NCBI GenBank assembly: GCA_034717835.1
Contig: JAYELZ010000273.1
Coordinates: 1-63,445 of the forward strand
From: Chloroflexota bacterium
GTDB lineage: Bacteria > Chloroflexota > Anaerolineae > B4-G1 > SLSP01
Length of the DNA stretch: 63,445 bases
Direction: 5' to 3'
Part shown: positions 1 through 63,445 of the stretch, in pieces
Numbering within the stretch: the stretch's first letter is position 1
Layout of the letters: each line of letters begins with the position of its first letter
Made by a program: the position numbers and the translations under genes
The notes under the pieces: model-generated
Seen by the model: the letters and a program-made list of their open reading frames with translations, nothing else
The model's database searches: none
What the model was told of the DNA's origin: nothing

Positions 1-226
1 CCCACCGGAGTAGTCGCCTGCCCGCGGGCAAACCCCCGTGAAGCCCGTCGCGCAACAACGTGCGGCGGCGCGGATCGTGGGGTGGAACTTCGTCCATCCA
101 CCTATCCACTGCGCCCTGGGGACTCCGGGATTGCGCCCAACATTCGGCCCAGCCCGCCCCCACATAACCGGCGCGCCGCAGCCGCTCCTGGATGTAGGCG
201 CCATCGGAACCGGTATGGCTACACCA
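1..226 (-). pseudogene. 5'-truncated CAP/SCP-domain gene fragment, a paralog of the C-terminal part of 1183..2274. It runs off the left window edge.
   Basis: nt 44-226 align by eye to 1262-1444 at roughly 85% identity. The minus-strand translation WCSHTGSDGAYIQERLRRAGYVGAGWAECWAQSRSPQGAVDRWMDEVPPHDPRRR matches the intact CAP domain. Similarity stops abruptly at 226, and there is no N-terminal half or start codon. Confidence 0.55.
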
Positions 227-244
227 ACTAGTCACCCTCAAATC

Positions 245-553
245 TCACTCTGCCTTGACACCCGTCCCGCGTTTTTGGGGTATAAGCATTATCAAAGAAC
301 GTAGAGCCGCGTTTACAGATTCCGAATCGGGGAAATAGTCCCGCACATCTGGTTCTAGCAGCACTGCACCTTCTGCGAGCGTAAAATGCTGCACAGTGGT
401 CGTTCCATCAGATTTGTGAATCTTAACCGTATGCCCCGCACGATAGGCTTTGTAGTACTTACCTCGAACACCACCTTTCATACTGGCAAAATCGTACTCG
501 GAGCGCATATCATCGTTTCCCAAGTCCGCTTGTTTAGAGGTTCCCTTTTTCAT
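245..553 (-). CDS. Putative antitoxin partner of the BrnT-like toxin
   Basis: MKKGTSKQADLGNDDMRSEYDFASMKGGVRGKYYKAY...PDVRDYFPDSESVNAALRSL. The gene lies directly downstream of the toxin gene and overlaps it. An alternative start is at 508. The track start at 604 lies inside the toxin gene. Confidence 0.6.
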   Translation of the reverse strand: MKKGTSKQADLGNDDMRSEYDFASMKGGVRGKYYKAYRAGHTVKIHKSDGTTTVQHFTLAEGAVLLEPDVRDYFPDSESVNAALRSLIMLIPQKRGTGVKAE

Positions 554-818
554 AATTTCTCCGTTCAGATCTGGTCGCTTTGCGACAACTGCTAATGCGT
601 ACATTTACTTCTCGCTCTGTATGCACCACAATCAAAATTCGTTGTTTCAGAGAATAGCCGATGTTGAGGTAACGTTGTTCGCGGTGAGAATGCTCCGGGT
701 CAGGAAACGTCATCAGGAATGAATCACTGAAAACCGTCTTAGCTTCCTCAAAACTGATTTTATGCTTCCTCAGATTTGCTTGAGCCTTTTCTTTGTCCCA
801 CTCAAATAGCAGACTCAT
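534..818 (-). CDS. brnT: BrnT/DUF497-family ribonuclease toxin
   Basis: 94 aa with N-terminal FEWDKEKAQANLRKHKISFEEAKTVFSD and later HSHREQRYLNIG, the motif pattern of BrnT toxins. Confidence 0.8.
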   Translation of the reverse strand: MSLLFEWDKEKAQANLRKHKISFEEAKTVFSDSFLMTFPDPEHSHREQRYLNIGYSLKQRILIVVHTEREVNVRISSCRKATRSERRNYEKGNL

Positions 819-1182
819 TGAGTACTTTTTTTCAATTCTTGAACATAAATTTACCCATCGCTGGTATGACCTACCATATTGCTCACGATGAACAATAGTG
901 GATAGATGGGCGTTTGTTCACCTGGAGACTTATCACAGCCAACACCGCACACCCTCATTATACGTTTCTGCCGCCATCACGCAATCGCCTACCACAAACT
1001 AAAATCTCCGAATAAAAAGTCGGCGGGGGAAAGGTGAAAAAGATTACGCAAGGCAACTCCCAGAGGTGGTACGCTCAAGAGATCGGCCCCAGCTAATCTA
1101 ACCACCCTGTCATTCTGTAACTCAGGGTCTTTGGCCACGGGTGCTGGCTGTGGTGTAACTGTTACCTCATCCTCGACTCAAG

Positions 1183-2274
1183 CTACGGACGGCCAAAATC
1201 AGCGATGAAATAATAATATCCGTGCCCCGTGTCGCTAATTCCCAACCCGATCTCCGTCAGCCAGTCGCTCAACAGCGTGCGGCGGTGCGGATCGTGGGGC
1301 GGGACCTCATCCATCCACCTATCCACTGCCCCCTGGGGACTCTGGGATTGCGCCCAACACTCGGCCCAGCCCGCCCCCTCGTAACCCACCCGCCGCAGCC
1401 GCTCCTGGATGTAGGCACCATCGGAACCGGTATGGCTACACCAGCCGCGCTGCGAGCAATCGTTGGCGTGTGCTTGCGCGGCCTCGGCCAACAGGGGATG
1501 ATAGCTGAACGGCGGTAAGCCGTGCGCCGCACGCACTCCGTTGATCAGGCGAGCCACCTCTTGCGGCCAAGCCGCTACATCAGCGGGCGGAGCAGCTGGC
1601 GGAGCAACCGGCATCGGCGTTGGCGCTGGCGGTATAGCCGTGGGAGTAGGGACGAGGTCGGGAGCGGTAGCCGGCAACGCAGTCGGGGGAAACGGTATCG
1701 CTGTGGGAGCGGGAGCTTGCACCACGGCCGGCCCCGCCAAGGGCAAAATCAACCATTCGCCGACGCGGATCGTGGAGGCATCCTCCAAGCTATTGGCCGC
1801 TTGCAACTCCGCCAACGGCAACTCATAGCGCGAGGCAATCCCCACCAGAGTATCCCCGGCGACCACTTCATAGAGCCTCCAAAAGGGCGTAGCCCCCACC
1901 CAAGCGTCTGCCGCCGGAATCTCCAACAGCGCGCCCGCTTGCACCATGAGATTCGCTCCCATGCCGTTAGCCTGTTGGATGGCAGCCAACGGCACATCGT
2001 ACTGCAGCGCTAACGCCAAGAGCGTCTCGCCGGCCTGCACTGCATGTTGGCGGGATGAGGACACTTCCTCGACCACGGGGGCCACTGGTGCCACGGCAAG
2101 TGTGGCCGTTGCCACCGCGAAAGCGGTGGGCGTAGACGCCGGCAGTGACGCAAACGTAGCCGGATCCCCCACCAGTAGTTTTACCATGGGCGTGGGTGTA
2201 ATCTCCTCCCCGCCGGCTGCACAAGCCGTCAACCAAAGCAGACACCCCACCCCGCACCATCGCCATACGTTCAT
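1183..2274 (-). CDS. Secreted lipoprotein with two LysM repeats and a C-terminal CAP/SCP domain
   Basis: Signal/lipobox LLWLTAC. LysM repeats HAVQAGETLLALALQYDVPLAAIQQAN and YEVVAGDTLVGIASRYELPLAELQAAN. CAP-like C-terminus (HANDCSQRGWCSHTGSDGAY...). Confidence 0.85.
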   Translation of the reverse strand: MNVWRWCGVGCLLWLTACAAGGEEITPTPMVKLLVGDPATFASLPASTPTAFAVATATLAVAPVAPVVEEVSSSRQHAVQAGETLLALALQYDVPLAAIQQANGMGANLMVQAGALLEIPAADAWVGATPFWRLYEVVAGDTLVGIASRYELPLAELQAANSLEDASTIRVGEWLILPLAGPAVVQAPAPTAIPFPPTALPATAPDLVPTPTAIPPAPTPMPVAPPAAPPADVAAWPQEVARLINGVRAAHGLPPFSYHPLLAEAAQAHANDCSQRGWCSHTGSDGAYIQERLRRVGYEGAGWAECWAQSQSPQGAVDRWMDEVPPHDPHRRTLLSDWLTEIGLGISDTGHGYYYFIADFGRP

Positions 2275-2415
2275 CCCACCAACGCTCCCTATCTCAACCC
2301 TGAAAAGCTATCCTAAAATCCAACTATACCAGGTCTGAGGGAATCCACACTGGACCAAGCAGAGCGCCGAGCTAATAGCTCGGCGCTCTATCAATCCACA
2401 CAAATCGGCACTACT

Positions 2416-2814
2416 TCACTCTGTGATGGTTGTTTCCCCGACCCGCTGCGAGGAGAGCCAATAGCCAATTGCATCCAACAACATCTGCGGGGTGATGGGA
2501 CGCAGCAAAAAATCGTTAGCTCCGGCGGCCATCACACTATCCCGCACTTCAGGCAAAGCTGCCGCAGTGAAAACCAAAACCGGTAGGTTCTGATAACGTT
2601 TATCCGCGCGCATGACTTTTAACAATTCCAATCCGTCGAGTTCGGGTAACACAAAATTGGTGATCATCAAATCCACCGGCACGCTCTGCAACCGTTCCAA
2701 TGCTTCAAAGCCATGCGTGGCCGTCACGACAGTATAACCTTCCAGACGCAGCAAATCGCGCAACGTAGGGCGCAAAATAGGATGATCTTCTACAACTAAG
2801 ATGGTGAACATCAA
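2416..2814 (-). CDS. Stand-alone CheY-like receiver domain protein with an atypical active site
   Basis: 132 aa. ILVVEDHP, DLMITNFVLPELDG, VLVFTAA and DFLLRP align to the receiver fold. Confidence 0.85.
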   Translation of the reverse strand: MMFTILVVEDHPILRPTLRDLLRLEGYTVVTATHGFEALERLQSVPVDLMITNFVLPELDGLELLKVMRADKRYQNLPVLVFTAAALPEVRDSVMAAGANDFLLRPITPQMLLDAIGYWLSSQRVGETTITE

Positions 2815-2952
2815 ATGCTTCCTCCTGGCTCATTATCCCAAAGGCATTTTATCTCTTGGCGGCCACTTCTTTTATCACTATCCTACCAAAAAAGGTGCCC
2901 GGCAGCAGTTACTAAATAGTTTCAAGTGAGTTACGTCAACCAAGGCTAGCAA

Positions 2953-2990
2953 ACGAATGAGCGAGAAAGCGAGAAGGCGAAAGTAGTAGA
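2953..2990. repeat. Short-word repeat with a period of about 8 nt (GCGAGAAA/GCGAGAAG)
   Basis: cgaatgagcgagaaagcgagaaggcgaaagtagtaga. The same word family occurs at 25254, 27718 and 42215. Confidence 0.7.
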
Positions 2991-3026
2991 CAAACAAAAA
3001 CGGCCCGGAAGGATCCCTCCGGGCCG
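2991..3026 (-). terminator. Rho-independent terminator downstream of 3044..3829
   Basis: GC hairpin cggcccggagg-gat-ccttccgggccg followed by TTTTTGTTTG on the minus strand. Confidence 0.75.
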
Positions 3027-3043
3027 TTTTCACTTCGATGTAA

Positions 3044-3829
3044 TTACTGTTGTAGAAAATTCGTCAAACCACGCACCACTGAACCTTCACCCTGCGACTG
3101 GCCGCCGGCGGAGGGAGCGAATTGCAAGATGCGGTCCGCCAACCGCGAGAAGGGTAACGATTGTAACCAGACACGCCCGGTGCCGGATAGAGTCGCCAGG
3201 AACATTCCTTCGCCACCAAAAACCATTGACTTGAGATTGCCGGCCCGTTGGATATCGTAACTGATGTTTCTCTCGAAGGCCACGATACAGCCGGTGTCCA
3301 CCAGCAGCTTCTCATTGTGAAGCTGCTTCTCCACGATAGTGCCGCCCGCGTGGAGAAAAGCCAGTCCATCTCCGCGCAAACGCTGGAGAATAAATCCTTC
3401 CCCACCAAAAAGCCCAGTTCCCAACCTCTTATTGAAGGCGATGCTCACTTCGGTGCCCAAAGCCGCCGCCAAAAAGGAATCTTTCTGACAGAGGAGCTCA
3501 CCGCCAGTTTGATCCAGATCCAAGGGCATAATACGTCCTGGGTAGGGCGCGCCGAACGCTACGTGTTGCTTCCCGGCGCGAGTGTTGGTGAAATGTGTCA
3601 TAAAAAGCGATTCCTTGGTTAAAGCCCGCTTACCCACCTCCATCATCGCCCCCAGGAACCCTTGTTTGGGCTTGGAACCGTCCCCCAACTTGGTCTCGAA
3701 AGAGATACCTTCTTCCATATACATCATCGCGCCAGCTTCAGCAATTACCGTTTCACCACGATCCAGCTCAATTTCTACAAATTGTAAATCGTCACCAAAA
3801 ATCTGATAGTCTACTGCGTGACTCTTCAT
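3044..3829 (-). CDS. AIM24/TIGR00266-family protein
   Basis: 261 aa. N-terminal [32 protein letters not shown] and a repeated GGEGF/GGEGM pattern are characteristic of this family. Confidence 0.8.
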
Positions 3830-4006
3830 TTTGCTCTCCTTAGTTAAAATTGGCTAATGGAACAGACGCTCTTCCCTATTATACTACGCGGCTAGGAGAT
3901 TGAAGGTTGTGGGGAAAAGCGCAGGAACTGGCAGGCGCGGAAACAGTGATGAGCAATGGTGAGATTAAGGAGAGCACCGCCTGCCAGTTTGATACCGAAA
4001 TATTTC

Positions 4007-4990
4007 CTAGTCCGCACTTTCATGCATACATTTAGCCGCCTCGATCACGGCCGCACGCAGCCGGGAATAGGGCAGGCCGACCTGTTCCATGCCCAAGAGC
4101 ACGCCGCCCACCACCGGCGGGGACTCTAGGCGCACGGGTTTGGCCTCCGGAGCAACCGCGTGGATGACCGTTAGCATCGTCTCCGTCAACAGCGGGCTGC
4201 CATTGAACATGCTACCAATCTGCACCACCTCGAATTCTTCCCGCTCCAGAGACAATTGTCGGATGACGCCGATGGCCAGACTACCAAGTTCGCGTCCCGC
4301 ATGACGCACGAGTTCTTCGGCCACGGCATCTCCGGCGTTGGCTACCCGAAAGACCAATGGCGCGTCACTGGCCGTGAACTCGTAGCGGCCCAAATAGATG
4401 CCTTCCAGCAGCTCAGAGAGGTTTTTCGCCCCCGCCCGTGCGATCAAAGCGGTCTCTAGCTGCGTAGCTGGCCCACGTTGAGTCCAGCTCTCTGCCACCG
4501 CGCGCACGGCCCAGGCTACCAAATCACTGCCCCCGGCGTGTTCTCCAAACCACTCTCCGCCGCCCGTCACCCGTCCTTCGCGGCCTTGACGATCACGGCC
4601 CCAGCAGTTGCTCCCGGTGCCAGAAACCACGCCCACGCCCCAGCCCTCGCTCGCCCCGGCGATTAGACCGATGAGCGCATCGTTGACCAGAGCGTAAGGA
4701 GCCTGCAATCCCAGGGACGCGATTATTTCACAATGCGCCGCCCGCTCGCCAGGCCAATCGTAGCCGGCGATGCCAAAGCCCACCCCGGATAGTTGCGCCA
4801 GCGTGATGCCGGCTCTGGCTATTGCCTGATTGACAAGCTCACGAAGCACGCGGCGCAACCCTGACCAACCTACCGTTTCATAATTGCCGGCGCCAACTTC
4901 GGCAAAGCCTACCCTGTGACCTAGCTCGTCGGTGATTAGAGCATGGCTCTTGGTGCCGCCAATGTCTATGCCCAAGAAATAATCTGCCAT
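4007..4990 (-). CDS. BadF/BadG/BcrA/BcrD-type ATPase, N-acetylglucosamine-kinase-like sugar kinase
   Basis: YFLGIDIGGTKSHALITD phosphate-1 motif and a GSGSN-like GTGSNCWG. The ATG at 4990 lies 3 nt after the GH4 stop. The track start 5005 would overlap. Confidence 0.7.
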   Translation of the reverse strand: MADYFLGIDIGGTKSHALITDELGHRVGFAEVGAGNYETVGWSGLRRVLRELVNQAIARAGITLAQLSGVGFGIAGYDWPGERAAHCEIIASLGLQAPYALVNDALIGLIAGASEGWGVGVVSGTGSNCWGRDRQGREGRVTGGGEWFGEHAGGSDLVAWAVRAVAESWTQRGPATQLETALIARAGAKNLSELLEGIYLGRYEFTASDAPLVFRVANAGDAVAEELVRHAGRELGSLAIGVIRQLSLEREEFEVVQIGSMFNGSPLLTETMLTVIHAVAPEAKPVRLESPPVVGGVLLGMEQVGLPYSRLRAAVIEAAKCMHESAD

Positions 4991-4992
4991 GC

Positions 4993-6288
4993 TCACTCCG
5001 CCCAAAACTGCGGCAAGTAGCGTTTATGCGTCTCCAGTAGATCGTCCAATACCGTTTGGACTTGATCAGCAGCCGGCCCCAGCGGATGCACGAGGAGTGC
5101 CTGGTAAGCCGCCTGACGATCCCCATGCACGGCAGCCTCCACCGTCAGCAGCTCGTAGGCCTTGACGTTAGCCAGCAACCCCGCGCAAACCGGCGGCAGT
5201 GGTTCGGTGGGCAACGGGAGTAGACCATCACGGTTAACACGGCAGGGCAATTCCAACACCCAATCCTCCGGCCAGCCCGGCACTGCTCCCCGATGCGGTA
5301 CATTGACCACGTGTATCTCTCCCCAATCATTGTAGTGTGCATTGAGCAACTGCGTCGCCACCGTGGAGTAATAGGCCCCGCCGCGTTCCATCAACAGCGC
5401 TGGCGGCTCTTTTCGCTCTGGTTCGGCATACTGCGCCAGCAATTGCTCCTCAATCCGCATCACTTCTTCGGCCCGCGAGGGCGGCCATTTTTTCTGTGCG
5501 GCGATCTTCTTGGCGGTGTAGTAGTAATACTCCAAGTAGTAATTGGGAATCATGCCCAGGGCTTGGATAGTAGCCAAATCCCATTCCTGCTCTGGGTCGG
5601 CTTTTACCTGCTCTTCGAAAGCCTCCATGATTTGCGGCCAGTGTTCCTCTCCATCCACCGTGAACCCCCGGTGCCAAGAAAGATGGTTTAATCCTAGCGT
5701 GTTCAGTTCAGCCCTTTCGGGAGCGATGGGCGCTCCAGACTGCTTAACCAACAGTTCCAGGAACTTCATCTTGGTGTTGAACGCTACATTGCAAACACCC
5801 ACCGCCGCCACATCCGGAGCATAACGCGCCACCCCTTCGGTCACCAAACCAGAGGGATTGGAGAAATTGACCAGCAAGGCGCCTGGGGCGACCGCTTGTA
5901 TCTCCCGCGCCACATCCAAAATCACGGGGATGGTGCGGAGCGCCTTCGCCATGCCGCCCACACCTGTAGTCTCCTGCCCGACCAAGCCATAACGCCGTCC
6001 TAGATATTCGTCCGCGCGCCGCGCCGCCATCTGGCCCACGCGGAGTTGCGTGATGACGTAAGAGGCTCCCTGTACTGCCGCGCGCAGCTCCGTGGTCAAA
6101 TGCACGTCGAAAGGCACACCTTGAGCAGCGACCATACGTTGCGCAAAACCCCCAACAATCGCCAATCGTTCAGGATCAATATCCATCAACCAGAGCTCGG
6201 AGAGCGGAAAAGAAGCTCTCCGAGCTAGAAAACCATTTATCAATTCCGGCGTATAACTTGAACCGGCCCCAATCACCGTAACTCTCAT
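4993..6288 (-). CDS. Glycoside hydrolase family 4 (NAD/Mn-dependent, 6-phospho-glucosidase-like)
   Basis: MRVTVIGAGSSYTPELINGF Rossmann N-terminus typical of GH4. The ATG at 6288 has an upstream GGAGAGG. The track start 6357 adds 23 unlikely residues. Confidence 0.85.
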   Translation of the reverse strand: MRVTVIGAGSSYTPELINGFLARRASFPLSELWLMDIDPERLAIVGGFAQRMVAAQGVPFDVHLTTELRAAVQGASYVITQLRVGQMAARRADEYLGRRYGLVGQETTGVGGMAKALRTIPVILDVAREIQAVAPGALLVNFSNPSGLVTEGVARYAPDVAAVGVCNVAFNTKMKFLELLVKQSGAPIAPERAELNTLGLNHLSWHRGFTVDGEEHWPQIMEAFEEQVKADPEQEWDLATIQALGMIPNYYLEYYYYTAKKIAAQKKWPPSRAEEVMRIEEQLLAQYAEPERKEPPALLMERGGAYYSTVATQLLNAHYNDWGEIHVVNVPHRGAVPGWPEDWVLELPCRVNRDGLLPLPTEPLPPVCAGLLANVKAYELLTVEAAVHGDRQAAYQALLVHPLGPAADQVQTVLDDLLETHKRYLPQFWAE

Positions 6289-6483
6289 TTCCCTCTCCTG
6301 GATTTTCGCATACAGAATTAAGCAGCTCTCCTCTACTTCACTTTGCCGCTCCTGCACCTCCCTCGGTATAAACCGACTATCTAAACCATGAACTCATCCT
6401 TGATTCCTCTAAAAGGGACCTCTTAATTACTGATTTATCACTTTTATCTGCACCCCTCTCAGTGAAATCATCCTACGCGAAAA

Positions 6484-6510
6484 TGTAAGCCTTCTCTAAA
6501 ACCGCTTACA
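6484..6510. promoter_or_regulatory. Candidate LacI-family operator upstream of the GH4 operon
   Basis: Inverted repeat TGTAAGC-N13-GCTTACA. The right half AACCGCTTACAG recurs at 7613-7624. Confidence 0.35.
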
Positions 6511-6548
6511 GTGACCTCTAAAAAATAATGGCTATGCGCCCCTCTCGG

Positions 6549-7574
6549 CTAAGGCGAACAGCCACAAGAACGTCTAATTATCAATTCTGTAGGCAACAGA
6601 GTAACACCGGCGAGCTCTTCACCGGCAATTAAGCGCACTAACTGCTGAGTAGCCGTCTTCCCCACCAATTCAACGGGTGCGCGCACGGTAGTCAAAGCTG
6701 GAGTGATGTAACGCATTAAGTTAATATCATCAAATCCAACTACCGCGACATCTTCGGGCACCCGCACTCCAGCCCGCTTATAAGCCGCCAACACGCCAAT
6801 CGCCGCTTCATCATCGCAAGTAAAGAGCGCCTCAAATTCCACTCCGTCCCGCAGCCACGTTTCAGCCGAAGTTTGCGCTATTTCGCGATTAAACTGGCCG
6901 GGGGCCACCAACTGGGGATCAAAAGGGATGTTATGCGCCGCCAACGCCTCACGATAACCCAGTTCGCGCCGCTGCGCATCCTCGTGCCCTTCCTGGCCGG
7001 TCAAGAACGCGATCCGACGATAATGATGCACTTCAATGAGATGCGCCATCAACCGTCGCGTGCCGTTTTTATTCTCGATAGTCACGCTCGGTATCTGCAA
7101 ACCCGGAGGAGAAGAACGATGAATCAATACCACGGGGAAACCAATCTGCTTAAAGCGAGCTAATTCACTATCGGCCAAACTATCCACAAAGACCAACAAC
7201 CCATCCGTGTTATGCTCCCCCAGTGGACTAGAAAGGAGTCTCTCTTTCTGCGTGGCGTAGATCAACAAACCATAACCGGCGGCATTGGCCTGGGACTCGA
7301 TGCCCCGCAACATGGGAGTAAAAAAATCCCCCCCAATTTCTGATAATAAGAGACCAATGGTATTACTCTTCTGGTTCGCCAATACTTGGGCCGCAGCCTG
7401 AGGACGGTAATTCAATTTGATAATCGCTGCGCGGACCCGTTCAGTAGTCTTCGGCGTCACCAGATTTGTCCTATTGAACACTCGACTAACCGTAGCATTG
7501 GACACTCCGGCCAACTTAGCGACATCATCAATCGTGGCTCTGGAACGTTTCTTCTCATCAGTTGATAAACTCAT
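6549..7574 (-). CDS. LacI-family transcriptional regulator
   Basis: N-terminal HTH ATIDDVAKLAGVSNATVSRVFN plus a periplasmic-binding-like effector domain. Confidence 0.9.
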   Translation of the reverse strand: MSLSTDEKKRSRATIDDVAKLAGVSNATVSRVFNRTNLVTPKTTERVRAAIIKLNYRPQAAAQVLANQKSNTIGLLLSEIGGDFFTPMLRGIESQANAAGYGLLIYATQKERLLSSPLGEHNTDGLLVFVDSLADSELARFKQIGFPVVLIHRSSPPGLQIPSVTIENKNGTRRLMAHLIEVHHYRRIAFLTGQEGHEDAQRRELGYREALAAHNIPFDPQLVAPGQFNREIAQTSAETWLRDGVEFEALFTCDDEAAIGVLAAYKRAGVRVPEDVAVVGFDDINLMRYITPALTTVRAPVELVGKTATQQLVRLIAGEELAGVTLLPTELIIRRSCGCSP

Positions 7575-7597
7575 GTGAGGTCCTTAGCCTAATTCAG

Positions 7598-7622
7598 GTA
7601 AGCGGTTTTTGTAACCGCTTAC
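7598..7622. promoter_or_regulatory. Candidate LacI operator (autoregulation)
   Basis: Perfect 10-bp inverted repeat GTAAGCGGTT-tttgt-AACCGCTTAC, 24 nt upstream of the lacI-family start. Confidence 0.35.
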
Positions 7623-7678
7623 AGTATATACATAAGCCAAAATTTTGTCAAGAGGGAATGTTAGCAAAAGAAGAAAAT

Positions 7679-7717
7679 AATCCCTGTGCTCTCCGTTCCG
7701 CAATGTTGAAATTCCTG
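7679..7717. repeat. Copy of the CCCTGTGCTCTCCGT module
   Basis: atccctgtgctctccgt is identical to 43257-43273, and the following about 20 nt are similar. Confidence 0.6.
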
Positions 7718-7758
7718 CTTTCAGATTGCCAGTTGTGCAGATGGTGAAGGCAACTATG

Positions 7759-7793
7759 CAAAAAGCCCCAGAGCTCTGCTCTGGGGCTTTTTG
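7759..7793 (-). terminator. Rho-independent terminator after groEL
   Basis: agccccagag-ctct-gctctggggct flanked by A and T runs (bidirectional shape). Confidence 0.8.
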
Positions 7794-7830
7794 ATAACTA
7801 CACGGTCGGTCAATCAACCGCGCAAGAATC

Positions 7831-9507
<1,677 letters not shown>

Positions 9508-9531
9508 TCAGTATACTTGTATAAACTAACG

Positions 9532-9816
9532 TTAGGCTGCCAGAACTGCCAGCAAATCATCCTCACGCAAGATCAGAACTTCATCACCAAAACTACTCTT
9601 GAATTTGGTACCAGCGTACTTGGCATAGATCACGGTATCGCCTTCCTGCAAGACATCGCTCACTACGTCCGCACCCAGCGCCAAGATCTGACCCTGTTGG
9701 GGCTTTTCTTTGGCGGTATCCGGCAGCACCAGTTTGCCGCCAGCAATGGTCATCTCTTCTTCTTCGATGGGCTTTACCACTACACGGTCACCCAAAGGAC
9801 GAATCTCTACACTCAT
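9532..9816 (-). CDS. groS: Co-chaperonin GroES
   Basis: MSVEIRPLGDRVVVKP... with GGAGG 7 nt upstream of the ATG at 9816. The track start 9864 lies inside the CIRCE operator. Confidence 0.93.
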   Translation of the reverse strand: MSVEIRPLGDRVVVKPIEEEEMTIAGGKLVLPDTAKEKPQQGQILALGADVVSDVLQEGDTVIYAKYAGTKFKSSFGDEVLILREDDLLAVLAA

Positions 9817-9857
9817 GCTCTTACCTCCATCCAATCTAAAATTGTGGTTTACGCTCA

Positions 9858-9884
9858 TTAGCACTCGCCGACTTAGAGTGCTAA
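9858..9884 (-). promoter_or_regulatory. CIRCE operator (HrcA site), promoter-proximal
   Basis: Exact consensus TTAGCACTC-N9-GAGTGCTAA. Confidence 0.9.
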
Positions 9885-9896
9885 ATGATAGTCAAC

Positions 9897-9925
9897 ATAA
9901 TAACACAAGCCTGTTTTTTTGTCAA
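9897..9925 (-). promoter_or_regulatory. Sigma-70-type groES promoter
   Basis: On the minus strand, TTGACA-17 nt-TATTAT. The -35 overlaps the arm of the upstream CIRCE. Confidence 0.6.
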
Positions 9926-9949
9926 GCACTCGACAGGGAAGAGTGCTAA
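9923..9949 (-). promoter_or_regulatory. Second CIRCE-like operator overlapping the -35
   Basis: CAAGCACTC-N9-GAGTGCTAA, 16/18 match to consensus. Confidence 0.75.
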
Positions 9950-10005
9950 AAATGGCAAATAGCGGATGTCTTTAGGTTTTCATCAGCCGCAGCACGCCTA
10001 CTAAA

Positions 10006-10187
10006 GGGGTCTCCCGGAGGCTAAAGCCGCCGGTCCACCGGCGTGAACAGAGACTAGAGTGCATCAACGTGGGTGGACAGCCGGCGCCATGCACTTCAGC
10101 AAGCGACTCAGCTGTGTCACGGGGCCAACCACGGCCTAAAATGCCCAGCAGACTGTGGTGGCGCGGTCGGGAGACCGACCATAGCTA
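10006..10187. repeat. Structured intergenic element of the GGTCTCCCG / CGGTCGGGAGACC family
   Basis: The outer arms ggggtctcccgg and ggtcgggagaccgacc are complementary. The right arm gtggtggcgcggtcgggagaccgaccatagcta is about 85% identical to the reverse complement of 61411-61443. Confidence 0.55.
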
Positions 10188-10198
10188 ACGGCTAATCT

Positions 10199-11272
10199 TC
10201 ACGCCGGGACGTTTTCGATAATCTGCTGTACTGCGGCGACGTCCAGATCTTTCTTATCTAAGAAGGCCACCGCGCCCGCTTCCAACCCCAGCCGGTGGAA
10301 TTCACGGTCGGGATAGGCACTGATCAAGACGATACGCGCATCGGGGCAGAGAGCTTTGAGACGTCGGGTGCAACGAATGCCATCTTCGTCACCCAAAACT
10401 ACATCCACCAGCACCAAAGATGGGGAAAGCGCTTTAGCCAACCTGACAGCTTCTCCGACACTAGCTGCTTCGTAAACCACTGCTTGGGGATAGGCCCGTC
10501 CGACCATGCGTCGCAATTGAGCGCGGTAGAAATCACTATCATCCACCAATAGCAATGTGAATTGTGAGGGCAAAGCCACCGCACGGGCGGGGGACAAATG
10601 CCGGGGACTTATCTGCCGACCAGAAAACCCCATGATTTCAGGGTGCTCCAGAGCGTATGTAGCCGCTTCCAACCGGCTCTGGACATCCAGGCGCCGGTAG
10701 AGTCCGGTAAGATGATTTTCCACCGTCTTGACGCTCAACCCCAGGCGTTGCGCGATGCTCTGATTATCCAAACCCTCCTGCAGTAGCCGCAATAAATCAT
10801 GTTGACGGGGAGTGAGCGGGGAACGTCGAGGGAGCTGGACAGTATGTTGCACCAACTTATCCAAGAGAGGACTGGAAACCCAGCGCTTCCCCGCCAAAAT
10901 GCGTTGTACTGCCAATTTAAGATCGCTGAGTGGCTGGTCTTTGAGGTGATATCCATCCACGCCGAGACCTAATAATCCCTGCACATAGACATCATCATCG
11001 TAGGCGCTGATGACGAGGATGCGCATTTGAGGATAACGTTCACGGATCTGCCGAATAGCGGCCAGAGGTTCAAATTCCGGCATCTTCACATCGACAATCA
11101 AGAGGTCCGGCTGCTCAGCAGCTAGCGCGGTGCGTAACGCCGTTCCATCGTCGACCTGGCCTACAATTTCCAGTTCGGGGAGCTCTTGCAAGGCATTCAG
11201 GATACCGGCTCGCACAAGAGCATGATCATCCGCCAACAACAGACGAGTTCTATTCATAGCCTTTTTTTGCAT
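10199..11272 (-). CDS. Response regulator with REC - LuxR/NarL HTH - second REC architecture
   Basis: REC1: LLADDHALVRAG...DLLIVDVKMPEF. HTH: LTPRQHDLLRLLQEGLDNQSIAQRLGLSVKTVENHLTGLYRRL. REC2: LLLVDDSDFY...LVLVDVVLGDEDG...FLDKKDL. The start is uncertain (ATG 11272 or 11257; the track gives TTG 11323). Confidence 0.85.
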   Translation of the reverse strand: MQKKAMNRTRLLLADDHALVRAGILNALQELPELEIVGQVDDGTALRTALAAEQPDLLIVDVKMPEFEPLAAIRQIRERYPQMRILVISAYDDDVYVQGLLGLGVDGYHLKDQPLSDLKLAVQRILAGKRWVSSPLLDKLVQHTVQLPRRSPLTPRQHDLLRLLQEGLDNQSIAQRLGLSVKTVENHLTGLYRRLDVQSRLEAATYALEHPEIMGFSGRQISPRHLSPARAVALPSQFTLLLVDDSDFYRAQLRRMVGRAYPQAVVYEAASVGEAVRLAKALSPSLVLVDVVLGDEDGIRCTRRLKALCPDARIVLISAYPDREFHRLGLEAGAVAFLDKKDLDVAAVQQIIENVPA

Positions 11273-11338
11273 TATTATGACCTGAGTGATTGATTTAAGA
11301 GGTGGATGGTAGACGGCAGACAATATGTAATGAACGAG

Positions 11339-12955
11339 CTATTTATGTGCCGAAGGATAGGGGCTAGGAATCTCAATCTCCAACTCCAATCCACCGGTTG
11401 AGGATGTCCGCACGATTAAACTACCGGAGAGCAATGAAACCCGCTCGCTGATGCCCACCAGTCCAAAATGTTTCTGCTCAGTCAAGGCAGCCAAATCCAC
11501 CGGGTCACCCATCCCGTAGCCATTGTCGCTCAAGCGCACCACCAGACCGGCCACATCCGTCCGTTGCAGCGAGAGTCTCACCTGCGTCGCACTGGCATGT
11601 TTCTGGACGTTACGCAAGCCCTCTTGGACAATACGGAAAACTGAAAGCTCGATGGGTTCTGGCAAACGCCCCAAATCAGAAGCAATATCCAGTTTCACCG
11701 CGATACCGCTCCGGGTAGTCCACTGCCCTACCAGTGAGCGGATGGCTGCCGAAAGACCATGGTTGTCAATAGTGGGGGGACGTAGGTCGCTGCATACCTG
11801 GCGCAGGCTCCCTACCACTTGCCGGATACCCTGGCGGATTTGCGCCAGTTCCAAATGCTGGATCTGGGGAGCATTTTCCGCCTCTTCCAGTTGATAATTA
11901 TAGCTCAACAGATCCTGGATGATCTGATCGTGCAGCTCGCGCGCCAGCACTTTACGCTCAGCTTCCCGCTCACTGATCAAACGACGACCAGCCTCCTGCA
12001 ACGCCAAGTTCAAGCCGTCCAGCGCTTCCAGTTGATTATTTAACCGCTCAATTAGCTGACGATTGAGCGAATCCTTCTCTTCCAAACTCTGGCGCAAGGC
12101 TAGTTGATCCTGGCGCAATTTTTCGGCTTGCTGCTGGGCCCGATGGTAGTTCTCGAACGCCCAGATTACCGGCGTGACCCGGGCTTGGCGTTTGGAACCC
12201 ACAATCAACTCTACAATCTCACGGGGAGTAGTCTCAGTGGTACGCCGCAGGGCTAGTTGCTGGCCTTGATATAAGACCAGGATACGATCGGTAACGGAAA
12301 AGATGTGTTCCAGATCATCGCTACTCAAGATGACCGCGACCTGTTGAGACTTCAACGCCGCAATCCATTCCAGTAGCTTCTCCTGACGTACAAAGCTAAG
12401 GGCCTCCAGGGCATCATCCAGCAATAGCAAGCGAGAGGGACGGCAGAATGCCCGCGCCAGAGCCACCACCTGTCTCTGTTCATCGGAGAGATTAGCCGCG
12501 CATTTCCTAAAAAAATCGGGAGACATCTCGAAGGAGGCCAACAAATCGCGCGCTATCGTCAGCATCTCCCCATCTTCGGGCAACAGTCTCAGCCATCCTG
12601 GAGCACGAATCTCGCGTCCCAGGAAAACATTATGCGCCACGTCCATTTCATTAATCAACTGCGGAGCCTGTTGTACTGCGGTAATACCCAAACGTTGGGC
12701 CCGGGCCGCGCTTTTAAGCGCCACGGGATTGCCATCTAGGATAATCTCACCAGCCGAAGGTGTGTAGACGCCACCGAGCAATCGAAAGAGCGTAGATTTA
12801 CCCGCCCCTCGCTGTCCCACCACGCCTAACACTTCGCCTGACGCAAGTGCAAAATTCACATCCACTAATGCCGGCACCGCACCAAAGTAGTGAGAAAGAT
12901 GATTGACTCTAAGAAATTTCGGTTGATCAGTTTTCATAATAAGTAGAACTAGCAC
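11339..12955 (-). CDS. Fusion protein: N-terminal ABC-transporter nucleotide-binding domain + coiled coil + HisKA_3/HATPase_c histidine kinase. No transmembrane segment.
   Basis: Residues 7-255 align without gaps to the first NBD of the adjacent CUT2 ATPase (Walker A GQRGAGKST). Residues 270-330 are heptad-rich. ARELHDQIIQDLL is the HisKA_3 H-box. N-box EGLRNVQKHA, G1 DNGYGM, G2 GLVGISERV. Confidence 0.85.
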   Translation of the reverse strand: MLVLLIMKTDQPKFLRVNHLSHYFGAVPALVDVNFALASGEVLGVVGQRGAGKSTLFRLLGGVYTPSAGEIILDGNPVALKSAARAQRLGITAVQQAPQLINEMDVAHNVFLGREIRAPGWLRLLPEDGEMLTIARDLLASFEMSPDFFRKCAANLSDEQRQVVALARAFCRPSRLLLLDDALEALSFVRQEKLLEWIAALKSQQVAVILSSDDLEHIFSVTDRILVLYQGQQLALRRTTETTPREIVELIVGSKRQARVTPVIWAFENYHRAQQQAEKLRQDQLALRQSLEEKDSLNRQLIERLNNQLEALDGLNLALQEAGRRLISEREAERKVLARELHDQIIQDLLSYNYQLEEAENAPQIQHLELAQIRQGIRQVVGSLRQVCSDLRPPTIDNHGLSAAIRSLVGQWTTRSGIAVKLDIASDLGRLPEPIELSVFRIVQEGLRNVQKHASATQVRLSLQRTDVAGLVVRLSDNGYGMGDPVDLAALTEQKHFGLVGISERVSLLSGSLIVRTSSTGGLELEIEIPSPYPSAHK

Positions 12956-12967
12956 ATTTCTAAGACC

Positions 12968-13031
12968 CTATAAAAGACCGTGCAGATGCCCAATGCGAGA
13001 TCGTCAGCCGAGGGCACCTGCACGAGTTTTT
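12968..13031. terminator. Terminator/attenuator-like hairpin between the permease and NBD-kinase genes
   Basis: cgtgcagatgccc...gggcacctgcacg (13-bp stem, 1 mismatch), with T-rich tracts after it on both strands. Confidence 0.4.
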
Positions 13032-13054
13032 GAAATAGTACGAATAGCTATAAG

Positions 13055-14245
13055 CTAACCCTGCTTGCTGCTATTCCGCGTAGCGACATCAAAGGCCACG
13101 GCAGCTACGAGCACCGCCCCACGCACGACGTACTGATAAGCAATGTCAATGCCCATCAAGTTCATGCCGCTGGTGAGTGACATGTAAACCAGCGCCCCAA
13201 TCAGCGACCCCATGACCTTACCTACACCACCGGCCGCCGAGACGCCGCCGATATACGCCGCCGCGATGGCATCCAGCTCAAACAACGTGCCGGCCGTAGT
13301 GGTGGCAGATTGCAAGCGTGAAGCAAAAAGAATGCCCGATAAAGCAGAAAGCATCCCCATTGAACCAAAGACCATAAAGATAATGTTTTTCACATTGATA
13401 CCACTCAACTCGGCAGCCTCTGGATTACCTCCCACGGCGTAAACATGCCGTCCAATCACCGTTTGCGTGGTGATAAAGTGATAAATTCCCACTACCAACA
13501 ATACTACCACGACGGTCCAAGAAAGGCCATTGTATCCCGCCAGCACCCAGGTAATCAGGGCCATCAACACAGAGACAAAAACCAACTTCAGGATAAATAT
13601 ATTTTGGGGCAAGACCTCAAAATTATAACCTTGTTTCTCTTTGCGGCTACTGAAGGCACTTCTAATGAAAAAGACGATGGCCACGACACCCAACAGCAAA
13701 GTCAGTTTGTGCACCTCTGGCAAGATATTACTCAGGCCAGGAATATCGGGGATGTAACCATTGCCAATAGCATTAAATATCTCATCGTTGATAATGATCG
13801 TCCCAGTGCCCGCCGTGACCAACAGCAAAGCCCCACGATAAATCAACCAGCCAGCCAGAGAAGTCACAAAAGAGGGAATCCCCAACTGTGCCACCGGGAA
13901 AGCGGTGAGCAAGCCCGCCAGCGTCCCGAGCACCAGAGCCAACGGAATGACCACATACACGGGTAAATGCCAGAACGAGAGCGCAATCGCCGCGATCGCC
14001 CCTAGAAAGCCGGAGAGAAAGCCTACCGACAGATCGATATGTTGAATGACAATCACCAATGTCATGCCGACAGCCAATACTGCAATGTAACCCGTCTGGT
14101 TCAACAGGTTACTGATATTACGTGACGAAATAAAAATACCATCCGTGGTGATGGTGAAAATCGCCATAATTACGAACAGGGCAATATACATACCATATTC
14201 GCGGATATTTTCCTTTAAGACCTTCTGCAAGTCCCTAAAAAACAT
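13055..14245 (-). CDS. CUT2-family monosaccharide ABC transporter permease (GguB-like)
   Basis: 396 aa, about 10 hydrophobic segments, between the ATPase and regulator genes. Confidence 0.85.
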   Translation of the reverse strand: MFFRDLQKVLKENIREYGMYIALFVIMAIFTITTDGIFISSRNISNLLNQTGYIAVLAVGMTLVIVIQHIDLSVGFLSGFLGAIAAIALSFWHLPVYVVIPLALVLGTLAGLLTAFPVAQLGIPSFVTSLAGWLIYRGALLLVTAGTGTIIINDEIFNAIGNGYIPDIPGLSNILPEVHKLTLLLGVVAIVFFIRSAFSSRKEKQGYNFEVLPQNIFILKLVFVSVLMALITWVLAGYNGLSWTVVVVLLVVGIYHFITTQTVIGRHVYAVGGNPEAAELSGINVKNIIFMVFGSMGMLSALSGILFASRLQSATTTAGTLFELDAIAAAYIGGVSAAGGVGKVMGSLIGALVYMSLTSGMNLMGIDIAYQYVVRGAVLVAAVAFDVATRNSSKQG

Positions 14246-14256
14246 TTCTAACCTCC

Positions 14257-15780
14257 TCAGTAATCCGTCGCTAGACTCATGATATTTTCTTGAGTAGCTT
14301 CCGCAGCCGGCATCTCTCCAACGATTCTCCCGCCAGAAACGACGTAGATTCTATCGCTCATGCCAAGTATCTCCGGCAACTCAGATGATATCGTGATAAT
14401 ACTCATCCCTTCTTGCACTAACCTATTCATAATCGTATAAATTTCATATTTGGCGCCCACATCAATACCACGGGTGGGTTCATCCAAAATCAATATATCC
14501 GGTTTGACAAACAAGCATTTAGCCAGACTGACTTTCTGCTGATTGCCACCACTTAGATTACTCACCAGCTGTTCAATACTGGGCGTCTTGATAGTCAGAG
14601 AACGCCGATATTCATTCGCCACTTTAATCTCGGCATTGTTATCAATCCTGCCATGATGGGCAATCTCCTGCAAATTCGCCAGAGTGATATTCTGCTTCAC
14701 ATCCTGGATTAGAATCAGACCATCCCCTTTGCGATCCTCTGTGAGGTACACCAACCCCGCCTCAAGTGCATCGTGGGGATGTCCAAACTCTATTGGTTCA
14801 CCCTTTACGAATATCTCCCCGCTAATATGATAATGAGCGGCATTGCCAAACAAGCTTAATGCCAGCTCCGTACGTCCAGCTCCCATCAACCCCGCCAACC
14901 CGACGATTTCACCTTTCTTGACGTTGAAATTGATATCTTTCAGGATTTCTCGTCCCAGTCGCGGATCGTAGGCATGCCAGTTTTTGATCTCGAACGCGAC
15001 CTCTGTGGAAATTTCATGCTCTCTAGGCGGATAGATGTTATCAATTTCTCGTCCTACCATGTGCTTGATCAACGCGGGCTCGGCTACTTCACCGGCACTG
15101 GCATCCAGAGTACAAATAGTCTGTCCATCACGCAAAACAGTGACTGTATCTGCAACATCTATGATCTCTTTCAATTTATGGGAAATCAAGATGCAGGTAA
15201 CCCCTTGTTCACGCTGTTCGCGCAGCAAGCGCAATAAGTTAGCGCTATCATCTTCATTCAAAGCCGCAGTAGGCTCATCTAAAATCAAGATGCTCACATT
15301 ACGATGTAACGCTTTGGCGATTTCCACCAGTTGCTGCTGCCCTACCCCCAAATCCTTGATCTTGGTAGAAGGGTTTATGTCCAATCCGACACGCTTAAGT
15401 ATCGCCGCGGTCTGTTTGATGGTTTCGTTCCAATTAATCGCGAGCCCTTTACTAATCTCTTGACCCAAGAAGATATTCTCATAAACCGGCAATTCAGGAA
15501 TCAGCGCCAATTCCTGGTAAATGATAGCTATGCCGGCTTTTTCGCTCTCGCTAATATGCTTATATTCCTGCACTTCCTCGTGCAACAAAATATCGCCGGT
15601 GTACGATCCAAAAGCGTGTACCCCGCTCAATACTTTCATTAAGGTAGATTTCCCCGCGCCGTTCTCCCCTACCAAGCCATGAATCTCACCCTCAGCAACC
15701 GTAAAACTAACGTTGTCTAGGGCCTTCACGCCGGGGAACTCTTTAGTAATGTTCCGCATCTCCAATATGGGAGCACCCAT
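14257..15780 (-). CDS. CUT2-family sugar ABC transporter ATPase with duplicated NBD (GguA/XylG-like)
   Basis: 507 aa. GENGAGKST, LGVGQQQ, ILILDEPTAAL, ISHKL, and a second NBD with LSGGNQQK, ILILDEPTRGID. Confidence 0.93.
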   Translation of the reverse strand: MGAPILEMRNITKEFPGVKALDNVSFTVAEGEIHGLVGENGAGKSTLMKVLSGVHAFGSYTGDILLHEEVQEYKHISESEKAGIAIIYQELALIPELPVYENIFLGQEISKGLAINWNETIKQTAAILKRVGLDINPSTKIKDLGVGQQQLVEIAKALHRNVSILILDEPTAALNEDDSANLLRLLREQREQGVTCILISHKLKEIIDVADTVTVLRDGQTICTLDASAGEVAEPALIKHMVGREIDNIYPPREHEISTEVAFEIKNWHAYDPRLGREILKDINFNVKKGEIVGLAGLMGAGRTELALSLFGNAAHYHISGEIFVKGEPIEFGHPHDALEAGLVYLTEDRKGDGLILIQDVKQNITLANLQEIAHHGRIDNNAEIKVANEYRRSLTIKTPSIEQLVSNLSGGNQQKVSLAKCLFVKPDILILDEPTRGIDVGAKYEIYTIMNRLVQEGMSIITISSELPEILGMSDRIYVVSGGRIVGEMPAAEATQENIMSLATDY

Positions 15781-15896
15781 AGCGCCTCCGTTTTCTAAAA
15801 TTATACACAGTAAGCTAGCTCAACAGGGACAGTGTTGAAATTAAATCTCCACCACCCCTGCTTTTTCACCTAATTATTATTCGCCAGCTTAGAGAA

Positions 15897-18065
15897 CTAT
15901 TCAAAATCAGCAGCGTCGTAATAACCAGAATCAATCAAGACTTCTTGGACATTATCCGCATCGACTGAAACCACGGCGGATTGAATGGCCGGAACATCAG
16001 TGGCGCCGTTATCATAAGCACCTTTGGCGGTGGGTTCTGCGCCCTGAAGCAGGGCTACTGCCGCGTTGATGGCGTCTTGTACCAGCGTGCGGACGTCTTT
16101 GAAGACCGTCATAGACTGCTTGCCATCCATGATGTATTGCACAGAAGCCTTCTCCGCATCCTGACCGGTGACCAAGTAGCTCGTCACATCTTTGTCCGTC
16201 GCAAACGCATCGGCAATCGCGCGCGCCGTGCCATCGTTCGGAGCCAAGATGAAGACATCGCCCTTGTCCTCGGCTTGCGCCATCGTCAAGTTAGCCTCGG
16301 CCAAGTTCTTGGCCGTGTTGAAGTCCCAGTTGGTGGTGACTTGACCGATAATCTGCGCCTGCTCATCGCGGGTCAGCTCCGCCTTGCCCTGGAGTTCCTC
16401 AGCCGCACTGGAGTTCTTGATAACGAAGGTGCCATCGGCGATTTTGGGTTGGAGTACGCTCCACGCGCCCTGGAAGAAGATGAAGGCGTTGTTATCAGAG
16501 GCGGCACCGGCGTACAGGTAGAGCGGGTTGCCCTGCCCCTCGGCGCCATCCACCAAGTATTGGGCCTGTTGCGCGCCCACCGCGACGCTATCAAAGGTCA
16601 CGTAGTAATTGACGGCATCGGTATCACGGATCAGGCGGTCGTAGGAAATGACCTGGACGCCGGCCTCTGCGGCCGCGTTAGCGGCGGCGGCGGCCGCGGT
16701 GCCATCCTGCGGGCAGATGATCAGCACTTTGACGCCCTTGGTGAGCAACGCCTCGACATTCTCTTTTTCCTTGGCAGAAGAACCCTGGCTGAAGAGAATC
16801 TCCACATCGTAGCCCGCCGTGTCAAAAGCAGCGCGGAAACGCTCTTCATCCTGAATCCAGCGCGGTTCATCTTTCGTCGGGAGCACTACGCCGACCGCCA
16901 GTTTGCCTTCGGGGGGCGTCGCAGCACCTTCGCCTAGCCCGGTGAAGTCGTCAGCGGAATAGTAGCCAGAATCAATCAGAGCAGCTTTGACATTATCCGC
17001 ATCGACTGAAACCACCGCGGATTGAATGGCCGGAACATCGGTGGCACCGTTATTATAGGAGCCGCTGGCCTCGGGGTTCTTGCCCTCAAGCAAGGCTACC
17101 GCCGCATTGATGGCATCCTGTACCAGCGTGCGGACGTCTTTGAAGACGGTCATGGACTGCTTGCCGTCGATGATGTATTGCACAGAAGCCTTCTCTGCAT
17201 CCTGGCCGGTGACCAAGTAGCTCGTTACATCTTTATCCGCCGCAAACGCATCGGCAATCGCGCGCGCCGTGCCATCGTTCGGGGCTAGGATGAAGACATC
17301 GCCCTTGTCCTCGGCTGCCGCAGCAGTCAGGTTGGCCTCGGCCAAGTTCTTGGCCGTGTTGAAGTCCCAGTTGGTGGTGACTTGACCGATAATCTGCGCC
17401 TGCTCATCGCGGCTCAGCTCTGCCTTGCCCTGCAGTTCCTCAGCCGCACTGGAGTTCTTGATGACGAAGGTGCCATCGGCGATTTTGGGTTGGAGTACAC
17501 TCCACGCACCCTGGAAGAAGACGAAGGCGTTGTTATCAGAGGCAGCACCGGCGTACAGGTAGAGCGGGTTGCCCTGCCCCTCGGCGCCATCCACCAAGTA
17601 TTGGGCCTGTTGCGCGCCCACGGCGACGCTATCAAAGGTTACGTAGTAATCTACGGCGTCCGTGTCACGGATCAGGCGGTCGTAGGAGATGACCTTGACG
17701 CCAGCCTCAGCCGCCGCATTAGCCGCCGCCGCTGCCGCCGTGCCATCTTGTGGGCAGATGATGATTACTTCAACGTTCTTGGTGATCAGGGCCTCTACGT
17801 TCTCTTTTTCCTTGGCTGAAGAGCCTTGGCTGAAGAGAATCTCCACATCGTAGCCCGCCTCACCTAGCATCTCGCGGAAGCGCGTCTCATCCTGAATCCA
17901 GCGCGGCTCATCTTTTGTCGGGAGCACTACGCCGACCGCCAATTTCTCGGCTGGCTCGTTATCCGCAGGAGCCTCGGTGGCCTTTTCAGCTCCGCCGCAA
18001 GCAGTCAGGAGCATTGAAGCCAAAACTAGAATTGTCAAAACAGCAAACAGATTTTTCTTAAACAT
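15897..18065 (-). CDS. Sugar-binding lipoprotein made of two complete tandem ChvE-like periplasmic-binding modules
   Basis: 722 aa with lipobox LLTACGG. Residues 41-375 and 388-722 are near-identical full PBP type-I modules (KLAVGVVLPTKDEPRWIQDE...). Confidence 0.9.
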   Translation of the reverse strand: MFKKNLFAVLTILVLASMLLTACGGAEKATEAPADNEPAEKLAVGVVLPTKDEPRWIQDETRFREMLGEAGYDVEILFSQGSSAKEKENVEALITKNVEVIIICPQDGTAAAAAANAAAEAGVKVISYDRLIRDTDAVDYYVTFDSVAVGAQQAQYLVDGAEGQGNPLYLYAGAASDNNAFVFFQGAWSVLQPKIADGTFVIKNSSAAEELQGKAELSRDEQAQIIGQVTTNWDFNTAKNLAEANLTAAAAEDKGDVFILAPNDGTARAIADAFAADKDVTSYLVTGQDAEKASVQYIIDGKQSMTVFKDVRTLVQDAINAAVALLEGKNPEASGSYNNGATDVPAIQSAVVSVDADNVKAALIDSGYYSADDFTGLGEGAATPPEGKLAVGVVLPTKDEPRWIQDEERFRAAFDTAGYDVEILFSQGSSAKEKENVEALLTKGVKVLIICPQDGTAAAAAANAAAEAGVQVISYDRLIRDTDAVNYYVTFDSVAVGAQQAQYLVDGAEGQGNPLYLYAGAASDNNAFIFFQGAWSVLQPKIADGTFVIKNSSAAEELQGKAELTRDEQAQIIGQVTTNWDFNTAKNLAEANLTMAQAEDKGDVFILAPNDGTARAIADAFATDKDVTSYLVTGQDAEKASVQYIMDGKQSMTVFKDVRTLVQDAINAAVALLQGAEPTAKGAYDNGATDVPAIQSAVVSVDADNVQEVLIDSGYYDAADFE
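15900..17945 (-). repeat. In-frame tandem duplication, period 1041 nt (347 codons), inside the binding-protein gene
   Basis: Copy 15900-16904 against copy 16941-17945, roughly 90% nt identity by eye, with a 36-nt linker (GLGEGAATPPEG). Confidence 0.9.
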
Positions 18066-18258
18066 ATTTATCCTCCCTAAGGATTAGCTCATAAATGGGT
18101 AAAATCAATCGAGATTCTTCTCTACGCGGGGTTAGATCTTCTATAACTTATTTTCTAGTTTACCTCCTATTCTTCATTAGACATGTTAAATGATAGCATA
18201 GGAACAGCCCCGAATCAATCCACTTTCCCCTTCTCGAGCTAGTGTTTACCCCCACGCT

Positions 18259-18282
18259 CTATTAGGGGGAATCCCCTAATAG
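18259..18282. promoter_or_regulatory. Perfect palindrome in the divergent promoter region (candidate operator)
   Basis: CTATTAGGGG-gaat-CCCCTAATAG, about 195 nt upstream of the binding-protein gene. Confidence 0.25.
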
Positions 18283-18586
18283 ATTTTACGACCAACAACC
18301 CAACTCTTTTGCTTAGCGTCTGGACAGCTTAGCGGAGAACTAATTTTAGGCAATGAGAGCGACATTTTTCTCTGTATGGCTCTGGGTAAAACGTTACTAC
18401 TGCCCCGCTACCTGATTTGACAAACTTGAAGACCACTCATAGAATTGCCAAGTGCTATCTCATGTTTTTTCTGGCTCAAAAAGTATACTTTATTCCCATT
18501 ACCCCCAAAGGAGGTGCTGCGCTAAGCTATTTAACCTAGAGAGCTCTCTTCATGCAAACTATTTAACTAATTTTCAGGAGGAAGAA

Positions 18587-19633
18587 ATGAATACGAGGAA
18601 ACTGTTGTACGTCATGCTATCCCTAATGCTCTTGTTGCCTCTGTTGTTGGCCGGATGCAAGCAGGAAGAGGTCAGCACTGAAATCAACGTGCTCTGCACA
18701 CCCCAGGAAGAATGGTGCCAGGGGATGAAACAGGAATTCGAGAAGGAATTTGACATTACCGTGAACTACGTCCGCATGTCCAGCGGCGAGGCGCTGGCCC
18801 GCTTGCAGGCCGAACAAGATAATCCGCAATTCGACATCTGGTGGGGCGGGCCGATCGACAGCTTCGTCGCGGGCACAGAGATGGGCTTATTTGAAGCCTA
18901 TGATTCCCCCAACTACGCTAACCTGTTGGATCAACAGAAGTATAAGGACGTGAACAATCATTGGGCTGGCATTTACGTAGGCTCGCTCGGTTTCTGCACC
19001 AACACGGATTGGCTGGCAGCCCATCCCGAAGCGGAAGCCCCCACTTCCTGGGCAGACCTGCTCAAACCTGAATTCGAAGGTCAAGTAATGGTGGCCCACC
19101 CCTCCACCTCTGGCACTTCCTACACCGCCCTCTCCACCATCCTGCAAGTCATGGGTGAGGAAAAAGGTTGGGAATACCTGGAAAAATACGCCGCCCAAGT
19201 ACACCAGTTCACCAAGAGCGGCTCCGCGCCCGGCAAGTTTGTAGGACAAGGAGAAGCTGCCGTCGGCATAGTCTTCTCACACGACATCGTCCACGAAATT
19301 GATGACAACAACTTACCCTTAATGCTGACCTTCCCCTCAGAAGGCACCGGCTATGAGATCGGCGGCATGGGCATCATCAAAGGCGCCCAGCACCTGGACG
19401 CGGCGCAGAAGTGGTTTGACTGGGCGCTTACCGCAGAAACGCAATCCCTAGGCCCCAAGTATCACGCCTATCAGGCCCCCACCGTCAAGGGCGTGGAGCT
19501 CTCGCATCCTGAGCTGCTGGATGTCACTCTGATTGATTATGATTTCCAGTGGGCGGGCACGCACAAAGTTGAATTCGTCGATAAATTCACTAACGAGATC
19601 TTCGCAGCAGATAACTTGCGGTTAAAGGATTAA
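18587..19633 (+). CDS. ABC substrate-binding lipoprotein, FbpA/AfuA (ferric iron)-like family
   Basis: The ATG at 18587 is preceded by AGGAGG. Signal/lipobox LLLAGC. WWGGPIDSF and HPSTSGTSY motifs. The track start 18452 is unlikely. Confidence 0.7.
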   Translation: MNTRKLLYVMLSLMLLLPLLLAGCKQEEVSTEINVLCTPQEEWCQGMKQEFEKEFDITVNYVRMSSGEALARLQAEQDNPQFDIWWGGPIDSFVAGTEMGLFEAYDSPNYANLLDQQKYKDVNNHWAGIYVGSLGFCTNTDWLAAHPEAEAPTSWADLLKPEFEGQVMVAHPSTSGTSYTALSTILQVMGEEKGWEYLEKYAAQVHQFTKSGSAPGKFVGQGEAAVGIVFSHDIVHEIDDNNLPLMLTFPSEGTGYEIGGMGIIKGAQHLDAAQKWFDWALTAETQSLGPKYHAYQAPTVKGVELSHPELLDVTLIDYDFQWAGTHKVEFVDKFTNEIFAADNLRLKD

Positions 19634-19641
19634 CTAGTAGT

Positions 19642-19695
19642 AGACCTCCGAGGTCTTTGTCGATTTGTAGACCTCGGAGGTCTCGGTTTTTGTTA
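19642..19695 (+). terminator. Intercistronic terminator/attenuator after the binding-protein gene
   Basis: 15-bp perfect stem agacctccgaggtct / agacctcggaggtct followed by cggTTTTTgtt. Confidence 0.7.
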
Positions 19696-19751
19696 CTCCG
19701 GCACATTATTTTTGAATCTTCAGCCACACGCACTATCAGGGAGAAACGCCT

Positions 19752-22028
19752 ATGAAAGAAAAATCTCTGGCTACCAAAAAAACCGGCCCCCTAAAGCAAA
19801 TTCTACAACGTCGCTACCGCGAGTTCGTGCTTATCGCCCAGGACCCGGTATTATTCATCAGTCTAATGCTCTGCAGTATTTTCTTGCTCGTCTTTATCTT
19901 TTACCCCATCTTTCAAACCATCAGTAATGGCTTCTTTAACCCCACAGGACAATTTGACCTGACTTACTTTATCCGCTTTTTTGATGATTACTACGGCCCT
20001 CAAGCGCGGCTGGTCTTCCGCAATACAATGACCATGGGACTACTGACGGCCTTTGGCGGCACGTTCTTAGGATTTATCTTCGCTTATACCCTGGTGCGGT
20101 GTGATATTCCTGGCAGACGCTGGGTACACATTCTGGCGTTGCTCCCCACCGTCTCCCCACCCTTCGCGCTCTCCTTGAGTACCATCTTGCTTTTTGGACG
20201 TAACGGCCTCATCACCCGCAAAGTGCTGGGGATGTCATTCCCCGTCGGCAGCAATGATATCTACGGCATGGACGGACTGGTCGCGGTACAGGTGATCACC
20301 TTCTTCTCAGCGGCCTACTTGATGCTGCGCGCCATGTTGGAACGGTTAGATCCAGCCATGGAGGAGGCTGCCGCCAGCATGGGAGCGGGACGCTTTCACA
20401 TCTTCCGCACCGTGACGTTGCCGCTCTTAATTCCCGGCATAGGCGGCTCGATCTTGTTACTCTTCGTAGAATCGCTCGCCGACCTGGGAAACCCGCTCTT
20501 TATCTCCGGCAATGTGATGGTACTTTCGGCGCAGATCTTCTTGGCCATCAGCGGCGAGTACAATTATCAGAAGGCCTCAACTCTGGCTCTCGTCTTGCTG
20601 ATCCCCACTTTGATTGTCTTCTTAGTCCAACGTTATTACGTCAGCCGGCGTTCCTACATCTCCGTCACCGGAAAGCCAACGGGGGGACAACATAAGGAGA
20701 GCAATCCGTGGATCCGCTGGACGTTCATCGGCGTCACTTATCTAGCTTGCCTGCTGGTAGTGACCCTGTATTTAGGAATCATCGTCGGCTCCTTCAGCAC
20801 CGCCTGGGGCGCCGATTTCACACCTACGCTGATGTGGTGGCGGTTGATGGTGACGCGCGGTATCGAAGCTATTCTGGATACCACCTTCCTCAGCGTGCTC
20901 GCGACGCCCATCGCGGTGCTAATTGGCATGGTAGTCGCCTTCTTAGTCGTCCGCAAAAAATTCAGCGGCAAAGACGTGTTGGACTTTGGCTCCAACTTAG
21001 GCGGCGCTATCCCCGGTACCATCTTAGGCATCGGCTTTGTCTTGGCCTTCAGCACTCCCCCCATGCTGATCGTGATATTGCTCTACCTGGTCCTCTCCAT
21101 ATTCTTGGTCCGGTCGCTCTTTGACAAACCCCGGGAGCAGCTCATTGTACTCGCTCTCGGTTCGGTCCTGGGCATTGGTCTCAGTTTCCTGGATGGGCCA
21201 CTAGGGCTACGTGGACTCTACTACCTCTTAGGCGGTCTCTCCATCGCGTTGGGACTTTATTTCCACTGGGGACGCGAGTTGAAACAACGTGGACAACTCT
21301 TGCTATTGCTAGGTGGTTACTTTTTCGCCTATGATCTAAGCGATTACTTGGCCATGCCCATCGCAACTCTCAGCCGTACTATATCCGGCGGCTTTTGGAG
21401 CAATGCCATCTATCAATTCGCCACATACATCAAGGTTCCTTTTCAGCTACCTCCGATTTTCTTAGCCACCGGCCTGATCTTTGGGGGAATATTCTTTGTA
21501 AAACCCGAAAAGGACAACTGGCGGCTCGCGCTGGCCATTGGAGCATTGGCAATTCCTTGCGCCCTCACCTTCACTGACGCACCGTTAGCACTTGTCGGCA
21601 GCCCCTTCATCATCATTGCCGCTTACGCCGTGCGGAGCCTGCCAGCCTCAGTGCGCGCGGGCATCGCCGCCTTACAGCAGATTGATCCGACGATCGAAGA
21701 GGCTTCAAGTATCCTGGGCGCGGATGCCCAATACACCTTTCGCAAAGTGACACTCCCGTTGATCTTGCCGGCGCTCCTCTCCGGGTTGATCTTCAGTTTC
21801 ACGCGCCACATGACCAGCGTCTCAGCCATCATCTTCCTGGTCAACGCCCGCTGGCGGATCGTCACGGCTGCCATCCTCAGCGAGTGGGAACAGGGAGGCA
21901 TCAGCATCGCCGCCGCGTATTCCACCACCATCATCATCTTTGTCCTAATCGCCATCGGGTTACTCTACTTTGTCACCAATAAGTTGTTGAAAGATCAGGG
22001 CAGCGTGGATATAACTATAGGCGCATAG
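19752..22028 (+). CDS. Two-domain ABC permease (FbpB-like)
   Basis: 758 aa with two EAA loops (MEEAAASMGAGRFHIFRTVTLP and IEEASSILGADAQYTFRKVTLP). Confidence 0.8.
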   Translation: MKEKSLATKKTGPLKQILQRRYREFVLIAQDPVLFISLMLCSIFLLVFIFYPIFQTISNGFFNPTGQFDLTYFIRFFDDYYGPQARLVFRNTMTMGLLTAFGGTFLGFIFAYTLVRCDIPGRRWVHILALLPTVSPPFALSLSTILLFGRNGLITRKVLGMSFPVGSNDIYGMDGLVAVQVITFFSAAYLMLRAMLERLDPAMEEAAASMGAGRFHIFRTVTLPLLIPGIGGSILLLFVESLADLGNPLFISGNVMVLSAQIFLAISGEYNYQKASTLALVLLIPTLIVFLVQRYYVSRRSYISVTGKPTGGQHKESNPWIRWTFIGVTYLACLLVVTLYLGIIVGSFSTAWGADFTPTLMWWRLMVTRGIEAILDTTFLSVLATPIAVLIGMVVAFLVVRKKFSGKDVLDFGSNLGGAIPGTILGIGFVLAFSTPPMLIVILLYLVLSIFLVRSLFDKPREQLIVLALGSVLGIGLSFLDGPLGLRGLYYLLGGLSIALGLYFHWGRELKQRGQLLLLLGGYFFAYDLSDYLAMPIATLSRTISGGFWSNAIYQFATYIKVPFQLPPIFLATGLIFGGIFFVKPEKDNWRLALAIGALAIPCALTFTDAPLALVGSPFIIIAAYAVRSLPASVRAGIAALQQIDPTIEEASSILGADAQYTFRKVTLPLILPALLSGLIFSFTRHMTSVSAIIFLVNARWRIVTAAILSEWEQGGISIAAAYSTTIIIFVLIAIGLLYFVTNKLLKDQGSVDITIGA

Positions 22029-22088
22029 CTTCAAGGGCGCGATACAAGAGTCGCTTATCTGTGGTCAACAATCGGAGGATTATAAATC

Positions 22089-23168
22089 ATGTTTTTATCA
22101 TTGAAAAATCTAGTTAAGATATTTCCACCTCGAGGCGGCAGCACGGAGGTGCTGGCGGTAAACGACATCTCACTGGAAATCACTAAAGGGGAGATGGTAA
22201 CTTTGCTAGGGCCTTCGGGATGCGGCAAAACCACCACCTTGCGCTTGATTGCCGGGTTTGAATTCCCCACGCAGGGTTCTATTTCACTGGATGGACAAAG
22301 GATTAACGAACTTCCCCCCCACCAGCGGAATATGTCCATGGTCTTCCAAAGCTACGCGATCTTTCCACATCTCAACGTCTTTGAGAACATCGCCTACGGC
22401 TTGAACGTGCAGCACCTGGCGCAAAGTGAGATCAAGAGACGTGTGGGGAAGGTCATGGCATTGGTGGAGTTAGAAGGGCTGGAAAAACGCGCTCCCAATC
22501 AGCTTTCTGGGGGGCAACAACAGCGTGTCGCGCTCTCCCGCGCGCTGGTCATGGAACCGAAGGTGCTCTTGATGGATGAGCCGCTCTCCAACTTGGATGC
22601 TAAACTCCGCGAGCAGATGCGCACGGAAATTCGGCGCATTCAGCAAACCTTGGGGATCACCAGCGTCTACGTCACCCACGACCAGATAGAAGCGATGACG
22701 CTTTCCGACCGGGTGGTGATTATGAATCACGGAATCATCGAACAAGTCGCCCCGCCGCAAGAGGTATACCGTTACCCCCGAAGTCGGTTCGTGGCAGATT
22801 TCATCGGACGCGCCAATTTCGTCACCGGGGTAGTCAAGGGAATTGAAAAAGGCATCTTGAGCCTCGAGGCGCTCGGTCAGAGGCTACATGTTCCCCAAGA
22901 AGAAGAGCGTTATGCTCTCGACCGTCCAATCACATTGGTAGTGCGGCCAGAGATGGTCCGCCTCCATGAGCAGGGCGGCACTTATACCGCCACCGTGCGT
23001 CAGGCCGCCTACTTGGGCGATAGAATTGATTATCAGGTGGAAATTGAAGGCCAGTTACTAGACGTCGTGGAATCTGATCCTACGCGCAGCGCCAGAATTT
23101 ACCCTGCTGGGACAAAAGTAGGCGCCAGTTTCTACGAATCCTGTATCCACCTGCTACCTGGAGAGTAA
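22089..23168 (+). CDS. ABC transporter ATPase (FbpC/PotA-like, with C-terminal regulatory domain)
   Basis: GPSGCGKTT, LSGGQQQRVALSRAL, LLMDEPLSNLD, VTHDQ. Confidence 0.9.
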   Translation: MFLSLKNLVKIFPPRGGSTEVLAVNDISLEITKGEMVTLLGPSGCGKTTTLRLIAGFEFPTQGSISLDGQRINELPPHQRNMSMVFQSYAIFPHLNVFENIAYGLNVQHLAQSEIKRRVGKVMALVELEGLEKRAPNQLSGGQQQRVALSRALVMEPKVLLMDEPLSNLDAKLREQMRTEIRRIQQTLGITSVYVTHDQIEAMTLSDRVVIMNHGIIEQVAPPQEVYRYPRSRFVADFIGRANFVTGVVKGIEKGILSLEALGQRLHVPQEEERYALDRPITLVVRPEMVRLHEQGGTYTATVRQAAYLGDRIDYQVEIEGQLLDVVESDPTRSARIYPAGTKVGASFYESCIHLLPGE

Positions 23169-23250
23169 AAACTCAGCATCCTTGACAATTAACCAGATAA
23201 TCATATAATAAAATGTGGTTATTTGAGATATTACTAAACAAGGAGTCACT

Positions 23251-23502
23251 ATGAAAACAGAAAAGAGACAACCGCGAGTAATCGTTTTTTCCACCCCTAC
23301 CTGCCCACATTGCAAACACGCCAAGAGTTATCTACAGAAAAATAACATCCAATTCAAAGATATTGATGTCTCCCGTGACCATGCCGCCGCCCGCGATATG
23401 ATGCGCCGCAGTGGACGTCAAGGAGTGCCGCAAATTGATATCAACGGACGAATTATAGTAGGTTTTAATCGCCGCAAGCTCGATCAGCTGCTCGGTTTGT
23501 AA
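23251..23502 (+). CDS. Glutaredoxin-like small redox protein
   Basis: 83 aa. VIVFSTPTCPHCKHAKSYL, GVPQIDINGRIIVGF. Confidence 0.85.
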   Translation: MKTEKRQPRVIVFSTPTCPHCKHAKSYLQKNNIQFKDIDVSRDHAAARDMMRRSGRQGVPQIDINGRIIVGFNRRKLDQLLGL

Positions 23503-23585
23503 CCGCTGACGTCCCACATAAAAAAGTTAGGGCGAGGAGCTGTGGCCGGTCTCCTGATCGTGCTACTATAGATAAGATCTGAAAC

Positions 23586-23622
23586 CAAAAAGACGTGGGG
23601 GAATACTCCCCACGTCTTTTCC
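23586..23622. terminator. Bidirectional terminator between convergent genes
   Basis: AAAAagacgtgggg-gaatact-ccccacgtctTTTT. Confidence 0.8.
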
Positions 23623-23642
23623 TCTAGATAACCGCTTCCTTA

Positions 23643-24566
23643 TTACCCACTCACAAAATCGGCCAACAGTCGTGCGGTGGCTACCGCCGGCTCTTCTGTA
23701 ACATCTACCCAGCGGATTTCAGCCCCGTTGAACCAGGTATATTGCCGGCGAATGAAATCATGTGTATCCAACTTAATGCGTTCCGCGGCTTCGGCCAACG
23801 TACATTCCCCCGCCAGATAGGGCCGCAACTGACTATATCCCAACCCCGACATGGCCGGCAACTCCCAACCATATCCGTCGTCCAGTAGCCGGCGCACCTC
23901 CTCCTCCAACCCCGCATCCAGCATTGCCTCCACCCGCGCATCAACGCGCGCGTAGAGTGCTTCACGTTCCATAGTCAAACCAATCTGCAACACGCGATAC
24001 GGGGGCGGAATACGCCGTCGCAACTCGGAGAAAGGCTGCCCGGCCTTGAGTGATACCTCCAGCGCGCGGATGATGCGTCGCAGATTGTGAGGATGGATGA
24101 ACTCCACGGCACCGGCATCCAACGCCAACAACCGCTGCCAGAGCGCGTCGGGGTCTTGGGACGCCAACGCTTCCAGCTCGGCGCGCAATTCTGGATCGGG
24201 GGGCACATGCGGCACCTGCCAGCCCTGAAGCAGCGCGCGAATATACTGCCCCGTCCCCCCCACCAGAAAAGGCAACTTACCGCGCCGGTGGATTTCCTGG
24301 ATCAGCGGGCGCGCCAACTCCAGGAAGCGCGCCAGACCCACAGTCTCGTCCGGGGCGGCGATATCAATGAGATGCTGCCGCACTTGCGCCAACTCTGCTG
24401 GCGAGGGCTTGGCAGTCCCAATATCCATCCCACGGTAAAATTGTCGGGAATCCACCGAAATTACTTCCGCACCCCAACGCGGCCCAATCTCGGCCGCCAG
24501 ACGGGTCTTGCCTATCCCTGTCGGCCCCATAATGACCACTAGCGGTATCAATGCTGGTTCTCTCAA
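23643..24566 (-). CDS. miaA: tRNA dimethylallyltransferase
   Basis: VIMGPTGIGKT P-loop, SVDSRQFYRGMDIGTAKP. Confidence 0.93.
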   Translation of the reverse strand: MREPALIPLVVIMGPTGIGKTRLAAEIGPRWGAEVISVDSRQFYRGMDIGTAKPSPAELAQVRQHLIDIAAPDETVGLARFLELARPLIQEIHRRGKLPFLVGGTGQYIRALLQGWQVPHVPPDPELRAELEALASQDPDALWQRLLALDAGAVEFIHPHNLRRIIRALEVSLKAGQPFSELRRRIPPPYRVLQIGLTMEREALYARVDARVEAMLDAGLEEEVRRLLDDGYGWELPAMSGLGYSQLRPYLAGECTLAEAAERIKLDTHDFIRRQYTWFNGAEIRWVDVTEEPAVATARLLADFVSG

Positions 24567-24619
24567 TTAAAACTCCTGCTCACATATAGTACACCCTACA
24601 CAAATTGCCCAGCAACGAC

Positions 24620-24802
24620 AGCTCGGGACGGTCTCTTGACCGTGCCCGCACAGCGGGATTAGGCCCGGCTAGGCGGCGCAGTCCCTGACAAGGACAGTTC
24701 CTGCAAAAGACCAGCCACAGTGAACCAATATATCTTTTAGCACGCTGACTAACGCAATTTTTTGATTTTGTCTGCGAAAATCTGCGTGCATCTGCGTCCC
24801 CT
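24620..24802. repeat. Composite intergenic repeat (GGTCTC..GACCGTGCCCGCACAGCG arm plus TCTGCGAAAATCTGCG words)
   Basis: 24620-24659 is about 90% identical to the reverse complement of 61453-61493. 24767-24797 matches the reverse complement of 62771-62801 at 28/31. Confidence 0.65.
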
Positions 24803-24827
24803 CCCGTACAAATCATCCCAGTAACCG

Positions 24828-25220
24828 TCACGCAAAATTGCCCGGCCACGGCTCCCCGCCCACATCTGGATAGAGCGTAATGCGTTGCAACTTCCCCGTG
24901 CGATCCAGCACCACAGCCACCAATCCCAGATGCCAGCTAGGATCGAGCACCGTACACTCCGCAGCCAGATAACGCCGGGCGACGGCTTCCATCCGCGCCC
25001 GCTTACGCGGCGTCACGGATTGTTCCGGCGAGCTGTATGCGGCTCCACGCCGGGTACGCACCTCGAAGAAGGTGAGCTCCCCTTGCCGGACCGCGACAAT
25101 ATCCACCTCACCGGCCACGCAGTACCAATTCCGCCGCACAATGGTAAACCCCTGACGCTCCAACACTCTAGCCGCCAGCGTCTCCCCGCGTCGTCCCAGC
25201 CCCACCTTGCCCTTTGCCAT
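24828..25220 (-). CDS. yraN: YraN-family (UPF0102) endonuclease-like protein
   Basis: GRRGETLAARVLERQGFTIVRRNW...GEVDIVA. Confidence 0.85.
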   Translation of the reverse strand: MAKGKVGLGRRGETLAARVLERQGFTIVRRNWYCVAGEVDIVAVRQGELTFFEVRTRRGAAYSSPEQSVTPRKRARMEAVARRYLAAECTVLDPSWHLGLVAVVLDRTGKLQRITLYPDVGGEPWPGNFA

Positions 25221-25253
25221 CTAGCTAGCGTAACGGGATATCGCCGCCTGTCA

Positions 25254-25391
25254 AATAAGCGAGAAGGCGAGAAGGCGAGAAAGCGAAGAACTGGTGAGCA
25301 ATGATAAGTGCTTAGGTACTTCTTTGCTAACTAGCTCTCGGCAGCGAAGGCGCCATTCGCCAATTTGCCATTTGCTGATTTGCCATTCGCC
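25254..25391. repeat. Long run of 8-nt-period word repeats (GCGAGAAG then TTGCCATT)
   Basis: aagcgagaaggcgagaaggcgagaaagcgaagaa ... gccattcgccaatttgccatttgctgatttgccattcgcc. Confidence 0.75.
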
Positions 25392-25466
25392 CTTGACCAG
25401 GAACAATTTTAACTTTACAATGGATCTTTATTGTTAAGTAGCTAGCAAATAAGGAGCAAAGAAATT

Positions 25467-26648
25467 ATGGATATTTTCAAGAAATGTCAAGGTGGTTATC
25501 AGCCGGCCCAAGCAGCTCGTGCGGCTGGACTCTACCCCTATTTTATTCCGTTAACTAACAACGAAGGGACAGAATCCCATATCGGGGAACGCAACCTGCT
25601 CATGATCGGTTCCAACAACTACTTGGGCCTGACCATGCACCCGCAAGTGCGGCAGGCTGCAATTGATGCCATCAACACTTATGGTCCCAGTTGCAGCGGT
25701 TCGCGCTTCCTCAACGGGACGTTGGAAATACATCTAGAATTGGAACGTCGGCTGGCCGCTTGGGTGGACAAGGAAGCCGCGCTGGTCTTCAGCACCGGCT
25801 ACCAGGTCAACGTGGGCACCATCCCCGCCATCGTGGGCCGTGACGACTACATCATCACCGACAAGGACGATCACGCCAGTATCGTAGATGGCTGCCAGCT
25901 CTCCTCTGGGAAGATGAAACGCTTCATCCACAACGACATGGCCTCGTTAAAACGGGTACTCGCCTCCCTGCCAGAGGAAGTGGGGAAATTAGTGGTGGTA
26001 GATGGCGTCTTTAGCATGGGCGGAGATATCGCCCCGCTGCCGGAAATCATCCCGCTCTGTCAACAATACGGCGCGCGGCTGATGGTGGACGACGCACATT
26101 CCTTAGGCGTCTTAGGCGGCGGACGCGGCACCGCGGCCCACTTCGGCATGACAGACGACGTGGACCTGATCATGGGGACCTTCAGCAAGTCCTTCGCTTC
26201 GCTGGGCGGCTTCATCGCCGGCGACGCCGACGTGCTGGATTACATCCAGCACACGGCCCGCTCGCTCATCTTCAGCGCCAGCATCCCCCCGGCCAACGCC
26301 GCGGCCGCGCTGGCCTCCCTGGATGTAATGCAACAAGAACCGGAGCGCATCACGCGGCTCAACGAGATTGGCACGTTCATGCGTCGTCGTTACCGCGAGT
26401 TAGGCTTCGATATTGGGCAGACCGAGACGCCCATCATCCCCATCTTCATCCGCGATCACACCAAAACCCTCCAAGTCTGGCGCGCGCTCTTCGAGGCAGG
26501 CGTCTACACCAACCCGGTGCTCTCCCCGGCCGTCCCCCCCAACGCCACCCTCCTACGCACCAGTTACATCGCCACGCACACTGACGCGCAGTTAGAAAAA
26601 GTCTTGGAGATCATGGAACAAGTGGGGCGGCAGATGGAGGTCATTTAG
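25467..26648 (+). CDS. PLP-dependent alpha-oxoamine synthase family enzyme (AONS/KBL/serine-palmitoyltransferase-like)
   Basis: 393 aa. GSNNYLGL, DDAHSLGVLG, GTFSKSFASLGG (PLP lysine). Confidence 0.8.
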   Translation: MDIFKKCQGGYQPAQAARAAGLYPYFIPLTNNEGTESHIGERNLLMIGSNNYLGLTMHPQVRQAAIDAINTYGPSCSGSRFLNGTLEIHLELERRLAAWVDKEAALVFSTGYQVNVGTIPAIVGRDDYIITDKDDHASIVDGCQLSSGKMKRFIHNDMASLKRVLASLPEEVGKLVVVDGVFSMGGDIAPLPEIIPLCQQYGARLMVDDAHSLGVLGGGRGTAAHFGMTDDVDLIMGTFSKSFASLGGFIAGDADVLDYIQHTARSLIFSASIPPANAAAALASLDVMQQEPERITRLNEIGTFMRRRYRELGFDIGQTETPIIPIFIRDHTKTLQVWRALFEAGVYTNPVLSPAVPPNATLLRTSYIATHTDAQLEKVLEIMEQVGRQMEVI

Positions 26649-26666
26649 GGAGCTGCCAGCTAGCTC

Positions 26667-27707
26667 CTAGGCGTTACTTTTTATCCGCTGAATAGCCCAG
26701 GCGGCATGTTCGCGGAGCAGGTCACTCCGGGGCGAGCTAACGACCTGCTCCAAGTAGGGGATGGCGGCGGGGTCGCCACGGTTCCCCAGCACTACTGCCG
26801 CATTACGGGCCAATCCTTCCGGCGTCGCGCGCCAAATTGCCGTCTGCCGAAAACGCGCCCGGAACTCCTCAGCTTTCATTAGCAGGAGTTCCGGTAGATA
26901 CAAAGTTGCGGCTGCCGGCGCGCGTTCCCCCTGGTGAGCCAAGAGCGGCTTATGGTTCCACGGGCAGACTTCTTGACAGATATCGCACCCGCAGAGATTT
27001 TCACCTAATGCCGGGCGTAATTCCACCGGGATACTACCGCGATGCTCAATAGTCAGATAAGCCACGCAACGCCGCGCATCCAACCGCCCGGGAGCCATCA
27101 GCGCGCCGGAAGGACAAGCATCCAGGCAGCGCGTACAACTGCCGCAAGCGGGTAACTCAGGACGAGAAGTCGGTTCGCAATCCAAGCCCACTAACGCAAC
27201 ACCCAAGAAGAGATACGATCCCCACCGGGGATGAATCAAGTTGGTATGCTTGCCCAACCAACCCAACCCCGCCTCCCGCGCCCAATCCCGTTCCAAAATA
27301 GGCCCGGTATCCACATAAGCGCGAGCAGGGAAAGCCCCTTTATCTACCGCTAGGCGCTGCAATAGCATTTTAAGTCGCCGCAATAGCCAGCGATGATAAT
27401 CCTCCCCCCAGGCATAGCGGGAGACGCGCCCATGCAACGGCGGCAACGGAGGAAGTGGCGCGCCGGCGTAGGAAGCCGCCACCACTATTACCGAGCGCGC
27501 CTCTGGCAGAATCCGGCGCGGATCGGCGCGGCGAGCAAGCGCATCCGGGCGTGCCAGATAACGCGCCAGCCCACCGGCATAACCTTGCGCCAGCCAATCG
27601 CGGTACGCCTCCCAAGTGCCCGCCGGCCCAGCGGGTGCCACTCCCACCAGGTCTAAGCCCACACCCAACGCATATTGGGATAATTGCTCATGCGTCAACA
27701 TCATCAT
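26667..27707 (-). CDS. queG: Epoxyqueuosine reductase
   Basis: Fe-S motifs CGSCTRCLDACP and CGCDICQEVCPWN, with C-terminal HEAT-like repeats. The ATG triplet at 27699-27707 is the likely start. The track start 27773 runs through the repeat at 27718. Confidence 0.85.
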   Translation of the reverse strand: MMMLTHEQLSQYALGVGLDLVGVAPAGPAGTWEAYRDWLAQGYAGGLARYLARPDALARRADPRRILPEARSVIVVAASYAGAPLPPLPPLHGRVSRYAWGEDYHRWLLRRLKMLLQRLAVDKGAFPARAYVDTGPILERDWAREAGLGWLGKHTNLIHPRWGSYLFLGVALVGLDCEPTSRPELPACGSCTRCLDACPSGALMAPGRLDARRCVAYLTIEHRGSIPVELRPALGENLCGCDICQEVCPWNHKPLLAHQGERAPAAATLYLPELLLMKAEEFRARFRQTAIWRATPEGLARNAAVVLGNRGDPAAIPYLEQVVSSPRSDLLREHAAWAIQRIKSNA

Positions 27708-27717
27708 TGCCAAATTA

Positions 27718-27757
27718 TAAAGCGAGAAGGCGATAAGGCGAATGAGCGCGAAAGGGA
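27718..27757. repeat. 8-nt-period word repeat (GCGAGAAG family)
   Basis: aaagcgagaaggcgataaggcgaatgagcgcgaaaggg. Confidence 0.7.
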
Positions 27758-27810
27758 CTAACTGCCTACCCAACCACCTGACTCCCCGCCTACTTGACTA
27801 ACTTAGCCAA

Positions 27811-27846
27811 CAAAAAAAACCGGGCTGGATGACCTCCAGCCCGGTT
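27811..27846 (-). terminator. Rho-independent terminator after 27862..29013
   Basis: On the minus strand, aaccgggctgga-ggtca-tccagcccggtt followed by TTTTTTTT. Confidence 0.85.
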
Positions 27847-27861
27847 GAAAATGCTACCCGT

Positions 27862-29013
27862 TTACTCTTCTCCCTCAACCATTAACATTACCGAGACCTC
27901 CCCGGTATCCTCATCAGTGGTGATATTTAACTGCAACGTGCGCTCATCCTTAGTCCAGGTGTCCATCACCAGACCTTCCATACTCATGCCGCCCTCCGCC
28001 TTACTCCACCCGGCACTCACCAACTCCGCCGCATAGAAGTCGACCACCGTATCGAAATCATCCGCGGTCCCAAAAGAGATCATGCCCATCATCACAGTTT
28101 CATTGGTAGCATTCGGATAACCGGGAATATCATCTGGCAGACCACCACTCGTTGCCTCTGCTGGCGGCTCAATGGTCATATCTGTATTGATATCGGTAAC
28201 ATTCCAGGACATGAAGTAGCTAGTTACCTCCTCATCCTCCATCACCATACCTTCCACTGCACTCTCCATGCGCACCGTGAAAGCCGGTAACCCGCTCTGA
28301 TTGGCAATCCAGAGTTCCATTTTAGCGCTCTCAACCTCGCCAGTATTACCAGGAGTCATTCCAGACATAGCCCCCATCATCTCCATCACCTGTTTGTCAA
28401 GTAGATAATGGCGCGTATGAATTCCATTGACGGTTTCCTTACCCTGATACTCAGCCTGCTCCAACATATCTTCCTGGACATCATCTGGAGAGAAAGGCAG
28501 ATTGTCTTCAAAACTACTAACATCCTCATCCGAAAGCTCGGTCTGCATCCACTCTTCACCCATCTTCATCCACTGGTGGTTGCCAATCTGAATAATCTCC
28601 ATGCTGCTGCCATCGGCGGAGAAGCCCCCGGTCATGATTATCTGATGCGCAGCTGGGTCGCGCGTGGCCGCCATTTCCATTTGCGTCTCTTCTACAGTGC
28701 CATCCTCTGTTTCAAAACGCATAATCATTATGGTGCGGTAACTATCCAACCCGGCCAAAGCTGCTGCGTCAAGTTCGATTTCCTCCGCATCAGCCTCGGC
28801 TTCTGGCACGCTCTCCCCTGCTTCAGCCTCCGTCTCTCCACCCAACCCCTCAGTCAAATTTTCAGCATCCTCGGCTAATTCCTGAGCCTGTTCAGCTAAT
28901 TCCTCTGCTTGCTCACCCACTTCTTGAGCCTTTTCGGTCAAGCTGCCTAGACTACAACCTAACGAAAGTACCAGCAAAACACTTACCAACAACCACAAAT
29001 ACCGCTTCTGCAT
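27862..29013 (-). CDS. Acidic lipoprotein of unknown function
   Basis: Lipobox LSLGCS, an E/D/A-rich linker, and a Met-rich globular part. No recognisable family. Confidence 0.7.
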   Translation of the reverse strand: MQKRYLWLLVSVLLVLSLGCSLGSLTEKAQEVGEQAEELAEQAQELAEDAENLTEGLGGETEAEAGESVPEAEADAEEIELDAAALAGLDSYRTIMIMRFETEDGTVEETQMEMAATRDPAAHQIIMTGGFSADGSSMEIIQIGNHQWMKMGEEWMQTELSDEDVSSFEDNLPFSPDDVQEDMLEQAEYQGKETVNGIHTRHYLLDKQVMEMMGAMSGMTPGNTGEVESAKMELWIANQSGLPAFTVRMESAVEGMVMEDEEVTSYFMSWNVTDINTDMTIEPPAEATSGGLPDDIPGYPNATNETVMMGMISFGTADDFDTVVDFYAAELVSAGWSKAEGGMSMEGLVMDTWTKDERTLQLNITTDEDTGEVSVMLMVEGEE

Positions 29014-29206
29014 AGTTGCCCTCCCGTAAATTATTAACCCGCTATGTTTACAGACATCTTCAAATACACTAAAACATTCTAACAGAGTTATTCCCCCCAG
29101 TCAACTCTTTGATAAAATCACCTCCTTTCTCAAGTAAATATTCACTCCCGTTCCCTCTCCTGTAATTTCTTGCCCTTTAACCTATTAGTGCTATATTGGA
29201 TTCATT

Positions 29207-30364
29207 ATGAATATGGAAGAAGAGGTAAGAATTGTTCCTGATCGTCCCCATCGTCACTGCCCTGTCTGTGATGCACGGGTAGCTGAAGGAGCTAAAACTT
29301 GTTTGATGTGCGGAGCCTCACTAGACGAGAGATCCTCAACCGATGCCGCCGCTTCTGAACCAACAACCAACAAAAAGCAACTCACTTGGCAGCGTCTGGC
29401 CATCCTGGGAGGCTTAGCCTTAGTCATTCTCACCCTGGCGGTACTGCTGGGGTTAAATCTTTCCCACAAAGCCGCCGTGGTACCCACCGCTACCGCCACC
29501 CTCACCGTCACCGCTACCGTTACCCGCTCCCCTACGGTCACACCCTCTCCGACCGCCACCGCCTCACCCTACCCGACCGCCACACCTATCCCACCAGAAG
29601 AGTACACGGTCCAATCTGGCGACACCTTGCTATCCATCGCCAATGAGTTTGATCTCACTGTACTGGAATTAAAAAACTTCAACACCTTAATAGCTGATAC
29701 CATCGTGGTCGGACAAGCACTACTGATACCGCCGCCAACTCCCACCCCCGGTCCCACACCCACTTGGGATCCCTCTCAACCCACTCCGACCTATGCCCCC
29801 TATTTACTCCACACCGTCAAACTGGGGGATACGCTCTCCACGATCGCGGAAAGCTATCACGTCAGCATGGCTGATATTCGCTGGGCCAATGATATTCCCA
29901 CAGACTCTACTACGGTAAAAGTAAATCAAGTGTTGCAAATTCCACACTACACCCCCACGCCAGAGGTTCAGCAGCCAATTCAGGGCGGAGATTCGCCGGC
30001 TAAGCAAACTGGCTATGCGGCCCCCACCCTACTCTATCCACCGGAGGGAATGATTTTCACTGGCGCACAGACGCTGGTTATGCTACAATGGACCTCCACC
30101 GGGATTTTGGAAACAGAAGAGTTTTATCGAGTAGAGCTCATTCTTCCTACTGGAGATAAACCAGAAAACACTTATGCTTACCTTCGTAGCACTGCCTGGC
30201 GGGTACCAACAGAACTCTGCCCGCCCCCGGAGATAGCCAGTCGCACTTGCTCTTGGAATGTAGCAATTGTCCGCCGCAGTGGCCCGGCGGCCAAACCCAG
30301 TTACACAATTATCAGATCCGCCACAGAAGACCGTACTTTTTCCTGGAACGCAACGTCGCCCTAA
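29207..30364 (+). CDS. Zinc-ribbon / single-TM / double-LysM protein
   Basis: CPVCDARVAEGAKTCLMCG, TM segment LAILGGLALVILTLAVLLGL, LysM repeats YTVQSGDTLLSIANEFDL and HTVKLGDTLSTIAESYHV. Confidence 0.85.
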   Translation: MNMEEEVRIVPDRPHRHCPVCDARVAEGAKTCLMCGASLDERSSTDAAASEPTTNKKQLTWQRLAILGGLALVILTLAVLLGLNLSHKAAVVPTATATLTVTATVTRSPTVTPSPTATASPYPTATPIPPEEYTVQSGDTLLSIANEFDLTVLELKNFNTLIADTIVVGQALLIPPPTPTPGPTPTWDPSQPTPTYAPYLLHTVKLGDTLSTIAESYHVSMADIRWANDIPTDSTTVKVNQVLQIPHYTPTPEVQQPIQGGDSPAKQTGYAAPTLLYPPEGMIFTGAQTLVMLQWTSTGILETEEFYRVELILPTGDKPENTYAYLRSTAWRVPTELCPPPEIASRTCSWNVAIVRRSGPAAKPSYTIIRSATEDRTFSWNATSP

Positions 30365-30523
30365 TCGCAGTAAGGATCTCCCGCATTTAGCACGGCACAA
30401 TTAAGGAGCGGGGAATGACTGCCTACAGTCACCCGCGCGCCTGAAAGCCAACACCAATCCGGTACAGTCATTTTTGAAAATCTTGGCGTCCTTTGCAGTG
30501 AAGATCTCCATAGGAGTAGAGCT

Positions 30524-31042
30524 ATGCAGAACCAAAATCGGTCTCAGACCCCCGCTGAATTTTTTTCACAGAGCTATCGACTTTCTTGCACCTTTGATGC
30601 ACGTCGCCAATCTTTGGGAGACTTGCTCTATACTACCACCTCAAATTACTTGATGGTAAGTAATGCCTATATTTCACCTATTAACCACCCTTCCCGCATT
30701 TCTGCCGATTACCCTAGCATCCTCATCGTCAAAGAACGACTCACCTTTGCCCTGACAGCCTACAAAGATGATGCCCTACGCCGCGATCAAAAATATGGTA
30801 GTTACCTCGGCCCCCAACTAACCGCAGTTTTTATCACTCTCCCTCACTTTGAAATCACCGGAGATCTACGCCTGCCCGGGCGCTTTGATCCGCGAATTTT
30901 GCTCAGTTCCCAAACCGAGGGCTTCATCACGTTACTCAACGTAACCGCCCAAGTGGCTTCAAATCCAGAAATTACTTATCGTGGGGAAGCCAGCATAGTC
31001 AATAAAAGCCAGATCAGTTTTATGGGATTAGCCGATCACTAG
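30524..31042 (+). CDS. Hypothetical protein (172 aa)
   Basis: Clean ORF ending 15 nt before the next gene on the same strand. No recognised motif. Confidence 0.55.
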   Translation: MQNQNRSQTPAEFFSQSYRLSCTFDARRQSLGDLLYTTTSNYLMVSNAYISPINHPSRISADYPSILIVKERLTFALTAYKDDALRRDQKYGSYLGPQLTAVFITLPHFEITGDLRLPGRFDPRILLSSQTEGFITLLNVTAQVASNPEITYRGEASIVNKSQISFMGLADH

Positions 31043-31057
31043 CGGGGGAGGTCTTAA

Positions 31058-32152
31058 ATGGCGCGCATACTGATAATTGATGATAGCTATGATATGCTAG
31101 AGTTGCTCAAAGCAATTCTAGTACAGGACGGGAAACACCAAGTGTCACTTAGTCCTAACGGCAAAGATGGTTTGGCTCAAGCCTTGAAGGAGCACCCCGA
31201 TTTGGCAATCGTGGACGTGATGATGCCGGAGATGAACGGTTATGAAGTGGTTCGTCGTCTCCGAGCAGAACCCAGTACAGCCAACATGGGAATCATCATT
31301 CTAACCGCACGGGGGCAAGCCGTGGATAAAACCGCCGCCCTTGAAGCGGGGGCAGATCATTACATGTCAAAACCAGTTGACGCACAAGAACTAATAGATA
31401 CCGTTACTAATACCCTCAATGTTCCGCAAGTGCCGACCGAGTCCGCCATCTATCCCGTTTTTAGTCTGCGGGGAGGAGTAGGCGCTACCACTCTGGCGGT
31501 CAATCTCGCCTTGTTGCTCCAACAGCTGAGCACCACCGTACTCATTGATCTCTCCCCCAACTCAGGCCACTGTGCGCCTTATTTAGGTCTACGGCCTCAA
31601 TATCATTGGGGGATGCTAATCCAGGAGAATACCGCCAAAAACATCGATTCGAGCATCGGCAGCTTAACCCTGAAGCATTCTTCAGGGCTACGCTTGCTGG
31701 CAGCGCCGCCAACCCCTACTCCCGTAGAGCAACTCACCAGCGGAGGAACCGAACTGCTGCTCACCGTTTTGCAGAGGTATCTCCGTTTCATCGTTGTTGA
31801 TATGCCGCCCGTAATAAATACCGTGAGCACATTGCTGTTAGAAAAAGCTAGCAAGGTAATTCTGGTCAGTGGATCCGATTCTCCCAGCCTCCAAACTACA
31901 TTACACACCCTAAAAGCCTTGCAGGAACACCGCGATAAATTAGTATTGGTGCTCAATAACGTTGCACCTGGCCGACAGTTACCTTTAGCCGCAGTACAAC
32001 GCGCGCTCCACATGCCGGTTACAGTACAAATCCCCTACCATGCCCCAGAAGTCGCCACCAAACAGGCGGGAGCGCCGGCCGTGCCCAGTCAACCGAAGTC
32101 CCCGGTAGTAGTCAATTTGCAGCGAGTTGTTCGCATTTTGCTGCATAAATAG
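31058..32152 (+). CDS. Response-regulator receiver fused to a CpaE/TadZ-like (ParA/MinD-fold) domain
   Basis: REC: ILIIDDSYDM...DLAIVDVMMPEMNG...HYMSKP. Then VFSLRGGVGATTLAVNLALLL, a deviant Walker A without the signature lysines. Confidence 0.8.
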   Translation: MARILIIDDSYDMLELLKAILVQDGKHQVSLSPNGKDGLAQALKEHPDLAIVDVMMPEMNGYEVVRRLRAEPSTANMGIIILTARGQAVDKTAALEAGADHYMSKPVDAQELIDTVTNTLNVPQVPTESAIYPVFSLRGGVGATTLAVNLALLLQQLSTTVLIDLSPNSGHCAPYLGLRPQYHWGMLIQENTAKNIDSSIGSLTLKHSSGLRLLAAPPTPTPVEQLTSGGTELLLTVLQRYLRFIVVDMPPVINTVSTLLLEKASKVILVSGSDSPSLQTTLHTLKALQEHRDKLVLVLNNVAPGRQLPLAAVQRALHMPVTVQIPYHAPEVATKQAGAPAVPSQPKSPVVVNLQRVVRILLHK

Positions 32153-32278
32153 CGAGATGCAGTTACCGACTAACTACACAAGCCTTCCGATTACTAAAAA
32201 ACCGGAAAGCTTATCACTTAAATAGCATGATGCAGCTCTAGCTATTGAATTATTACCCTAAGCAGAAGTCCAAACGCG

Positions 32279-32443
32279 CTAGAGCTGGACAGACCCCAGA
32301 ACCAGTAAAAAGAGGGCGCCGATCAATACCACATCCAAGAAGAGTAACACTGAAAGCACAAATTTTTGCCAGGGCAGCAAGCCTAATTCTAACCCCGCAG
32401 GAGCTGCCGCATCAGTTTTTTCTTCTTCTAGCCGCTCCAACAT
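32279..32443 (-). CDS. Possible 54-aa membrane peptide (below the ORF-track cutoff)
   Basis: MLERLEEEKTDAAAPAGLELGLLPWQKFVLSVLLFLDVVLIGALFLLVLGSVQL, with GAGAGG 6 nt upstream of the ATG. Confidence 0.3.
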   Translation of the reverse strand: MLERLEEEKTDAAAPAGLELGLLPWQKFVLSVLLFLDVVLIGALFLLVLGSVQL

Positions 32444-32514
32444 CTAGCACCTCTCTGAAAATACTTTTTGCACCAGTGAAAATGAGCATACCCCGGTAAG
32501 AAGGAAAAGTCAAT

Positions 32515-33111
32515 ATGTCGCCACGTTTACCACGCAAATTCTACGCACGCCCCACGCTCACCGTCGCCCAGGAGCTGCTCAACAAGAGATTGGTACGGCT
32601 CTTAGAGAGCGAGCGACTTGTCGGGCGCATAGTGGAGGTAGAAGCGTATATCGGCACCCAAGATCAAGCTTCCCACGCCCATTGTGGTCTCACGCGGCGC
32701 AATGCAGCGATGTTCGGGCCGCCGGGCCATGCTTACGTCTATCTCATCTACGGCATACACCACTGCTTGAACTTAGTCACTGCTCCGGAGGGCTATCCCG
32801 CCGCCGTCCTGATCCGCGCCTTAGAACCGGTCGCCGGGCTTACTACCCAAGGGCGCTTGCGCGGCTCCAAACGTTCCCGCAAAGAACTGACTAACGGGCC
32901 GGGCAAACTCTGTCAGGCATTGGCCATTGACCGCCGGTTAGATCATGACGATCTCTGCGCGCCACAAAGCCTCCTCTGGATTGAGGACGCGGACGTGCTT
33001 CCCCCTTCAGAGCTTGTTGCCACTCCTCGCATCAACGTTACGGGTGATGAACAAACGCGTAGCGTGCCGTGGCGTTTTTTCATCCGGGATAATGCTTGGG
33101 TGAGCAAATAA
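32515..33111 (+). CDS. mpg: DNA-3-methyladenine glycosylase (Mpg/AAG family)
   Basis: PTLTVAQELLNKRLV, GRIVEVEAYIG..DQASHA, YLIYGIHHCLN. Confidence 0.9.
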   Translation: MSPRLPRKFYARPTLTVAQELLNKRLVRLLESERLVGRIVEVEAYIGTQDQASHAHCGLTRRNAAMFGPPGHAYVYLIYGIHHCLNLVTAPEGYPAAVLIRALEPVAGLTTQGRLRGSKRSRKELTNGPGKLCQALAIDRRLDHDDLCAPQSLLWIEDADVLPPSELVATPRINVTGDEQTRSVPWRFFIRDNAWVSK

Positions 33112-33186
33112 ATCCCCATAGGAACTTATACTAAAACGGGGGGGGAGAAATCTCCCACCCCGTTGACGCGCTAAAAGGTGTAACGT

Positions 33187-34503
33187 TTAAGCGAAACGCT
33201 CTGCCAGAATATCTGCCAGCGTAGGCTTCCCAATCACCTGCAATTCGTAACCAACGCGCTGCATAGGATGCTTGATCTTCAAAATGCGCGTAAGATCAAT
33301 AGGCGTGCCAATTACCACCAAGTCACAAGGTGTATTATTGATGGTTTCCTCTAACGCCTTGATCTGCTCATCGCCGTAGCCCATCGCGGGCAAAATTGTG
33401 CCGGTGCCGGGATACTTCTCGTAAGTGTCCCCAATCGAACCCACCGCGTAGGGACGCGGGTCAATGATCTCTGCCGCACCAAAGCGTTGCGCGGCCACGT
33501 AGCCAGCCCCGTAAGTCATGCCACCATGCGTCAGCGTGGGGCCATCCTCAATTACCAAGACGCGCTTGCCGCGAATTTCTTCTGGGCACTCCACGAAGAG
33601 CGGGGAGGCCGCCTCGACGACCACCGCCTCGGCATTGACTTTTCTCACACTTTGGTAGATTTCAAGCACGTTATCGTAATCAGCAGTATCCATCTTATTG
33701 ATAACGATCACATCCGCGGCCCGGAAGTTAGCCTCACCGGGATAGTAAGAGAGCTCATGACCGGCCCGGTGCGGGTCAGCCACCACGATCCAGAGATCAG
33801 GGACGTAGAAGGGTAAATCGTTGTTCCCGCCGTCCCAGATAATCACGTCGGCTTCCTTCTCCGCCTCACGCAAAATGGCTTCGTAATCCACTCCGGCATA
33901 GACGATCACGCCCCGGTCGATATGCGGCTCGTATTCCTCGCGCTCCTCGATGGTGCATTCATGTTTATCCAAGTCGGAATAATCCGCAAACCGTTGCACT
34001 GCCTGTTTAGCCAAATCACCGTAAGGCATAGGATGCCGAATGGCGACCACACGCTTGCCCAGCTGTTGCAGCACATCGCAAACGCGCCGCGTGGTCTGGG
34101 ATTTACCGGAACCAGTTCTCACCGCACAAATAGCCACTACCGGCTTAGTGCTCTTGACCATCGTCTTCGCGCTCCCCATCATGCGGAAATCGGCGCCCGC
34201 GGCGTTGACCCTGGAAGCCTTGTGCATGACGTACTCATGCGGCACATCTGAGTAAGCGAAAATTACCTGATCAACTTTCTCTGTGGTAATCAGCTCCACC
34301 AATTTCTCTTCTGAGTATATGGGAATGCCCGCCGGATAAAGTTTGCCCGCCAACTCTGGAGGATACCGGCGCCCCTCGATATTAGGGATTTGCGTCGCGG
34401 TGAAGGCCACTACTTCATAGCCCTCATTATCACGGAAGTAGCAGTTGAAGTTGTGAAAGTCACGCCCCGCCGCGCCCATAATTAAAACCCGAATCTTGCC
34501 CAT
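33187..34503 (-). CDS. COG2403-type P-loop protein (annotated in databases as predicted GTPase / cyclic 2,3-diphosphoglycerate synthetase-like)
   Basis: IRVLIMGAAGRDFHNFN, AVRTGSGKSQT, RHPMPYGD. Confidence 0.6.
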   Translation of the reverse strand: MGKIRVLIMGAAGRDFHNFNCYFRDNEGYEVVAFTATQIPNIEGRRYPPELAGKLYPAGIPIYSEEKLVELITTEKVDQVIFAYSDVPHEYVMHKASRVNAAGADFRMMGSAKTMVKSTKPVVAICAVRTGSGKSQTTRRVCDVLQQLGKRVVAIRHPMPYGDLAKQAVQRFADYSDLDKHECTIEEREEYEPHIDRGVIVYAGVDYEAILREAEKEADVIIWDGGNNDLPFYVPDLWIVVADPHRAGHELSYYPGEANFRAADVIVINKMDTADYDNVLEIYQSVRKVNAEAVVVEAASPLFVECPEEIRGKRVLVIEDGPTLTHGGMTYGAGYVAAQRFGAAEIIDPRPYAVGSIGDTYEKYPGTGTILPAMGYGDEQIKALEETINNTPCDLVVIGTPIDLTRILKIKHPMQRVGYELQVIGKPTLADILAERFA

Positions 34504-34607
34504 AGTTTAACTCCTTATTAAAATATACAGTAAAAGCAACTTAATAACTTAGCTACAAAGACTATGCACTACTCTATCTGATTTCCATTAGCTTCACAAG
34601 TGAAATT

Positions 34608-34650
34608 CCGAAACAAAAACGACGCCAATCCTCACTTCGGAAGGCGTCGT
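34608..34650 (-). terminator. Rho-independent terminator after nusB
   Basis: On the minus strand, acgacgcc...ggcgtcgt followed by TTTTGTTTCGG. Confidence 0.7.
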
Positions 34651-34674
34651 AGACTCACAGCACTTAACTAAAAA

Positions 34675-35181
34675 TTAATCCAACAATTCACTGTCCCTCG
34701 ATTCAACCTGCCTGGAATCCAGGATAACTTGTTTAATCTCATCACTTTGGGCGAGTAATGCCCCCAAAACTCCATTGACAAAACCTGGCGCACTATCGCC
34801 CCCAAAAGTCTTGGCTAATTCCACCGACTCGTTGATAGCTACCTTATACGGTATTTCACCTACGGCAAACTCGTATAGAGCCATCCGCAAGAGATTGCGA
34901 TCAACTACAGCCACCTGCTCCAAAGGCCATTGAGAAGCATGTTGCTGGATATAATGATCCAGAATATCACTACACCCCAGCACGCCCAGCACTAGCTCTT
35001 GACAATACTGATGAACCGCCGGAGCAGCTTCCGCTTCTCGTTCGAAACCATGCTGCAAGACCATCCCTACAGGATGCGCTGTTACGTCAACCTCATAGAG
35101 AACTTGCAATGCCAGTTCCCGAGCAAAATGCCGCCCCCCCTTCATCTCTAAAAAAGACTCCGCCTTATGCCGATTCTGCAA
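34675..35181 (-). CDS. nusB: Transcription antitermination factor NusB
   Basis: ARELALQVLYEVDV, NGVLGAL. An alternative start is at 35145. Confidence 0.9.
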   Translation of the reverse strand: MQNRHKAESFLEMKGGRHFARELALQVLYEVDVTAHPVGMVLQHGFEREAEAAPAVHQYCQELVLGVLGCSDILDHYIQQHASQWPLEQVAVVDRNLLRMALYEFAVGEIPYKVAINESVELAKTFGGDSAPGFVNGVLGALLAQSDEIKQVILDSRQVESRDSELLD

Positions 35182-35524
35182 CCGGCAACGGCTCAGAAAT
35201 CACATCCTCAATGTAGACATTGACCACGTCAACTGGCATCTCTATCATCCTTTGGATGGCTTGAGTAACTTCTTTCTGAATGGTCTTACCCAACCTGAGT
35301 AAGCTAACCTCGTGGTCTGCCAAAACATGCACTTCAACGGAAACTCGCCCCTCATTCACGCATACTTCCACGGGGTTACGCCCCAAACCCAAAAAGCGTT
35401 CCCCTTCAACCTTCTGGTAAATTTGCGCCACTCCCGCGACTTTCTGGGTCGTCAGGCGGGCAATAGTTTTCAACACTTCCGGCTCTACAACGATTTTGCC
35501 AGGGACCGCTTCATTTATTCCCAT
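35165..35524 (-). CDS. Asp23/Gls24-family protein
   Basis: GKIVVEPEVLKTIARLTTQKVAGVA...VNVYIEDV. Confidence 0.85.
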   Translation of the reverse strand: MGINEAVPGKIVVEPEVLKTIARLTTQKVAGVAQIYQKVEGERFLGLGRNPVEVCVNEGRVSVEVHVLADHEVSLLRLGKTIQKEVTQAIQRMIEMPVDVVNVYIEDVISEPLPVAESA

Positions 35525-35568
35525 TTAGATAAACTCCTCAGTCACCAACGATGCTAAATCAAAGATAA

Positions 35569-35760
35569 CTATTCTTCTTTCGCCTTCAGAACTTGTCGAC
35601 TACGATAAGTCCCGCAGTTGGGACAAACGTGATAAGGGCGAATCATCTGCCCACACTCGGGGCAAGCGATTAAGTGCGGCAAAGAAGGCGCCGCCCAGGT
35701 TTGCGCGCGGCGATTCTTGCGCCGCCGGCTGGTAATACGATGCTTTGGTACTGCTCCCAT
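35569..35760 (-). CDS. rpmF: 50S ribosomal protein L32
   Basis: MGAVPKHRITSRRRKNRRA...CPECGQ...CPNCG. Confidence 0.93.
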   Translation of the reverse strand: MGAVPKHRITSRRRKNRRAQTWAAPSLPHLIACPECGQMIRPYHVCPNCGTYRSRQVLKAKEE

Positions 35761-36331
35761 CTCTTCAACTCCTTCACTATGTGTTTAACCCACGTTGCAC
35801 ACAAACGCAACCAGCAGGTATTATACGTCTAAGGACGCTTCTGTCAACCTCACGCCATACCACGTAAAATGTTACCGAGGAGTGAAAACCAGGCCCCCAA
35901 TAGAGCCTATGCCCATCGAGGAACGTTATCAATATCCCCAGCGGATGCAACCCCGCTATCGGAAGGCCAACCGCCCAGCCAAGGGGCGGTTGCTGGCTGA
36001 GATGGTGACCCACACCGGATGCTGCAGAAAGAATTAAACCACCTCTGCGCCTACCCCCACGCTACCCCCAGACAGCCGAAAAACATCTTTGAAACCCTCA
36101 CAGACCCCGCCCGATCTGTTTCCGGCCGCCCAGGCCGCACTACAGGCTGAAGAGCCTAGCCTAGAGACCTATCCTAACAAGGAGAGGAAGGGGTAACTGA
36201 CGGTAACTTTATCTTTTGAAAGAACTTGCCGCGTTAGGTAGCTTTATCATTTGACTTGACACGGAAGAAAGAGATTGTTCAATGGGTAGCCAGCTAGTGT
36301 ACTCCAAGAATTAAGTGCACAGCCCGCTTCC

Positions 36332-36360
36332 TTGTCACAACGCTCAAATGACGGTAGAAT
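36332..36360 (+). promoter_or_regulatory. Sigma-70-type promoter directly abutting the murJ start (leaderless configuration)
   Basis: TTGTCA-17 nt-TAGAAT. The -10 ends 6 nt before GTG 36367 / ATG 36370. Confidence 0.4.
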
Positions 36361-36366
36361 GCCTCC

Positions 36367-37965
36367 GTGATGGCAGAAGAGACCGTTATTTCAGGGGAAA
36401 CCAAACAGGTAACTCGCGCCGCCGTCTTGATCTCGCTGGGGAATATCAGCAGCCGGTTGTTGGGGTTGCTCCGAGAGATGGTCAAGTCTTATTTCTTCGG
36501 AGCCGGCGGCGTGGTGAGCGCCTTTGACGTGGCCGCGCAGGTACCCACGATGTTCTACGACCTGTTAGCGGGCGGCATGTTGAGCTCCGCGCTGGTGCCC
36601 GTCTTTTCGGATTACGCTAAATCTGAACGCCAGGAGGAGCTCTGGCACTTGCTCAGCCTCCTTCTCTCCATCGTAACGGTCAGTTTGGGCGGTTTACTGC
36701 TCCTCGTTGAAGCTACAGCCCCTCAAGTCGCCCGGTTGCTCGGCGCCGGCCTGGAACCAGAATACCTCCAACTGGCGACGCGCATGATCTACATCACCAC
36801 CCCCGCCATCCTCTTTCTCAATGTCGCCGCACTCTTTTCTGGCGTGCTCTACGCGCTGCAACGCTTTGAGCGACCCGCCTTCTTGGGAACGGTATCCAAC
36901 GCCACCCTGGTCTTGATCGTCATGTTGCTGGGGCGGAGCGCGCTAGGCGCACACAGTTTAGCCATCGGCTTGCTGGCCGGAAGCTTGGCGCAAGTGCTCT
37001 TCCAATGGCACGCACTGCGCGGTGTCCAGCTCCATCTCGTCTCCCCGTTTACCAGACATCCTGCGCTAGGAACGATTGCTAAACTATATCTCCCCATCGG
37101 GCTGGGACTGATTGTTGATCAACTGACCGTGGCCCTCAGCTTCAACCTGGCCTCGCGCACCGGGGCCAGCGGCATCGCCTGGATGAAGTACGCGGCCACG
37201 ATCATCCAATTCCCGTTGGGAATGGTGGTCACGGCTATCTCCGTGGCGATCCTCCCCACGCTCTCGCGTTACGCCACCGAGTCCGCCGAAGAGAGTTTCC
37301 GGGCGACGCTCTCCAAAGGCTTGCGGCTGGTGCTGATTCTCATCGTGCCAGCAGCGGCGATGATGTTGGTTTTGGCGGAACCGTTGGTTGGGCTACTCTT
37401 TCAGCGTGGCAATTTCATGCCAGCGGATACCGAGGCGGTTTCGCTGGTGCTGCGCCTTAATCTATTGGGATTGGTTTTCGCCGCGCTAGATCAACCGCTC
37501 ATCTTTGCTTTTTATGCCCGCAAAGATACCTGGACTCCGGCGTTGGTGGGAGTAGCCATCAGCGGTCTCTATGCCGCACTGTCGCTAATTCCCACGCTCT
37601 TCGCGCCACCCAATCTTTCTCTGCTGATTATGGCGAACTCCCTCAAATTGACCGGACATGCGCTTCTCATGCTCTATCTCTTCGCCAAAAAAGTAGGAAC
37701 TCTGCGCCCTCACGGTCTGGCTCACACCATCCGTCTGGCTGGCGCGGCGGCGGCGGTGATGCTGCTGCCGATGGTGGGGGGACGTTATCTGGTCAGTTTA
37801 ATGGGGCGGGCAGGTATTGAGAAATTACTGATGGAAATCATCCTGTCCGGAGGATTGGGTGCGCTCACTTATCTAGGTCTGTTGCGCCGGCTAGGCGTAG
37901 AAGAAATCCAATTGCTACACGCGGTATTGCTGCGCTGGTGGCATAGAAATAAAGAGGTCGCATGA
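36367..37965 (+). CDS. murJ: Lipid II flippase MurJ
   Basis: 532 aa polytopic protein. LGNISSRLLGLLREMV...AFDVAAQVPTMFYDLLAGGMLSSALVPVFS. Confidence 0.9.
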   Translation: MMAEETVISGETKQVTRAAVLISLGNISSRLLGLLREMVKSYFFGAGGVVSAFDVAAQVPTMFYDLLAGGMLSSALVPVFSDYAKSERQEELWHLLSLLLSIVTVSLGGLLLLVEATAPQVARLLGAGLEPEYLQLATRMIYITTPAILFLNVAALFSGVLYALQRFERPAFLGTVSNATLVLIVMLLGRSALGAHSLAIGLLAGSLAQVLFQWHALRGVQLHLVSPFTRHPALGTIAKLYLPIGLGLIVDQLTVALSFNLASRTGASGIAWMKYAATIIQFPLGMVVTAISVAILPTLSRYATESAEESFRATLSKGLRLVLILIVPAAAMMLVLAEPLVGLLFQRGNFMPADTEAVSLVLRLNLLGLVFAALDQPLIFAFYARKDTWTPALVGVAISGLYAALSLIPTLFAPPNLSLLIMANSLKLTGHALLMLYLFAKKVGTLRPHGLAHTIRLAGAAAAVMLLPMVGGRYLVSLMGRAGIEKLLMEIILSGGLGALTYLGLLRRLGVEEIQLLHAVLLRWWHRNKEVA

Positions 37966-39206
37966 AATTGCGTAGGATGTTAATGGTATTATTAGTATTA
38001 TTATTAATTGGCTGCCAGGCTGCCGGTCCATCAGCGCCGGCGGCCGTGCCAATTGTTGTGCTCTGGCACACTTGCCACGGCGCGCCAGAAAAAGCTTTAC
38101 ACGAGTTAAGTGACAGTTTTAATCAAGAGCATCCAGCCGGGCCGGTGTTGCTGGTCGAATATCAGGTGGATATTGATACCAAGCTAGCTGCCACCTCCCC
38201 CGAACACTACCCTGATTTGCTCGTAATCTCCCCGCAAGAGGTGCCCCAATATGCACAGTTGGCCGGGGATGCTCCGCTACTTACTCTCTCGCCAAATCTA
38301 GAACGTGATCTACTCCCTATGGCCAGCGCTCTCTACCGCCACGGGGAGAAGTTGCAAGCAATTCCCCTGGGCCTGACAACCTATCTGCTCTATTACAATC
38401 AAAAATGGGTCAAGGACTTGGGCTTTTTAGTCGAGAGCGCGACATTGGCCGATTTACAGCAAGTTACTTGTGCCGCGACCGATATCCAGGGGGGGCAGAT
38501 TGGTCTGGGCATCCCGGCACAGCCGGGTGCATTGTTAGCCCTCCTGGCTGTGGATGGCCAACCCCTCACTGCTGAAGACGACCATTACCAGCTGCATACC
38601 GAGGGTGGGATAGAGATTGCCTCCGCTATGCACGAGTTGCTCCGCCACGGGTGCGGTCGTTTCTACGAGCTGTCGCAAAAGGGTGTGGCGCAGTTCAGTA
38701 ATAGCAAAATGACCTCGTTACTTGCTTCTAGCCAACAGCAGAGTGAAATTGCAACCGCCACCGATGTTAGCCGCGATTTCTCCGTAAGGGTGATGGCTTT
38801 GCCGGGCCGCGATGGCCCCGGCGCTACGCTCTGGCAAGGGGTCGGCGTGCTATCGCTGGCTCCCGCCGGGAAGCGACATCAAGCCGCGCAAACAGTAGCT
38901 ACCTGGTTACTTTCCGCAGAGGCCCAGGCTTTATGGGGCGAGCAAACTCAGTATCTGCCGGTGCGGCGCTCGTTAGTTGTTGATGCGCTAGCGAATGCGG
39001 AGTTGAGTGACGTCGAGCGCGATTTGCGCCAGCTGCTGCTAACCGCCGCTGACACTGGACGATGGGTCGCGTGGCCGCCACGCACTACAGACCCCACCTG
39101 TCGCGCTGCCCTAGTGCGCGCGTTATTTGACCTAAACACCGATACATCTATCCTAGAATTGTTAAAGGCGACAGAAAGCGCCTGTAACGAGGAGTTGATT
39201 CCATGA
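37962..39206 (+). CDS. Extracellular solute-binding lipoprotein (family-1 ABC SBP-like), orphan
   Basis: Lipobox LLLIGCQ, size and pattern of sugar SBPs, no adjacent permease. Confidence 0.55.
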   Translation: MKLRRMLMVLLVLLLIGCQAAGPSAPAAVPIVVLWHTCHGAPEKALHELSDSFNQEHPAGPVLLVEYQVDIDTKLAATSPEHYPDLLVISPQEVPQYAQLAGDAPLLTLSPNLERDLLPMASALYRHGEKLQAIPLGLTTYLLYYNQKWVKDLGFLVESATLADLQQVTCAATDIQGGQIGLGIPAQPGALLALLAVDGQPLTAEDDHYQLHTEGGIEIASAMHELLRHGCGRFYELSQKGVAQFSNSKMTSLLASSQQQSEIATATDVSRDFSVRVMALPGRDGPGATLWQGVGVLSLAPAGKRHQAAQTVATWLLSAEAQALWGEQTQYLPVRRSLVVDALANAELSDVERDLRQLLLTAADTGRWVAWPPRTTDPTCRAALVRALFDLNTDTSILELLKATESACNEELIP

Positions 39207-39994
39207 CAATTTACGAACAGTGGTTACTCCATGCCGAAAATATCGCCCGCGAAGCCGGGGCTTTGATCCAAAAACGTTGGCGACACACCCACACCGTGCG
39301 CGCCAAAGGTTTCCGCGACGTCGTCACCGAGACAGATCTGGCTGCCGAGCGGATAATTTTAGGGCGCTTGCGAGAGCTCTTCCCCACTCACGCGATTACC
39401 TCCGAGGAAGCGGGGGCGGACCAGGAAAACCGTCAGGTGCGCTGGCTGATTGATCCGCTGGACGGCACGACGAATTTCTCGCGCAACAATCCCAACTTCT
39501 GCATCTCCATCGCGGCAATTAGCGACGGCGAACCAGTCGTCGGGGTGGTCTACGATCCGCTGCGCGAGCAACTCTTCTCCGCCCGCCGCGGCGGGGGCGC
39601 CACCCTCAACGGCGAGTCGTGCCGGACCTCTGGCTTGACCAACTTGGCAGATGCCGTCTTCGCCGCCGACTGGCCCCGCGACCCACAACTCCGGGCGGAA
39701 CACTGGCAGCAAGTCACGCAGCTCATGTCCTCTGCCCGCACGCTGCGCGGCCTGGGAAGTGCAGCCTTGAACATCGTCTATGTCGCCAGCGGCTGGTTTG
39801 ATCTCTACTTGGCCCGGAGACTATCGGCCTGGGATCAGACTGCCGCCGCGCTCATCGTCTGCGCGGCGGGCGGAGCCGCCGGTACACTCTCTGGCGCACC
39901 CTGGAATCCCTACGTACTCGATCCAGTGCTGGCTGCCACCCCGGAATTATTAGCGGAGTTCCAGCGCCAGCAACCCCAAGGACTTAATGCGTAA
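39203..39994 (+). CDS. Inositol monophosphatase family protein
   Basis: VVTETDLAAE, WLIDPLDGTTNF, AWDQTAAALIV. Confidence 0.9.
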   Translation: MTIYEQWLLHAENIAREAGALIQKRWRHTHTVRAKGFRDVVTETDLAAERIILGRLRELFPTHAITSEEAGADQENRQVRWLIDPLDGTTNFSRNNPNFCISIAAISDGEPVVGVVYDPLREQLFSARRGGGATLNGESCRTSGLTNLADAVFAADWPRDPQLRAEHWQQVTQLMSSARTLRGLGSAALNIVYVASGWFDLYLARRLSAWDQTAAALIVCAAGGAAGTLSGAPWNPYVLDPVLAATPELLAEFQRQQPQGLNA

Positions 39995-41108
39995 AATAAA
40001 GACAGTATTGCGCCGAATTGTCGGCTGGCTGTTCCTGTTGAGTTTGCTCTTATTGAGCTCCCGGCAACACGCGGTGTCACAGGTTGATCCAGCGCAAGAG
40101 TTTTATCAGCTGATTACCCAAGCTCGTCTCGAAGCGGGCTTGCCCCCACTTGCGCGCTCGGCGCTCTTGACGCAGGCGTCCCAGCGACATGCTGATGATA
40201 TGGCCGCCAATGGATTTATCGGGCAGGTGGGTTCCGATGATTCCACGTACCAGCAGCGCATTCGCGAGGCCAATTATCACGCTTGGAAGGATGGCCTCTT
40301 GGTCAATGAGTCAATTTGGGCCGGGCTAGGTTCTGCGTCCAATGCCCTGGGTTGGTTTAAGGAGCAACCCGAGCATTGGGACATGTTCGTTGATCCCCGT
40401 TATCGTGAATTAGGGGTAGGTTATGCGCGGGATAAACAAGGCATCAACTACTTTGTCTTAGATTTTGGCTCCCGCCCGGGGGTCTTGCCGATCTTTATCA
40501 ACGATGGCGCAGAAACTGCCGCTGCACCTCAAGTAGCCGTCCGGCTCACCAACGAGGAGGCGATGCCGGCGGGTGATGGTAATCGCATAGGGGAAGCCAT
40601 TGAGGTGCGTCTTAGCTCAACTCTGGACTTCAGCGACGCGACACCTCAACCCTGGGAGGAACTGGTCCCCTGGCTGTTGCCGGATAACACACCTGGCGAT
40701 TACGCGGTCTATGTGGAGTTCCGCGACGGTGCCGAGCGCACTACCGTTAGTGAAGGTACCATCCGGTTGACGAGCGCGGGGGAGACTGCGCCAGCTACGC
40801 CAGCACCGGCAGAAGCGACTGTGCTAGCAGCGACGCCGTTACCCACCTCCACGCCAACGGGGGGAGTCGCGCCACTTACGCCGGTACCCACCACAGATAT
40901 CGAATTACCGGTCAGTACACCATTTCCCGCGCCTACTGCGCAACCCACGGAAAGTGTGCCGACCTGCACCCCGCTACCTACCTGGACTCCGTTACCCACC
41001 GTCACCGCCGCCAACGCAGAGCAGAGCAGAGATTGGCCGCTACTTGCCGTCCTGATGCTGCAAGGACTTGCCATCTTATTGGGGTTAGGGCTATTCCTGC
41101 GTCGCTAG
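39987..41108 (+). CDS. CAP/SCP-domain secreted protein with a Pro/Thr-rich tail and C-terminal TM anchor
   Basis: LTQASQRHADDMAANGF...YRELGVGYA, and C-terminal WPLLAVLMLQGLAILLGLGLFL. Confidence 0.8.
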   Translation: MRKIKTVLRRIVGWLFLLSLLLLSSRQHAVSQVDPAQEFYQLITQARLEAGLPPLARSALLTQASQRHADDMAANGFIGQVGSDDSTYQQRIREANYHAWKDGLLVNESIWAGLGSASNALGWFKEQPEHWDMFVDPRYRELGVGYARDKQGINYFVLDFGSRPGVLPIFINDGAETAAAPQVAVRLTNEEAMPAGDGNRIGEAIEVRLSSTLDFSDATPQPWEELVPWLLPDNTPGDYAVYVEFRDGAERTTVSEGTIRLTSAGETAPATPAPAEATVLAATPLPTSTPTGGVAPLTPVPTTDIELPVSTPFPAPTAQPTESVPTCTPLPTWTPLPTVTAANAEQSRDWPLLAVLMLQGLAILLGLGLFLRR

Positions 41109-41238
41109 TCAAAGTAGTCCATTAGTCTGAGCGTCAGGTAATCAAGGAGGCAAACGATGAGGCTGGTTTCTCTAAAAAGAGGGGCCTCTCCCCCAACATA
41201 ATGACGCTCACTCGCTTTCTCTGGGTAAATAATAAACT

Positions 41239-42114
41239 ATGAAAAACTTTCTCTCTAATCCCAAGTTCAAGATATTTCTACGCAATTTGCAAGATTATCT
41301 CCTCATCATCGGGGGAGCCATCATTATTGCCGCCAACGTGCCTCTGTTTTTGGAACCCAATCACGTAGTCTCCACCGGCGTGACCGGGATAGGGATGTTG
41401 GCGCATTATCTCTGGGGCTGGCCCATCGGCATGGTGACGTTGGTACTCAACGTCCCACTGCTGCTTGCCGGCCTCAAATGGGGAGATGGCCTGAAATTCT
41501 TCTTCCGCACCCTAGTCGCCGTTGCGACGATGTCCATTGCCATAGACATTCTTTCGCCTCATCTATCCCCCATCCAGGGCGATCCGTTACTCTATACTCT
41601 CTTTGGCGGGTTGCTAGACGGCTTAGGTATCGGGTTGGTATTGCGAGGGCGGGGTACTACCGGCGGCACCGATATCGTGGCGCAATTACTGAACCGGTAC
41701 CGGGGCTGGCCTTTTGGGCACATCTTCATCGTGCTTAACGGCGTCATCCTTTTGGCGGCGGCGGCAGTGGTAGGCATCGTGCCGATACTCTATGCGCTCA
41801 TCGTCAACTTCGTCTCTGGCCGCGTAATCAACGTGGTCCAAGAAGGTGTCAGTTACGCCCGCGCCGTCCTCATTGTCTCCGATCAGGCCGAGGAAATCCG
41901 CCGCACCATCATCGAGGATCTAGACCGAGGAGTCACGCTCTTGGAAGCACGTGGTGGTTATACCGAGAAATCCCGCCCCGTGCTCTACGTAGTCGTTTCG
42001 CGCTCGCAAGTGACGCTTCTCAAGCACATCATTGCCAAGATTGACGCGCGGGCTTTTGTGGTGGTCTCAGAGGCGCATGAGGTATTGGGGGAGGGATTCC
42101 GGGTAGTGGGATAG
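41239..42114 (+). CDS. YitT-family membrane protein (DUF2179 C-terminus)
   Basis: Five or six TM segments, GGTTGGTDIVAQL, C-terminal soluble domain. Confidence 0.8.
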   Translation: MKNFLSNPKFKIFLRNLQDYLLIIGGAIIIAANVPLFLEPNHVVSTGVTGIGMLAHYLWGWPIGMVTLVLNVPLLLAGLKWGDGLKFFFRTLVAVATMSIAIDILSPHLSPIQGDPLLYTLFGGLLDGLGIGLVLRGRGTTGGTDIVAQLLNRYRGWPFGHIFIVLNGVILLAAAAVVGIVPILYALIVNFVSGRVINVVQEGVSYARAVLIVSDQAEEIRRTIIEDLDRGVTLLEARGGYTEKSRPVLYVVVSRSQVTLLKHIIAKIDARAFVVVSEAHEVLGEGFRVVG

Positions 42115-42120
42115 CCGGGT

Positions 42121-42266
42121 TAGCTCGCCTGGCGACTGAAGTCGCGGCTACTCTGGCGAAGTCGCCCTACGGCGACTAGAGCGCTTCGTCATTCTGCGCG
42201 TAGCTGAAGACCACTTGCTTTTCGCTTTCTCGCCTTCTCGCTCACTCGCTTTTTCGCTCACTCGCA
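42121..42266. repeat. Composite intergenic repeat (CGCCTGGCGACTGAAGTCGCGGCTAC word plus TTCTCGCC 8-nt words)
   Basis: 42126-42151 matches the reverse complement of 61518-61543 at 25/26. 42215-42266 is the reverse complement of the GCGAGAAG family. Confidence 0.75.
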
Positions 42267-43169
42267 AGGTTGTTCCTTTTCCAAAACCGTCTTGAGCGCA
42301 GTGATCGCCACTTCCAACATATCATCGTCCGGCTCGCGGGTGGTTAGTCGCTGCAAAGCCAAGTTAGGTTTGATCAAGAGCTGGATCAGCCGATTATCGG
42401 CGTGCCGCCCGGTGAAACGGAGCACTTCATAAGCAATGCCGGTGATGATAGGAATCATCACCAAGCGCGAGAGCAGTCGCCAGAAGAGCGCCGGCTTTCC
42501 TAACGGCGCGAAAACCAAGATCGAGATGAGTGCTACGATCAACAGAAAGGCGGTTCCGCAACGCGCGTGGGCGGTAGAATAAGCGCGCACGTTCTCCACG
42601 GTGAGAGGAACGCCAGCCTCATAGGCGTTAATTGTCTTGTGCTCGGAGCCGTGATAAGCAAAAACCCGGCGGATATCCTCCAGTTGCCCCACGGCGAACA
42701 TGTAACCCACCAGTATGGTCAGGCGGATGAGTCCCTCCACTACATTGAAGAGCAGGTCTCCTTCTGGGACGATAAGTCCCGCCAGCCAAGAGGGGAAGAG
42801 CATAAAGAGCAGTACTCCGACGATCATCGAGAGTGCTCCCGTGGTGATCCCCATAGCCCCCCCCATGGTGAACTCCGGATCTTCGGCCTGTCCCACTATC
42901 TCAGCGGAGTAGAAGAGGGCGCGCATCCCCAGCCCCAACGCATCCCACAACATGGGGAGGCCCCGCAAGAAAGGGATTTTGCTCAATCGTCCTCGGTAAA
43001 TGCCGCTTACCGGCTCCGTTTTGACCACAATTTCATGATTATCGGGCCGCCGCACGGCAATGGCTGCATGATACGCGCCGCGCATCATCACCCCTTCCAT
43101 CACAGCTTGCCCACCGTAGTTCCAGCCGCCGATAACCGCAGTGTCCTGATTAGTATTTTTTTCAGTCAT
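42258..43169 (-). CDS. DUF1385-family membrane protein (YqhQ-like)
   Basis: GGQAVMEGVMMRG, AYHGSEHK. Confidence 0.8.
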   Translation of the reverse strand: MTEKNTNQDTAVIGGWNYGGQAVMEGVMMRGAYHAAIAVRRPDNHEIVVKTEPVSGIYRGRLSKIPFLRGLPMLWDALGLGMRALFYSAEIVGQAEDPEFTMGGAMGITTGALSMIVGVLLFMLFPSWLAGLIVPEGDLLFNVVEGLIRLTILVGYMFAVGQLEDIRRVFAYHGSEHKTINAYEAGVPLTVENVRAYSTAHARCGTAFLLIVALISILVFAPLGKPALFWRLLSRLVMIPIITGIAYEVLRFTGRHADNRLIQLLIKPNLALQRLTTREPDDDMLEVAITALKTVLEKEQPCE

Positions 43170-43199
43170 TATATGACTCCCCTAAAAAAAGATAGCTCA

Positions 43200-43296
43200 T
43201 CACGGAGGCACAGAGGACACTGAGAAAAAAATAATTCTCTGAAGGTCCAAGTTAACATCCCTGTGCTCTCCGTGCCTCTCTGTGGTAAAATTCTTG
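43200..43296. repeat. Inverted pair of CTCAGTG/CTCTGTGCCTCCG modules
   Basis: tcacggaggcacagaggacactgag and ccctgtgctctccgtgcctctctgtgg lie in opposite orientation around a 34-nt spacer. Confidence 0.65.
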
Positions 43297-43342
43297 TTTT
43301 TTTCAGTAAACTCATTTCTCAAATTACTGAGAGATGGCGTTA

Positions 43343-44197
43343 TCATTTACCTCTTCTCGCCTTCTCCCACGCTTCTAGCAGGGCACGACGAGCTAAGACG
43401 CCGGCCATCTCCAACCGGTACTCCGCGCTCCCTCGAAAGTCGCCCTGGGGCTTGAGAACTGCCAACGCAGGTTGTAAGGCCTCGGTTACATTTTCCTCGG
43501 TGAGCAGTTTACCTTTCAATATCTGTTCCGCTTTGAGCAACCGCACCGGTTTCTCACCGGCGCCGCCTACGGCCACCCGCACCAGCGCGGGCAAGCCCTC
43601 CTCCACCTGGATGTAAGCAGCTGCACAGACGATGGGCTTATCTTTAGGCGAGCGTCCCACCACCTCGAACGCGGCCGCACTCCGCGCCGGCGGGCGGGGC
43701 ACCCGCACTTCCACAACCAGAGCCTGGGCCTTGATAAGCCGGTCACGGTAGGCGACAAAACTGGCGAAAGGAGCTTTGTGCTCCTCCGGATCAGCATAGA
43801 GAACTTGTGCGTCCAAGACGGAGAGCACCGTGGTCAATGGATCCTCCGCTCCTGCGACGATGAGCGTGCCACCCAACGTGCCCTGCTCTCGCAGGTTACG
43901 CGATTGCGTGTAACTCGCCGCCTGACCGAGGACGCCATTCGCCAGTTTCCCCGCGTCAGCATGATCAATGAGCTCCTGCAAGGTGGCCTGCGCGCCAAGC
44001 TGCACGCTGTCCACATCGCCGGTAATCTCCGCCAAACCTAGTTTCTGCAAATCCACCACCGCTTCCAGATTAGGATCGCCCTGGGCCACAATCCAAGCCC
44101 CGCCACCCAGATAAACAGTCGCCGGGTTCGATTGCACCAACATCACGGCTTCTTCTACGGTCGTCGGTTTATGATAAGTTTTCACGTTGCGTAACAT
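43343..44197 (-). CDS. FAD-binding subunit of the molybdopterin dehydrogenase family (CoxM/XdhB-like)
   Basis: 284 aa. YHKPTTVEEAV...YLGGGAWIV...GTLGGTL. Confidence 0.75.
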   Translation of the reverse strand: MLRNVKTYHKPTTVEEAVMLVQSNPATVYLGGGAWIVAQGDPNLEAVVDLQKLGLAEITGDVDSVQLGAQATLQELIDHADAGKLANGVLGQAASYTQSRNLREQGTLGGTLIVAGAEDPLTTVLSVLDAQVLYADPEEHKAPFASFVAYRDRLIKAQALVVEVRVPRPPARSAAAFEVVGRSPKDKPIVCAAAYIQVEEGLPALVRVAVGGAGEKPVRLLKAEQILKGKLLTEENVTEALQPALAVLKPQGDFRGSAEYRLEMAGVLARRALLEAWEKARRGK

Positions 44198-44301
44198 ATA
44201 GGTCTCCTCAGATAAACTGGTTAACTAGGGTCAACAAAATAGAGTGATAAGTGATTCATGATCCGTGAGAATTACGAGTTCCGAATTATTATTGTGCTAT
44301 C

Positions 44302-44739
44302 TCAGATATCACAATCTTGTGGAGGGTGCTCCCCTACGGCATAAAGTATTCTACGCAAGTTGGCTATTCCAAGATTATTTAGTTGCAGGATTTCTACCGT
44401 AGCGCGTCCCACAGGTGTTAGACCAATGATGAGTGTGCAGTCGTTATTCCATGTAAAATGTTTGGCCCATCGTTGTTGGCGCGGATGGTAGAGAGGAACA
44501 GATTTTCCGCTAATTGGATCGCGACCTTCAATTTTGTTATATTTATGGTTACTACAACTTTGACAGGATAACGCCAAGTTATCTAGGGTAGTCTCTCCTT
44601 GGCGGCTTCTCGGAATAATATGTTCGACTGAAAATGACTGATTGGTAAACCGCAGTTGGCTGCGACAGTACTCACAACATCCACGCGCACGACGGATAAC
44701 AGTTCGCCTTTGGTCAGCAGTGACCCGTTTTTTAGACAA
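44302..44739 (-). CDS. HNH endonuclease
   Basis: CCEYCRS...FSVEHIIPRSRQGETTLDNLALSCQSCSNHK. The TTG start overlaps the upstream stop (GTTGTCTAA). Confidence 0.85.
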   Translation of the reverse strand: MSKKRVTADQRRTVIRRARGCCEYCRSQLRFTNQSFSVEHIIPRSRQGETTLDNLALSCQSCSNHKYNKIEGRDPISGKSVPLYHPRQQRWAKHFTWNNDCTLIIGLTPVGRATVEILQLNNLGIANLRRILYAVGEHPPQDCDI

Positions 44740-45133
44740 CTGGCGGTGCCTCCAGTCCCAGATTGTCCATCAAGAAATGTAGTGGAATTTGACGTAATTT
44801 AGCCAATTCGACCAGGGACTTAAGCCGTTGCTCGTTCAACACCGAGAATTGATCAGTTAATTCTATCAATTCTCGGTGTTCATCCGATGTAAGTGTTTCG
44901 GCTTGACGTTTAGCAACTAATTCGTCAACGCGCGCTTGTATTTTAGCTGGTATGCCTTAATTAATTTTAAGCAACAGCTCAGATTCATTACTAACCAGCA
45001 CATGAGCACGCCGCCGGGCTAGAAGATCAACTACTTGATGAGTGAAGCGCTCCAAGTCAGCTGAATTCAACTGTCCTACAGCGTCTATCAATTTACTATA
45101 GGGCAATTCCAGATTAACTTGAATGTTAGGCAT
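44732..45133 (-). pseudogene. Small helical protein gene interrupted by a single in-frame TAA; upstream partner of the HNH gene
   Basis: MPNIQVNLELPYSKLIDAVGQLNSADLERFTHQVVDLLARRRAHVLVSNESELLLKIN*GIPAKIQARVDELVAKRQAETLTSDEHRELIELTDQFSVLNEQRLKSLVELAKLRQIPLHFLMDNLGLEAPPVV. The stop is at 44957-44959 and the frame is unchanged across it. Confidence 0.6.
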
Positions 45134-45217
45134 GTTCTATTTCTCCCATCCAACATTGCTCAGCTTACCTTCCTGATCAATTCCCTCTATTCTAACTGGA
45201 GTGAGCTGAAAAACAAG

Positions 45218-46774
45218 TTACGCTACTGGCTCGGTTTGCACGCCGGCCATCAGCAAACCCAGTCGCTCCATGCTGGCTTCTTCAATGGGGAGTATCCCCA
45301 TGATGCGCCCCTCGTAAATGACGGCGATGCGATCGGCGAGCGCAAGTATCTCATCCAGGTCTTCCGAAATGAGCAAGATCGCGGCCCCAGCGTTGCGTTG
45401 TATTAAAAGTTGTTGGTGGACGTACTCGGTGGCGCCGATATCCAGGCCGCGCGTGGGCTGCGCCGCTACTACAATGCGCGGTTGGCGGGAGAGCTCGCGC
45501 GCTAGAATCAATTTTTGGATGTTGCCACCGGAGAGGTTCTGCGCCGGGGTCTCCTGAGAAGGAGTCTTGACGCTAAATCTCTTGATCAATTCCGCCGAAT
45601 GTCGTGCAATGACCGCGAAATCCAAGAAACCACGTTTAGAATAGGGCGCGAGATGATGTTCGCGCAGAATCAAGTTCTCGGCCACCGAGAACTCCGCGAT
45701 CATGCCGTCGCGCATCCGCTCTTCGGGGATGTAGGAGAGGCCGCCTTCCATAAGCTCGCGGGGGGAAGCAGCGGCGACGTTCTGCCCTTCTATCAGCACG
45801 GCCCCACCGGTCAGAGACCGCAACCCCGTGATGACTTCCGCTAACTCGCGCTGACCATTGCCGGAGACGCCGGCCAACCCGATAATCTCTCCAGCGTGAA
45901 CTTCCAAATCAATGCCGCGGAGGGCCGGCAACTCGCGGTCATTCTGGGCGCGCAGCTCGCGGAGCGCCAAGCGGACCGGCCGGGCTTTCATCAAGGGGCG
46001 TTCCGGGTTCCACTTGATCTCACGTCCCACCATCATCTGCGCCAAATCTGCTTTGGTCGCCTCACCCAACGGGCGGGAGCCGGTGACCCGTCCTCTCCGC
46101 AAGACGGTGACGCGATCACTAATTTCCACCACCTCGTGAAGTTTATGTGAGATGAAGATGATTGCATGCCCATCGTTCACCATCTGCTTCAGGATGACAA
46201 ATGTCTCCTCCACTTCCTGTGGGGTGAGCACGGCTGTAGGCTCATCCAAAATTAAGAGGGCCGCGCCGCGATAGAGGGCTTTGATTATCTCCACGCGCTG
46301 TTGCTGACCGACCGCTAGCTGCCAGACAGGGACTTCTGGATCAACCTTGAGGCCGTAGAGTTCGCCCAATTTCACGATGCGTTGGGATACCTGCTCCAAG
46401 TCAGTGAGCAGGCCGCGCGAGGAAGGCAAGCCCAGCGCCACGTTTTCGGCCACGGTGAGGGTGGGGACCAACATGAAGTGCTGGTGGATCATCCCGATGC
46501 CCAGTTTGATAGCGTCTAGAGGAGAAGTGATAGCTACTGGCTGGTCGTTGATCAGAATTTCGCCAGCATCTTGTTGGTAAAGTCCGTAGAGGATATTCAT
46601 TAAGGTGCTTTTGCCCGCGCCGTTTTCCCCTAAAAGTGCGTGGACTTCCCCGGAACGGATATCGAAGTTCACGCGGTCATTGGCTAACACGCCAGGGAAG
46701 CGTTTGACTATCTGGCGCATCTCTAGGTGGGCAATTCGCGCATGTCCTGAAGGTAACAAATCGGTTTCTTTCAT
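45218..46774 (-). CDS. ABC ATPase with duplicated NBD (nucleoside/BMP-type transporter)
   Basis: GENGAGKST, LAVGQQQRVEI, LILDEPTAVL, and a second NBD with LSGGNIQK. Confidence 0.9.
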   Translation of the reverse strand: MKETDLLPSGHARIAHLEMRQIVKRFPGVLANDRVNFDIRSGEVHALLGENGAGKSTLMNILYGLYQQDAGEILINDQPVAITSPLDAIKLGIGMIHQHFMLVPTLTVAENVALGLPSSRGLLTDLEQVSQRIVKLGELYGLKVDPEVPVWQLAVGQQQRVEIIKALYRGAALLILDEPTAVLTPQEVEETFVILKQMVNDGHAIIFISHKLHEVVEISDRVTVLRRGRVTGSRPLGEATKADLAQMMVGREIKWNPERPLMKARPVRLALRELRAQNDRELPALRGIDLEVHAGEIIGLAGVSGNGQRELAEVITGLRSLTGGAVLIEGQNVAAASPRELMEGGLSYIPEERMRDGMIAEFSVAENLILREHHLAPYSKRGFLDFAVIARHSAELIKRFSVKTPSQETPAQNLSGGNIQKLILARELSRQPRIVVAAQPTRGLDIGATEYVHQQLLIQRNAGAAILLISEDLDEILALADRIAVIYEGRIMGILPIEEASMERLGLLMAGVQTEPVA

Positions 46775-46805
46775 GTCGGTTCCTCAATCGGAGTTAAAAA
46801 TTACC

Positions 46806-46961
46806 AGTTGAAAGTTACATTACAAGTCGAAAGTCGAAAGTCAAAAGTCAAAAATATCTGTCCCTCCCCCAGTAGTCCACGTAGGGGAACTTCGCAAAAG
46901 TAGCCGCTACTTTAGTTGCCAGGCTAGCCATTGGGTCAGAGCAATTGCCCGGCTAGCCTGG
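46806..46961. repeat. Intercistronic repeat block (AGTCGAAA 8-nt words; GTAGCCGC word; 11-bp perfect IR)
   Basis: caagtcgaaagtcgaaagtcaaaagtcaaaaa. IR ccaggctagcc (46919-46929) / ggctagcctgg (46951-46961). Confidence 0.7.
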
Positions 46962-46986
46962 CGGGATACGCCAATTCTAAAAAATA

Positions 46987-47994
46987 TTACTTGCCTACAT
47001 TGACGGGGATGGCACCATCCATGATGCCCTGAATCGTCTCTTCTGCGACTCCTTTAACCTCGTCGGAGAGGCCATAAGCGGAGTTATACGCGATGAGCAA
47101 CCCTTTGTTTTCCAGCGAGAGGGCGAAAGCCTGCCCGCCCAAAGTACCCTCTTCGATTAGGTCAAATATCTGATCTAACACTACGGTCCAATCGTAGACT
47201 TGGTTGGCGACGACGACGGTGGGGGCTAGCGAGGTCTGATTGGATTGTGTCCCGAACCAAGCCACGTCGTTTTCCTCGGCGACGCCGACAGCGCCGACCA
47301 CCATCTGGGCCGTGCCGCTCAGCTGATCTGCCCCAGCGTTGACCAGGGTCTGCGCCGCTTCGGAAGCCAACGCCACATCGCTGAAGGAGCCGATCCAGTT
47401 CACGTTGACCTCAGCAGCTGGATTGGCGGCTTTGACACCGGCGATAAAGCCATCCACGTAGAGTTTAGCATCCCCGGTCTCGATAGGCCCCACCACGCCA
47501 ATCACGTTGCTCTGGGTCTGCGTTCCCGCGATGACGCCGTTGACGTACCCGCCCTGTTCGGCGCGCGCCTCGTAAGCGAAGACGTTTTCAATCCCTTGAT
47601 CGACGAAGGTGTCCACCGTGGTGCCCCAAGCAAAACTGGTCTCGGGGAAATCGGGGGCAATCTCTTGCAGCGAGCTGCCGTACTGTGAACCGTGCGCGAT
47701 TACCAGATCGTAACCCTGACTGGCGTAGTCGCGGAGGGCCGCGGCGGCATCATCGACCACAAAAGTGCCATCGGAGTAGGCGATCTCAAAGTTCTCCGCG
47801 CCGCCTCGCTCGGTTTGGATAGCGACCAACGCATCGTACATGCTCTGACTGAAGGCCAGGTCATTAATCGCACTGGGCATGACCACCGCCACGCGGAATG
47901 TTTTGTCGCCTCCGCCGGTTTCTCCACCCCCACAACCACTCAACAAAACTGCTAACAACGTCATGATACTCAAGACTGCATAGATTTTACGCAT
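46987..47994 (-). CDS. BMP-family (Med/PnrA-like) ABC substrate-binding lipoprotein
   Basis: Lipobox LLSGCGG, FRVAVVMPSAINDLAFSQS. Confidence 0.88.
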   Translation of the reverse strand: MRKIYAVLSIMTLLAVLLSGCGGGETGGGDKTFRVAVVMPSAINDLAFSQSMYDALVAIQTERGGAENFEIAYSDGTFVVDDAAAALRDYASQGYDLVIAHGSQYGSSLQEIAPDFPETSFAWGTTVDTFVDQGIENVFAYEARAEQGGYVNGVIAGTQTQSNVIGVVGPIETGDAKLYVDGFIAGVKAANPAAEVNVNWIGSFSDVALASEAAQTLVNAGADQLSGTAQMVVGAVGVAEENDVAWFGTQSNQTSLAPTVVVANQVYDWTVVLDQIFDLIEEGTLGGQAFALSLENKGLLIAYNSAYGLSDEVKGVAEETIQGIMDGAIPVNVGK

Positions 47995-48087
47995 GATTTT
48001 CTCCTCTGGTTAAATGTTGGTTACTAAAATAGAAAATACTGGCCTGGAGCAAATTTGAGGGATACACCTCCTTTGTGCTTGAAAAAA

Positions 48088-48237
48088 GAGAGCTCACCAC
48101 TGAGACACGAAGGACACTGAATAGTTAGCAATTAGCAGTTAGCGATTTGTCATAGGAACTAACCGCAATACACTACACTTCAGTTAGGATTTTCGAATCC
48201 TAGTCGGTCCTAAAATCTTCGTGCCTTTGTGATGAAA
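48088..48237. repeat. Intercistronic hairpin-type repeat (CACCACTGAGACAC module, TTAGCA words)
   Basis: 48088-48120 is about 85% identical to the reverse complement of 62985-63017. The inverted partner cttcgtgcctttgtgatg is at 48217. The ttagcaattagcagttagcg words lie between. Confidence 0.65.
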
Positions 48238-48293
48238 TACTTGCTTTCGGTAGACCCAACTAGTTTTTAGCAGGTTAATCTGCGTCCCCAAAA

Positions 48294-49223
48294 TTATTCC
48301 CGATTGAACGGTTTGGTCAGTGCGCTGGGAGTCTGGGCGCGTTGCCCGGCCAAGACCAGCGCCACGATGGTGAGCAGATAGGGCATCATCACCGCCATCT
48401 CCGAGGGGATAGGGATCCCTAGCGTCTGTACCCAGAGCTGTAAGGCGTTGACCATACTGAAGAGCAAGGCGCCAATCAAGACCCCGCCGGGTTTCCAGCC
48501 GCCAAAGTAAACCAGGGCCACCGCGATGAAGCCCAAGCCGCTGGTCAAGTTCTGTTGGAAGACGTTGAGCAGTGCGATGGAGAGTGAGGCTCCGGCCACG
48601 CCAGAGAGGGCGCCTCCCAGAGTGACGGTGAAGTAGCGCACGCGGCTCACGCTGACGCCCAACGAGTCCGCCGCGTCTGGATTTTCGCCCACCGCCCTGA
48701 TTTTCAATCCCAGGGTGGTCTTGTTTAGCAAGAACCAGGTGAGCGGCACCAGGGCAAACGCGATATAGACGAGGATATTGTGCTGGAAGAGGATCCTGCC
48801 CACCACGGGCAGCTCGCTCAACCAGGGGAAATGTAGCGGAGTGAAGCCACTGACGGTCTCCACCCGCCCCAATAACTTCTGGAAGAGCAAATCGCTCAAG
48901 CCCAGACCGAAGAGGTAGAAGCCGATGCCGCTGATGCCCTGCTTGGCCTGCAAGTTGATGCTCACGAAAGCCATCAGCAGTCCCATCAGCGCGCCCACCA
49001 AACCCGCTGCCAATAATGCCAACCACAAATTGCCGGTAGTGAGCGCTACGTAGAACCCTGCGAAGGCCCCCAATAACATCTGTCCTTCCACGCCCAAGTT
49101 GAGCACGCCGCTGCGCTGGCTGATCGTCTCGCCCAGTCCAGCATAGAGATAGGGTGTCGCCAAGCGAATGCCAGAAGCCAAAATGCCGATAATTACCCGC
49201 GCCGAGAAGAGATCTCTGATCAT
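48294..49223 (-). CDS. ABC transporter permease (nucleoside/BMP type)
   Basis: 309 aa polytopic, with a 4-nt overlap with the upstream permease gene. Confidence 0.88.
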   Translation of the reverse strand: MIRDLFSARVIIGILASGIRLATPYLYAGLGETISQRSGVLNLGVEGQMLLGAFAGFYVALTTGNLWLALLAAGLVGALMGLLMAFVSINLQAKQGISGIGFYLFGLGLSDLLFQKLLGRVETVSGFTPLHFPWLSELPVVGRILFQHNILVYIAFALVPLTWFLLNKTTLGLKIRAVGENPDAADSLGVSVSRVRYFTVTLGGALSGVAGASLSIALLNVFQQNLTSGLGFIAVALVYFGGWKPGGVLIGALLFSMVNALQLWVQTLGIPIPSEMAVMMPYLLTIVALVLAGQRAQTPSALTKPFNRE

Positions 49224-50350
49224 GCCGCTACCTCCTCTCCCTGTGGAACTGGCGGGGCAATATGCGCCTCGCTCAACCGCTGTTGGGCGCGCTTCTTACG
49301 CCAGAGCTCGCTGCTCACCACGAAGATCACCACCAACCCATTGAGCGTGGTAATCAAGGCGGCGGGTACCTGTACTGCGCGTTGCAGTTTGTTGGCCCCG
49401 ACCAACAAACCTCCAAAGAAGAAAGAAGCTGGAATCACTCCCAGTGGATGCAATTGTCCAAAGAGCGCGGCCACAATGCCGTTAAAACCGGCGTTCCCGG
49501 TAAATCCGGTCGCCGAACCATCGGTGAACATGCGATGATGGAGGCCGTAAACCTGCACCGCGCCGGCCAGCCCGGCCAATGCTCCACTCAAGAGCAACGA
49601 GAGTACGATATGTTGCGGCACTTTGATGCCGGCGTAACGCGAGGCGTGGGGATTAAGTCCTACCGCGCGAATGCGGTAGCCCAACGTGGTGCGCCAGAGG
49701 AGAATGTAGACGAGTATCGCCAGCACGACGGCCAGAGCAGCTCCCAGATGCAGGCGCGTGGGTGCTAGGCGGGGGAGGTCAAAGGCGTGCGCTAAACGCG
49801 CGGTCTGGGGAATGCGTGAGGAACGTTCCAGCTGTAGGGGATCAATGAGCGGGCCGATGAGCAGAAAGTTCATCAGCTGCACCGCGATCTGGTTCATCAT
49901 AATGGTGCTCAAAATCTCATTGACGTTGAAGTAAGCCTTCAAAACGCCGGGAATACCACCCCAGAGCGCGCCTCCCACTAGCCCCGCCAACATCCCCAGC
50001 GGGATAACCAACCAGCCGGATTGTTCCGGCAGCCATAAGCCCACGACCGTCGCGCTCAAGGCTCCGGCCACAAACTGCCCTTCGCCGCCGATGTTGGTGA
50101 CGCCGCCGCGAAAAGCGATACAGATTCCCAGCCCCACCAAGAGCAAAGGCGTCGCCTTGACCACCGTATCAGCCAGCGCGTTAGGATTGCCGAAGGCGCC
50201 CGCCAGCAACGCGCCATACGCGGTGCTGGGGTTGGCTCCCATGAAGAGCAACATAATAGCCCCGATGAATAAAGCCGCCAGAGTCGCCAGCACCGGGAGC
50301 AACGCGTCCACGAGCTGGGGGAGAGATAAAGAGTTGAACCATTTTTTCAT
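49220..50350 (-). CDS. ABC transporter permease (nucleoside/BMP type)
   Basis: 376 aa polytopic, NIGGEGQ motif. Confidence 0.88.
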   Translation of the reverse strand: MKKWFNSLSLPQLVDALLPVLATLAALFIGAIMLLFMGANPSTAYGALLAGAFGNPNALADTVVKATPLLLVGLGICIAFRGGVTNIGGEGQFVAGALSATVVGLWLPEQSGWLVIPLGMLAGLVGGALWGGIPGVLKAYFNVNEILSTIMMNQIAVQLMNFLLIGPLIDPLQLERSSRIPQTARLAHAFDLPRLAPTRLHLGAALAVVLAILVYILLWRTTLGYRIRAVGLNPHASRYAGIKVPQHIVLSLLLSGALAGLAGAVQVYGLHHRMFTDGSATGFTGNAGFNGIVAALFGQLHPLGVIPASFFFGGLLVGANKLQRAVQVPAALITTLNGLVVIFVVSSELWRKKRAQQRLSEAHIAPPVPQGEEVAA

Positions 50351-50466
50351 AACAACTACCTCGACAAATTACAAATAGGTAAATGGCAAAGATTTTTCCA
50401 CCACTAGACATGCGAGCGCAAATATAGTGTACTTCAGCGGCTCTTGAGCACGTTCAAATGATCTTT

Positions 50467-51087
50467 TCAACCAATAAAAACCCTAGACCCCAAATCATTA
50501 GGCCATCTAAGCTCTGGATTATCTAATTTCCGCGCTCGTTCAACGGCTACTTCAATATGAGGTAAGAAACGTCCCGGATTTAGATTTTTCTTATTATATT
50601 CCCCCAGTATTTCCAACAGTTCTGCCTCTAAACGGTTACGATTAGCGTTAATTCTGGCATTTACTTTGAATTCAGTTAGAGTCTCAGAGGTATAATCATC
50701 CAAAGATTTTAGATGTAAAAGCAACCACAATTCGAAACAAGGATTACTGACTGCCAAATTATAGTCTTTTTGTACACTTACTTGCGCGATTTCTGCTAGC
50801 TTAGCATCTCCCCAACGATCCACATCAATTACTAACCAAAACTCATCACCATTTTCCCAATCGTACTTACCCTGGAAGTCATCAAGGGTCTCCAAAACAT
50901 GCTTTGGAGAAGATTCTACGGGATTTTCCCTCTCTAATAGGTGAATTTTTACTTTAGAGTTTTGGTATTTAGCCGCTAATCCTCGAAAGTATTGAGGCTC
51001 AGTATTTGCTCCTTCAGAAGCAATAACGATTAAGCGCGCATCCCGTACACCACTTAGACGCTGGCGGGGCTTAAATTTCCGAGACAT
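50467..51087 (-). CDS. RloB-like (Toprim-related) protein
   Basis: RLIVIASEGANTEPQYF, WLVIDVDRW, AVSNPCFELWLLLHL. The ATG directly abuts the upstream stop. Confidence 0.8.
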   Translation of the reverse strand: MSRKFKPRQRLSGVRDARLIVIASEGANTEPQYFRGLAAKYQNSKVKIHLLERENPVESSPKHVLETLDDFQGKYDWENGDEFWLVIDVDRWGDAKLAEIAQVSVQKDYNLAVSNPCFELWLLLHLKSLDDYTSETLTEFKVNARINANRNRLEAELLEILGEYNKKNLNPGRFLPHIEVAVERARKLDNPELRWPNDLGSRVFIG

Positions 51088-52419
51088 CTACGTCTCCTCG
51101 CGCGTGCCAAATGTCATACTGCCAAAAACTGGAATAGCGCCATAGCGACCCAGCATATAGCCTTTTTCTATATCTTTATCGTATCGTGGGGCGTACTCTT
51201 CTAGTGAGTAGGTATGGGAAGCCCCCTGACGATCTTTTTCTACAAACCAGATCTCATCACGCCGCAACAACTCCAAGTCTAGCAGGTGGGATTCATGTGT
51301 AGTGGTAATGAGCTGACTTTCTGAAGCCTCATTACTTAAAAACAGTTTCACTAATTCATAACTAAGTTTAGAGTGTAAACTGCGATCTATCTCATCTACA
51401 ACAAACACCTTGTTCTCTTGGTCTGTTAACCCTGGTAACAGATCCAATAAACGACGCGTGCCATCAGATTCTTCCGCCATATTAAATAGAACATCTTCTT
51501 CACAATCCGACATCTGGTGGCGCAGCATAAGTTTGCTGGCTTGTAGCTCTTCATCAATAATTTGGACTATATACCGGCTGCCTTGAGAGTTACTTAAAAA
51601 CGCGCCACTTCTATTAGCATCCCGGCCTGATTTCAACAACGTAGCGGTTAATTTTTCTGGGAATTCTTTCAGGGGATCAACTTTGCTCAGCTCAAAACCA
51701 CAAATACCCGTCCCCAGTTGTTCCAGATATTTTACCAACTCACCCCCTAAACTCTGCTCAACCCAAATTATTGGTAATGCCAGATATTTAGAGTCTGGAA
51801 AAATAATAGTTAAGTTTTCCGCGAACCATTGATAAACATTTTGGAAGTTTTGCACATCGCGTTCCACGCTCTCCGTAAGAAATAATTGATTAGGGCGTGT
51901 TCCCATTGCCACAAAGTCAAGGAAATCACGTTCTTTTTGGTTCTCTGTCTGGATTTTCCCAAATTCTATCTCTGTTTCACCAGAAGAATTTGTCTCCCTC
52001 TCAAACAACATTGTTTCAGTGGTTTTCCTAATTTCATACAACCATTCTTCACGAATATGCTGGCGATCTAATTCAAAACCGTAGATGTAACAACGGTCAC
52101 CTGCTTTGATCTCAAACTCAAATTTAGAGGGTAGTTTTTTAGTTTCAGCCCTAAGCTTAAACCTGGTGCGCGGAATCATATCTTTCGCATGTGTACCCTC
52201 CACGATCAATTCTCTCGCAAAATCCATAGCCTTGATCAAATTTGATTTACCAGAGGCGTTAGCTCCGTAAAGCATAGCAATACGCAACATTGAGATGTCA
52301 TGCCTTCCAGTACTCTCAATGACATGAGTAGAATGCTTACGCATCTTACCTGGGATCATGGACAATTCAACTTCCTCATCAAAAGACAAGTAATTACTAA
52401 CATGGAATCTAATCAGCAT
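51088..52419 (-). CDS. AAA15/AAA21-type ABC-like ATPase (RloA/AbiLi/AriA-like)
   Basis: NYLSF...LYGANASGKSNLIKA Walker A, VFVVDEIDRSLHSKL Walker B, QLITTTHES. Confidence 0.85.
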   Translation of the reverse strand: MLIRFHVSNYLSFDEEVELSMIPGKMRKHSTHVIESTGRHDISMLRIAMLYGANASGKSNLIKAMDFARELIVEGTHAKDMIPRTRFKLRAETKKLPSKFEFEIKAGDRCYIYGFELDRQHIREEWLYEIRKTTETMLFERETNSSGETEIEFGKIQTENQKERDFLDFVAMGTRPNQLFLTESVERDVQNFQNVYQWFAENLTIIFPDSKYLALPIIWVEQSLGGELVKYLEQLGTGICGFELSKVDPLKEFPEKLTATLLKSGRDANRSGAFLSNSQGSRYIVQIIDEELQASKLMLRHQMSDCEEDVLFNMAEESDGTRRLLDLLPGLTDQENKVFVVDEIDRSLHSKLSYELVKLFLSNEASESQLITTTHESHLLDLELLRRDEIWFVEKDRQGASHTYSLEEYAPRYDKDIEKGYMLGRYGAIPVFGSMTFGTREET

Positions 52420-52748
52420 ACAATCTCTCTCCTTTAAGGTGATATTTTCTCCTCATCAACAAACATATTTAGTATAAAGGAGATTTAGTTGCTGTCAAGG
52501 AGAGTTTTTCACGAACAATACATATCAAAAATTACAACTGGCAATAAAACACTTCACTCGGCGCGCCAGAACTGCCACTCGTGCTCTCATTTGACGAACG
52601 TCTAGGGGCGGGAGGGGTCATCACTGCTGTGTCTCACTTGGTGGGTGGGCAAAGTGCTTCTTCTGGACAGCTCAGTTCAGATCATGTTTCTCAACCGTGC
52701 TAGCGGCTAAAAATTCATCTAATGGACGGTACAAGCAATGATATTGGT

Positions 52749-52846
52749 ATCAAAACAATACTCCTTGTTCCGCCTGCTCAAATGGCAAGTTCAAGTGTTC
52801 GTAAGCGCTCCGCGTGGCTCACGGTTCCCACGTCCTGACCGAGTTG
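52749..52846 (-). pseudogene. Relic duplicate of the ruvB 3' end
   Basis: The first 70 nt match 54271-54340 at about 91% (64/70). It translates to [22 protein letters not shown] against Ruv[23 protein letters not shown]. An upstream stop codon breaks the frame. Confidence 0.8.
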
Positions 52847-52902
52847 ATGCTCTATTTATTTTATGTTTGATCGCGCCAGGAAGATTCCCCTCGGCAGAAG
52901 AG

Positions 52903-54222
52903 CTAGCGTTGTTTTTGCTTGCTCCCATTTTGTTTTTGAGCCAAGTTATTCGCCTTCAGCAAGGCTACAATTTGATGGCGGGCGGTCTCATCCAAAGCTT
53001 TGCCGCGTGTCAGATCTTCACCGATAAATTTCCCCCGGGTCAATTGCCATACAGGCACCGTGGGTTTACTGAGAAGTAATTTACTCCGCGAAGCCCATAC
53101 AACTCGTGGCTCTATCCATACCGTCACATCACATTGTTGAAGATAGTCGTGTAATCGTTGTGCATTCCTCTGAGCTTGACGACCAGGGTTGCGGCTTAGC
53201 TTGTGCCAGAGGGGGCCGTATTTCCGTTGCCAGCTGTCACCGATGTTGCGATGGGTGCCGGAGAAAGTTTTGATTTCCAACGCATATATGCCATTGGGAC
53301 CAATTAGGATTGCATCAATATCATCTTGCCTACCAGGTAAAATGATATTGCGGAAAAGTGTCCAACGTTGATTCAGATTATTACGTAATGCTTTGGCTAC
53401 TAGTTGCTCGCCTTTACGACCTTTCTTATAATTCTCGATTTCATCTATAAGCTGCTCTGCTCGTGGCAAGATAAGTAATGCCCCTACCAATAGCGCGCCA
53501 GATGCGACTAGCCAACCTAATGATACTTGTGCCAGGTGGAGAAGCTGCACAATTACAACAACCACGCCGATAAACAATGACAACAGCCATAAGTCGAGAA
53601 CCACTACCATTAAAATTGCTGCCCAATGTTGTCTACGTCGCAACTGTTGCGTCAAATACTTACTACCGTTGACGATTTGCAGTGTTTGCTTAGAATCGGA
53701 GGCGACAGGTGCCGGAGCGACACCTATCGAAGGTATAGCTGCGGTATGGATAGGGACAGCGGAAGGTGTGAGGGATACTTGCCGAATTTGATTTTTGGCT
53801 AAGCCCTTTCGCTCTAGGGGCGTCAGTTGCCGGCATACAATTTCTGCTCCCAGCACCGCTGCCGCACTCCGTAATTCCTGCGTATAGGCGTTAGCTACGG
53901 CATAAGCTAAATCGTGTAGGTTGATAATCTGCTTGTCTAAGAGATTCCCAATAGGTTGATTTAGGCCTTTGAAAGGCCAGACGACTCTTCGTGCTACAGT
54001 TGGAAGAAGCATTACCTGTTGCAAATTTTGGGCCTGGAGCTCTACCGCCGCGGCCCACTTGATTTTGGGATCAAAATATTTCTCGGCGGCCCAATTTAAA
54101 TCTTGCTTATTTACTTCACCAGAGGCTAACAATTCGCCCAGTGGACGGTGCAACTTCTTGATCGGCCAAATGACGTTGTTGGCTAGCTCAATGATATCTG
54201 GTCCTTTCCATTCTTCAATCAT
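52903..54222 (-). CDS. Membrane protein with two N-terminal about 50-aa repeats, two TM helices and a C-terminal NERD (nuclease-related) domain
   Basis: Repeats VIWPIKKLHRPLGELL..DLNWA / VVWPFKGLNQPIGNLL..DLAYA. TM at residues 200-228 and 234-253. NERD: GRKGEQLVAKAL...DIDAILIGPNGIYALEIKTFSG. Confidence 0.8.
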   Translation of the reverse strand: MIEEWKGPDIIELANNVIWPIKKLHRPLGELLASGEVNKQDLNWAAEKYFDPKIKWAAAVELQAQNLQQVMLLPTVARRVVWPFKGLNQPIGNLLDKQIINLHDLAYAVANAYTQELRSAAAVLGAEIVCRQLTPLERKGLAKNQIRQVSLTPSAVPIHTAAIPSIGVAPAPVASDSKQTLQIVNGSKYLTQQLRRRQHWAAILMVVVLDLWLLSLFIGVVVVIVQLLHLAQVSLGWLVASGALLVGALLILPRAEQLIDEIENYKKGRKGEQLVAKALRNNLNQRWTLFRNIILPGRQDDIDAILIGPNGIYALEIKTFSGTHRNIGDSWQRKYGPLWHKLSRNPGRQAQRNAQRLHDYLQQCDVTVWIEPRVVWASRSKLLLSKPTVPVWQLTRGKFIGEDLTRGKALDETARHQIVALLKANNLAQKQNGSKQKQR

Positions 54223-54271
54223 GACCGCTCGCCTAAGTTTTTGTTAACATAAAGAGTTGGGGTAATATGCA

Positions 54272-55294
54272 TCAAAACAATATTCCCTGTTCCACCTGCT
54301 CAAATGGCAAGTTCAAGTGTTCGTAGGCGTTCCGGGTGGCGGTGCGACCACGTGGCGTGCGGTTGAGAAACCCTAATTGCAAGAGATACGGTTCCACCAC
54401 ATCCATGATGGTATCCGGGGCCTCGCCGATGGAGGCCGCGATGGTATCCAAGCCCACCGGCCCGCCGCCAAACTTCTCTATGATGGCGTGCAGCACTCGG
54501 CGATCTAAATTATCTAGACCGGCCTCGTCAATTTCTAACAATGCTGTTGCCTCCTCCGCAATTTTTCCGGTGATGATGCCGTCCCCGCGCACCTGAGCGT
54601 AATCGCGGACGCGGCGCAGGAGGCGTAGCGCGACGCGCGGCGTCCCCCGGCCGCGACGGGCGATCTCAATCCGACCTTGCGGTTCGAGCGGTACCGCAAG
54701 CACTTTGGCGGCGCGCTCCACAATCTGCTCCAGGGCCGCTTGCTCGTAGAAATCCAGCCGGTAGGTGGCTCCGAAGCGCGTGCGCAGCGGCGCGGAGAGG
54801 AGCGCCAGCCGGGTAGTCGCTCCCACCACCGTAAAGCGCGGCAAACTCAGACGGACGGTTCGCGCCCCCGGCCCCTGACCGATTACCAGATCCAGGGCGA
54901 AATCTTCCATGGCCGGGTAGAGGATCTCTTCCACCACTTTGCCCAGACGGTGAATCTCGTCGATGAAGAGCACTTCCTTCTCACGTAGGTTGCTAAGGAT
55001 AGCTGCCAAGTCCCCGGCGCGTTCAATCGCCGGCCCAGAGGTGACGTGAATAGCAGTCCCCATCTCATTGGCGCAGATGCGGGCCAGCGTGGTTTTTCCT
55101 AACCCTGGCGGGCCATAGAATAATGTATGCTCCAGGGCTTCGCCGCGCCCTTGCGCGGCGTCGAGCAGGATACGCAAATTCTCTCGCACGCGATCTTGGC
55201 CGATGAGTGCTGCTAGTCGCTGGGGACGTAGCGCGCGGTCCAAAATGGGTTCTTCGAGGGTGGCTTCGGGTGCTATGGTGCGTGGTCTAGTCAT
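54272..55294 (-). CDS. ruvB: Holliday junction branch migration helicase RuvB
   Basis: [36 protein letters not shown]. Confidence 0.96.
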
Positions 55295-55301
55295 CTTACC
55301 T

Positions 55302-55400
55302 CTTGTCGGGTAGTCGGGTAGTCGTTAGTCAGGTAGTCAAATTGCCATGCGCCATTGGCTGATTTGTTGGTCACTCGCTGGCTGAGCCGCTAACCCACTG
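55302..55400. repeat. 7-8-nt-period word repeats (GTAGTCGG then TTGCCAT)
   Basis: cttgtcgggtagtcgggtagtcgttagtcaggtagtcaaattgccatgcgccattggctgatttgttgg. Confidence 0.75.
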
Positions 55401-56753
55401 CTATTGTTGGTAATCTGCCCCTAGAATAACAATGATATCATAGACCGAGGAAGGATCAGCGCCATTTACCACCGCGCTCGCGGGCAAATTCAATACAGCC
55501 CTGATTTTTTCTGCCGTGATAGGTTTAGGGCGATAGAGAATGATCACGGACTCGGCATAATCCTGCCGGTCAGCGTTGGAGGCTTCTCTCACATCCAATC
55601 CTTGTGCTTTGAGCTGTTCACTCACTTCCGTTGCCAAGCCGGGGCGCACAGTTCCGTTGCGCACGGAGAGCGTCGCTTGTTCGTCAGCTGGTGTCACTTC
55701 TTCCCCCAGATTGTCTACTGTGCCAAAGACATAATCGCGCACCTCACGCATCCGGTCACGAAGCGGAATCAGCACTTGCGCGCCCTGCGGTGTGATCCAG
55801 TTTTGGGTACAACTGGTATCAATTACGCCGAAACGAATCTCCTCGCGATTTACCTGAAGTGCCAAGCCACTCAGCGCCAGGATTTCATCTAACTGCATAT
55901 CGGTACTCACGGACTCTTCCAAGGTGGTGAAGATTTGAGGAGCCTTTCGGGCCAACTGCGGCAACATCTGCAAGCTGGTAACGCGCTCTAGCAAGGCGAC
56001 CATGACTTGTTGCTGACGGCGGGCGCGGTCGAAATCCCCGGTGCCGTGACGGGTGCGCGCGTACTTGAGCGCCATCTCGCCATCAAAGTGATGCGGCCCC
56101 GCCTCGATATGCAAGACTTCTATGCCGTAATCGCTAGTGGGATAGGCAGTATCGTGCAGCGTCTGCTCCACATCAATATCCACCCCGCCGACCAAATCTA
56201 CCAACTTGATGAATCCCTGGAAGTTGAGCCGAACGTAATAATCGACCGGCACACCGAAATTATATTGCACTGTCTCCATGGCCAGCGCCGGCCCGCCACC
56301 GGGATGATCATAGAGGTCGCCCAGGAAGTGCGCTGTATTGATGCGGTTGCCATCTTCTGCATAGCCGGGGATGGGAACCCAGAGGTCGCGCGGAATAGAG
56401 AGCACCCCCGCCTGCAACGTTGTCGGATCTAACGTTACCAACATGATCGTATCAGTGCGGAACGGGCCGCTTTCCTGCTGCCGTTCGTCAATCCCCAAGA
56501 CCAAAATAGTGACTCGGTCATTGCTGACCCACGTGGGAATCACTTGACCTAGCCGTCGTTCCACATGTTCACTGGTCTCAGTCGAAGCGCTTACCCCAGG
56601 TATCACGCCAGCATCCGAAATTCGCGCGCGTGTCCAGGAGAAGAGAAATCGCGCAGCCATAAATCCCACGCCCAAGAAAACCACTAGCAGCAAGCCGGTC
56701 AGAATCAACGGCAAAGTATTGTTCTTTTGATAAGCGTCTCTATCTGTCATCAT
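55401..56753 (-). CDS. LCP (LytR-CpsA-Psr) family protein with C-terminal LytR_C domain
   Basis: N-terminal TM, ILVLGIDER...RTDTIMLVTLDP...LSIPRDLWV. Confidence 0.85.
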   Translation of the reverse strand: MMTDRDAYQKNNTLPLILTGLLLVVFLGVGFMAARFLFSWTRARISDAGVIPGVSASTETSEHVERRLGQVIPTWVSNDRVTILVLGIDERQQESGPFRTDTIMLVTLDPTTLQAGVLSIPRDLWVPIPGYAEDGNRINTAHFLGDLYDHPGGGPALAMETVQYNFGVPVDYYVRLNFQGFIKLVDLVGGVDIDVEQTLHDTAYPTSDYGIEVLHIEAGPHHFDGEMALKYARTRHGTGDFDRARRQQQVMVALLERVTSLQMLPQLARKAPQIFTTLEESVSTDMQLDEILALSGLALQVNREEIRFGVIDTSCTQNWITPQGAQVLIPLRDRMREVRDYVFGTVDNLGEEVTPADEQATLSVRNGTVRPGLATEVSEQLKAQGLDVREASNADRQDYAESVIILYRPKPITAEKIRAVLNLPASAVVNGADPSSVYDIIVILGADYQQ

Positions 56754-56841
56754 ATTCTCTACCAGCGTTAAATTTGTTAGTCACCCTGGATTATACCACA
56801 GCTCAGGTCACCAAAGCATCTCATCATAGAGACGCGACCGT

Positions 56842-58017
56842 CTACTGTCTACCGCCTACCGTTAACAACTGAAGCAATGCCTGTTCCCATTCCTCAAAAG
56901 TTTGTGCTGGATTGTAGTAAGTCGCTATAAAACGCTCTCCGGCGGCAGCCAACTGGTCCCGCGTGTGAGAGTCACGCAACAAGGTCACCACCGCCTCGGC
57001 AAACGCGGCGGGTTGGTCCGCGATTAAGAGTTCCTTACCCGGCGTAGCACCTAGCCCGTGATTGCTCCCCGGCGTTGCTACGACTGCTTTTCCCATCGCT
57101 AGAGCATCTAACACCTTTTGGAGCAATCCGCCGGCTACCAGTAGTGGTGAGACGAAAACGTCTGCGGCCGCATACCAGGGGGCCAGCTCCTCTACAAAAC
57201 CGGTCACAAAGACCCGCTTCCCATCAGCACGGGCGCGAATTTCCGGCGGCGGCCCAGAACCGACGATATAAAAGCGCGCCTCCGACACCTCGGCTAAAAT
57301 ATGGGGCCAAATCTCAGCTAAGAACCATTGCACACCTTGGATGTTGTATTCTCGCGACATGGAGCCGACGAAGAGGATATTGGCGCCCGGCGTCACCGCC
57401 GGCGCGGTGTCCGCACACGGCTGGACGTTAGGGGCGAGGGGCAACAACAAGACGGGATGCGGGGCGCAGGCTGGCGCGAGTAATTTGCGGTCGCCTTGCG
57501 AGATGGCGGCCAGCAAATCAAATTGTCGGTAGAGCCACGGTTCAGCCGCGCGGAAAAAGCGCGCGCCTAGCCGGGTCACCCAGCGGGTCACGCCGTGACT
57601 CTGCGTTGCTCGTTGCCGTAGCATAAACCAGTTGACATCATGTGCGCGGAAGGAGGCGGCCGGATATTTGATGCCCCAGAGCGCCACCGCAGTTTGGGCG
57701 AATTCGACGTGGAGTAGATCTGGGTGGGTCTCTTGGAGCGCGCGGATGGTCGCCTGGCGCAACGCCCAGTAGCTGCGTAAGAGTGCCAGTGGTCGCGGGC
57801 CGGGCGATGAGCCATGATGCGGGACAAGGTAAAGCGCTTGGCAGAGGGGGCGCACCGCGTCAAGATGGTGCTCTTCTTCTTGCCGGATGCGCGCTACCAA
57901 GGTTACTTGGTAGCCACGCTGGTGCAACCATTCCAAGAGCCGATACACAGACTGCCCCCCCGCATGACCGATGGAGGGGGCAGGAAATTGCTTGTAAGCA
58001 ATCAAAATATGGGTCAT
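56842..58017 (-). CDS. Glycosyltransferase (GT4/GT-B fold)
   Basis: 391 aa with N-terminal GGQSVY-type motif and C-terminal E-x7-E-like region (FVSPLLVAGGLLQKVLDALAMG). Confidence 0.75.
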   Translation of the reverse strand: MTHILIAYKQFPAPSIGHAGGQSVYRLLEWLHQRGYQVTLVARIRQEEEHHLDAVRPLCQALYLVPHHGSSPGPRPLALLRSYWALRQATIRALQETHPDLLHVEFAQTAVALWGIKYPAASFRAHDVNWFMLRQRATQSHGVTRWVTRLGARFFRAAEPWLYRQFDLLAAISQGDRKLLAPACAPHPVLLLPLAPNVQPCADTAPAVTPGANILFVGSMSREYNIQGVQWFLAEIWPHILAEVSEARFYIVGSGPPPEIRARADGKRVFVTGFVEELAPWYAAADVFVSPLLVAGGLLQKVLDALAMGKAVVATPGSNHGLGATPGKELLIADQPAAFAEAVVTLLRDSHTRDQLAAAGERFIATYYNPAQTFEEWEQALLQLLTVGGRQ

Positions 58018-58027
58018 TCTTGCTCAG

Positions 58028-59680
58028 CTACTTTTCAGGGATTGCCGTAACCAGTATATTGGGGCGATTGCGCACCTGGCGGTAGAAATAGTTGGAGAGT
58101 ACCTTGCGTACCGCGCTTTCCATGTTCTCTGTTGGTGTGCCCGGCTGAGCTGATTTGAGCGTATTGCGCACCTCTTGCCGCGCCCCAGCCCAGAGCTCCT
58201 TTGTCACCGCAAATTTGACGAAGCCACGCGAGGTGATGTACGGCTCGCCGATCAACGAGCCATCAGCCTCGTGGTACCGGAAGGAGATGGCACAGACGCC
58301 AGACATGGCCAGCTGCTCCCGTTCTTGGATGATTGATTCGTCTAGCGATGCACCGATCAAGCCGCCATCCACGAAGATATACCCGCCGGGGATCCGTTCG
58401 CCCACTTGCATTTTGTCTGGGGAGAAGCGGAGCACATGCCCATTTTCTACCACGGCGATATTTTCACGCGGTATACCCAGCTGTTCCGCCAGTATGGCAT
58501 GTTGTTTTAGATGCCGCAACTCTCCGTGAACCGGGACGAAGAATTTCGGTTTGACGATACTTAAGAGAGTCTTCTGTTCCTCCTGACTGGCGTGTCCAGA
58601 GACATGTACCGGCGCCAGCGGGTGATAGATTACATTAGCCCCTTGTTGAAAGAGCCGGTTGATAACGTTATGTACCGATTCTTCGTTGCCGGGAATCGTG
58701 TGCGAAGAGAGAATCACCGTGTCACCTTGTGCCAGACGCAAGGGGGATGGCCCTCCAGAGGTCAATTTTCCCATGATGGAGCGAGTTTCGCCTTGTGAGC
58801 CGGTAGCGAGCACCGTTACCTGATTGGGGGGAAGATGTTTGCTCTCATGGAGTGAGACCATCAGATTCTCCGGCACTTCCAGATAACCCAACTTGCGGGC
58901 CATCTTCACGTTTTTCACCATAGAGGTGCCGGCCACCGCTACTTTACGGCCAAACTTAGCAGAGACGTCCATCACTTGTTGGATGCGGGAGATGAGCGAG
59001 GCGAAAGTAGCTACAATGATGCGCCCGTCTGCTTCGCGGAAGATATTTCCCAACGTGGCCGGCAAAGTGCGTTCAGAGGGTGTCGTACCTGGTTGATCGG
59101 CATTCGTGCTATCCGCCAGCAGGACCAAGACACCCCGCTTACTGAATTCCACCAATTTCCTGAGGTCTGTGGGCCAGCCATCCACCGGCGTAGGGTCGAG
59201 TTTGTAATCGCCGCTATGTACTACTAGTCCCACAGGAGTTGTAATTCCCAAGCCCACCGCATCGGGGATACTATGCGCGACATGGTACGGTTCCACTTGG
59301 AAGGGGCCGAGGTGCAACACGTCACCCGGCTGGATAGTATGTAACGTGACACTTTTGCGCAAGTTGCGGCGTAAATTGACCTCAATCAAACCACGGGTGA
59401 GTTTGGTAGCATAAACCGGCACATCAAACTCTTGCAAGAAGTGCGACAGCGCGCCGATGTGGTCCATGTGCCCATGCGTGACAACTACCCCGCGAATGCG
59501 ATCTTCCTTACCCCGTAAGTATTCATAATCGGGAATAATGTGATCTACTCCCAACATATACCCTTCCGGGAACATCATCCCAACATCCACGATCAAGATA
59601 TTGCGGCCATACTCGAACACTGTCATATTCTTGCCAACTTCCCCCAAGCCGCCGAGGGGAATGATTTGTAACTTTTCCAT
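58028..59680 (-). CDS. rnj: Ribonuclease J
   Basis: IIPLGGLGEVGKNM, VVTHGHMDHIGAL, beta-CASP and C-terminal domain. Confidence 0.93.
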   Translation of the reverse strand: MEKLQIIPLGGLGEVGKNMTVFEYGRNILIVDVGMMFPEGYMLGVDHIIPDYEYLRGKEDRIRGVVVTHGHMDHIGALSHFLQEFDVPVYATKLTRGLIEVNLRRNLRKSVTLHTIQPGDVLHLGPFQVEPYHVAHSIPDAVGLGITTPVGLVVHSGDYKLDPTPVDGWPTDLRKLVEFSKRGVLVLLADSTNADQPGTTPSERTLPATLGNIFREADGRIIVATFASLISRIQQVMDVSAKFGRKVAVAGTSMVKNVKMARKLGYLEVPENLMVSLHESKHLPPNQVTVLATGSQGETRSIMGKLTSGGPSPLRLAQGDTVILSSHTIPGNEESVHNVINRLFQQGANVIYHPLAPVHVSGHASQEEQKTLLSIVKPKFFVPVHGELRHLKQHAILAEQLGIPRENIAVVENGHVLRFSPDKMQVGERIPGGYIFVDGGLIGASLDESIIQEREQLAMSGVCAISFRYHEADGSLIGEPYITSRGFVKFAVTKELWAGARQEVRNTLKSAQPGTPTENMESAVRKVLSNYFYRQVRNRPNILVTAIPEK

Positions 59681-59896
59681 GTTAACCTATTACCTTTTTT
59701 TTAGTTGCTAAATTAATATGCGCAAAACTAACTTGCGCTTTGTATTCGATTTTTATGAAGCATTCATCCTTCAAATTATCAGTCGCTCCAGGAGCATCAC
59801 TGGATAAATAGCTAATCTCACTGATTGACTATGGTAGCATGAGGGGATGATTATGTCAATCTAACTTAAATTCTAATAAACTAACTAAGATACAAC

Positions 59897-59931
59897 AACC
59901 CCGGTGTAGGCTTAACGCCCATACCGGGGTT
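59897..59931 (-). terminator. Hairpin terminator candidate after trpB2
   Basis: aaccccggt...accggggtt stem. T-rich (TTGTTGT) after it on the minus strand. Confidence 0.45.
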
Positions 59932-59962
59932 TGTTATTAGCTCTCTACTGCTACCATTAGCT

Positions 59963-61306
59963 CTACTCCGCGATCTGGGGTAACAGTTTCAGCGCCTCAT
60001 CTACCTCTTGCTGCGGATATTCGTAGTTGTGTAGCTCGCCGTTCAGGTAAGCCTGGTAAGAGGTGAGATCTAAGAAGCCATGCCCACTGAAGTTGAAGAG
60101 GATCACGCGCTCCTCTCCCTGCTCCTTCGCGTCCAGAGCCTCGTCGATGACGGCGCGGATGGCATGCGAGGTTTCCGGCGCCGGAATAATGCCTTCTGTC
60201 TTGATGAAGTGCATCGCGGCTTCAAAACAGCTGAGTTGCGGGTAAGAGACAGCGTCGATCAAGCCTAGCTCCTCACAGAGTGAGACCAACGGCGCCATGC
60301 CATGATAGCGCAGGCCACCGGCGTGAATGCTCGGCGGGACGAAAGTATGTCCCAGCGTGTGCATTTTCATGATCGGGGTAAGCCCGGACGTATCCCCGTA
60401 ATCGTACGCATACGCCCCTTTGGTGATCTTCGGGCAAGCGTCCGGTTCCACCGCCACAAAGCGAATTTCTTTGCCGCCGCGCAGCTGTTCACCCAAGAAA
60501 GGGAAAGCGATCCCGCTAAAGTTGCTCCCGCCGCCCACACAACCGATGACCACATCCGGATAGGCTCCCGCTTCAGCCAGCTGCTGGAGCGCTTCCTGGC
60601 CAATCACCGATTGGTGGATCAAGACATGGTTGAGCACGCTGCCCAGACAGTATTTGGTCTCGGGATCGGCTAAAGCTAGTTCCACGGCCTCGCTGATGGC
60701 GATGCCTAGACTTCCCGGTGAATCTGGATCCTGCGCCAGAATAGCACGTCCCGCTGCGGTCTCGTCGCTGGGACTAGGAGTGCAGGTCGCGCCGAACGAT
60801 TGCATCATTATCCGGCGGCCCGGCTTGAGATGGTAACTGGCGCTGACCATGTAGACCTTGACTGCGATATCCATAAATGCCCCGGCCATAGCCAGCGCGC
60901 TGCCCCACTGCCCGGCTCCCGTCTCTGTGGTCAGCTGGGTGACACCTTCAGCCTTGTTGTAGTAGGCTTGCGCGACAGCGGTGTTGGGTTTGTGGCTGCC
61001 TACCGGACTGGCGCCTTCGTATTTGTAGTAGATTTTTGCCGGAGTATCCAACAGCTTCTCCAAGCGGCGGGCGCGTCGCAACGGCGTGGGACGCCAGAGC
61101 TCGTAAATTTCCCGCACTTCTTCGGGGATGGGGATGTAGCGTTCAGTGCTTGCTTCCTGCCTGATGCACTCCATTGGGAAGAGTGCGCTCATATCCTCCG
61201 GCGACATCGGTTGGTGAGTGAGCGGATGCAGCGGCGGGGGCGGCAGGGTGGGTAGATCGGCCATCAAATTGTACCAACGCTTGGGCAAAAAATTATCTTG
61301 TGACAT
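59963..61306 (-). CDS. trpB: TrpB2-type tryptophan synthase beta-like PLP enzyme
   Basis: 447 aa. [31 protein letters not shown] (PLP lysine). Confidence 0.88.
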
Positions 61307-61334
61307 TTTTCCCTCCTGGGATTTAATATAAGTT

Positions 61335-61550
61335 GGATAGGCGAGTAGTCGGGCAATCCGATGGTCAAGTAGTCCAATAGTCGGATAGTCAACAGTACAA
61401 CTGACCAGGCTAGCTGTGGCCGATCTCCTGACCGCGCCACCTCACGGATAACCATCACGCTGTGCGGGCACGGTCGGGAGACCGGCCCGAGCTCTCCAAG
61501 TTTATTGAGAGCCTCCGGTAGCCGCGACCTCAGTCGCCAGGCGCTCAACT
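61335..61550. repeat. Composite intergenic repeat between trpS and trpB2 (TAGTC words, 17-bp-stem GGTCTCC hairpin, GTAGCCGCGAC word)
   Basis: Hairpin arms at 61418-61440 and 61471-61487. 61518-61543 is the reverse complement of 42126-42151 (25/26). Confidence 0.75.
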
Positions 61551-61568
61551 ACTCATCCTTCCAACAGA

Positions 61569-62636
61569 TTAACCTAATAGACGAAAATCCGCGTTGCTGG
61601 CGATAGCTTGTCGCAACTTGAGGCTGGGCATGCCCATCGCCTCATAAACCAACTTCATAGTCTCGCGGGCCACCGCCTGCATCCGGCGTGTGCCGGCCAC
61701 GAGAACCTCTTCCACCATCCCCGGCTGCGCCTCGTAATAGGCCCGCTGCTCGCGGATGGGATCCAAGAAATTATTGAGCGCGCGGGACAGCTTGCGTTTG
61801 ACCTCCACATCGCCGACCTGCCCCTGGCGGTAACGCGCTTTGAGGTCATTGACCTCCTCCAGGTTGGGATTGAAAGCATCGTGGTAGATGAAGACTGGAT
61901 TGCCCTCCACCCGCCCGGGTATATCGGCCCGAATGCGCTTAGGGTCCGTGTACATCCGCATCACTTTCTTCTCCACGGCCTTTTTATCGTCGGAGAGGAA
62001 AATCGCGTTATTCAACGACTTGCTCATCTTGGCCTGCCCGTCAATGCCGACCAGCGTGGGGACATCTCCAACCATCACCTCAGGAATCGGGAAGACTTCC
62101 GCGCCGTAGAGGCGATTGAACCGCCGCGCGATCTCGCGAGTAATCTCCACGTGCGCCTCGTTATCCTTGCCCACCGGCACCAGATGAGCGCGCGGCAAGA
62201 GAATATCGGCAGCTTGCAGCACCGGATACCCAATCAATCCCAGAGGTAAACGCTCCTTATCCAATTGGGCGGCGCGGGCCATGTCCTTGAGGCTGGGCAA
62301 CCGCGTCAGGCGCGGCAACGTGACCAACATCGTCAGGAGCAGATTGAGCTCGAACTCCTCTGTGACGGCAGATTGCAAAAAGATAGTGCTCTTCTGGGGA
62401 TCAATGCCGACCGAGAGATAATCCAACACGATGTTGTAGATATTCTCCGCCAAACCGGCGACATGCTCTTTCTCCGGCTGAGTGGTCAACGTGTGCAGAT
62501 CTGCCACGATAAAGAAGCACTCGTACTGATCCTGCAAGGCCACGCGGTTCTTCAGGCTGCCGACGTAATGACCTAAATGCAGCTTCCCGGTGGGGCGATC
62601 CCCGGTCAAAAGGCGTTTACGTTTCTTATTCATCAA
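61569..62636 (-). CDS. trpS: Tryptophan--tRNA ligase
   Basis: [10 protein letters not shown] (HIGH), KMSKS, 355 aa. Confidence 0.95.
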
Positions 62637-62689
62637 TTCCTCCTAAGATTAGTTACAGGTTAAAAGTTGACTATACTGAAAAACTAAGT

Positions 62690-63020
62690 ACTTCATCACT
62701 AAGACGCCAAGGCGCAAAGATTTGAGAATTAACCGTTACTACCTAGCCACCCTGCAAAGTTCAAGAGCGGACGCCGATGCGCGCAGATTTTCGCAGATAA
62801 AAGCAAAAAATCAGCGTTGATCAGCGTTTATCTGCGTCCTAAAGGAGCTAGCCTCCACCTGCTACCGGGGGATGGCTGAGCAGTAACAATTAACCTTCAG
62901 AAAATTAGTCTAAAACCGAGTTTTTTCTTAGCGTCTTGGCGTCTTAGCGGCGAGCTAGCTTTTTGCAGTACAGTCATTTTTTTCTCAGTGTTCTCTGTGT
63001 CTCAGTGGTGAGTTCTCTTT
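62690..63020. repeat. Nested inverted-repeat block inside the trpS 5' UTR
   Basis: ctaagacgccaag (62699-62711) against cttggcgtcttag (62935-62947), exact inverted 13-mers. Inner ggacgc..cgcagataaa / tttatctgcgtcc. The CTCAGTG module is at 62977-63017. Confidence 0.75.
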
Positions 63021-63026
63021 TACCAG

Positions 63027-63360
63027 AAAACAAAAAACGCCCATCCCCGGTTAGGGACGAGCGTTAAAAACAGACCCGTGGTGCCACCCTAGTTAAGCCG
63101 ACCTTTCCTCAAACAAAAAACGCCCCCCGGAAGGCGCGTTCACTGAGTATAGCCAGCCTCACTCTTTTTCGGAGACGGCCACTAGGGCGATCTCCTACGC
63201 CTGGATAACGGTAGCGTTTCCGGCTCTTCCTACTTGAGCTAACTAAGCTCGTTCGTCGAGCGGCTCCCAGGCCCATTCTGCATCTGCGCCGGCACCGAAT
63301 TCCCACCAATCTTCGGCTCTCTCTAGCCCCGCTCTGATACGTACTCTTCCTGTTCACAGC
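63027..63360 (-). promoter_or_regulatory. T-box riboswitch leader, Trp (UGG) specifier
   Basis: On the minus strand: K-turn UGUGAA, AGAGUA, AG bulge AGAGAG, distal loop GGUGGGAA, specifier GAA-UGG-G (63273-63275), F-box CCGUUA (63206-63211), T-box AACUAGGGUGGCACCACGGG (63075-63094), and a terminator hairpin plus U-run (63027-63063). Confidence 0.88.
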
Positions 63361-63374
63361 CTTTAACGTCCATA

Positions 63375-63403
63375 TTTATACCACGCCCCGCGAAAATTGT
63401 CAA
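63375..63403 (-). promoter_or_regulatory. Sigma-70-type promoter of the T-box leader
   Basis: On the minus strand, TTGACA-17 nt-TATAAA, about 15 nt upstream of the leader's first conserved element. Confidence 0.6.
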
Positions 63404-63445
63404 ATGACGGAGGTCTACTTTATCCACAGATTGCGCAGATGGCAC

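Follow-up and report, generated by a model that had tools for sequence, protein, structure and literature searches.

A soluble histidine kinase fused to a degenerate ABC transporter ATPase domain is linked to CUT2 sugar transporter genes in Chloroflexota

Introduction

How might a histidine kinase that lacks any membrane or extracytoplasmic part receive a signal from the sugar transporter encoded beside it? Transporters are known to act as co-sensors in two-component systems, and the kinases described so far are either membrane proteins or fused to a transporter's membrane domain. In UhpABC, the transporter paralogue UhpC senses for the HisKA_3 kinase UhpB and the NarL-type regulator UhpA, inducing the real transporter. 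In PstSCAB-PhoU-PhoR and MalK-MalT, a regulator reads the conformational state of an importer nucleotide-binding domain (NBD), that of PstB or MalK. In Firmicutes, the ABC transporter BceAB and the histidine kinase BceS form one flux-sensing unit, and in Ks-Amt5 a fused ammonium transporter domain, no longer an efficient transporter, is the kinase's sensor (PMC8534201). In XylFII-LytS-YesN, ChvE-VirA and LuxP-LuxQ, a binding protein contacts the extracytoplasmic domain of a membrane kinase; in such systems a Peripla_BP_4 sugar-binding protein, often a paralogue of the one used in transport, feeds two-component control of a CUT2 transporter such as xylFGH (PMC8050422). The locus described below, from a 63,445-nt stretch of Chloroflexota DNA (the window, meaning the whole stretch analyzed), encodes a kinase of a different design.

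Results

A sugar transporter operon with a kinase and a response regulator

An open reading frame check recovered five genes on the minus strand, as the earlier note had described:

15897..18065, minus strand: binding-protein gene; 722 aa, tandem double ChvE-like sugar-binding lipoprotein, lipobox LLTAC
14257..15780, minus strand: transporter ATPase gene; 507 aa, GguA-like CUT2 ATPase with two fused NBDs
13055..14245, minus strand: permease gene; 396 aa, GguB-like, BPD_transp_2, EAA-type loop GGNPEAAELSGINV
11339..12955, minus strand: kinase ORF; soluble fusion of an ABC NBD to HisKA_3/HATPase_c
10199..11272, minus strand: response regulator gene; 357 aa, REC-GerE(HTH)-REC

The binding protein is ChvE-like, as had been proposed, exceeding the cut-off of the NCBIfam ChvE model (524.9 bits, summed over two domains, against 460). 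Pfam finds two Peripla_BP_4 domains in it, and the two ChvE-like halves are 91% identical to one another, a tandem duplication. The ATPase carries two ABC_tran domains (Pfam), of which NBD1 is canonical and NBD2 combines a degenerate Walker A (GAGRTE) with a canonical signature motif. GguA and GguB are the best-matching NCBIfam models for the ATPase and permease, with scores under the respective cut-offs (743.8 against 810 bits; 397.4 against 450 bits). The regulator probably starts at 11272, within an ORF spanning 10199..11323, and conserves the phospho-acceptor pockets of both receivers. The kinase ORF had been given as 538 aa; the ORF is real, and agreement with the database entry and homologs makes the ATG at 12937 its most likely start, giving 532 aa.

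The kinase is soluble and begins with an ABC NBD

Three parts make up the kinase:

12197..12916, minus strand: degenerate ABC NBD, residues ~8-247 of the 532-aa form
11963..12196, minus strand: linker TPVIWAFENY and a long helical segment, presumably a coiled coil, joining the NBD to the phospho-accepting helix
11339..11959, minus strand: HisKA_3 dimerization/phospho-acceptor and HATPase_c domains; H-box ELHDQ, with N, G1 and G2 boxes intact

An HMM scan of the ORF against Pfam detects ABC_tran at residues 32-183 (E 6.5e-25; 88.8 bits, cut-off 25), HisKA_3 at 333-394 (40.9 bits, cut-off 24) and HATPase_c at 437-531 (27.3 bits, cut-off 26.4), the three domains anticipated in the earlier note. 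NCBIfam models of CUT2 ATPases match residues ~13-259 (YtfR, E 3e-45), AlphaFold2 predicts residues 10-240 with pLDDT ~90, and Foldseek matches this region to the NBDs of LivG, LptB, CbiO and MalK (E ~1e-17; TM-score up to 0.88, target-normalized), bearing out the assignment of an N-terminal ABC NBD. The predicted alignment of this domain to the neighboring ATPase without gaps did not hold: it contains several small gaps, at 32% identity to the ATPase's N-terminal half. Two AlphaFold2 helices (248-287 and 292-353) span the linker region. The C-terminal half matches the NCBIfam MctS and UhpB models (UhpB, E 1.9e-28); together, its boxes and Pfam domains identify a HisKA_3 kinase of the NarX/UhpB/DesK type, and H336, N443, D471, G473, G475, G492 and G495 are invariant among relatives. 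A search for membrane segments found none (highest 19-residue Kyte-Doolittle mean 1.48), and the protein has no signal peptide or extracytoplasmic part, in line with the earlier view that it lacks a membrane or periplasmic sensor.

Selective loss of catalytic residues from the NBD

The best sequence matches of the kinase NBD are the N-terminal NBDs of CUT2 ATPases (RbsA, XylG, GguA, YtfR), with which it shares a family-specific ENIFLGRE-like segment and the MVG linker that closes NBD1. The fusion point falls exactly where NBD2 of a CUT2 ATPase would begin, and a presumed coiled coil and a kinase take NBD2's place. Unlike CUT2 NBD1, however, the kinase NBD has replaced its catalytic Glu, H-loop His, signature Gly and D-loop residues. 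In the window it keeps Walker A (GQRGAGKST) and the Q-loop Gln, while the signature reads LSDEQ, Walker B reads LLLLDD with Asp for the catalytic Glu, and Asp stands in for the H-loop His. We mapped the fate of each position across the NBD family by comparison with 111 CUT2 ATPases, taking their N-terminal halves. The family retains Walker A G41-L50, Q90, L94, V100, N103, L106, G107 and D174, and keeps the Q-loop together with the following NxFLGxE segment, which is generally the permease-contacting part of ABC importers. E175 and H207, each present in 100% of the 111 ATPases, have become Asp in 85% (otherwise N, A, E or H) and 96% of the family, respectively. Position 153 is the fourth of the signature motif, where ABC NBDs contact the gamma-phosphate through a Gly; 97% of the family have Glu there, and P176, T177 and E184 in the D-loop region are also changed. 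The domain thus has the fold and Walker A of an ABC ATPase without the catalytic Glu, H-loop His or LSGGQ, a pattern from which we predict that it is catalytically disabled. Walker A (GxxGxGK[ST]) is conserved in every clade except L012/P0125/P0130; in the L012/P0125 clade it is gone (VDHESQAIFE), and a locus of ATPase, permease, regulator and kinase genes is still present.

The fusion is widespread and tied to CUT2 transporters

More than 120 protein clusters (63-83% identity) contain the uninterrupted three-domain ORF, as do hundreds of independent assemblies from NCBI, JGI, ENA and Logan, and at least 309 metagenome loci span the NBD/kinase junction, whose TPVIWAFENY sequence varies little or not at all across clades. 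All relatives with an organism name, each of them generic, are Chloroflexota (Anaerolineae and Thermoflexia). Among the best 150 matches from 1.84 billion representatives, a handful of 50%-identity clusters match over their full length, and most of the remainder are ordinary ~500-aa CUT2 ATPases. Consistent with the earlier note, which knew of no characterized NBD-kinase fusion, we found no solved structure of one in the PDB and, by full-text search, no paper describing one; the transporter-kinase pairs given there and in reviews (PMC8534201, PMC8050422) are separate proteins or fused through a membrane domain.

Linkage between the kinase and CUT2 transporter genes persists through at least eight gene orders, divergent and convergent ones included, down to 36-42% identity. 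A REC-GerE-REC gene, as expected for a cognate NarL/LuxR-type regulator, adjoins the kinase gene in the window and in most related loci; at two loci (L011, L017) it is not adjacent and the transporter genes still are. Three loci (L008, L092, L097) encode single-NBD transporter ATPases that are fully canonical (LSGGQ, DEPT, ISH). In one clade (L084, L087, L049, L051/L054, L064), the kinase gene belongs to a unit in which it directly follows the genes of a second binding protein, located beyond the end of the contig in L049, and a second permease. These loci hold two distinct binding-protein/permease subtypes, and the permease and kinase genes are 5-17 nt apart or overlap, with no ATPase gene between them; in this unit the kinase gene takes the place of the ATPase gene. 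The family is abundant in Anaerolineae of sediments, soils, digesters and hot springs.

A conserved palindrome upstream of the operon

Three candidate regulatory elements accompany the genes:

18263..18278, no strand assigned: palindrome TAGGGGGAATCCCCTA (consensus TAGGGG-N4-CCCCTA), putative operator, with GGGG-rich boxes toward the promoter
18190..18218, minus strand: candidate sigma-70-like promoter, TTGATT, 17 nt, TATCAT, with TG upstream, then a ~120-nt leader
12975..13024, minus strand: hairpin of 13 bp, then GGUCUUUUAU, in the gap separating the permease and kinase genes

The consensus is matched exactly nowhere else in the window, and nearly all loci carry the palindrome in front of their transporter operon. 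Across 913 kb of related loci, where by our own estimate chance would yield ~0.05 exact palindromes, there are 26 exact copies and 25 with one mismatch. Every copy precedes the binding-protein gene by 170-570 nt or, on contigs that lack the start of this gene, lies in intergenic DNA adjoining the kinase or regulator gene. We infer that it is a NarL/LuxR-type regulator binding site. The promoter is a pattern match only, called by consensus scan and by reading the sequence. Folding of 12938-13057 (minus strand) gives -38.5 kcal/mol (z = -3.66), equaled by none of 200 shuffles, and the hairpin may be a partial terminator that reduces expression of the regulatory genes.

Discussion

The fusion described here is real, soluble, conserved in Chloroflexota, and genetically tied to a CUT2 transporter, a response regulator and an upstream palindrome. 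We consider it somewhat more probable than an even chance that the locus is a self-regulating sugar-uptake module, in which the kinase takes its input through an ABC NBD that has been retired from catalysis and docks on the permease. We propose that the HisKA_3 helices dimerize the kinase and thereby present two NBDs, which would dock on the permease dimer at its coupling helices, as the transporter ATPase does. The partner would be GguB, shared with GguA, in the window, and in one clade a second permease reserved for the kinase and served by a second binding protein. With Walker A and the Walker B Asp kept, the kinase NBD would still bind nucleotide, and with the catalytic Glu and H-loop His lost and the signature and D-loop altered, it would not hydrolyze it; such a complex would therefore sense rather than transport. 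Docking of the sugar-loaded binding protein, or the transport cycle, would alter the spacing of the two NBDs, a movement that the helical linker of ~85 residues would relay to the phospho-accepting His. The geometry of this relay is plausible: in the MalK and MetN importers the C-termini of both NBDs point away from the membrane, and the Foldseek matches are to NBDs of this kind. Once phosphorylated, the regulator would bind TAGGGG-N4-CCCCTA, together with the neighboring GGGG boxes immediately upstream of the -35 element, and would activate rather than repress the five-gene operon, a positive autoregulation.

In its strongest form, this proposal makes the sensor a non-transporting complex of binding protein, CUT2 permease dimer and dead NBD-kinase, converting extracellular sugar binding into phosphorylation. 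We advance this form tentatively, at slightly less than an even chance. Either form has points against it. The window and most clades encode a complete transporter ATPase, with which the kinase would have to compete for a single permease unless it binds elsewhere. In the second-permease clade, GguA encoded upstream could in principle energize both permeases, leaving the second pair an ordinary second transporter. The changes to the signature Gly and D-loop could also block the closed NBD sandwich that the relay assumes.

Known systems share parts of this design. As in BceAB-BceS, the kinase lacks its own ligand-binding domain, and induction of the transporter operon would fall to the two-component system (PMC8534201). 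BceS, however, is a separate two-helix membrane protein that touches the FtsX-type BceB in the membrane, and BceAB is a peptide-resistance transporter; the window kinase is soluble, bears an NBD and has no hydrophobic segment, and its partner is a binding-protein-dependent CUT2 importer with a BPD_transp_2 permease. Ks-Amt5 fuses a membrane-integral translocation domain, whereas here the cytoplasmic energizing subunit is fused, and the signal would therefore have to pass through a separate permease. The second-permease clade resembles XylFII-LytS-type sensors in having a second binding protein on the sensor side, yet the kinase has none of their extracytoplasmic ligand-binding domain. Since it lacks any membrane or extracytoplasmic part, the ABC permease would carry the signal across the membrane. 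UhpC is an MFS protein and UhpB a membrane protein without an NBD, in contrast to the soluble, NBD-bearing kinase described here. Finally, PstB and MalK are working ATPases, read through PhoU or by MalT sequestration, whereas the window NBD is dedicated, dead and joined to the kinase.

The earlier note had suggested that the kinase reads the transporter, either by docking its NBD on the permease or by sensing ATP. The first idea gains from the conserved CUT2 linkage, the selective catalytic loss and the second-permease clade, while the second has weakened. As a cytoplasmic nucleotide or energy sensor, the kinase would bind ATP or ADP through its NBD and be switched by ATP-dependent NBD dimerization with no permease contact, and the transporter would be merely the regulated target. 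ATP-driven dimerization is established behavior for ABC domains, strong purifying selection acts on Walker A and the Walker B Asp in most clades, and Walker A conservation suits nucleotide sensing as well as it suits docking. Yet the Glu at the signature Gly in nearly all family members and the altered D-loop disfavor a canonical ATP sandwich, and loss of the P-loop in one clade that keeps the whole locus weakens pure ATP sensing. This idea also leaves unexplained both the retained permease-facing Q-loop and NxFLGxE segment and the kinase units of the second-permease clade, which lack an ATPase gene, and we regard it as unlikely.

We think it distinctly unlikely that the protein is chiefly a throttle on uptake, its NBD competing with GguA for the permease or pairing with an ATPase NBD, and its kinase output secondary. 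A dead NBD with permease-contact residues would make a natural competitive inhibitor, and the single-NBD ATPases could in principle heterodimerize with it; those ATPases are fully canonical, however, and need no partner, and strict conservation of the kinase catalytic motifs, partner regulator and operator indicates that signaling output is under selection. It is more improbable still that the NBD is a mere dimerization or scaffold domain, or binds a cytoplasmic ligand such as imported sugar or a metabolite, with the signal entering elsewhere, for example through the regulator's extra conserved receiver. ABC NBDs do serve outside transport, as with PhnK/PhnL on C-P lyase (among our Foldseek matches), but sugar binding by an NBD has no known precedent, and the specific, rearrangement-proof linkage to CUT2 permeases and the second-permease clade would go unexplained. 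An assembly or frame artefact, flagged beforehand, is rejected with near certainty because the intact ORF, with its highly conserved junction, recurs across protein clusters, junction-spanning metagenome loci and independent assemblies.

We favor permease docking. In this family the energizing subunit of an ABC importer has been turned into a kinase input domain. Anaerolineae are hard to culture; the second-permease clade, the clade lacking Walker A and the conserved operator offer clear experimental handles. If the NBD does dock on the permease, the fusion would represent a new route of transmembrane signaling, show directly that NBD motions driven by a docking binding protein can serve to carry information, and provide a natural, soluble and modular reporter of the conformational state of an ABC importer. 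If the complex is in addition a true receptor, a soluble kinase would sense the cell exterior by taking the seat of a transporter's ATPase, and some lineages would have given this sensor dedicated binding-protein and permease paralogues.

An NBD-kinase fusion encoded with a sugar importer

Five minus-strand ORFs lie where the earlier note had seen five same-strand genes, and searches with Pfam and NCBIfam models assign them as follows.

Genes of the importer-kinase locus in the window
15897..18065, minus strand: tandem Peripla_BP_4 lipoprotein, 722 aa, the sugar-binding protein (SBP); ChvE model, 524.9 bits, cut-off 460
14257..15780, minus strand: two-NBD ATPase (GguA); best NCBIfam model GguA, 743.8 bits, below the cut-off of 810
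13055..14245, minus strand: BPD_transp_2 permease (GguB); best NCBIfam model GguB, 397 bits, below the cut-off of 450
11339..12955, minus strand: kinase with ABC_tran (residues 32-183, E 6.5e-25), HisKA_3 (333-394) and HATPase_c (437-531)
10199..11323, minus strand: REC-GerE-REC regulator

The three domains proposed for the fusion, ABC_tran, HisKA_3 and HATPase_c, were all matched by Pfam in 11339..12955. The description of the binding protein as ChvE-like also stands, except that the protein is a tandem duplication and not a single domain. Its halves are 91% identical in the window and 85-100% identical within each related genome (L006, L008, L009, L011, L023, L028, L060, L095), while orthologous halves compared between genomes are merely 75-90% identical, a pattern indicative of concerted evolution or of repeated, recent duplications. 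Some close relatives carry a single-domain SBP (for example L024, compared with L023), which could reflect assembly collapse of the repeat. On three contigs, which derive from at least two projects (L026, 372-2948; L037; L027), the ORF of the GguA-like ATPase is 858 aa long and has a Peripla_BP-type insert of ~335 residues, in frame, between NBD1 and NBD2. This insert corresponds to the region where the two SBP domains join in the tandem protein, with 57-66% identity to the window SBP. It could give the ABC ATPase a sugar-binding part in the cytoplasm, or it could be the product of a rearrangement.

The window contains no orphan permease. A second CUT2 transporter lies 30 kb away on the minus strand (~45194-48770) with its own permease and two-NBD ATPase; the latter is 38% identical to GguA, and no NBD-kinase adjoins it. 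Directly downstream of the regulator, also on the minus strand, are GroES/GroEL-like genes (7831-9864; 110 aa and 553 aa, the larger protein with a GGM-repeat tail). They carry the top promoter match of the scanned region (TTGACA-17-TATTAT, 11/12, 9897-9925), and a Cpn10 gene likewise follows the regulator gene in locus L009.

The kinase has an N-terminal ABC NBD fold

The kinase gene had been taken to start at 12955; the ATG at 12937, giving 532 aa, is probably the true start, as it matches the database copy and homologs. The protein has no hydrophobic segment (top 19-residue hydropathy mean 1.48). An AlphaFold2 model built with 25 family members reaches a pLDDT of ~90 over residues 10-240, followed by long helices (248-287 and 292-353) and then the phospho-acceptor and catalytic domains. 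Foldseek matches the N-terminal domain to the NBDs of LivG-like MJ1267, LptB, CbiO, MetN and MalK (E ~1e-17). The N-terminus is thus an ABC NBD, as the earlier note had claimed, although its alignment to the neighboring ATPase is not free of gaps: the kinase NBD is 32% identical to the N-terminal half of GguA, with a few short gaps, and 24% identical to the C-terminal half of GguA. The fusion point coincides exactly with the start of NBD2 in CUT2 ATPases, and the fusion protein resembles an ATPase of the RbsA/GguA type in which a coiled coil and a kinase have taken the place of the second NBD.

To trace the fate of the NBD, we compared 71 NBDs of the family, in one alignment, with the N-terminal halves of 111 CUT2 ATPases and followed each position whose conservation among the ATPases is 70% or more. 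The family keeps Walker A (G41, G44-L50), G56, G63, G84, the Q-loop Gln90, the Walker B Asp174, the MVG linker at the domain end, and the post-Q-loop residues L94, V100, N103, L106 and G107, which form the CUT2-typical ENIFLGRE motif. Catalytic Glu175, present in 100% of the ATPases, is Asp in 85% of family NBDs, with N, A, E or H in the others; the equally invariant H-loop His207 is Asp in 96%; 97% have Glu at signature position 153 (LSxEQ); and the D-loop region is altered at P176, T177 and E184. In the L012/P0125/P0130 clade Walker A is wholly absent (VDHESQAIFE, AERDETGIST), and this clade retains the ATPase-permease-regulator-kinase locus. Our reading of these substitutions is that hydrolysis is no longer selected in the kinase NBD, and that nucleotide binding is usually, not always, retained. 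The Q-loop is preserved, as is the helix that follows; in ABC importers generally, both elements touch the permease.

The family is real, narrow and abundant in Chloroflexota

More than 120 full-length clusters, 63-83% identical to the kinase and sharing its three Pfam domains, emerged from 5.8 billion clustered proteins. They are drawn from NCBI, JGI, ENA and Logan assemblies and named only as "ATP-binding cassette domain-containing protein" or "signal transduction histidine kinase". Organism labels, which the sources assign to metagenome-assembled genomes, read Anaerolineae, Anaerolineales, Thermoflexia or Chloroflexi. At least 309 metagenome loci match an alignment spanning the NBD/kinase junction alone. 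Among the best 150 HMMER matches in 1.84 billion representatives (50% identity clusters), a few are full-length, at 68%, 46%, 43%, 38% and 31% identity, with additional fragments, and the remainder are mostly ordinary CUT2 ATPases of ~500 aa. A scan of genome contigs with the window kinase found one true relative (L001), its four other matches being ordinary kinases or ATPases, and a profile of the NBD C-terminus and linker found 18 short fragments, uninformative as to other output domains. The NBD-kinase family is therefore genuine; its diversity is narrow, and its members are abundant in Chloroflexota. That an assembly or frame error joined two genes, a concern raised at the outset, is ruled out for practical purposes by the recurrence of the uninterrupted ORF in these clusters and junction-spanning loci.

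Three proteins combine a related NBD with other outputs: P0230 (765 aa) is NBD-GAF-HisKA-HATPase_c, P0128 (549 aa) is NBD-TPR_MalT-GerE, and P0227 (539 aa) fuses a fully canonical NBD to a HisKA_3 kinase. In these variants (loci L014 and L096), the same NBD and TPVxWA linker occur on the TPR_MalT/GerE and GAF/HisKA forms. P0128 may be a one-component regulator, and it recalls MalK-MalT. We set all three aside because each is one sequence on a contig of at most 2.5 kb and chimeric assembly is possible.

Linkage to the importer persists through rearrangement

We took neighborhoods for 11 proteins and mapped the five window proteins by tblastn onto all loci fetched. The kinase almost always adjoins a ChvE/GguAB-type transporter, in an order that varies by clade, and the clades of the kinase sequence agree with the gene-order types.

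Gene orders around the kinase gene (HK, kinase; RR, regulator; PERM, permease; > and <, transcription direction)
Type A: SBP-ATPase-PERM-HK-RR; window, L001, L009, L016, L019, L026, L027, L036, L037
Type B: HK> <RR SBP> ATPase> PERM>; L006, L008, L010, many others
Type C: <RR HK> SBP> ATPase> PERM>; most soil-derived loci
Type D: SBP-ATPase-PERM-HK, no adjoining RR; L011, L017, L022-25
Type E: ATPase-PERM-RR-HK; L012, L013; 36% identity
Type F: second permease immediately upstream of HK; L084 (ATPase-PERM1-SBP2-PERM2-HK), L087 (SBP2-PERM2-HK), L049 (PERM2-HK), L051/L054 and L064 (SBP1-ATPase-PERM1-SBP2-PERM2-HK)
Type G: HK> <RR <PERM <ATPase <SBP; L082, L093
Type H: HK> SBP> <RR; L048, L079
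Unlettered: <RR SBP> single-NBD ATPase> PERM> HK>; L097; ~40% identity

Because the linkage persists through rearrangement and divergence, we take it as strong evidence for a functional unit. A canonical single-NBD ATPase replaces GguA in L092 (second-permease clade), L008 (type B) and L097, which we read as ordinary transporter variation. Pairing of the kinase NBD with a half-ATPase finds no support, since these single-NBD ATPases are fully canonical and need no partner.

In the second-permease clade (type F), whose Walker A reads GRRG[AS]GKS, a divergent CUT2 permease 24-39% identical to GguB is encoded directly 5' of the kinase gene, at a spacing of 5-17 nt or with overlap, and in most cases a second lipoprotein SBP also precedes the kinase gene. 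SBP2 and PERM2 come in two subtypes, XylF/GguB-like and RbsB/RbsC-like. No ATPase gene lies between the second permease and kinase genes, L092 excepted; the SBP2-PERM2-HK units contain a full set of ABC-importer genes, with the kinase gene as the sole one to encode an NBD. Since the kinase NBD of this clade shares the dead-site pattern, their products would form a sensor and not a transporter, comparable to the sensor paralogues UhpC and XylFII. The upstream GguA might serve both permeases.

A candidate operator and leader elements

The regulator (10199-11272) is of the NarL/LuxR type with an extra C-terminal receiver after its DNA-binding domain. Across 50 distinct homologs the phospho-acceptor pockets of the two receivers (DD, D, S/T, K) are conserved, and the second receiver may act as a phosphate sink or a second input. 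Upstream of the SBP gene, aligned DNA from 45 loci shares the palindrome TAGGGG-N4-CCCCTA, with more GGGG boxes after it. The palindrome occurs exactly once in the window (18263-18278), just upstream of a promoter-like TTGATT-17-TATCAT element found by consensus scan. Related loci totaling 913 kb hold 26 exact copies, against a chance expectation that we estimate at ~0.05, and 25 with one mismatch. Copies lie 170-570 nt upstream of the SBP start or, where that start is off the contig, in intergenic DNA adjoining the kinase or regulator gene. GC-rich inverted repeats like this one are typical for NarL-family regulators such as DosR. We infer that the regulator would bind the palindrome and autoregulate all five operon genes.

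The operon leader (~120 nt, 18080-18185) holds a conserved AGGAGGT box (GAATAGGAGGTAAAC in the window, about 18164-18178) well upstream of the actual ribosome-binding site. Clade C loci, L066, L069 and L081 among them, have a strong hairpin resembling a terminator, AGCGAAGC...GCTTCGCTTTTT, immediately 5' of this box and ~100-130 nt ahead of the SBP start codon. Rfam identified no RNA family in the locus, with two matches at chance level, and the leader matches no known family. A further element lies in the 117-nt permease-kinase gap.

Hairpin between the permease and kinase genes
12975-13024, minus strand: 13-bp hairpin, then GGUCUUUUAU (U-run); -38.5 kcal/mol, z = -3.66

Its long loop explains why the consensus scan missed this hairpin, which may serve as an attenuating terminator and lower expression of the regulatory genes.

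Discussion

We propose, with slightly better than even confidence, that dead NBDs seated on the permease dimer relay the state of the transporter to the kinase, and that the regulator induces the operon in response. A kinase dimer would place two dead NBDs onto the permease dimer; SBP docking or the transport cycle would alter their separation; the helical linker would pass this change to the phospho-accepting His; and the regulator would then induce the operon. What the data show directly is the domain make-up of the kinase, the fates of the NBD motifs, the linkage, the second-permease units and the operator sequence; the seating of the NBDs on the permease, the sign of the regulation and the pairing of regulator with palindrome are inferred. 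The NBD could alternatively be a free ATP/ADP sensor, an idea that we consider unlikely, as it is weakened by the clade without Walker A, by the altered signature and D-loop, and by the second-permease units. Slightly more doubtful is a role for the NBD as a competitive throttle of the transporter, and more doubtful again one as a mere scaffold for dimerization or ligand binding.

In PstB-PhoU-PhoR and MalK-MalT, a working NBD is read via separate proteins. The kinase of BceAB-BceS is a separate membrane protein, and Ks-Amt5 is an Amt-kinase fusion in which the membrane domain is fused (PMC8534201). Among SBP-dependent kinases (LuxPQ, XylFII-LytS, TorTS, HptAS and ChvE-VirA), the SBP contacts an extracytoplasmic kinase domain in all (PMC8050422). 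None of the systems in these two lists uses an NBD as input domain, as we propose for the window kinase. The earlier note knew of no characterized NBD-kinase fusion, and we likewise found no such architecture in the PDB and no paper on one in full-text literature searches. The window system would act like a transporter-coupled sensor yet lacks the defining features of each family compared. Transporter-coupled sensing is already known, and we rate this system as a variation on it; that it embodies a distinct principle, an importer-derived receptor, is a prospect to which we give a little less than an even chance.

Follow-up and report, generated by a model that had tools for sequence, protein, structure and literature searches.

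AbiL, which consists of AbiLi and AbiLii, was discovered on a plasmid of Lactococcus lactis and is the "AbiL" of PADLOC and DefenseFinder; to our knowledge, its molecular target is not known even for the type system. Insertion of restriction-modification genes with long target duplication was reportedly described by Nobusato et al. in 2000. In the published literature, insertion of this type is described for restriction-modification genes (Furuta et al. 2010, PMC2853133), AbiL is classed among the ABC-ATPase + TOPRIM defense systems (PMC11464382), and the membrane-bound nuclease SNIPE cleaves phage DNA while it is being injected (bioRxiv 10.1101/2025.11.03.685801). Here, we analyzed a window, i.e., a stretch of 63,445 nucleotides from an uncultured Thermoflexia bacterium, in which an AT-rich islet follows ruvB. 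The islet probably combines two accessory modules that were acquired independently, at a variable hotspot that directly follows ruvB in a single small lineage of Thermoflexia.

Composition and borders of the islet

A previous sequence-only reading had placed an AT-rich islet between a transporter operon and the ruvB stop codon. The compositionally deviant block indeed spans from the ABC-permease start (50350) to the ruvB stop codon (54272) (Table 1), and its GC content per 300-nt window is 38 to 50% (AbiL, ∼41%; NERD, 47%); the genome mean is 55.3%, and the flanks have a GC content of 58 to 62% rather than the ∼65% claimed. A composition scan agreed with the reading in that the 2-kb window with AbiL has the second-lowest GC content among 5252 genome windows (0.04th percentile), NERD is at the 1.9th percentile, and, in tetranucleotide distance, the AbiL region ranks highest on the contig. 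The three minus-strand genes all belong to defense-associated families, as had been proposed (Pfam RloB, AAA_21/AAA_15, and NERD; PADLOC AbiLi and AbiLii). Likewise, integrase, transposase, and tRNA genes are absent from the islet, which also contains no attC-like hairpin and no Rfam match, and no tyrosine recombinase is encoded on the 63-kb contig. Outside the islet, the permease (PF02653) of the adjoining ABC operon was confirmed. By BLAST, the distal spacer has no other copy in the genome; the spacer between abiLi and the ruvB remnant contains no open reading frame with a family match, and the open reading frame at 52738-53079 has no family. The earlier view of the islet as foreign in composition and accessory is supported.

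Table 1. Features of the islet and of ruvB (G006, genome of the same genus)
Feature	Position	Strand	Description
Islet	50351-54271	genes on minus strand	GC 44%; host, uncultured Thermoflexia bacterium
Distal spacer	50351..50466	-	AT-rich; now 5' leader of the ABC-permease gene
Original abiLii end, frameshifted	50453-50466	-	Inside distal spacer
AbiL module	50457-52451	-	AbiLi ABC-ATPase + AbiLii/RloB Toprim-like partner
abiLii	50467..51087	-	RloB-family, Toprim-like AbiL partner, 206 aa; Pfam RloB E 1.3e-32; PADLOC AbiLii 5.3e-20
abiLi	51088..52419	-	ABC-type AAA_21/AAA_15 ATPase, 443 aa; PADLOC AbiLi 2.9e-88; Pfam AAA_21 7.8e-33
Spacer, abiLi to ruvB remnant	52420..52748	.	329 nt, unique sequence
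Predicted sigma-70-like promoter	52471..52498	-	TTGACA-16-TATACT, 11/12 consensus match only; ∼50 nt upstream of abiLi
Displaced, decayed ruvB 3' end	52749..52860	-	tblastn E 1.1e-5 (ruvB)
NERD gene	52903..54222	-	Membrane-anchored NERD (PD-(D/E)xK-like) protein, 439 aa; Pfam NERD 1.5e-21
Spacer, ruvB stop to NERD start	54223..54271	-	49 nt; homologous to spacer after G006 remnant 1
ruvB (live)	54272..55294	-	Pfam RuvB_N/lid/C; repeated tail, last ∼46-70 nt (54272-54340)

The displaced ruvB tail and the insertion hotspot

The ruvB 3' end is duplicated, with 64 of 70 nucleotides identical between 52749-52818 and 54271-54340, and the repeat begins one base past the stop codon. Including its stop codon, the terminal 70-nt part of the remnant shares 91% identity with the live gene; identity is only ∼55% over the adjacent ∼45 nt, in which stop codons occur. 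The duplicate had been taken as the only insertion scar. It is not at the edge of the islet but internal, between AbiL and NERD, and therefore brackets only the NERD gene as a 1.45-kb cassette. Distal to AbiL, we found no significant ruvB remnant, the local alignment being no better than that of shuffled sequences (p ∼0.09). Because the remnant and a separate predicted abiLi promoter divide the islet, and each module is found alone elsewhere, the single three-gene islet implied by the previous reading gives way to two modules, and AbiL and NERD are, as judged from their occurrence in other genomes, apparently independent.

Among relatives, G006 has the order ruvB, vapB-like/PIN (vapBC), remnant 1, NERD, remnant 2, and core genes. 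For the NERD half, a relative does have a NERD gene at the same place with a composition closer to native (53% GC), but with only 69% amino acid identity to the NERD protein of the window; AbiL is missing at the ruvB site in the closest relatives. In four more distant genus members (G002, G007, G003, and G005), ruvB is directly followed by a conserved ∼520-aa membrane protein gene with native GC content, and G004 has different cargo behind ruvB and no remnant. Of the 71 family genomes, only 2 have remnants, as does one metagenome contig from the population of G006. The stack in G006 together with the direct junction of ruvB to core genes in the four genus members supports that the ruvB tail is a lineage-restricted hotspot for serial insertion. 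The locus is a clear yet fairly ordinary example of a phage-defense hotspot.

A comparison of ruvB alleles points to a common breakpoint. The window ruvB is 98% identical to that of G004, the closest relative, in the arm and 80% in the tail, i.e., the live tail is a distinct allele; against its own remnant, these values are 55% and 93%, and for G004 versus G006 they are 80% and 98%. In all three comparisons, the breakpoint adjoins the conserved TACGAACA. The RuvB tail reads PFEQVEQG[I/L]LF in this three-genome subclade versus PYDxxMEQGTLF in the rest of the family. Because both copies in the window have the same unusual tail allele, which is not expected from a single simple integration, two events or gene conversion are needed. 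Moreover, in its 5' arm, G006 remnant 1 matches the allele type of the window and G004 instead of G006's own; this arm was thus imported.

Based on these comparisons, we suggest that the NERD cassette entered by recombination within the last ∼50 to 115 nt of ruvB. The incoming DNA would have brought its own copy of the ruvB tail, thereby leaving ruvB intact, and the displaced tail would mark the far end of the cassette; in the sister genome G006, vapBC may have been stacked in front of NERD by the same process. Either a trans-acting recombinase or host homologous or illegitimate recombination could have produced the crossover. AbiL, which lies beyond the displaced tail, may have been inserted separately or may be cargo that this hotspot acquired earlier, and a later rearrangement would have joined it to the start of the ABC-permease operon.

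Two more specific routes can be weighed. In the first, the islet is what remains of an element that encoded a tyrosine or serine recombinase, had an attP mimicking the ruvB 3' end, integrated repeatedly, and later lost its integrase genes; we regard this as possible, yet unlikely. We likewise consider it doubtful that its units are cis-mobilizable cassettes remaining between att sites, comparable to the CIMEs of Streptococcus ICEs. Direct repeats that restore a housekeeping gene and begin at its stop codon, the breakpoint implied in three genomes, the imported arm, which suits a cassette-borne att site, and the tyrosine integrase gene that follows the gene of one NERD homologue (P0005) all accord with such an origin, and long att sites within protein genes are known, e.g., the 83-bp attB reported for Tn5253 in rbgA (PMC8571831). 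However, neither the 63-kb contig nor that of G006 (46 kb) encodes a recombinase, and the whole G006 genome yields only one or two Xer-like tyrosine recombinases; the cassettes carry one or two genes each and no further element genes, the bordering repeats are without binding-site symmetry or hairpin, and two pattern scans of metagenome and viral collections for the ruvB tail gave no match.

In the second, incoming DNA was anchored by ruvB homology and joined by host functions with duplication of the recipient's ruvB tail, a long-target-duplication insertion that we consider only tentatively, as improbable on balance. In agreement with it, tail copies are 93 to 98% alike within a genome versus 70 to 80% between genomes, remnant lengths differ (∼70 to 115 nt in the window; ∼80 and 115 to 135 nt in G006), mobility genes are absent, and the insert of <20 kb, the repeat of >30 bp, the lack of mobile-element genes, and the single copy in a relative correspond to the published description (PMC2853133). 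By contrast, the 5' arm of G006 remnant 1 was not copied from G006's own ruvB, the breakpoints coincide without scatter, and the mechanism has never been demonstrated experimentally according to the discussion in PMC2853133.

The AbiL and NERD modules

Profile matches identify abiLi-abiLii as a predicted copy of the named abortive-infection system AbiL, and the earlier view that no named system fits thus fails for this pair. The abiLi stop codon abuts the abiLii start, the abiLi translation has Walker A (GANASGKS) and Walker B (VVDEID) motifs, and the acidic motifs SEGANTE and VIDVDRW of abiLii are conserved in homologues. AbiLi has at least 7976 homologues, of which the closest are from Chloroflexota (82 to 70% identity), and in the neighborhoods analyzed in other Chloroflexota it always occurs with an RloB partner; among the 71 family genomes, only 8 contain RloB. 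The pair stands alone amid housekeeping genes in five further contexts from Chloroflexota, DNA homology to the other Chloroflexota copies is confined to the module, and its GC content is 39 to 42% even in hosts with flanks of 47 to 57%. Compared to three homologues, a 2-nt deletion near the 3' end of abiLii removes the last ∼7 residues, so that the function of this AbiL copy may be impaired, unless the deletion is an error of the assembly. By analogy to OLD-family proteins and PARIS, AbiLi would be the infection sensor and AbiLii the nuclease effector, which a phage cue would release or activate such that the infected cell ceases to support the phage.

At its N terminus, the NERD protein has two repeats of ∼45 aa; it further comprises a disordered linker, a membrane hairpin of two helices, and, at the C terminus, a NERD domain in which D301, D303, E316, and K318 are invariant in the family alignment. 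Its AlphaFold model (pLDDT 88.5) has weak fold matches to PD-(D/E)xK nucleases. The hairpin would hold the nuclease domain at the cytoplasmic face of the membrane, and the duplicated N-terminal domain is putatively novel. The gene comes after ruvB and a LytR-family gene. Relative to the G006 copy, dN/dS is 0.22, indicative of purifying selection, and dS is 0.90 against 0.36 to 0.46 for flanking core genes; NERD is therefore a live gene that was replaced or separately acquired. Homologues occur without AbiL, and their neighbors include type I restriction-modification parts (three contexts), HicB, VapBC, and AddB/UvrD + CHAT. For all islet genes, a defense role is inferred from homology and gene context; from domain content and gene neighborhoods, NERD is most likely a stand-alone defense nuclease tethered to the membrane away from the chromosome.

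That the NERD protein instead serves the cell as a housekeeping or envelope factor like Staphylococcus SmdA, a membrane NERD protein required for cell division (PMC9040797), or as a DNA-uptake nuclease is quite improbable. The location behind ruvB with no predicted terminator in between and the purifying selection would fit such a role, but most members of the genus and family lack the gene, its protein family, a small one of Chloroflexota, comprises just 29 proteins in 5.8 billion, the gene occupies a variable slot with toxin-antitoxin (TA) and Abi genes, and homologues adjoin restriction-modification, TA, and integrase genes. In addition, the D/D/E/K catalytic residues are intact, while SmdA is without several conserved NERD residues (PMC9040797).

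A misjoin of strains or loci at the ruvB tail repeat or the AbiL/ABC boundary is very unlikely. The genome is a MAG of 276 contigs, the AbiL/ABC junction is known from a single contig only, and synteny with G006, including homology to its ABC-permease orthologue, is lost exactly at 50351 and around the hotspot; against a misjoin, the repeat is just 70 nt at 91% identity and below typical read length, the ruvB-NERD-remnant architecture recurs in two independent assemblies of another species, and the junction sequences are unique. Finally, one novel system in which NERD, the ATPase, and RloB act jointly is highly improbable: although a 3.9-kb stretch contains all three genes, on the same strand and without a predicted terminator between them, and ABC ATPase + NERD pairs are validated as HEC-02 (10.1101/2024.01.29.577857), NERD and AbiL genes never occur together in the homologue neighborhoods, the remnant, the 329-nt spacer, and the separate promoter part NERD from abiLi, the modules differ in GC content (47% versus 41%), and the HEC-02B models do not match the NERD protein.

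Comparison with known systems

The AbiL copy resembles the known system in its two abutting genes on one strand, in the full-length match of its ATPase to the AbiLi model, and in the match of its RloB-family protein to the AbiLii model. Unlike the original, it lies on a Chloroflexota chromosome and not on a plasmid, has a truncated AbiLii, and is known here from genes alone. With PARIS (AriA ABC ATPase + AriB DUF4435/Toprim nuclease) and OLD-family nucleases, it shares the ATPase superfamily, the AriA model matching the N-terminal half of the AbiLi ATPase at 1e-32, and the logic of an ATPase sensor with a Toprim-type effector. However, the effector is RloB (PF13707) rather than DUF4435, the best model for the ATPase is AbiLi and not AriA, and tRNA cleavage is a feature of PARIS that is not established for AbiL.

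As in insertions with long target duplication, a small defense-type insert of low GC content without mobility genes is flanked by direct repeats of >30 bp that overlap a gene 3' end and correspond to a single copy in related genomes. In contrast to those insertions, the cargo is NERD, and vapBC in the sister genome, instead of restriction-modification genes, insertions are stacked at one site, and one bordering arm is imported rather than recipient derived. Core-gene-flanked defense hotspots and CIMEs, i.e., accreted leftovers of integrative elements, similarly have a variable slot beside a core gene in which TA, Abi, and nuclease genes vary among close relatives, and att-like repeats between units; here, integrase and conjugation relics are wholly absent, units have one or two genes, and the hotspot is so far known from two species, both belonging to the same genus. 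SNIPE combines a single transmembrane helix with DUF4041 and a GIY-YIG nuclease, whereas the NERD protein joins a hairpin of two helices to a NERD/PD-(D/E)xK domain and to a novel N-terminal domain that is duplicated, and the two are unrelated in sequence and fold. Nevertheless, both have a nuclease domain tethered to the cytoplasmic side of the inner membrane plus an extra globular domain, with a tether proposed to prevent self-cleavage.

GC content and gene layout downstream of ruvB

Using 300-nt windows, we observed that GC content falls to 38-50% between 50351 and 54271 in this Thermoflexia MAG, while the adjoining ABC-permease and ruvB genes have 58-62% and the genome has a mean of 55.3% (SD 3.8% in 2-kb windows). 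The GC contrast proposed in a sequence-only reading of the region is real; the figure of about 65% given there for the flanks was too high. At 41% GC, the AbiL part of this islet ranks second lowest among 5252 genome windows; the NERD gene, at 47% GC, falls at the 1.9th percentile of the genome, and the tetranucleotide distance on the contig is greatest at the AbiL region. By BLAST against the genome and all comparison loci, the four spacers of the islet are unique. A tRNA scan of the region found none, and an Rfam scan gave zero matches.

Genes in and next to the AT-rich islet
Feature	Position	Strand	Evidence
ABC permeases	48294-50350	minus	Pfam
RloB protein (abiLii), 206 aa	50467-51087	minus	Pfam RloB 1.3e-32
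AAA_21/AAA_15 ATPase (abiLi), 443 aa	51088-52419	minus	Pfam AAA_21 7.8e-33
NERD protein, 439 aa	52903-54222	minus	Pfam NERD 1.5e-21
ruvB	54272-55294	minus	Pfam
LytR-family gene	55401-56753	minus	Pfam

The same reading held that the combination of ATPase, RloB and NERD genes fits no named system. Judged by sequence and gene arrangement, the ATPase-RloB pair is AbiL. Residues 1-438 of the ATPase match the PADLOC AbiLi model (PDLC02335; E = 2.9e-88), with AriA, HEC-01A and other ABC-ATPase models scoring far lower, and the RloB protein, encoded on the same strand by the adjoining gene, matches the PADLOC AbiLii model (5.3e-20). The abiLi stop (51088) directly abuts the abiLii start (51087), and a sigma-70-like promoter with an 11/12 consensus match is located ~50 nt upstream of abiLi. 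By inspection and alignment, Walker A/B as well as Toprim-like E and DxD motifs are visible. Alignment with three Chloroflexota homologues shows that abiLii lacks 2 nt close to its 3' end (GGGTTT--TTATTGG; 50453-50480), which shifts the frame such that the gene ends at 50467, the ancestral TGA being at 50453-50455, and the last ~7 residues of AbiLii (LLAEKII) are lost. This deletion may represent true decay or an assembly error.

Homologues of the ATPase are abundant (at least 7976 matches), and the nearest, among the matches listed, are from Chloroflexota MAGs at 82-70% identity. In five other Chloroflexota loci, the same two genes are present alone between unrelated housekeeping genes without an integrase. 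DNA homology to these copies is confined to 50457-52451, and the module has a GC content of 39-42% in every host, with host flanks at 47-57%. Because the homology stops at the module and the low GC content recurs in every host, the two-gene module is the unit that moves. Moreover, the window copy and those at three of the comparison loci (L034, L036 and L038) are diverged (70-82% amino acid identity) and all have 39-42% GC despite the higher GC of their flanks; therefore, the AbiL module seems to maintain low GC content as a feature of its own, rather than owing it to one recent transfer. RloB was found in 8 of 71 family genomes; within the genus, the only other genome with RloB is G003, where it maps to a different contig. 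We note that the source genome contains a second, degraded RloB fragment on another contig (C71:4710-4955), which has 46% identity over residues 124-205 and an internal TAG.

[quoted passage not shown] Based on this grouping, the AbiL ABC ATPase would function as a sensor and its RloB/TOPRIM partner as a nuclease. PARIS itself differs in having an AriB effector with DUF4435/Toprim, while the partner protein here matches RloB/AbiLii only (Pfam, PADLOC). The pair is a clean Chloroflexota example of AbiL, i.e. a known system in a new setting.

The NERD protein

The NERD protein belongs to a small, uncharacterized family of 29 proteins, for the most part from Chloroflexota, that is made of known parts. 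In the window protein, the Pfam match spans the full NERD model, and D301, D303, E316 and K318 are shared by all 27 aligned family sequences. In the alignment, a pair of N-terminal repeats, each ~45 residues long (WPFK.L.RP.GELL...DL.WA...VKWAAAV), precedes a variable Pro/Ala-rich linker, after which come two hydrophobic helices and the NERD domain; some longer members carry an N-terminal TPR or Mrr-like extension. The AlphaFold model of the window protein is confident (pLDDT 88.5) and comprises the two repeats, a linker that is disordered (residues 147-176), a long hairpin of two helices and a NERD core with alpha/beta structure. Because there are two membrane helices, both soluble domains would be on the same side of the membrane, which for a nuclease is presumably the cytoplasm. 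A Foldseek search of the PDB with this model gave no match at E <= 0.001; the weak matches (best E 0.1) are all PD-(D/E)xK nucleases, e.g. Can2 and R2 endonuclease. In a PDB profile search, matches were confined to the TPR extension, which is found in longer members of the family and is absent from the window protein. Separately, one viral protein of 239 aa (BFVD A0A7G8LKC0) matched the NERD model (Foldseek E 3e-6; TM 0.55 on the target), and this structural match suggests that phages may carry a relative of the hairpin-plus-NERD part.

NERD homologues directly follow type I R-M genes (for HsdS, HsdR or an HsdR_N fragment) in three separate metagenomic contexts, and in one of these (among loci L021 and L041-L043) a small tyrosine integrase comes next. 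Further neighbors of NERD homologues include HicB, VapBC, and AddB/UvrD together with a CHAT protease. Because these neighborhoods hold type I R-M, TA and Abi genes, the membrane-tethered NERD proteins are reasonable candidates for one-gene defense. A single three-gene system of NERD protein, ATPase and RloB was rejected, since NERD and ATPase genes never co-occur at any other locus examined. Staphylococcal SmdA, a membrane NERD protein, acts in cell division (PMC9040797) and, for this reason, the window protein may have a nondefense role. The reading that we prefer is that the protein would act as a membrane-tethered stand-alone nuclease.

NERD domains are known from Mokosh, Nhi-like systems and the validated HEC-02 system (10.1101/2024.01.29.577857). 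In PADLOC, matches of the window protein are limited to the NERD regions of PglW, MkoA and PDC-M16A; HEC-02 combines an ABC ATPase and a NERD protein, but the window protein is not a HEC-02B-type partner by PADLOC. As a putative tethered nuclease, the protein would resemble SNIPE (10.1101/2025.11.03.685801) in function but is unrelated to it: SNIPE has a single TM, DUF4041 and GIY-YIG, whereas here Pfam identifies NERD alone and the model has a two-helix hairpin.

The ruvB locus in related genomes

The sequence-only reading also described a duplicated ruvB 3' end as an insertion scar of the islet. The duplication is genuine (52749-52818 versus 54271-54340; 64/70 identical positions, 91%) but is not at the islet border. 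The repeat begins one base past the stop codon, and the displaced copy (remnant) translates into 22 residues with stop codons ahead of them; past the 70 nt, similarity drops to ~55% over a further ~45 nt. Because the remnant lies within the islet, with the NERD gene on one side and the ATPase gene on the other, it brackets only a 1.45-kb NERD cassette. A third remnant distal to AbiL (50351-50480), seen by eye, was discarded because its local alignment was no better than those of shuffles or other windows. When metagenome and viral collections were scanned for exact patterns of the conserved ruvB tail, 0 matches were obtained.

In the same-genus genomes G006 ("Thermoflexia bacterium G713") and G004, RuvB is 92% and 95% identical, respectively, to the window RuvB. 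In G006, ruvB is followed by an 83-aa gene and a PIN toxin gene, remnant 1, a NERD gene, remnant 2 and core genes, and a metagenome contig of the G006 population has the same arrangement. In a scan of the genome contigs with the NERD protein, G006 was the sole match (69% amino acid identity). Between these two NERD genes, dN/dS is 0.22 and dS is 0.90, twice that of ruvB (0.46), with 0.36 for the ABC permease. Based on these substitution rates, the NERD gene is functional, and its acquisition or replacement was probably a separate event in each of the two lineages.

G004 has no remnant behind ruvB and carries different cargo, i.e. a 101-aa ORF and two further ORFs (L013 4466-7331). By eye, the latter two resemble orphan polymorphic-toxin tips, with Rhs-type core-end motifs (YDPVLGRFISAD ... 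NRYAYCLNNPLRYVDPTGH) ahead of divergent C-termini, and they have no match in Pfam. In four more members of the genus, ruvB is directly followed, at native GC content, by a gene for a conserved membrane protein of ~520 aa and a LytR paralogue in inverted orientation, and we take this arrangement as the empty site. The ruvB tail is present once in G004 and in four other genus members; remnants are present in 2 of 71 family genomes (MAG assemblies), i.e. the source genome and G006. The locus is a defense hotspot of modest interest, which adds one data point and does not overturn current views.

On the other side of the islet, the ABC-permease gene and its G006 orthologue have 91% nucleotide identity, and the homology stops precisely at 50351, 1 nt ahead of the start codon. 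In G006 (C115:40169), 36 kb separates the orthologous operon from ruvB; the operon is oppositely oriented and is preceded by a sigma-factor gene, and three other genus members have a hotdog-fold gene upstream of the ABC permease. The adjacency of ruvB and the ABC permease is therefore peculiar to the source genome, and this comparison of gene orders implies that an inversion or rearrangement took place, one end of which was in the hotspot. The leader of the permease operon is now foreign, AT-rich sequence derived from the islet, and no terminator is predicted upstream of the operon.

Recombination at the ruvB tail and comparison with known insertion types

With the conserved TACGAACA as the dividing point, we treated the final ~100 nt of ruvB as two parts, a 5' arm and a 3' tail. 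Window ruvB is 98% identical to G004 ruvB in the arm and 80% in the tail, while the corresponding values are 55% and 93% for window ruvB versus its own remnant, 80% and 98% for G004 versus G006 ruvB, and 52% and 98% for G006 remnant 1 versus remnant 2. Because the arm and tail identities form a mosaic, recombination has occurred repeatedly at or near TACGAACA. The arm of G006 remnant 1 is the window/G004 allele with an internal deletion and not the allele of G006 itself and, therefore, arrived with foreign DNA. A 16-nt deletion initially considered common to this remnant and the window remnant was dismissed, as a global alignment of six tails placed none in the window copy.

The C-terminal ~15 codons of RuvB were compared between the window (54272-54320) and loci L002-L012. 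In the source genome, G004 and G006, they encode PFEQVEQG[I/L]LF with AT-rich codons, and the tail is PYDxxMEQGTLF in the nine other family genomes examined. The altered part of the RuvB tail is the part repeated as a remnant. These sequences are consistent with an old replacement of the ruvB end in the subclade of the three genomes. Both tail copies in the window carry one unusual allele, and sharing of this allele needs two events or gene conversion.

As to how the cassettes entered, they may bring their own copy of the ruvB tail, which would recombine with the resident tail; crossover would be carried out either by a site-specific recombinase acting in trans or by the host's recombination functions. 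Among the possible host routes is "insertion with long target duplication," as described for R-M genes (PMC2853133). Speculatively, the last ~50-115 nt of ruvB might be a portable recombination site by which NERD, vapBC and perhaps AbiL cassettes were swapped and stacked behind ruvB without an integrase of their own, using a trans-acting recombinase or a host pathway and a fixed crossover beside TACGAACA; we consider this full scenario rather unlikely. The stacked fences, i.e. the ruvB-tail remnants, offer a compact natural case for how integrase-less defense cassettes move, a question that dates from 2000 for R-M genes.

We compared the fenced cassettes with three known types of insertion. 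Unlike the attC sites of an integron cassette array, the fences fold no better than shuffles (z -0.5 to +0.7), and no integrase was found (PF00589; window contig and G006 contig C115). As in an integrase island or CIME, direct repeats copy the target gene's 3' end (70 nt at 91% in the window and two more in G006), but PF00589 searches of the entire window contig and of the G006 contig C115 gave no tyrosine recombinase. Insertion with long target duplication (PMC2853133) involves an insert of <20 kb, a repeat of >30 bp, no mobility genes and a single copy of the repeat in a relative, all of which we found here, the NERD insert being 1.45 kb with a 70-nt repeat. The cargo differs from the R-M gene pair of that type: it is one NERD gene here and, in G006, also vapBC. 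Overall, the fenced cassettes match published insertions with long target duplication and accretion at att sites, and differ from them in cargo and stacking.

Follow-up and report, generated by a model that had tools for sequence, protein, structure and literature searches.

At this locus, a gene stands alone behind ruvB in a Chloroflexota contig and encodes a protein that combines a duplicated N-terminal motif, two transmembrane helices and a nuclease-related (NERD) domain, which raises the question of how it arrived there and what such a nuclease does at the membrane. The NERD domain (PF08378) was reportedly described by Grynberg and Godzik in 2004, and some of its proteins are said to have predicted transmembrane helices; none of those described is known to have the tandem module found here at the N-terminus. 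The analysis covered the window, i.e., the whole contig stretch of 63,445 nucleotides, and the relatives of the gene in other genomes. The protein represents a new architecture among membrane-anchored nucleases and is probably defensive, with a mechanism that we infer below. The features are compiled in Table 1.

Table 1. Features of the NERD gene, its cassette and the adjoining genes; positions refer to the window and residues to the NERD protein.
Feature	Position	Strand	Description
AbiL system	50467..52419	(-)	AbiLi AAA_21 ATPase 51088-52419, AbiLii RloB 50467-51087; ~40% GC, separate from the NERD cassette
Distal direct repeat	52749..52818	(-)	Displaced ruvB-tail remnant, still encoding 22 RuvB-tail residues; far cassette edge
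Whole ORF (P0001)	52903..54222	(-)	Tandem-repeat module, linker, TM hairpin, NERD nuclease (predicted)
C-terminal extension, residues 377-439	52906..53094	(-)	Conserved; alignment of 18 members
NERD (PD-(D/E)xK) domain, residues 267-376	53095..53424	(-)	PF08378 match
TM helix 2, residues ~234-253	53464..53523	(-)	Hydropathy and model
TM helix 1, residues ~200-226	53545..53625	(-)	Hydropathy and model
Juxtamembrane segment, residues 179-199	53626..53688	(-)	Conserved; L.VI.GS.YL motif, positive patch RRRQH
Linker, residues 136-178	53689..53817	(-)	Pro/Ala/Ser/Thr-rich, variable and disordered; pLDDT and alignment
Repeat 2, residues 76-127	53842..53997	(-)	Module as in repeat 1; C-terminal AY.PEVR.AAAVLGAEIV
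Repeat 1, residues 12-62	54037..54189	(-)	WP[FI]K.L.RPLGELL..G.V...DL.WA...A.DP.[VI]KWAAAV; pLDDT >90
Proximal direct repeat	54271..54340	(-)	Functional last 22 ruvB codons and stop
ruvB	54272..55294	(-)	Insertion target; NERD gene starts 49 nt past its stop on the same strand

Domain architecture of the NERD protein

The open reading frame encodes 439 amino acids, and its ATG start lies seven codons past an in-frame upstream stop. In a Pfam search of the protein at E ≤1, the NERD domain was the only one found, with 77.4 bits against a gathering cut-off of 22.1 (E 1.5e-21, model positions 1-110 of 111), and a six-frame genome scan recovered it again. Invariant in all 18 aligned members are E272, D301/D303, E316, K318 and Q349, together with G271, giving the motifs G271-E272 and E316-x-K318. 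The signature of the PD-(D/E)xK superfamily, namely an acidic residue in the first helix, an aspartate in the second strand and (D/E)xK in the third, is present, and the protein is accordingly a predicted nuclease. The basic tail mentioned in a preliminary description of this DNA is reflected in a net charge of +18 for the NERD domain and C-terminal extension (residues 262-439); this charge is +8 to +18 in 16 of the 18 members, and +3 and -2 in the most distant ones, P0027 and P0028.

Ahead of the nuclease lie two strongly hydrophobic helices with Kyte-Doolittle values of up to 2.9, as the preliminary description had recognised. They are joined by an outer loop of 7 residues, and no signal peptide precedes the N-terminal part of 190 amino acids. 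Lysine and arginine residues are concentrated at the ends of the hairpin: four precede TM helix 1 in P0001, and 17 of the 18 aligned members have 3-8 before TM helix 1, 2-7 after TM helix 2 and 0-2 in the loop, the exception being P0024 with one before TM helix 1. From these charged ends, the short loop and the missing signal peptide, the positive-inside rule places both the N-terminal module and the NERD domain, as a prediction, in the cytoplasm, which answers the earlier question of the side that the nuclease faces. In the structure model, TM helix 2 runs into the first NERD helix as a single helix (residues 235-282). As first proposed, the architecture fits a nuclease that is anchored in the membrane and has a distinct module at its N-terminus; the catalytic residues are intact.

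The hairpin is preceded by a juxtamembrane segment, in which G186, S187 and L190 are nearly invariant and residues 182-185 form a strand in the model, and by the linker, for which the Pro/Ala-rich character noted before was extended by a mean identity of 18% among the 18 aligned members and a pLDDT <50 at residues 143-177. The linker comprises 27-57 amino acids in 17 of them and 6 in P0028.

Further upstream, the claimed gap-free repeats are borne out: residues 12-60 and 76-124 align without gaps with 18 of 49 positions identical (37%; BLASTP E 3e-11), and the two-repeat block of 131 amino acids is free of gaps in 17 of 18 family members. The module is predicted to be helical and confidently folded (pLDDT 96), its mean identity of 58-63% is on par with that of the nuclease, and it is approximately neutral, whereas the nuclease half is strongly basic. 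It has no match in PDB, Pfam or PHROG, the PHROGs scan giving nothing below E 0.002, and Foldseek searches with the full model and the N-terminal domain against the PDB, and with the N-terminal domain against BFVD, returned nothing at E <0.1. A well-characterised domain with an unrelated role, which would have spoken against the preliminary description, was not found in these searches. A single repeat aligns with the viral protein A0A3Q9JGY7 over 55 columns (rmsd 1.8 Å, probability 0.97, E 0.73). HEAT or PBS-lyase HEAT-like repeats were considered and found too weak, with a HEAT_2 match in one of 14 members (E 0.004) and a few HEAT/ARM proteins in Foldseek at TM-scores ≤0.25 and E >2. An NHL repeat as in the PknD sensor and Pizza, a beta-propeller, was rejected because the likeness consists of the short string PF.GLNRP.G with 4-7 bits per repeat and the module is predicted to be helical. 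That the repeats serve as a sensor is pure conjecture.

Acquisition of the gene behind ruvB

The gene lies on a cassette of 1.5 kb with a GC content of 48% in a genome of 58-60% GC. The cassette is bordered by direct repeats of 70 nt, which are 91% identical, 1522 nt apart and represent a duplication of the ruvB 3′ end; the lone gene on a 1.4-kb cassette between ruvB-derived repeats, as first noticed, is therefore real. The gene is present in three of the eight genomes of the genus and in 13 of the 31 genera of the taxonomic family. Owing to its GC content, the duplicated ruvB tail and this patchy presence, it was clearly acquired horizontally and inserted after ruvB. The NERD proteins of two genomes share 70% identity, as against 90-92% for the flanking RuvB, LytR and glycosyltransferase proteins.

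The order of ruvB followed by the NERD gene, on the same strand and with the 49-nt gap, occurs here and in one sister genome, and the slot after ruvB is hypervariable among the closest relatives. One of them carries a PIN toxin-antitoxin pair and a NERD gene in this slot, another Rhs C-terminal fragments, and in the sister genome a PIN toxin-antitoxin cassette, itself devoid of a NERD gene, has the same ruvB-tail duplication. The ruvB 3′ end appears as a cassette slot in this genus. Neither an integrase nor a tyrosine recombinase was found on the 63-kb contig, and the cassette itself has no recombinase.

The AbiL pair next door is a separate insertion beyond the ruvB-tail remnant, and its GC content differs from that of the NERD cassette. 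A three-gene system of AbiL and NERD was rejected, as the remnant lies between them and the GC contents are 40% and 48%; a third copy of the ruvB tail beyond AbiL was not found. The pair is missing from the sister locus and 16 other loci, and the co-occurrence with AAA15/RloB genes envisaged in the preliminary description is consequently not conserved but confined to this locus. A looser case, AAA_21 with DUF4276, occurs in locus L042, and an ATPase neighbour is found in only two of the 18 loci, each time with its own Toprim-type partner.

Distribution and neighbourhoods of the family

A scan of 1.84 billion representatives revealed the N-terminal module in about 180 protein clusters, and only in proteins of the module-hairpin-NERD architecture: hairpin and NERD domain are present in 122 of the 127 module matches of at least 300 amino acids, and the remaining five look truncated. 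One member has an extra N-terminal Mrr_cat-type domain and many have added TPR repeats. All named records are Chloroflexota MAGs except for one, which is mislabelled; viruses are not among them, and the family is so far restricted to Chloroflexota. A phage or plasmid origin was rejected, since IMG/VR and INPHARED contain no relative; plasmids gave only generic NERD-domain matches.

Defence or toxin-antitoxin loci make up 9-10 of 18 neighbourhoods, a raw frequency in a small sample of loci. Two members are situated within BREX operons, between pglX and brxC and overlapping brxC, and one within a type I R-M operon with an integrase, where it overlaps the upstream gene by 4 nt. Other loci contain AddAB-like genes with CHAT, a HicB neighbour, or a KAP NTPase with Mrr; PIN and AbiEii genes are also among the neighbours. 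In the other eight, the surroundings are ordinary genes of metabolism or housekeeping; one member is part of an F420 biosynthesis cluster in which stops and starts overlap. The family occupies numerous unrelated positions, and no conserved antitoxin or regulator was found beside the gene in the surveyed loci. The defence context suggested at first was borne out for about half of the loci, among them the BREX and type I R-M operons that contain the gene, and not for the housekeeping half. Genes embedded in defence operons are often defence genes themselves, and a defensive role has been validated for NERD proteins (bioRxiv 10.1101/2024.01.29.577857).

Possible relationship of the repeats to ExoX-like_C modules

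The preliminary description compared the repeats with motifs of the type FGKYKG..L.E....YL.W. Such motifs belong to ExoX-like_C (PF20600) and QSregVF_b (PF12843, formerly DUF3820), and neither family matched any of 14 members at E ≤10, nor anything at E ≤0.01 in six-frame scans of three gene-carrying genomes. In related Chloroflexota, Rad52/22-family proteins carry two or three ExoX-like_C modules at the C-terminus, and an hhalign comparison of the repeats with these modules gave a probability of 92.4% (E 5e-7), or 81.6% with the two closest sequences removed, at scores of 27-33 versus 9 ± 2 (maximum 19) for shuffled sequences. However, scores against 31 PF20600 modules from other Chloroflexota families and a six-member subgroup were 9-13, i.e., at shuffle level. 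The general relationship thus failed against this larger independent set, and for this reason we claim it, tentatively and from profile comparison, for one branch only; the original likeness has some support there and none from Pfam or the other branches. Both are modules of about 50 amino acids, often in tandem, with one pattern in common, ..[FP][GF]K....[KR].LGE.L......[YD]L.[WY][LA]A..A.D..[VL][KR].AA..L. They differ in the ExoX-like_C hallmark FGK[YH].GK, which reads WPFK.LNRP in the repeats, and in a 3-residue insertion.

Comparison with known defence systems

A precedent is SNIPE (PD-lambda-1), a nuclease that sits in the membrane and cuts phage DNA as it is injected, and whose tether was shown experimentally to prevent cleavage of host DNA (Saxton et al., Nature 2026, PMC13190303). 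Both are single genes with a cytoplasmic nuclease domain on the inner membrane, although this topology is predicted for the NERD protein, and where SNIPE requires a separate non-catalytic cytoplasmic domain for targeting, the NERD protein has its separate non-catalytic N-terminal module. SNIPE, however, consists of one N-terminal TM helix, DUF4041 and a GIY-YIG nuclease, in contrast to an N-terminal tandem module, a mid-protein hairpin and a PD-(D/E)xK NERD domain, and no sequence relationship was detected with Pfam or PADLOC, nor the combination of DUF4041 and GIY-YIG. The N-terminus of SNIPE is hypervariable, while here the N-terminal module and the nuclease are equally conserved. Set against a defensive reading, this conservation (58-63%) is unlike the fast evolution of the specificity regions of SNIPE and many other sensors.

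Among defence libraries, the NERD domain matched PglW in PADLOC (E 6e-9) and MAD6 in NCBIfam (E 1e-11) best. PglW of BREX type 2 has 1400-1600 residues, and a backup suicidal role was proposed for its NERD domain (PMC12839542). This domain is the only part common to the NERD protein, PglW and MAD6 of MADS; the latter two are soluble and have kinase domains, with NCBIfam/PADLOC models of 612 and ~1400 positions, and at full length the protein scored 28.8 bits where the NCBIfam cut-off is 990 and 43.9 where it is 460, with only its NERD part aligned. In PADLOC, matches to PglW, MkoA and PDC-M16A were obtained by the NERD domain alone, and no system model matched beyond it. HEC-02, an ABC ATPase with a NERD protein, is an embedded defence system that was found by 'guilt by embedding' and validated by experiment (bioRxiv 10.1101/2024.01.29.577857), and has in common with the present gene the NERD PD-(D/E)xK putative effector and the defence setting. 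However, HEC-02B needs its partner ATPase, whereas the NERD protein has no conserved partner; the ATPase beside it here pairs with RloB as AbiL, and the HEC-02 models in PADLOC did not match.

Possible functions of the NERD protein

Because its relatives lie among anti-phage genes about half of the time, and twice within BREX operons, the gene is a credible candidate, judged from sequence and context, for a one-gene immune nuclease. The explanation we favour, at somewhat less than an even chance, is a stand-alone NERD DNase tethered to the inner membrane, which is carried as a single-gene cassette in variable defence slots and protects against phages or incoming DNA. The tether would hold the DNase at the membrane and off the nucleoid, as in SNIPE. 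The tandem module would act as a protein-binding adaptor, with no DNA binding, that docks on a conserved DNA-processing protein of host or phage; docking would either release the nuclease or deliver to it foreign DNA that is located at the membrane or close by. Members with a single repeat might dimerise into the same two-module unit, which would also bring two nuclease domains together to cut both strands.

An unlikely alternative is an abortive-infection or 'backup' suicide nuclease, which would be inactive at the membrane until the N-terminal module sensed infection, and would then degrade host and phage DNA and kill the cell; the hairpin could also damage the membrane. The role proposed for the PglW NERD domain (PMC12839542), read together with the two members in BREX operons, agrees with this, as do the abortive-infection or toxin-type neighbours AbiL, PIN, HicB and AbiEii, and a conserved module would suit a conserved cue rather than variable phage proteins. 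However, no conserved antitoxin or regulator adjoins the gene, and the rigid continuous helix from TM helix 2 into the nuclease would, according to the model, hold the active site only a few nanometres from the membrane; unless released, the protein would be poorly placed to destroy the nucleoid.

A function outside defence, as a membrane-associated nuclease of repair, recombination or DNA uptake whose ExoX-like modules recruit it to a partner of exonuclease X or of Rad52-type annealing proteins, we regard as similarly improbable. It would account for the resemblance to the modules of Rad52/22-family proteins in related genomes, for the position after ruvB in two genomes and for the housekeeping contexts. 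Patchy occurrence, the insertion marked by tail duplication and GC shift, the lower identity compared with the flanking proteins and the embedding in BREX and R-M operons argue against it. The eight genomes of the genus, with and without the NERD gene, all retain RuvC, and a substitute resolvase or RuvAB partner was rejected for this reason.

A more doubtful idea is that the tandem modules are a 'bait' copied from DNA-end-processing proteins of phages and hosts, namely from the tail regions of exonuclease X and of annealing proteins of the Rad52 type. Foreign and self DNA would then be distinguished by the proteins of recombination or replication that they carry, with the modules either binding the docking partner used by the Rad52-type and ExoX tails or pairing directly with phage recombinase tails. 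If true, the protein would be a guard of phage recombination machinery combined with a spatially confined nuclease, and the uncharacterised ExoX-like_C/DUF3820 module would receive its first function, as a protein-docking unit; ExoX residues 1-167, without this module, keep exonuclease activity (PMC3753628).

Finally, it is very unlikely that the NERD enzyme acts like a homing endonuclease, cutting the ruvB 3′ end and promoting the copying of its cassette into this site: the recombinase-free cassette and the duplicated target on both its sides would agree, but the PIN cassette of the sister genome has the same duplication without a NERD gene, members lie at many unrelated sites, and homing enzymes have neither a membrane anchor nor a conserved protein-binding module.

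Significance for Chloroflexota

To our knowledge, almost no defence systems of Chloroflexota have been studied experimentally, and the NERD family is a concrete candidate for single-gene immunity in this phylum. Its candidate targeting module is conserved and confidently folded, with no solved or annotated relative, and the family may help to elucidate what the widespread and uncharacterised ExoX-like_C/DUF3820 module does. That membrane-bound nucleases sort self from non-self by location has only just been shown with SNIPE (2026), of which the NERD family would be an independent version, based on another nuclease superfamily and another topology.

Architecture of the NERD protein

The gene lies within an open frame of 446 codons, its ATG seven codons past the upstream in-frame stop. 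The preliminary description had recognised repeats, two transmembrane (TM) helices, a NERD domain and ruvB-derived direct repeats around the gene, and all these elements were borne out. Residues 12-60 and 76-124 form a gap-free internal repeat with 37% identity (BLASTP E 3e-11), the hydropathy profile places a helix pair at about 200-226 and 234-253, and NERD is the sole Pfam domain of the 439-aa protein (residues 267-376, 77 bits, E 1.5e-21).

The AlphaFold2 model, for which an alignment of 18 family members was used as input, has a mean pLDDT of 86, with disorder limited to residues 143-177. In this model, a single uninterrupted helix (235-282) comprises TM2 and the first helix of NERD, where the invariant G271-E272 of the family alignment lies, and TM1 is preceded by a helix from residue 189 and a conserved strand motif, L.VI.GS.YL. 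The invariant columns of the family include a PD-(D/E)xK set (E272, D301, D303, E316, K318 and Q349). Averaged over the members, sequence identity to the window protein amounts to 58-63% for the repeats and 58% for NERD, and drops to 36% for the hairpin and 18% for the linker.

Features of the window and of the other loci (L)
Feature	Position	Strand	Description
NERD-protein ORF	52903-54222	minus	intact, 439 aa
Direct repeat, distal copy	52749-52818	minus	still reads [22 protein letters not shown]
Direct repeat, proximal copy	54271-54340	minus	final 22 codons and stop of ruvB
AbiL-type pair, AAA_21 ATPase and RloB	50467-52419	minus	about 40% GC; stop and start abut
Window cassette with ruvB tail	52749-54340		neighbourhood: AbiL
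L001, cassettes with ruvB tails	6820-9440		PIN
L002			type I R-M hsdS/hsdR immediately upstream; integrase downstream; 4-nt overlap with preceding gene
L003			upstream PDDEXK_1 and UvrD helicase; downstream CHAT-TPR
L004	7383-11130		F420 biosynthesis cluster
L006			FitA/PIN
L007			HicB
L030, slot after ruvB	4466-7331		Rhs-type fragments
L039			RNase_T-WYL; marginal case
L042	20-11012		BREX
L043	153-11829		BREX
L057			KAP NTPase, Mrr

Around the hairpin, 17 of the 18 aligned members carry 3-8 K/R before TM1, 0-2 in the loop of about seven residues and 2-7 after TM2; the exception is P0024, with just one K/R ahead of TM1. Because of this distribution and since no signal peptide was found ahead of the 190-aa N-terminal part, the N-terminal part and the NERD part are both predicted to be cytoplasmic. 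NERD with its C-terminal extension has a net charge of +8 to +18 in 16/18 aligned members, the two most distant ones having +3 and -2, whereas the N-terminal module is about neutral (-6 to +7), which argues for protein binding rather than DNA binding by the module.

The N-terminal tandem module and its family

Modelled separately, the module reached a pLDDT of 96 and a pTM of 0.90, each repeat being predicted to consist of three helices after a short beta-turn. The Foldseek search suggested for the N-terminal residues returned no relative from the PDB (best E 1.4, TM-score <=0.33) and no BFVD match at E <0.1, and sequence-profile searches against Pfam, PHROGs and the PDB gave no meaningful match. 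A 402-aa viral protein without known name in BFVD, A0A3Q9JGY7, aligned with one repeat (55 columns at an rmsd of 1.8 Å and 27% identity; Foldseek prob 0.97, although E was 0.73) and could represent a phage-encoded copy of this module.

A search of 1.84 billion representative proteins with the module profile gave 181 clusters at E <=0.001. Re-examination with in-house HMMs confirmed the module in 174 of the listed matches, 127 of them at least 300 aa long. Since 122 of these 127 share the TM hairpin and NERD, and the other five, apparently truncated, stop at or just past the hairpin, the module occurs exclusively in proteins of this architecture. Single-repeat members are about 340 aa long and two-repeat members about 430 aa; some have an added N-terminal extension, which in many consists of TPR repeats. 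In one member only, the metagenomic P0024 (570 aa), a Mrr_cat-type domain (PF04471) replaces the TPR extension, so that by its predicted domains it combines two nuclease-type domains within one membrane protein.

The named records are MAGs of Thermoflexia, Anaerolineae, Chloroflexia and unclassified Chloroflexota, apart from one labelled plain "bacterium" and one "Oceanobacillus" MAG, which is probably mis-binned; no relatives were found in IMG/VR and INPHARED. The gene is carried by 3/8 genomes of the genus and 13/31 genera of the family. A second NERD ORF is present in the window's own genome (contig C205, 522-827; 334-codon frame, E 4e-11), and the window contains a weak, sub-threshold NERD-like stretch at 25017-25196 (E 6.5e-4).

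The repeats had also been likened to short "FGKYKG" motifs. The Pfam models ExoX-like_C (PF20600) and QSregVF_b (PF12843) did not match the NERD protein, either by hmmscan or in six-frame scans of the three gene-bearing genomes of the genus. In related genomes, the same scans did reveal PF20600 modules: Rad52/22-family single-strand annealing proteins (L048 and L053 in genome G003; L049, L054 and L055 in G005; L050 in G049) end in two or three of them in tandem, parted by Gly/Asn-rich spacers; we know of no description of such an arrangement. In hhalign, 28 single repeats aligned with eight of these modules over 38 columns (Prob 92.4%, E 5.3e-7, score 32.9), compared with 9.1 ± 2.4 (maximum 19) for 200 column shuffles and 12.9 for the reversed alignment; without the two most similar sequences, Prob was 81.6% and the score 27.4. 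However, scores stayed at shuffle level for a larger independent set of 31 PF20600 modules taken from other families of Chloroflexota (9.2) and for a subgroup with six members (12.8). We therefore regard a relationship to one branch of the ExoX-like_C family as probable but not established. ExoX cut to residues 1-167, and therefore without the module, retains exonuclease activity (PMC3753628).

A cassette slot at the 3' end of ruvB

The direct repeats (70 nt, 91% identical, 1522 nt apart) bracket a cassette whose GC content, about 48%, compares with 58-60% in this region of the genome. Next to it, the pair assigned by PADLOC to AbiL (AbiLi 2.9e-88, AbiLii 5e-20) was inserted separately and lies between the remnant of the ruvB tail and an operon for a nucleoside ABC transporter. 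Synteny is kept in the sister genome G006 (L001; RuvB 92%, LytR 90%, glycosyltransferase 91% identical), where ruvB is followed by a PIN toxin-antitoxin pair, a ruvB-tail remnant, a NERD gene whose product is 70% identical to the window protein, and a second tail remnant. In both genomes, a displaced copy of the last 65-115 nt of ruvB trails each inserted cassette, whether it contains NERD (window, sister genome) or PIN toxin-antitoxin (sister genome). In the closest relative, G004, whose RuvB is 95% identical, the slot is occupied by a 101-aa gene together with two C-terminal fragments of Rhs type (…RYYDP.LGRFISAD…DPTGH…) and, downstream, small membrane ORFs, which look like orphan toxin/immunity cassettes; in more distant genus members it contains a conserved membrane protein. 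The 3' end of ruvB serves as a cassette slot in this sub-lineage. Tail copies are more similar within than between genomes, which points either to gene conversion or to copying of host sequence during insertion. No tyrosine recombinase was found on the window contig.

Gene neighbourhoods

Defence, toxin-antitoxin or mobile-element genes occur within a few kb in the window, L001, L002, L003, L006, L007, L042, L043, L057 and, marginally, L039. L043 is ordered brxA, brxB, PglX-type methylase, TM-NERD gene and brxC, with brxC beginning on the final base of the NERD stop codon, and in L042 the NERD gene shares 8 nt with the DUF4276 gene upstream of it and 31 nt with brxC. The BREX order of both loci is unusual, with a RiboL-PSP HEPN protein after brxC, and L042 also has embedded AbiEii and AAA_21+DUF4276 genes. 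Eight loci have housekeeping contexts (L004, L005, L041, L044, L046, L047, L056 and L058), so that the survey bore out neither a consistent housekeeping context nor a uniform association with defence. L004 places a TPR-bearing member between a nitroreductase and a 149-aa ORF followed by CofD; the gene starts 3 nt past the upstream stop and shares 4 nt with the ORF downstream of it, a surprising location for a defence gene.

Proposed role

We tentatively propose as the likeliest reading, at somewhat less than even odds, that the protein is a membrane-confined DNase: the membrane tether would confine the NERD DNase, foreign DNA would be its target, and the tandem module on its flexible tether may serve as a protein adaptor. 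In SNIPE, a membrane tether keeps the nuclease off the chromosome and a second cytoplasmic domain steers it to entering phage DNA (PMC13190303); the logic of a tethered nuclease would be the same, although the parts are unrelated. A rival reading is a suicidal backup nuclease, the role proposed for the NERD domain of PglW (PMC12839542). A repair or recombination factor outside defence is weakened by the patchy distribution of the gene, the insertion signature at ruvB and the finding of RuvC in all 8/8 genus genomes, and a self-mobilising nuclease by the same ruvB-tail duplication at a PIN cassette without the NERD gene.

A defence role of NERD nucleases and the presence of membrane helices in NERD proteins are both known already. 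What the proposed membrane-confined DNase family adds is the exclusive fusion of NERD with an unannotated tandem module that is confidently folded in the models, a predicted central-hairpin topology with module and nuclease on one side, a restriction to Chloroflexota as seen so far, and a NERD gene embedded in BREX and R-M operons.
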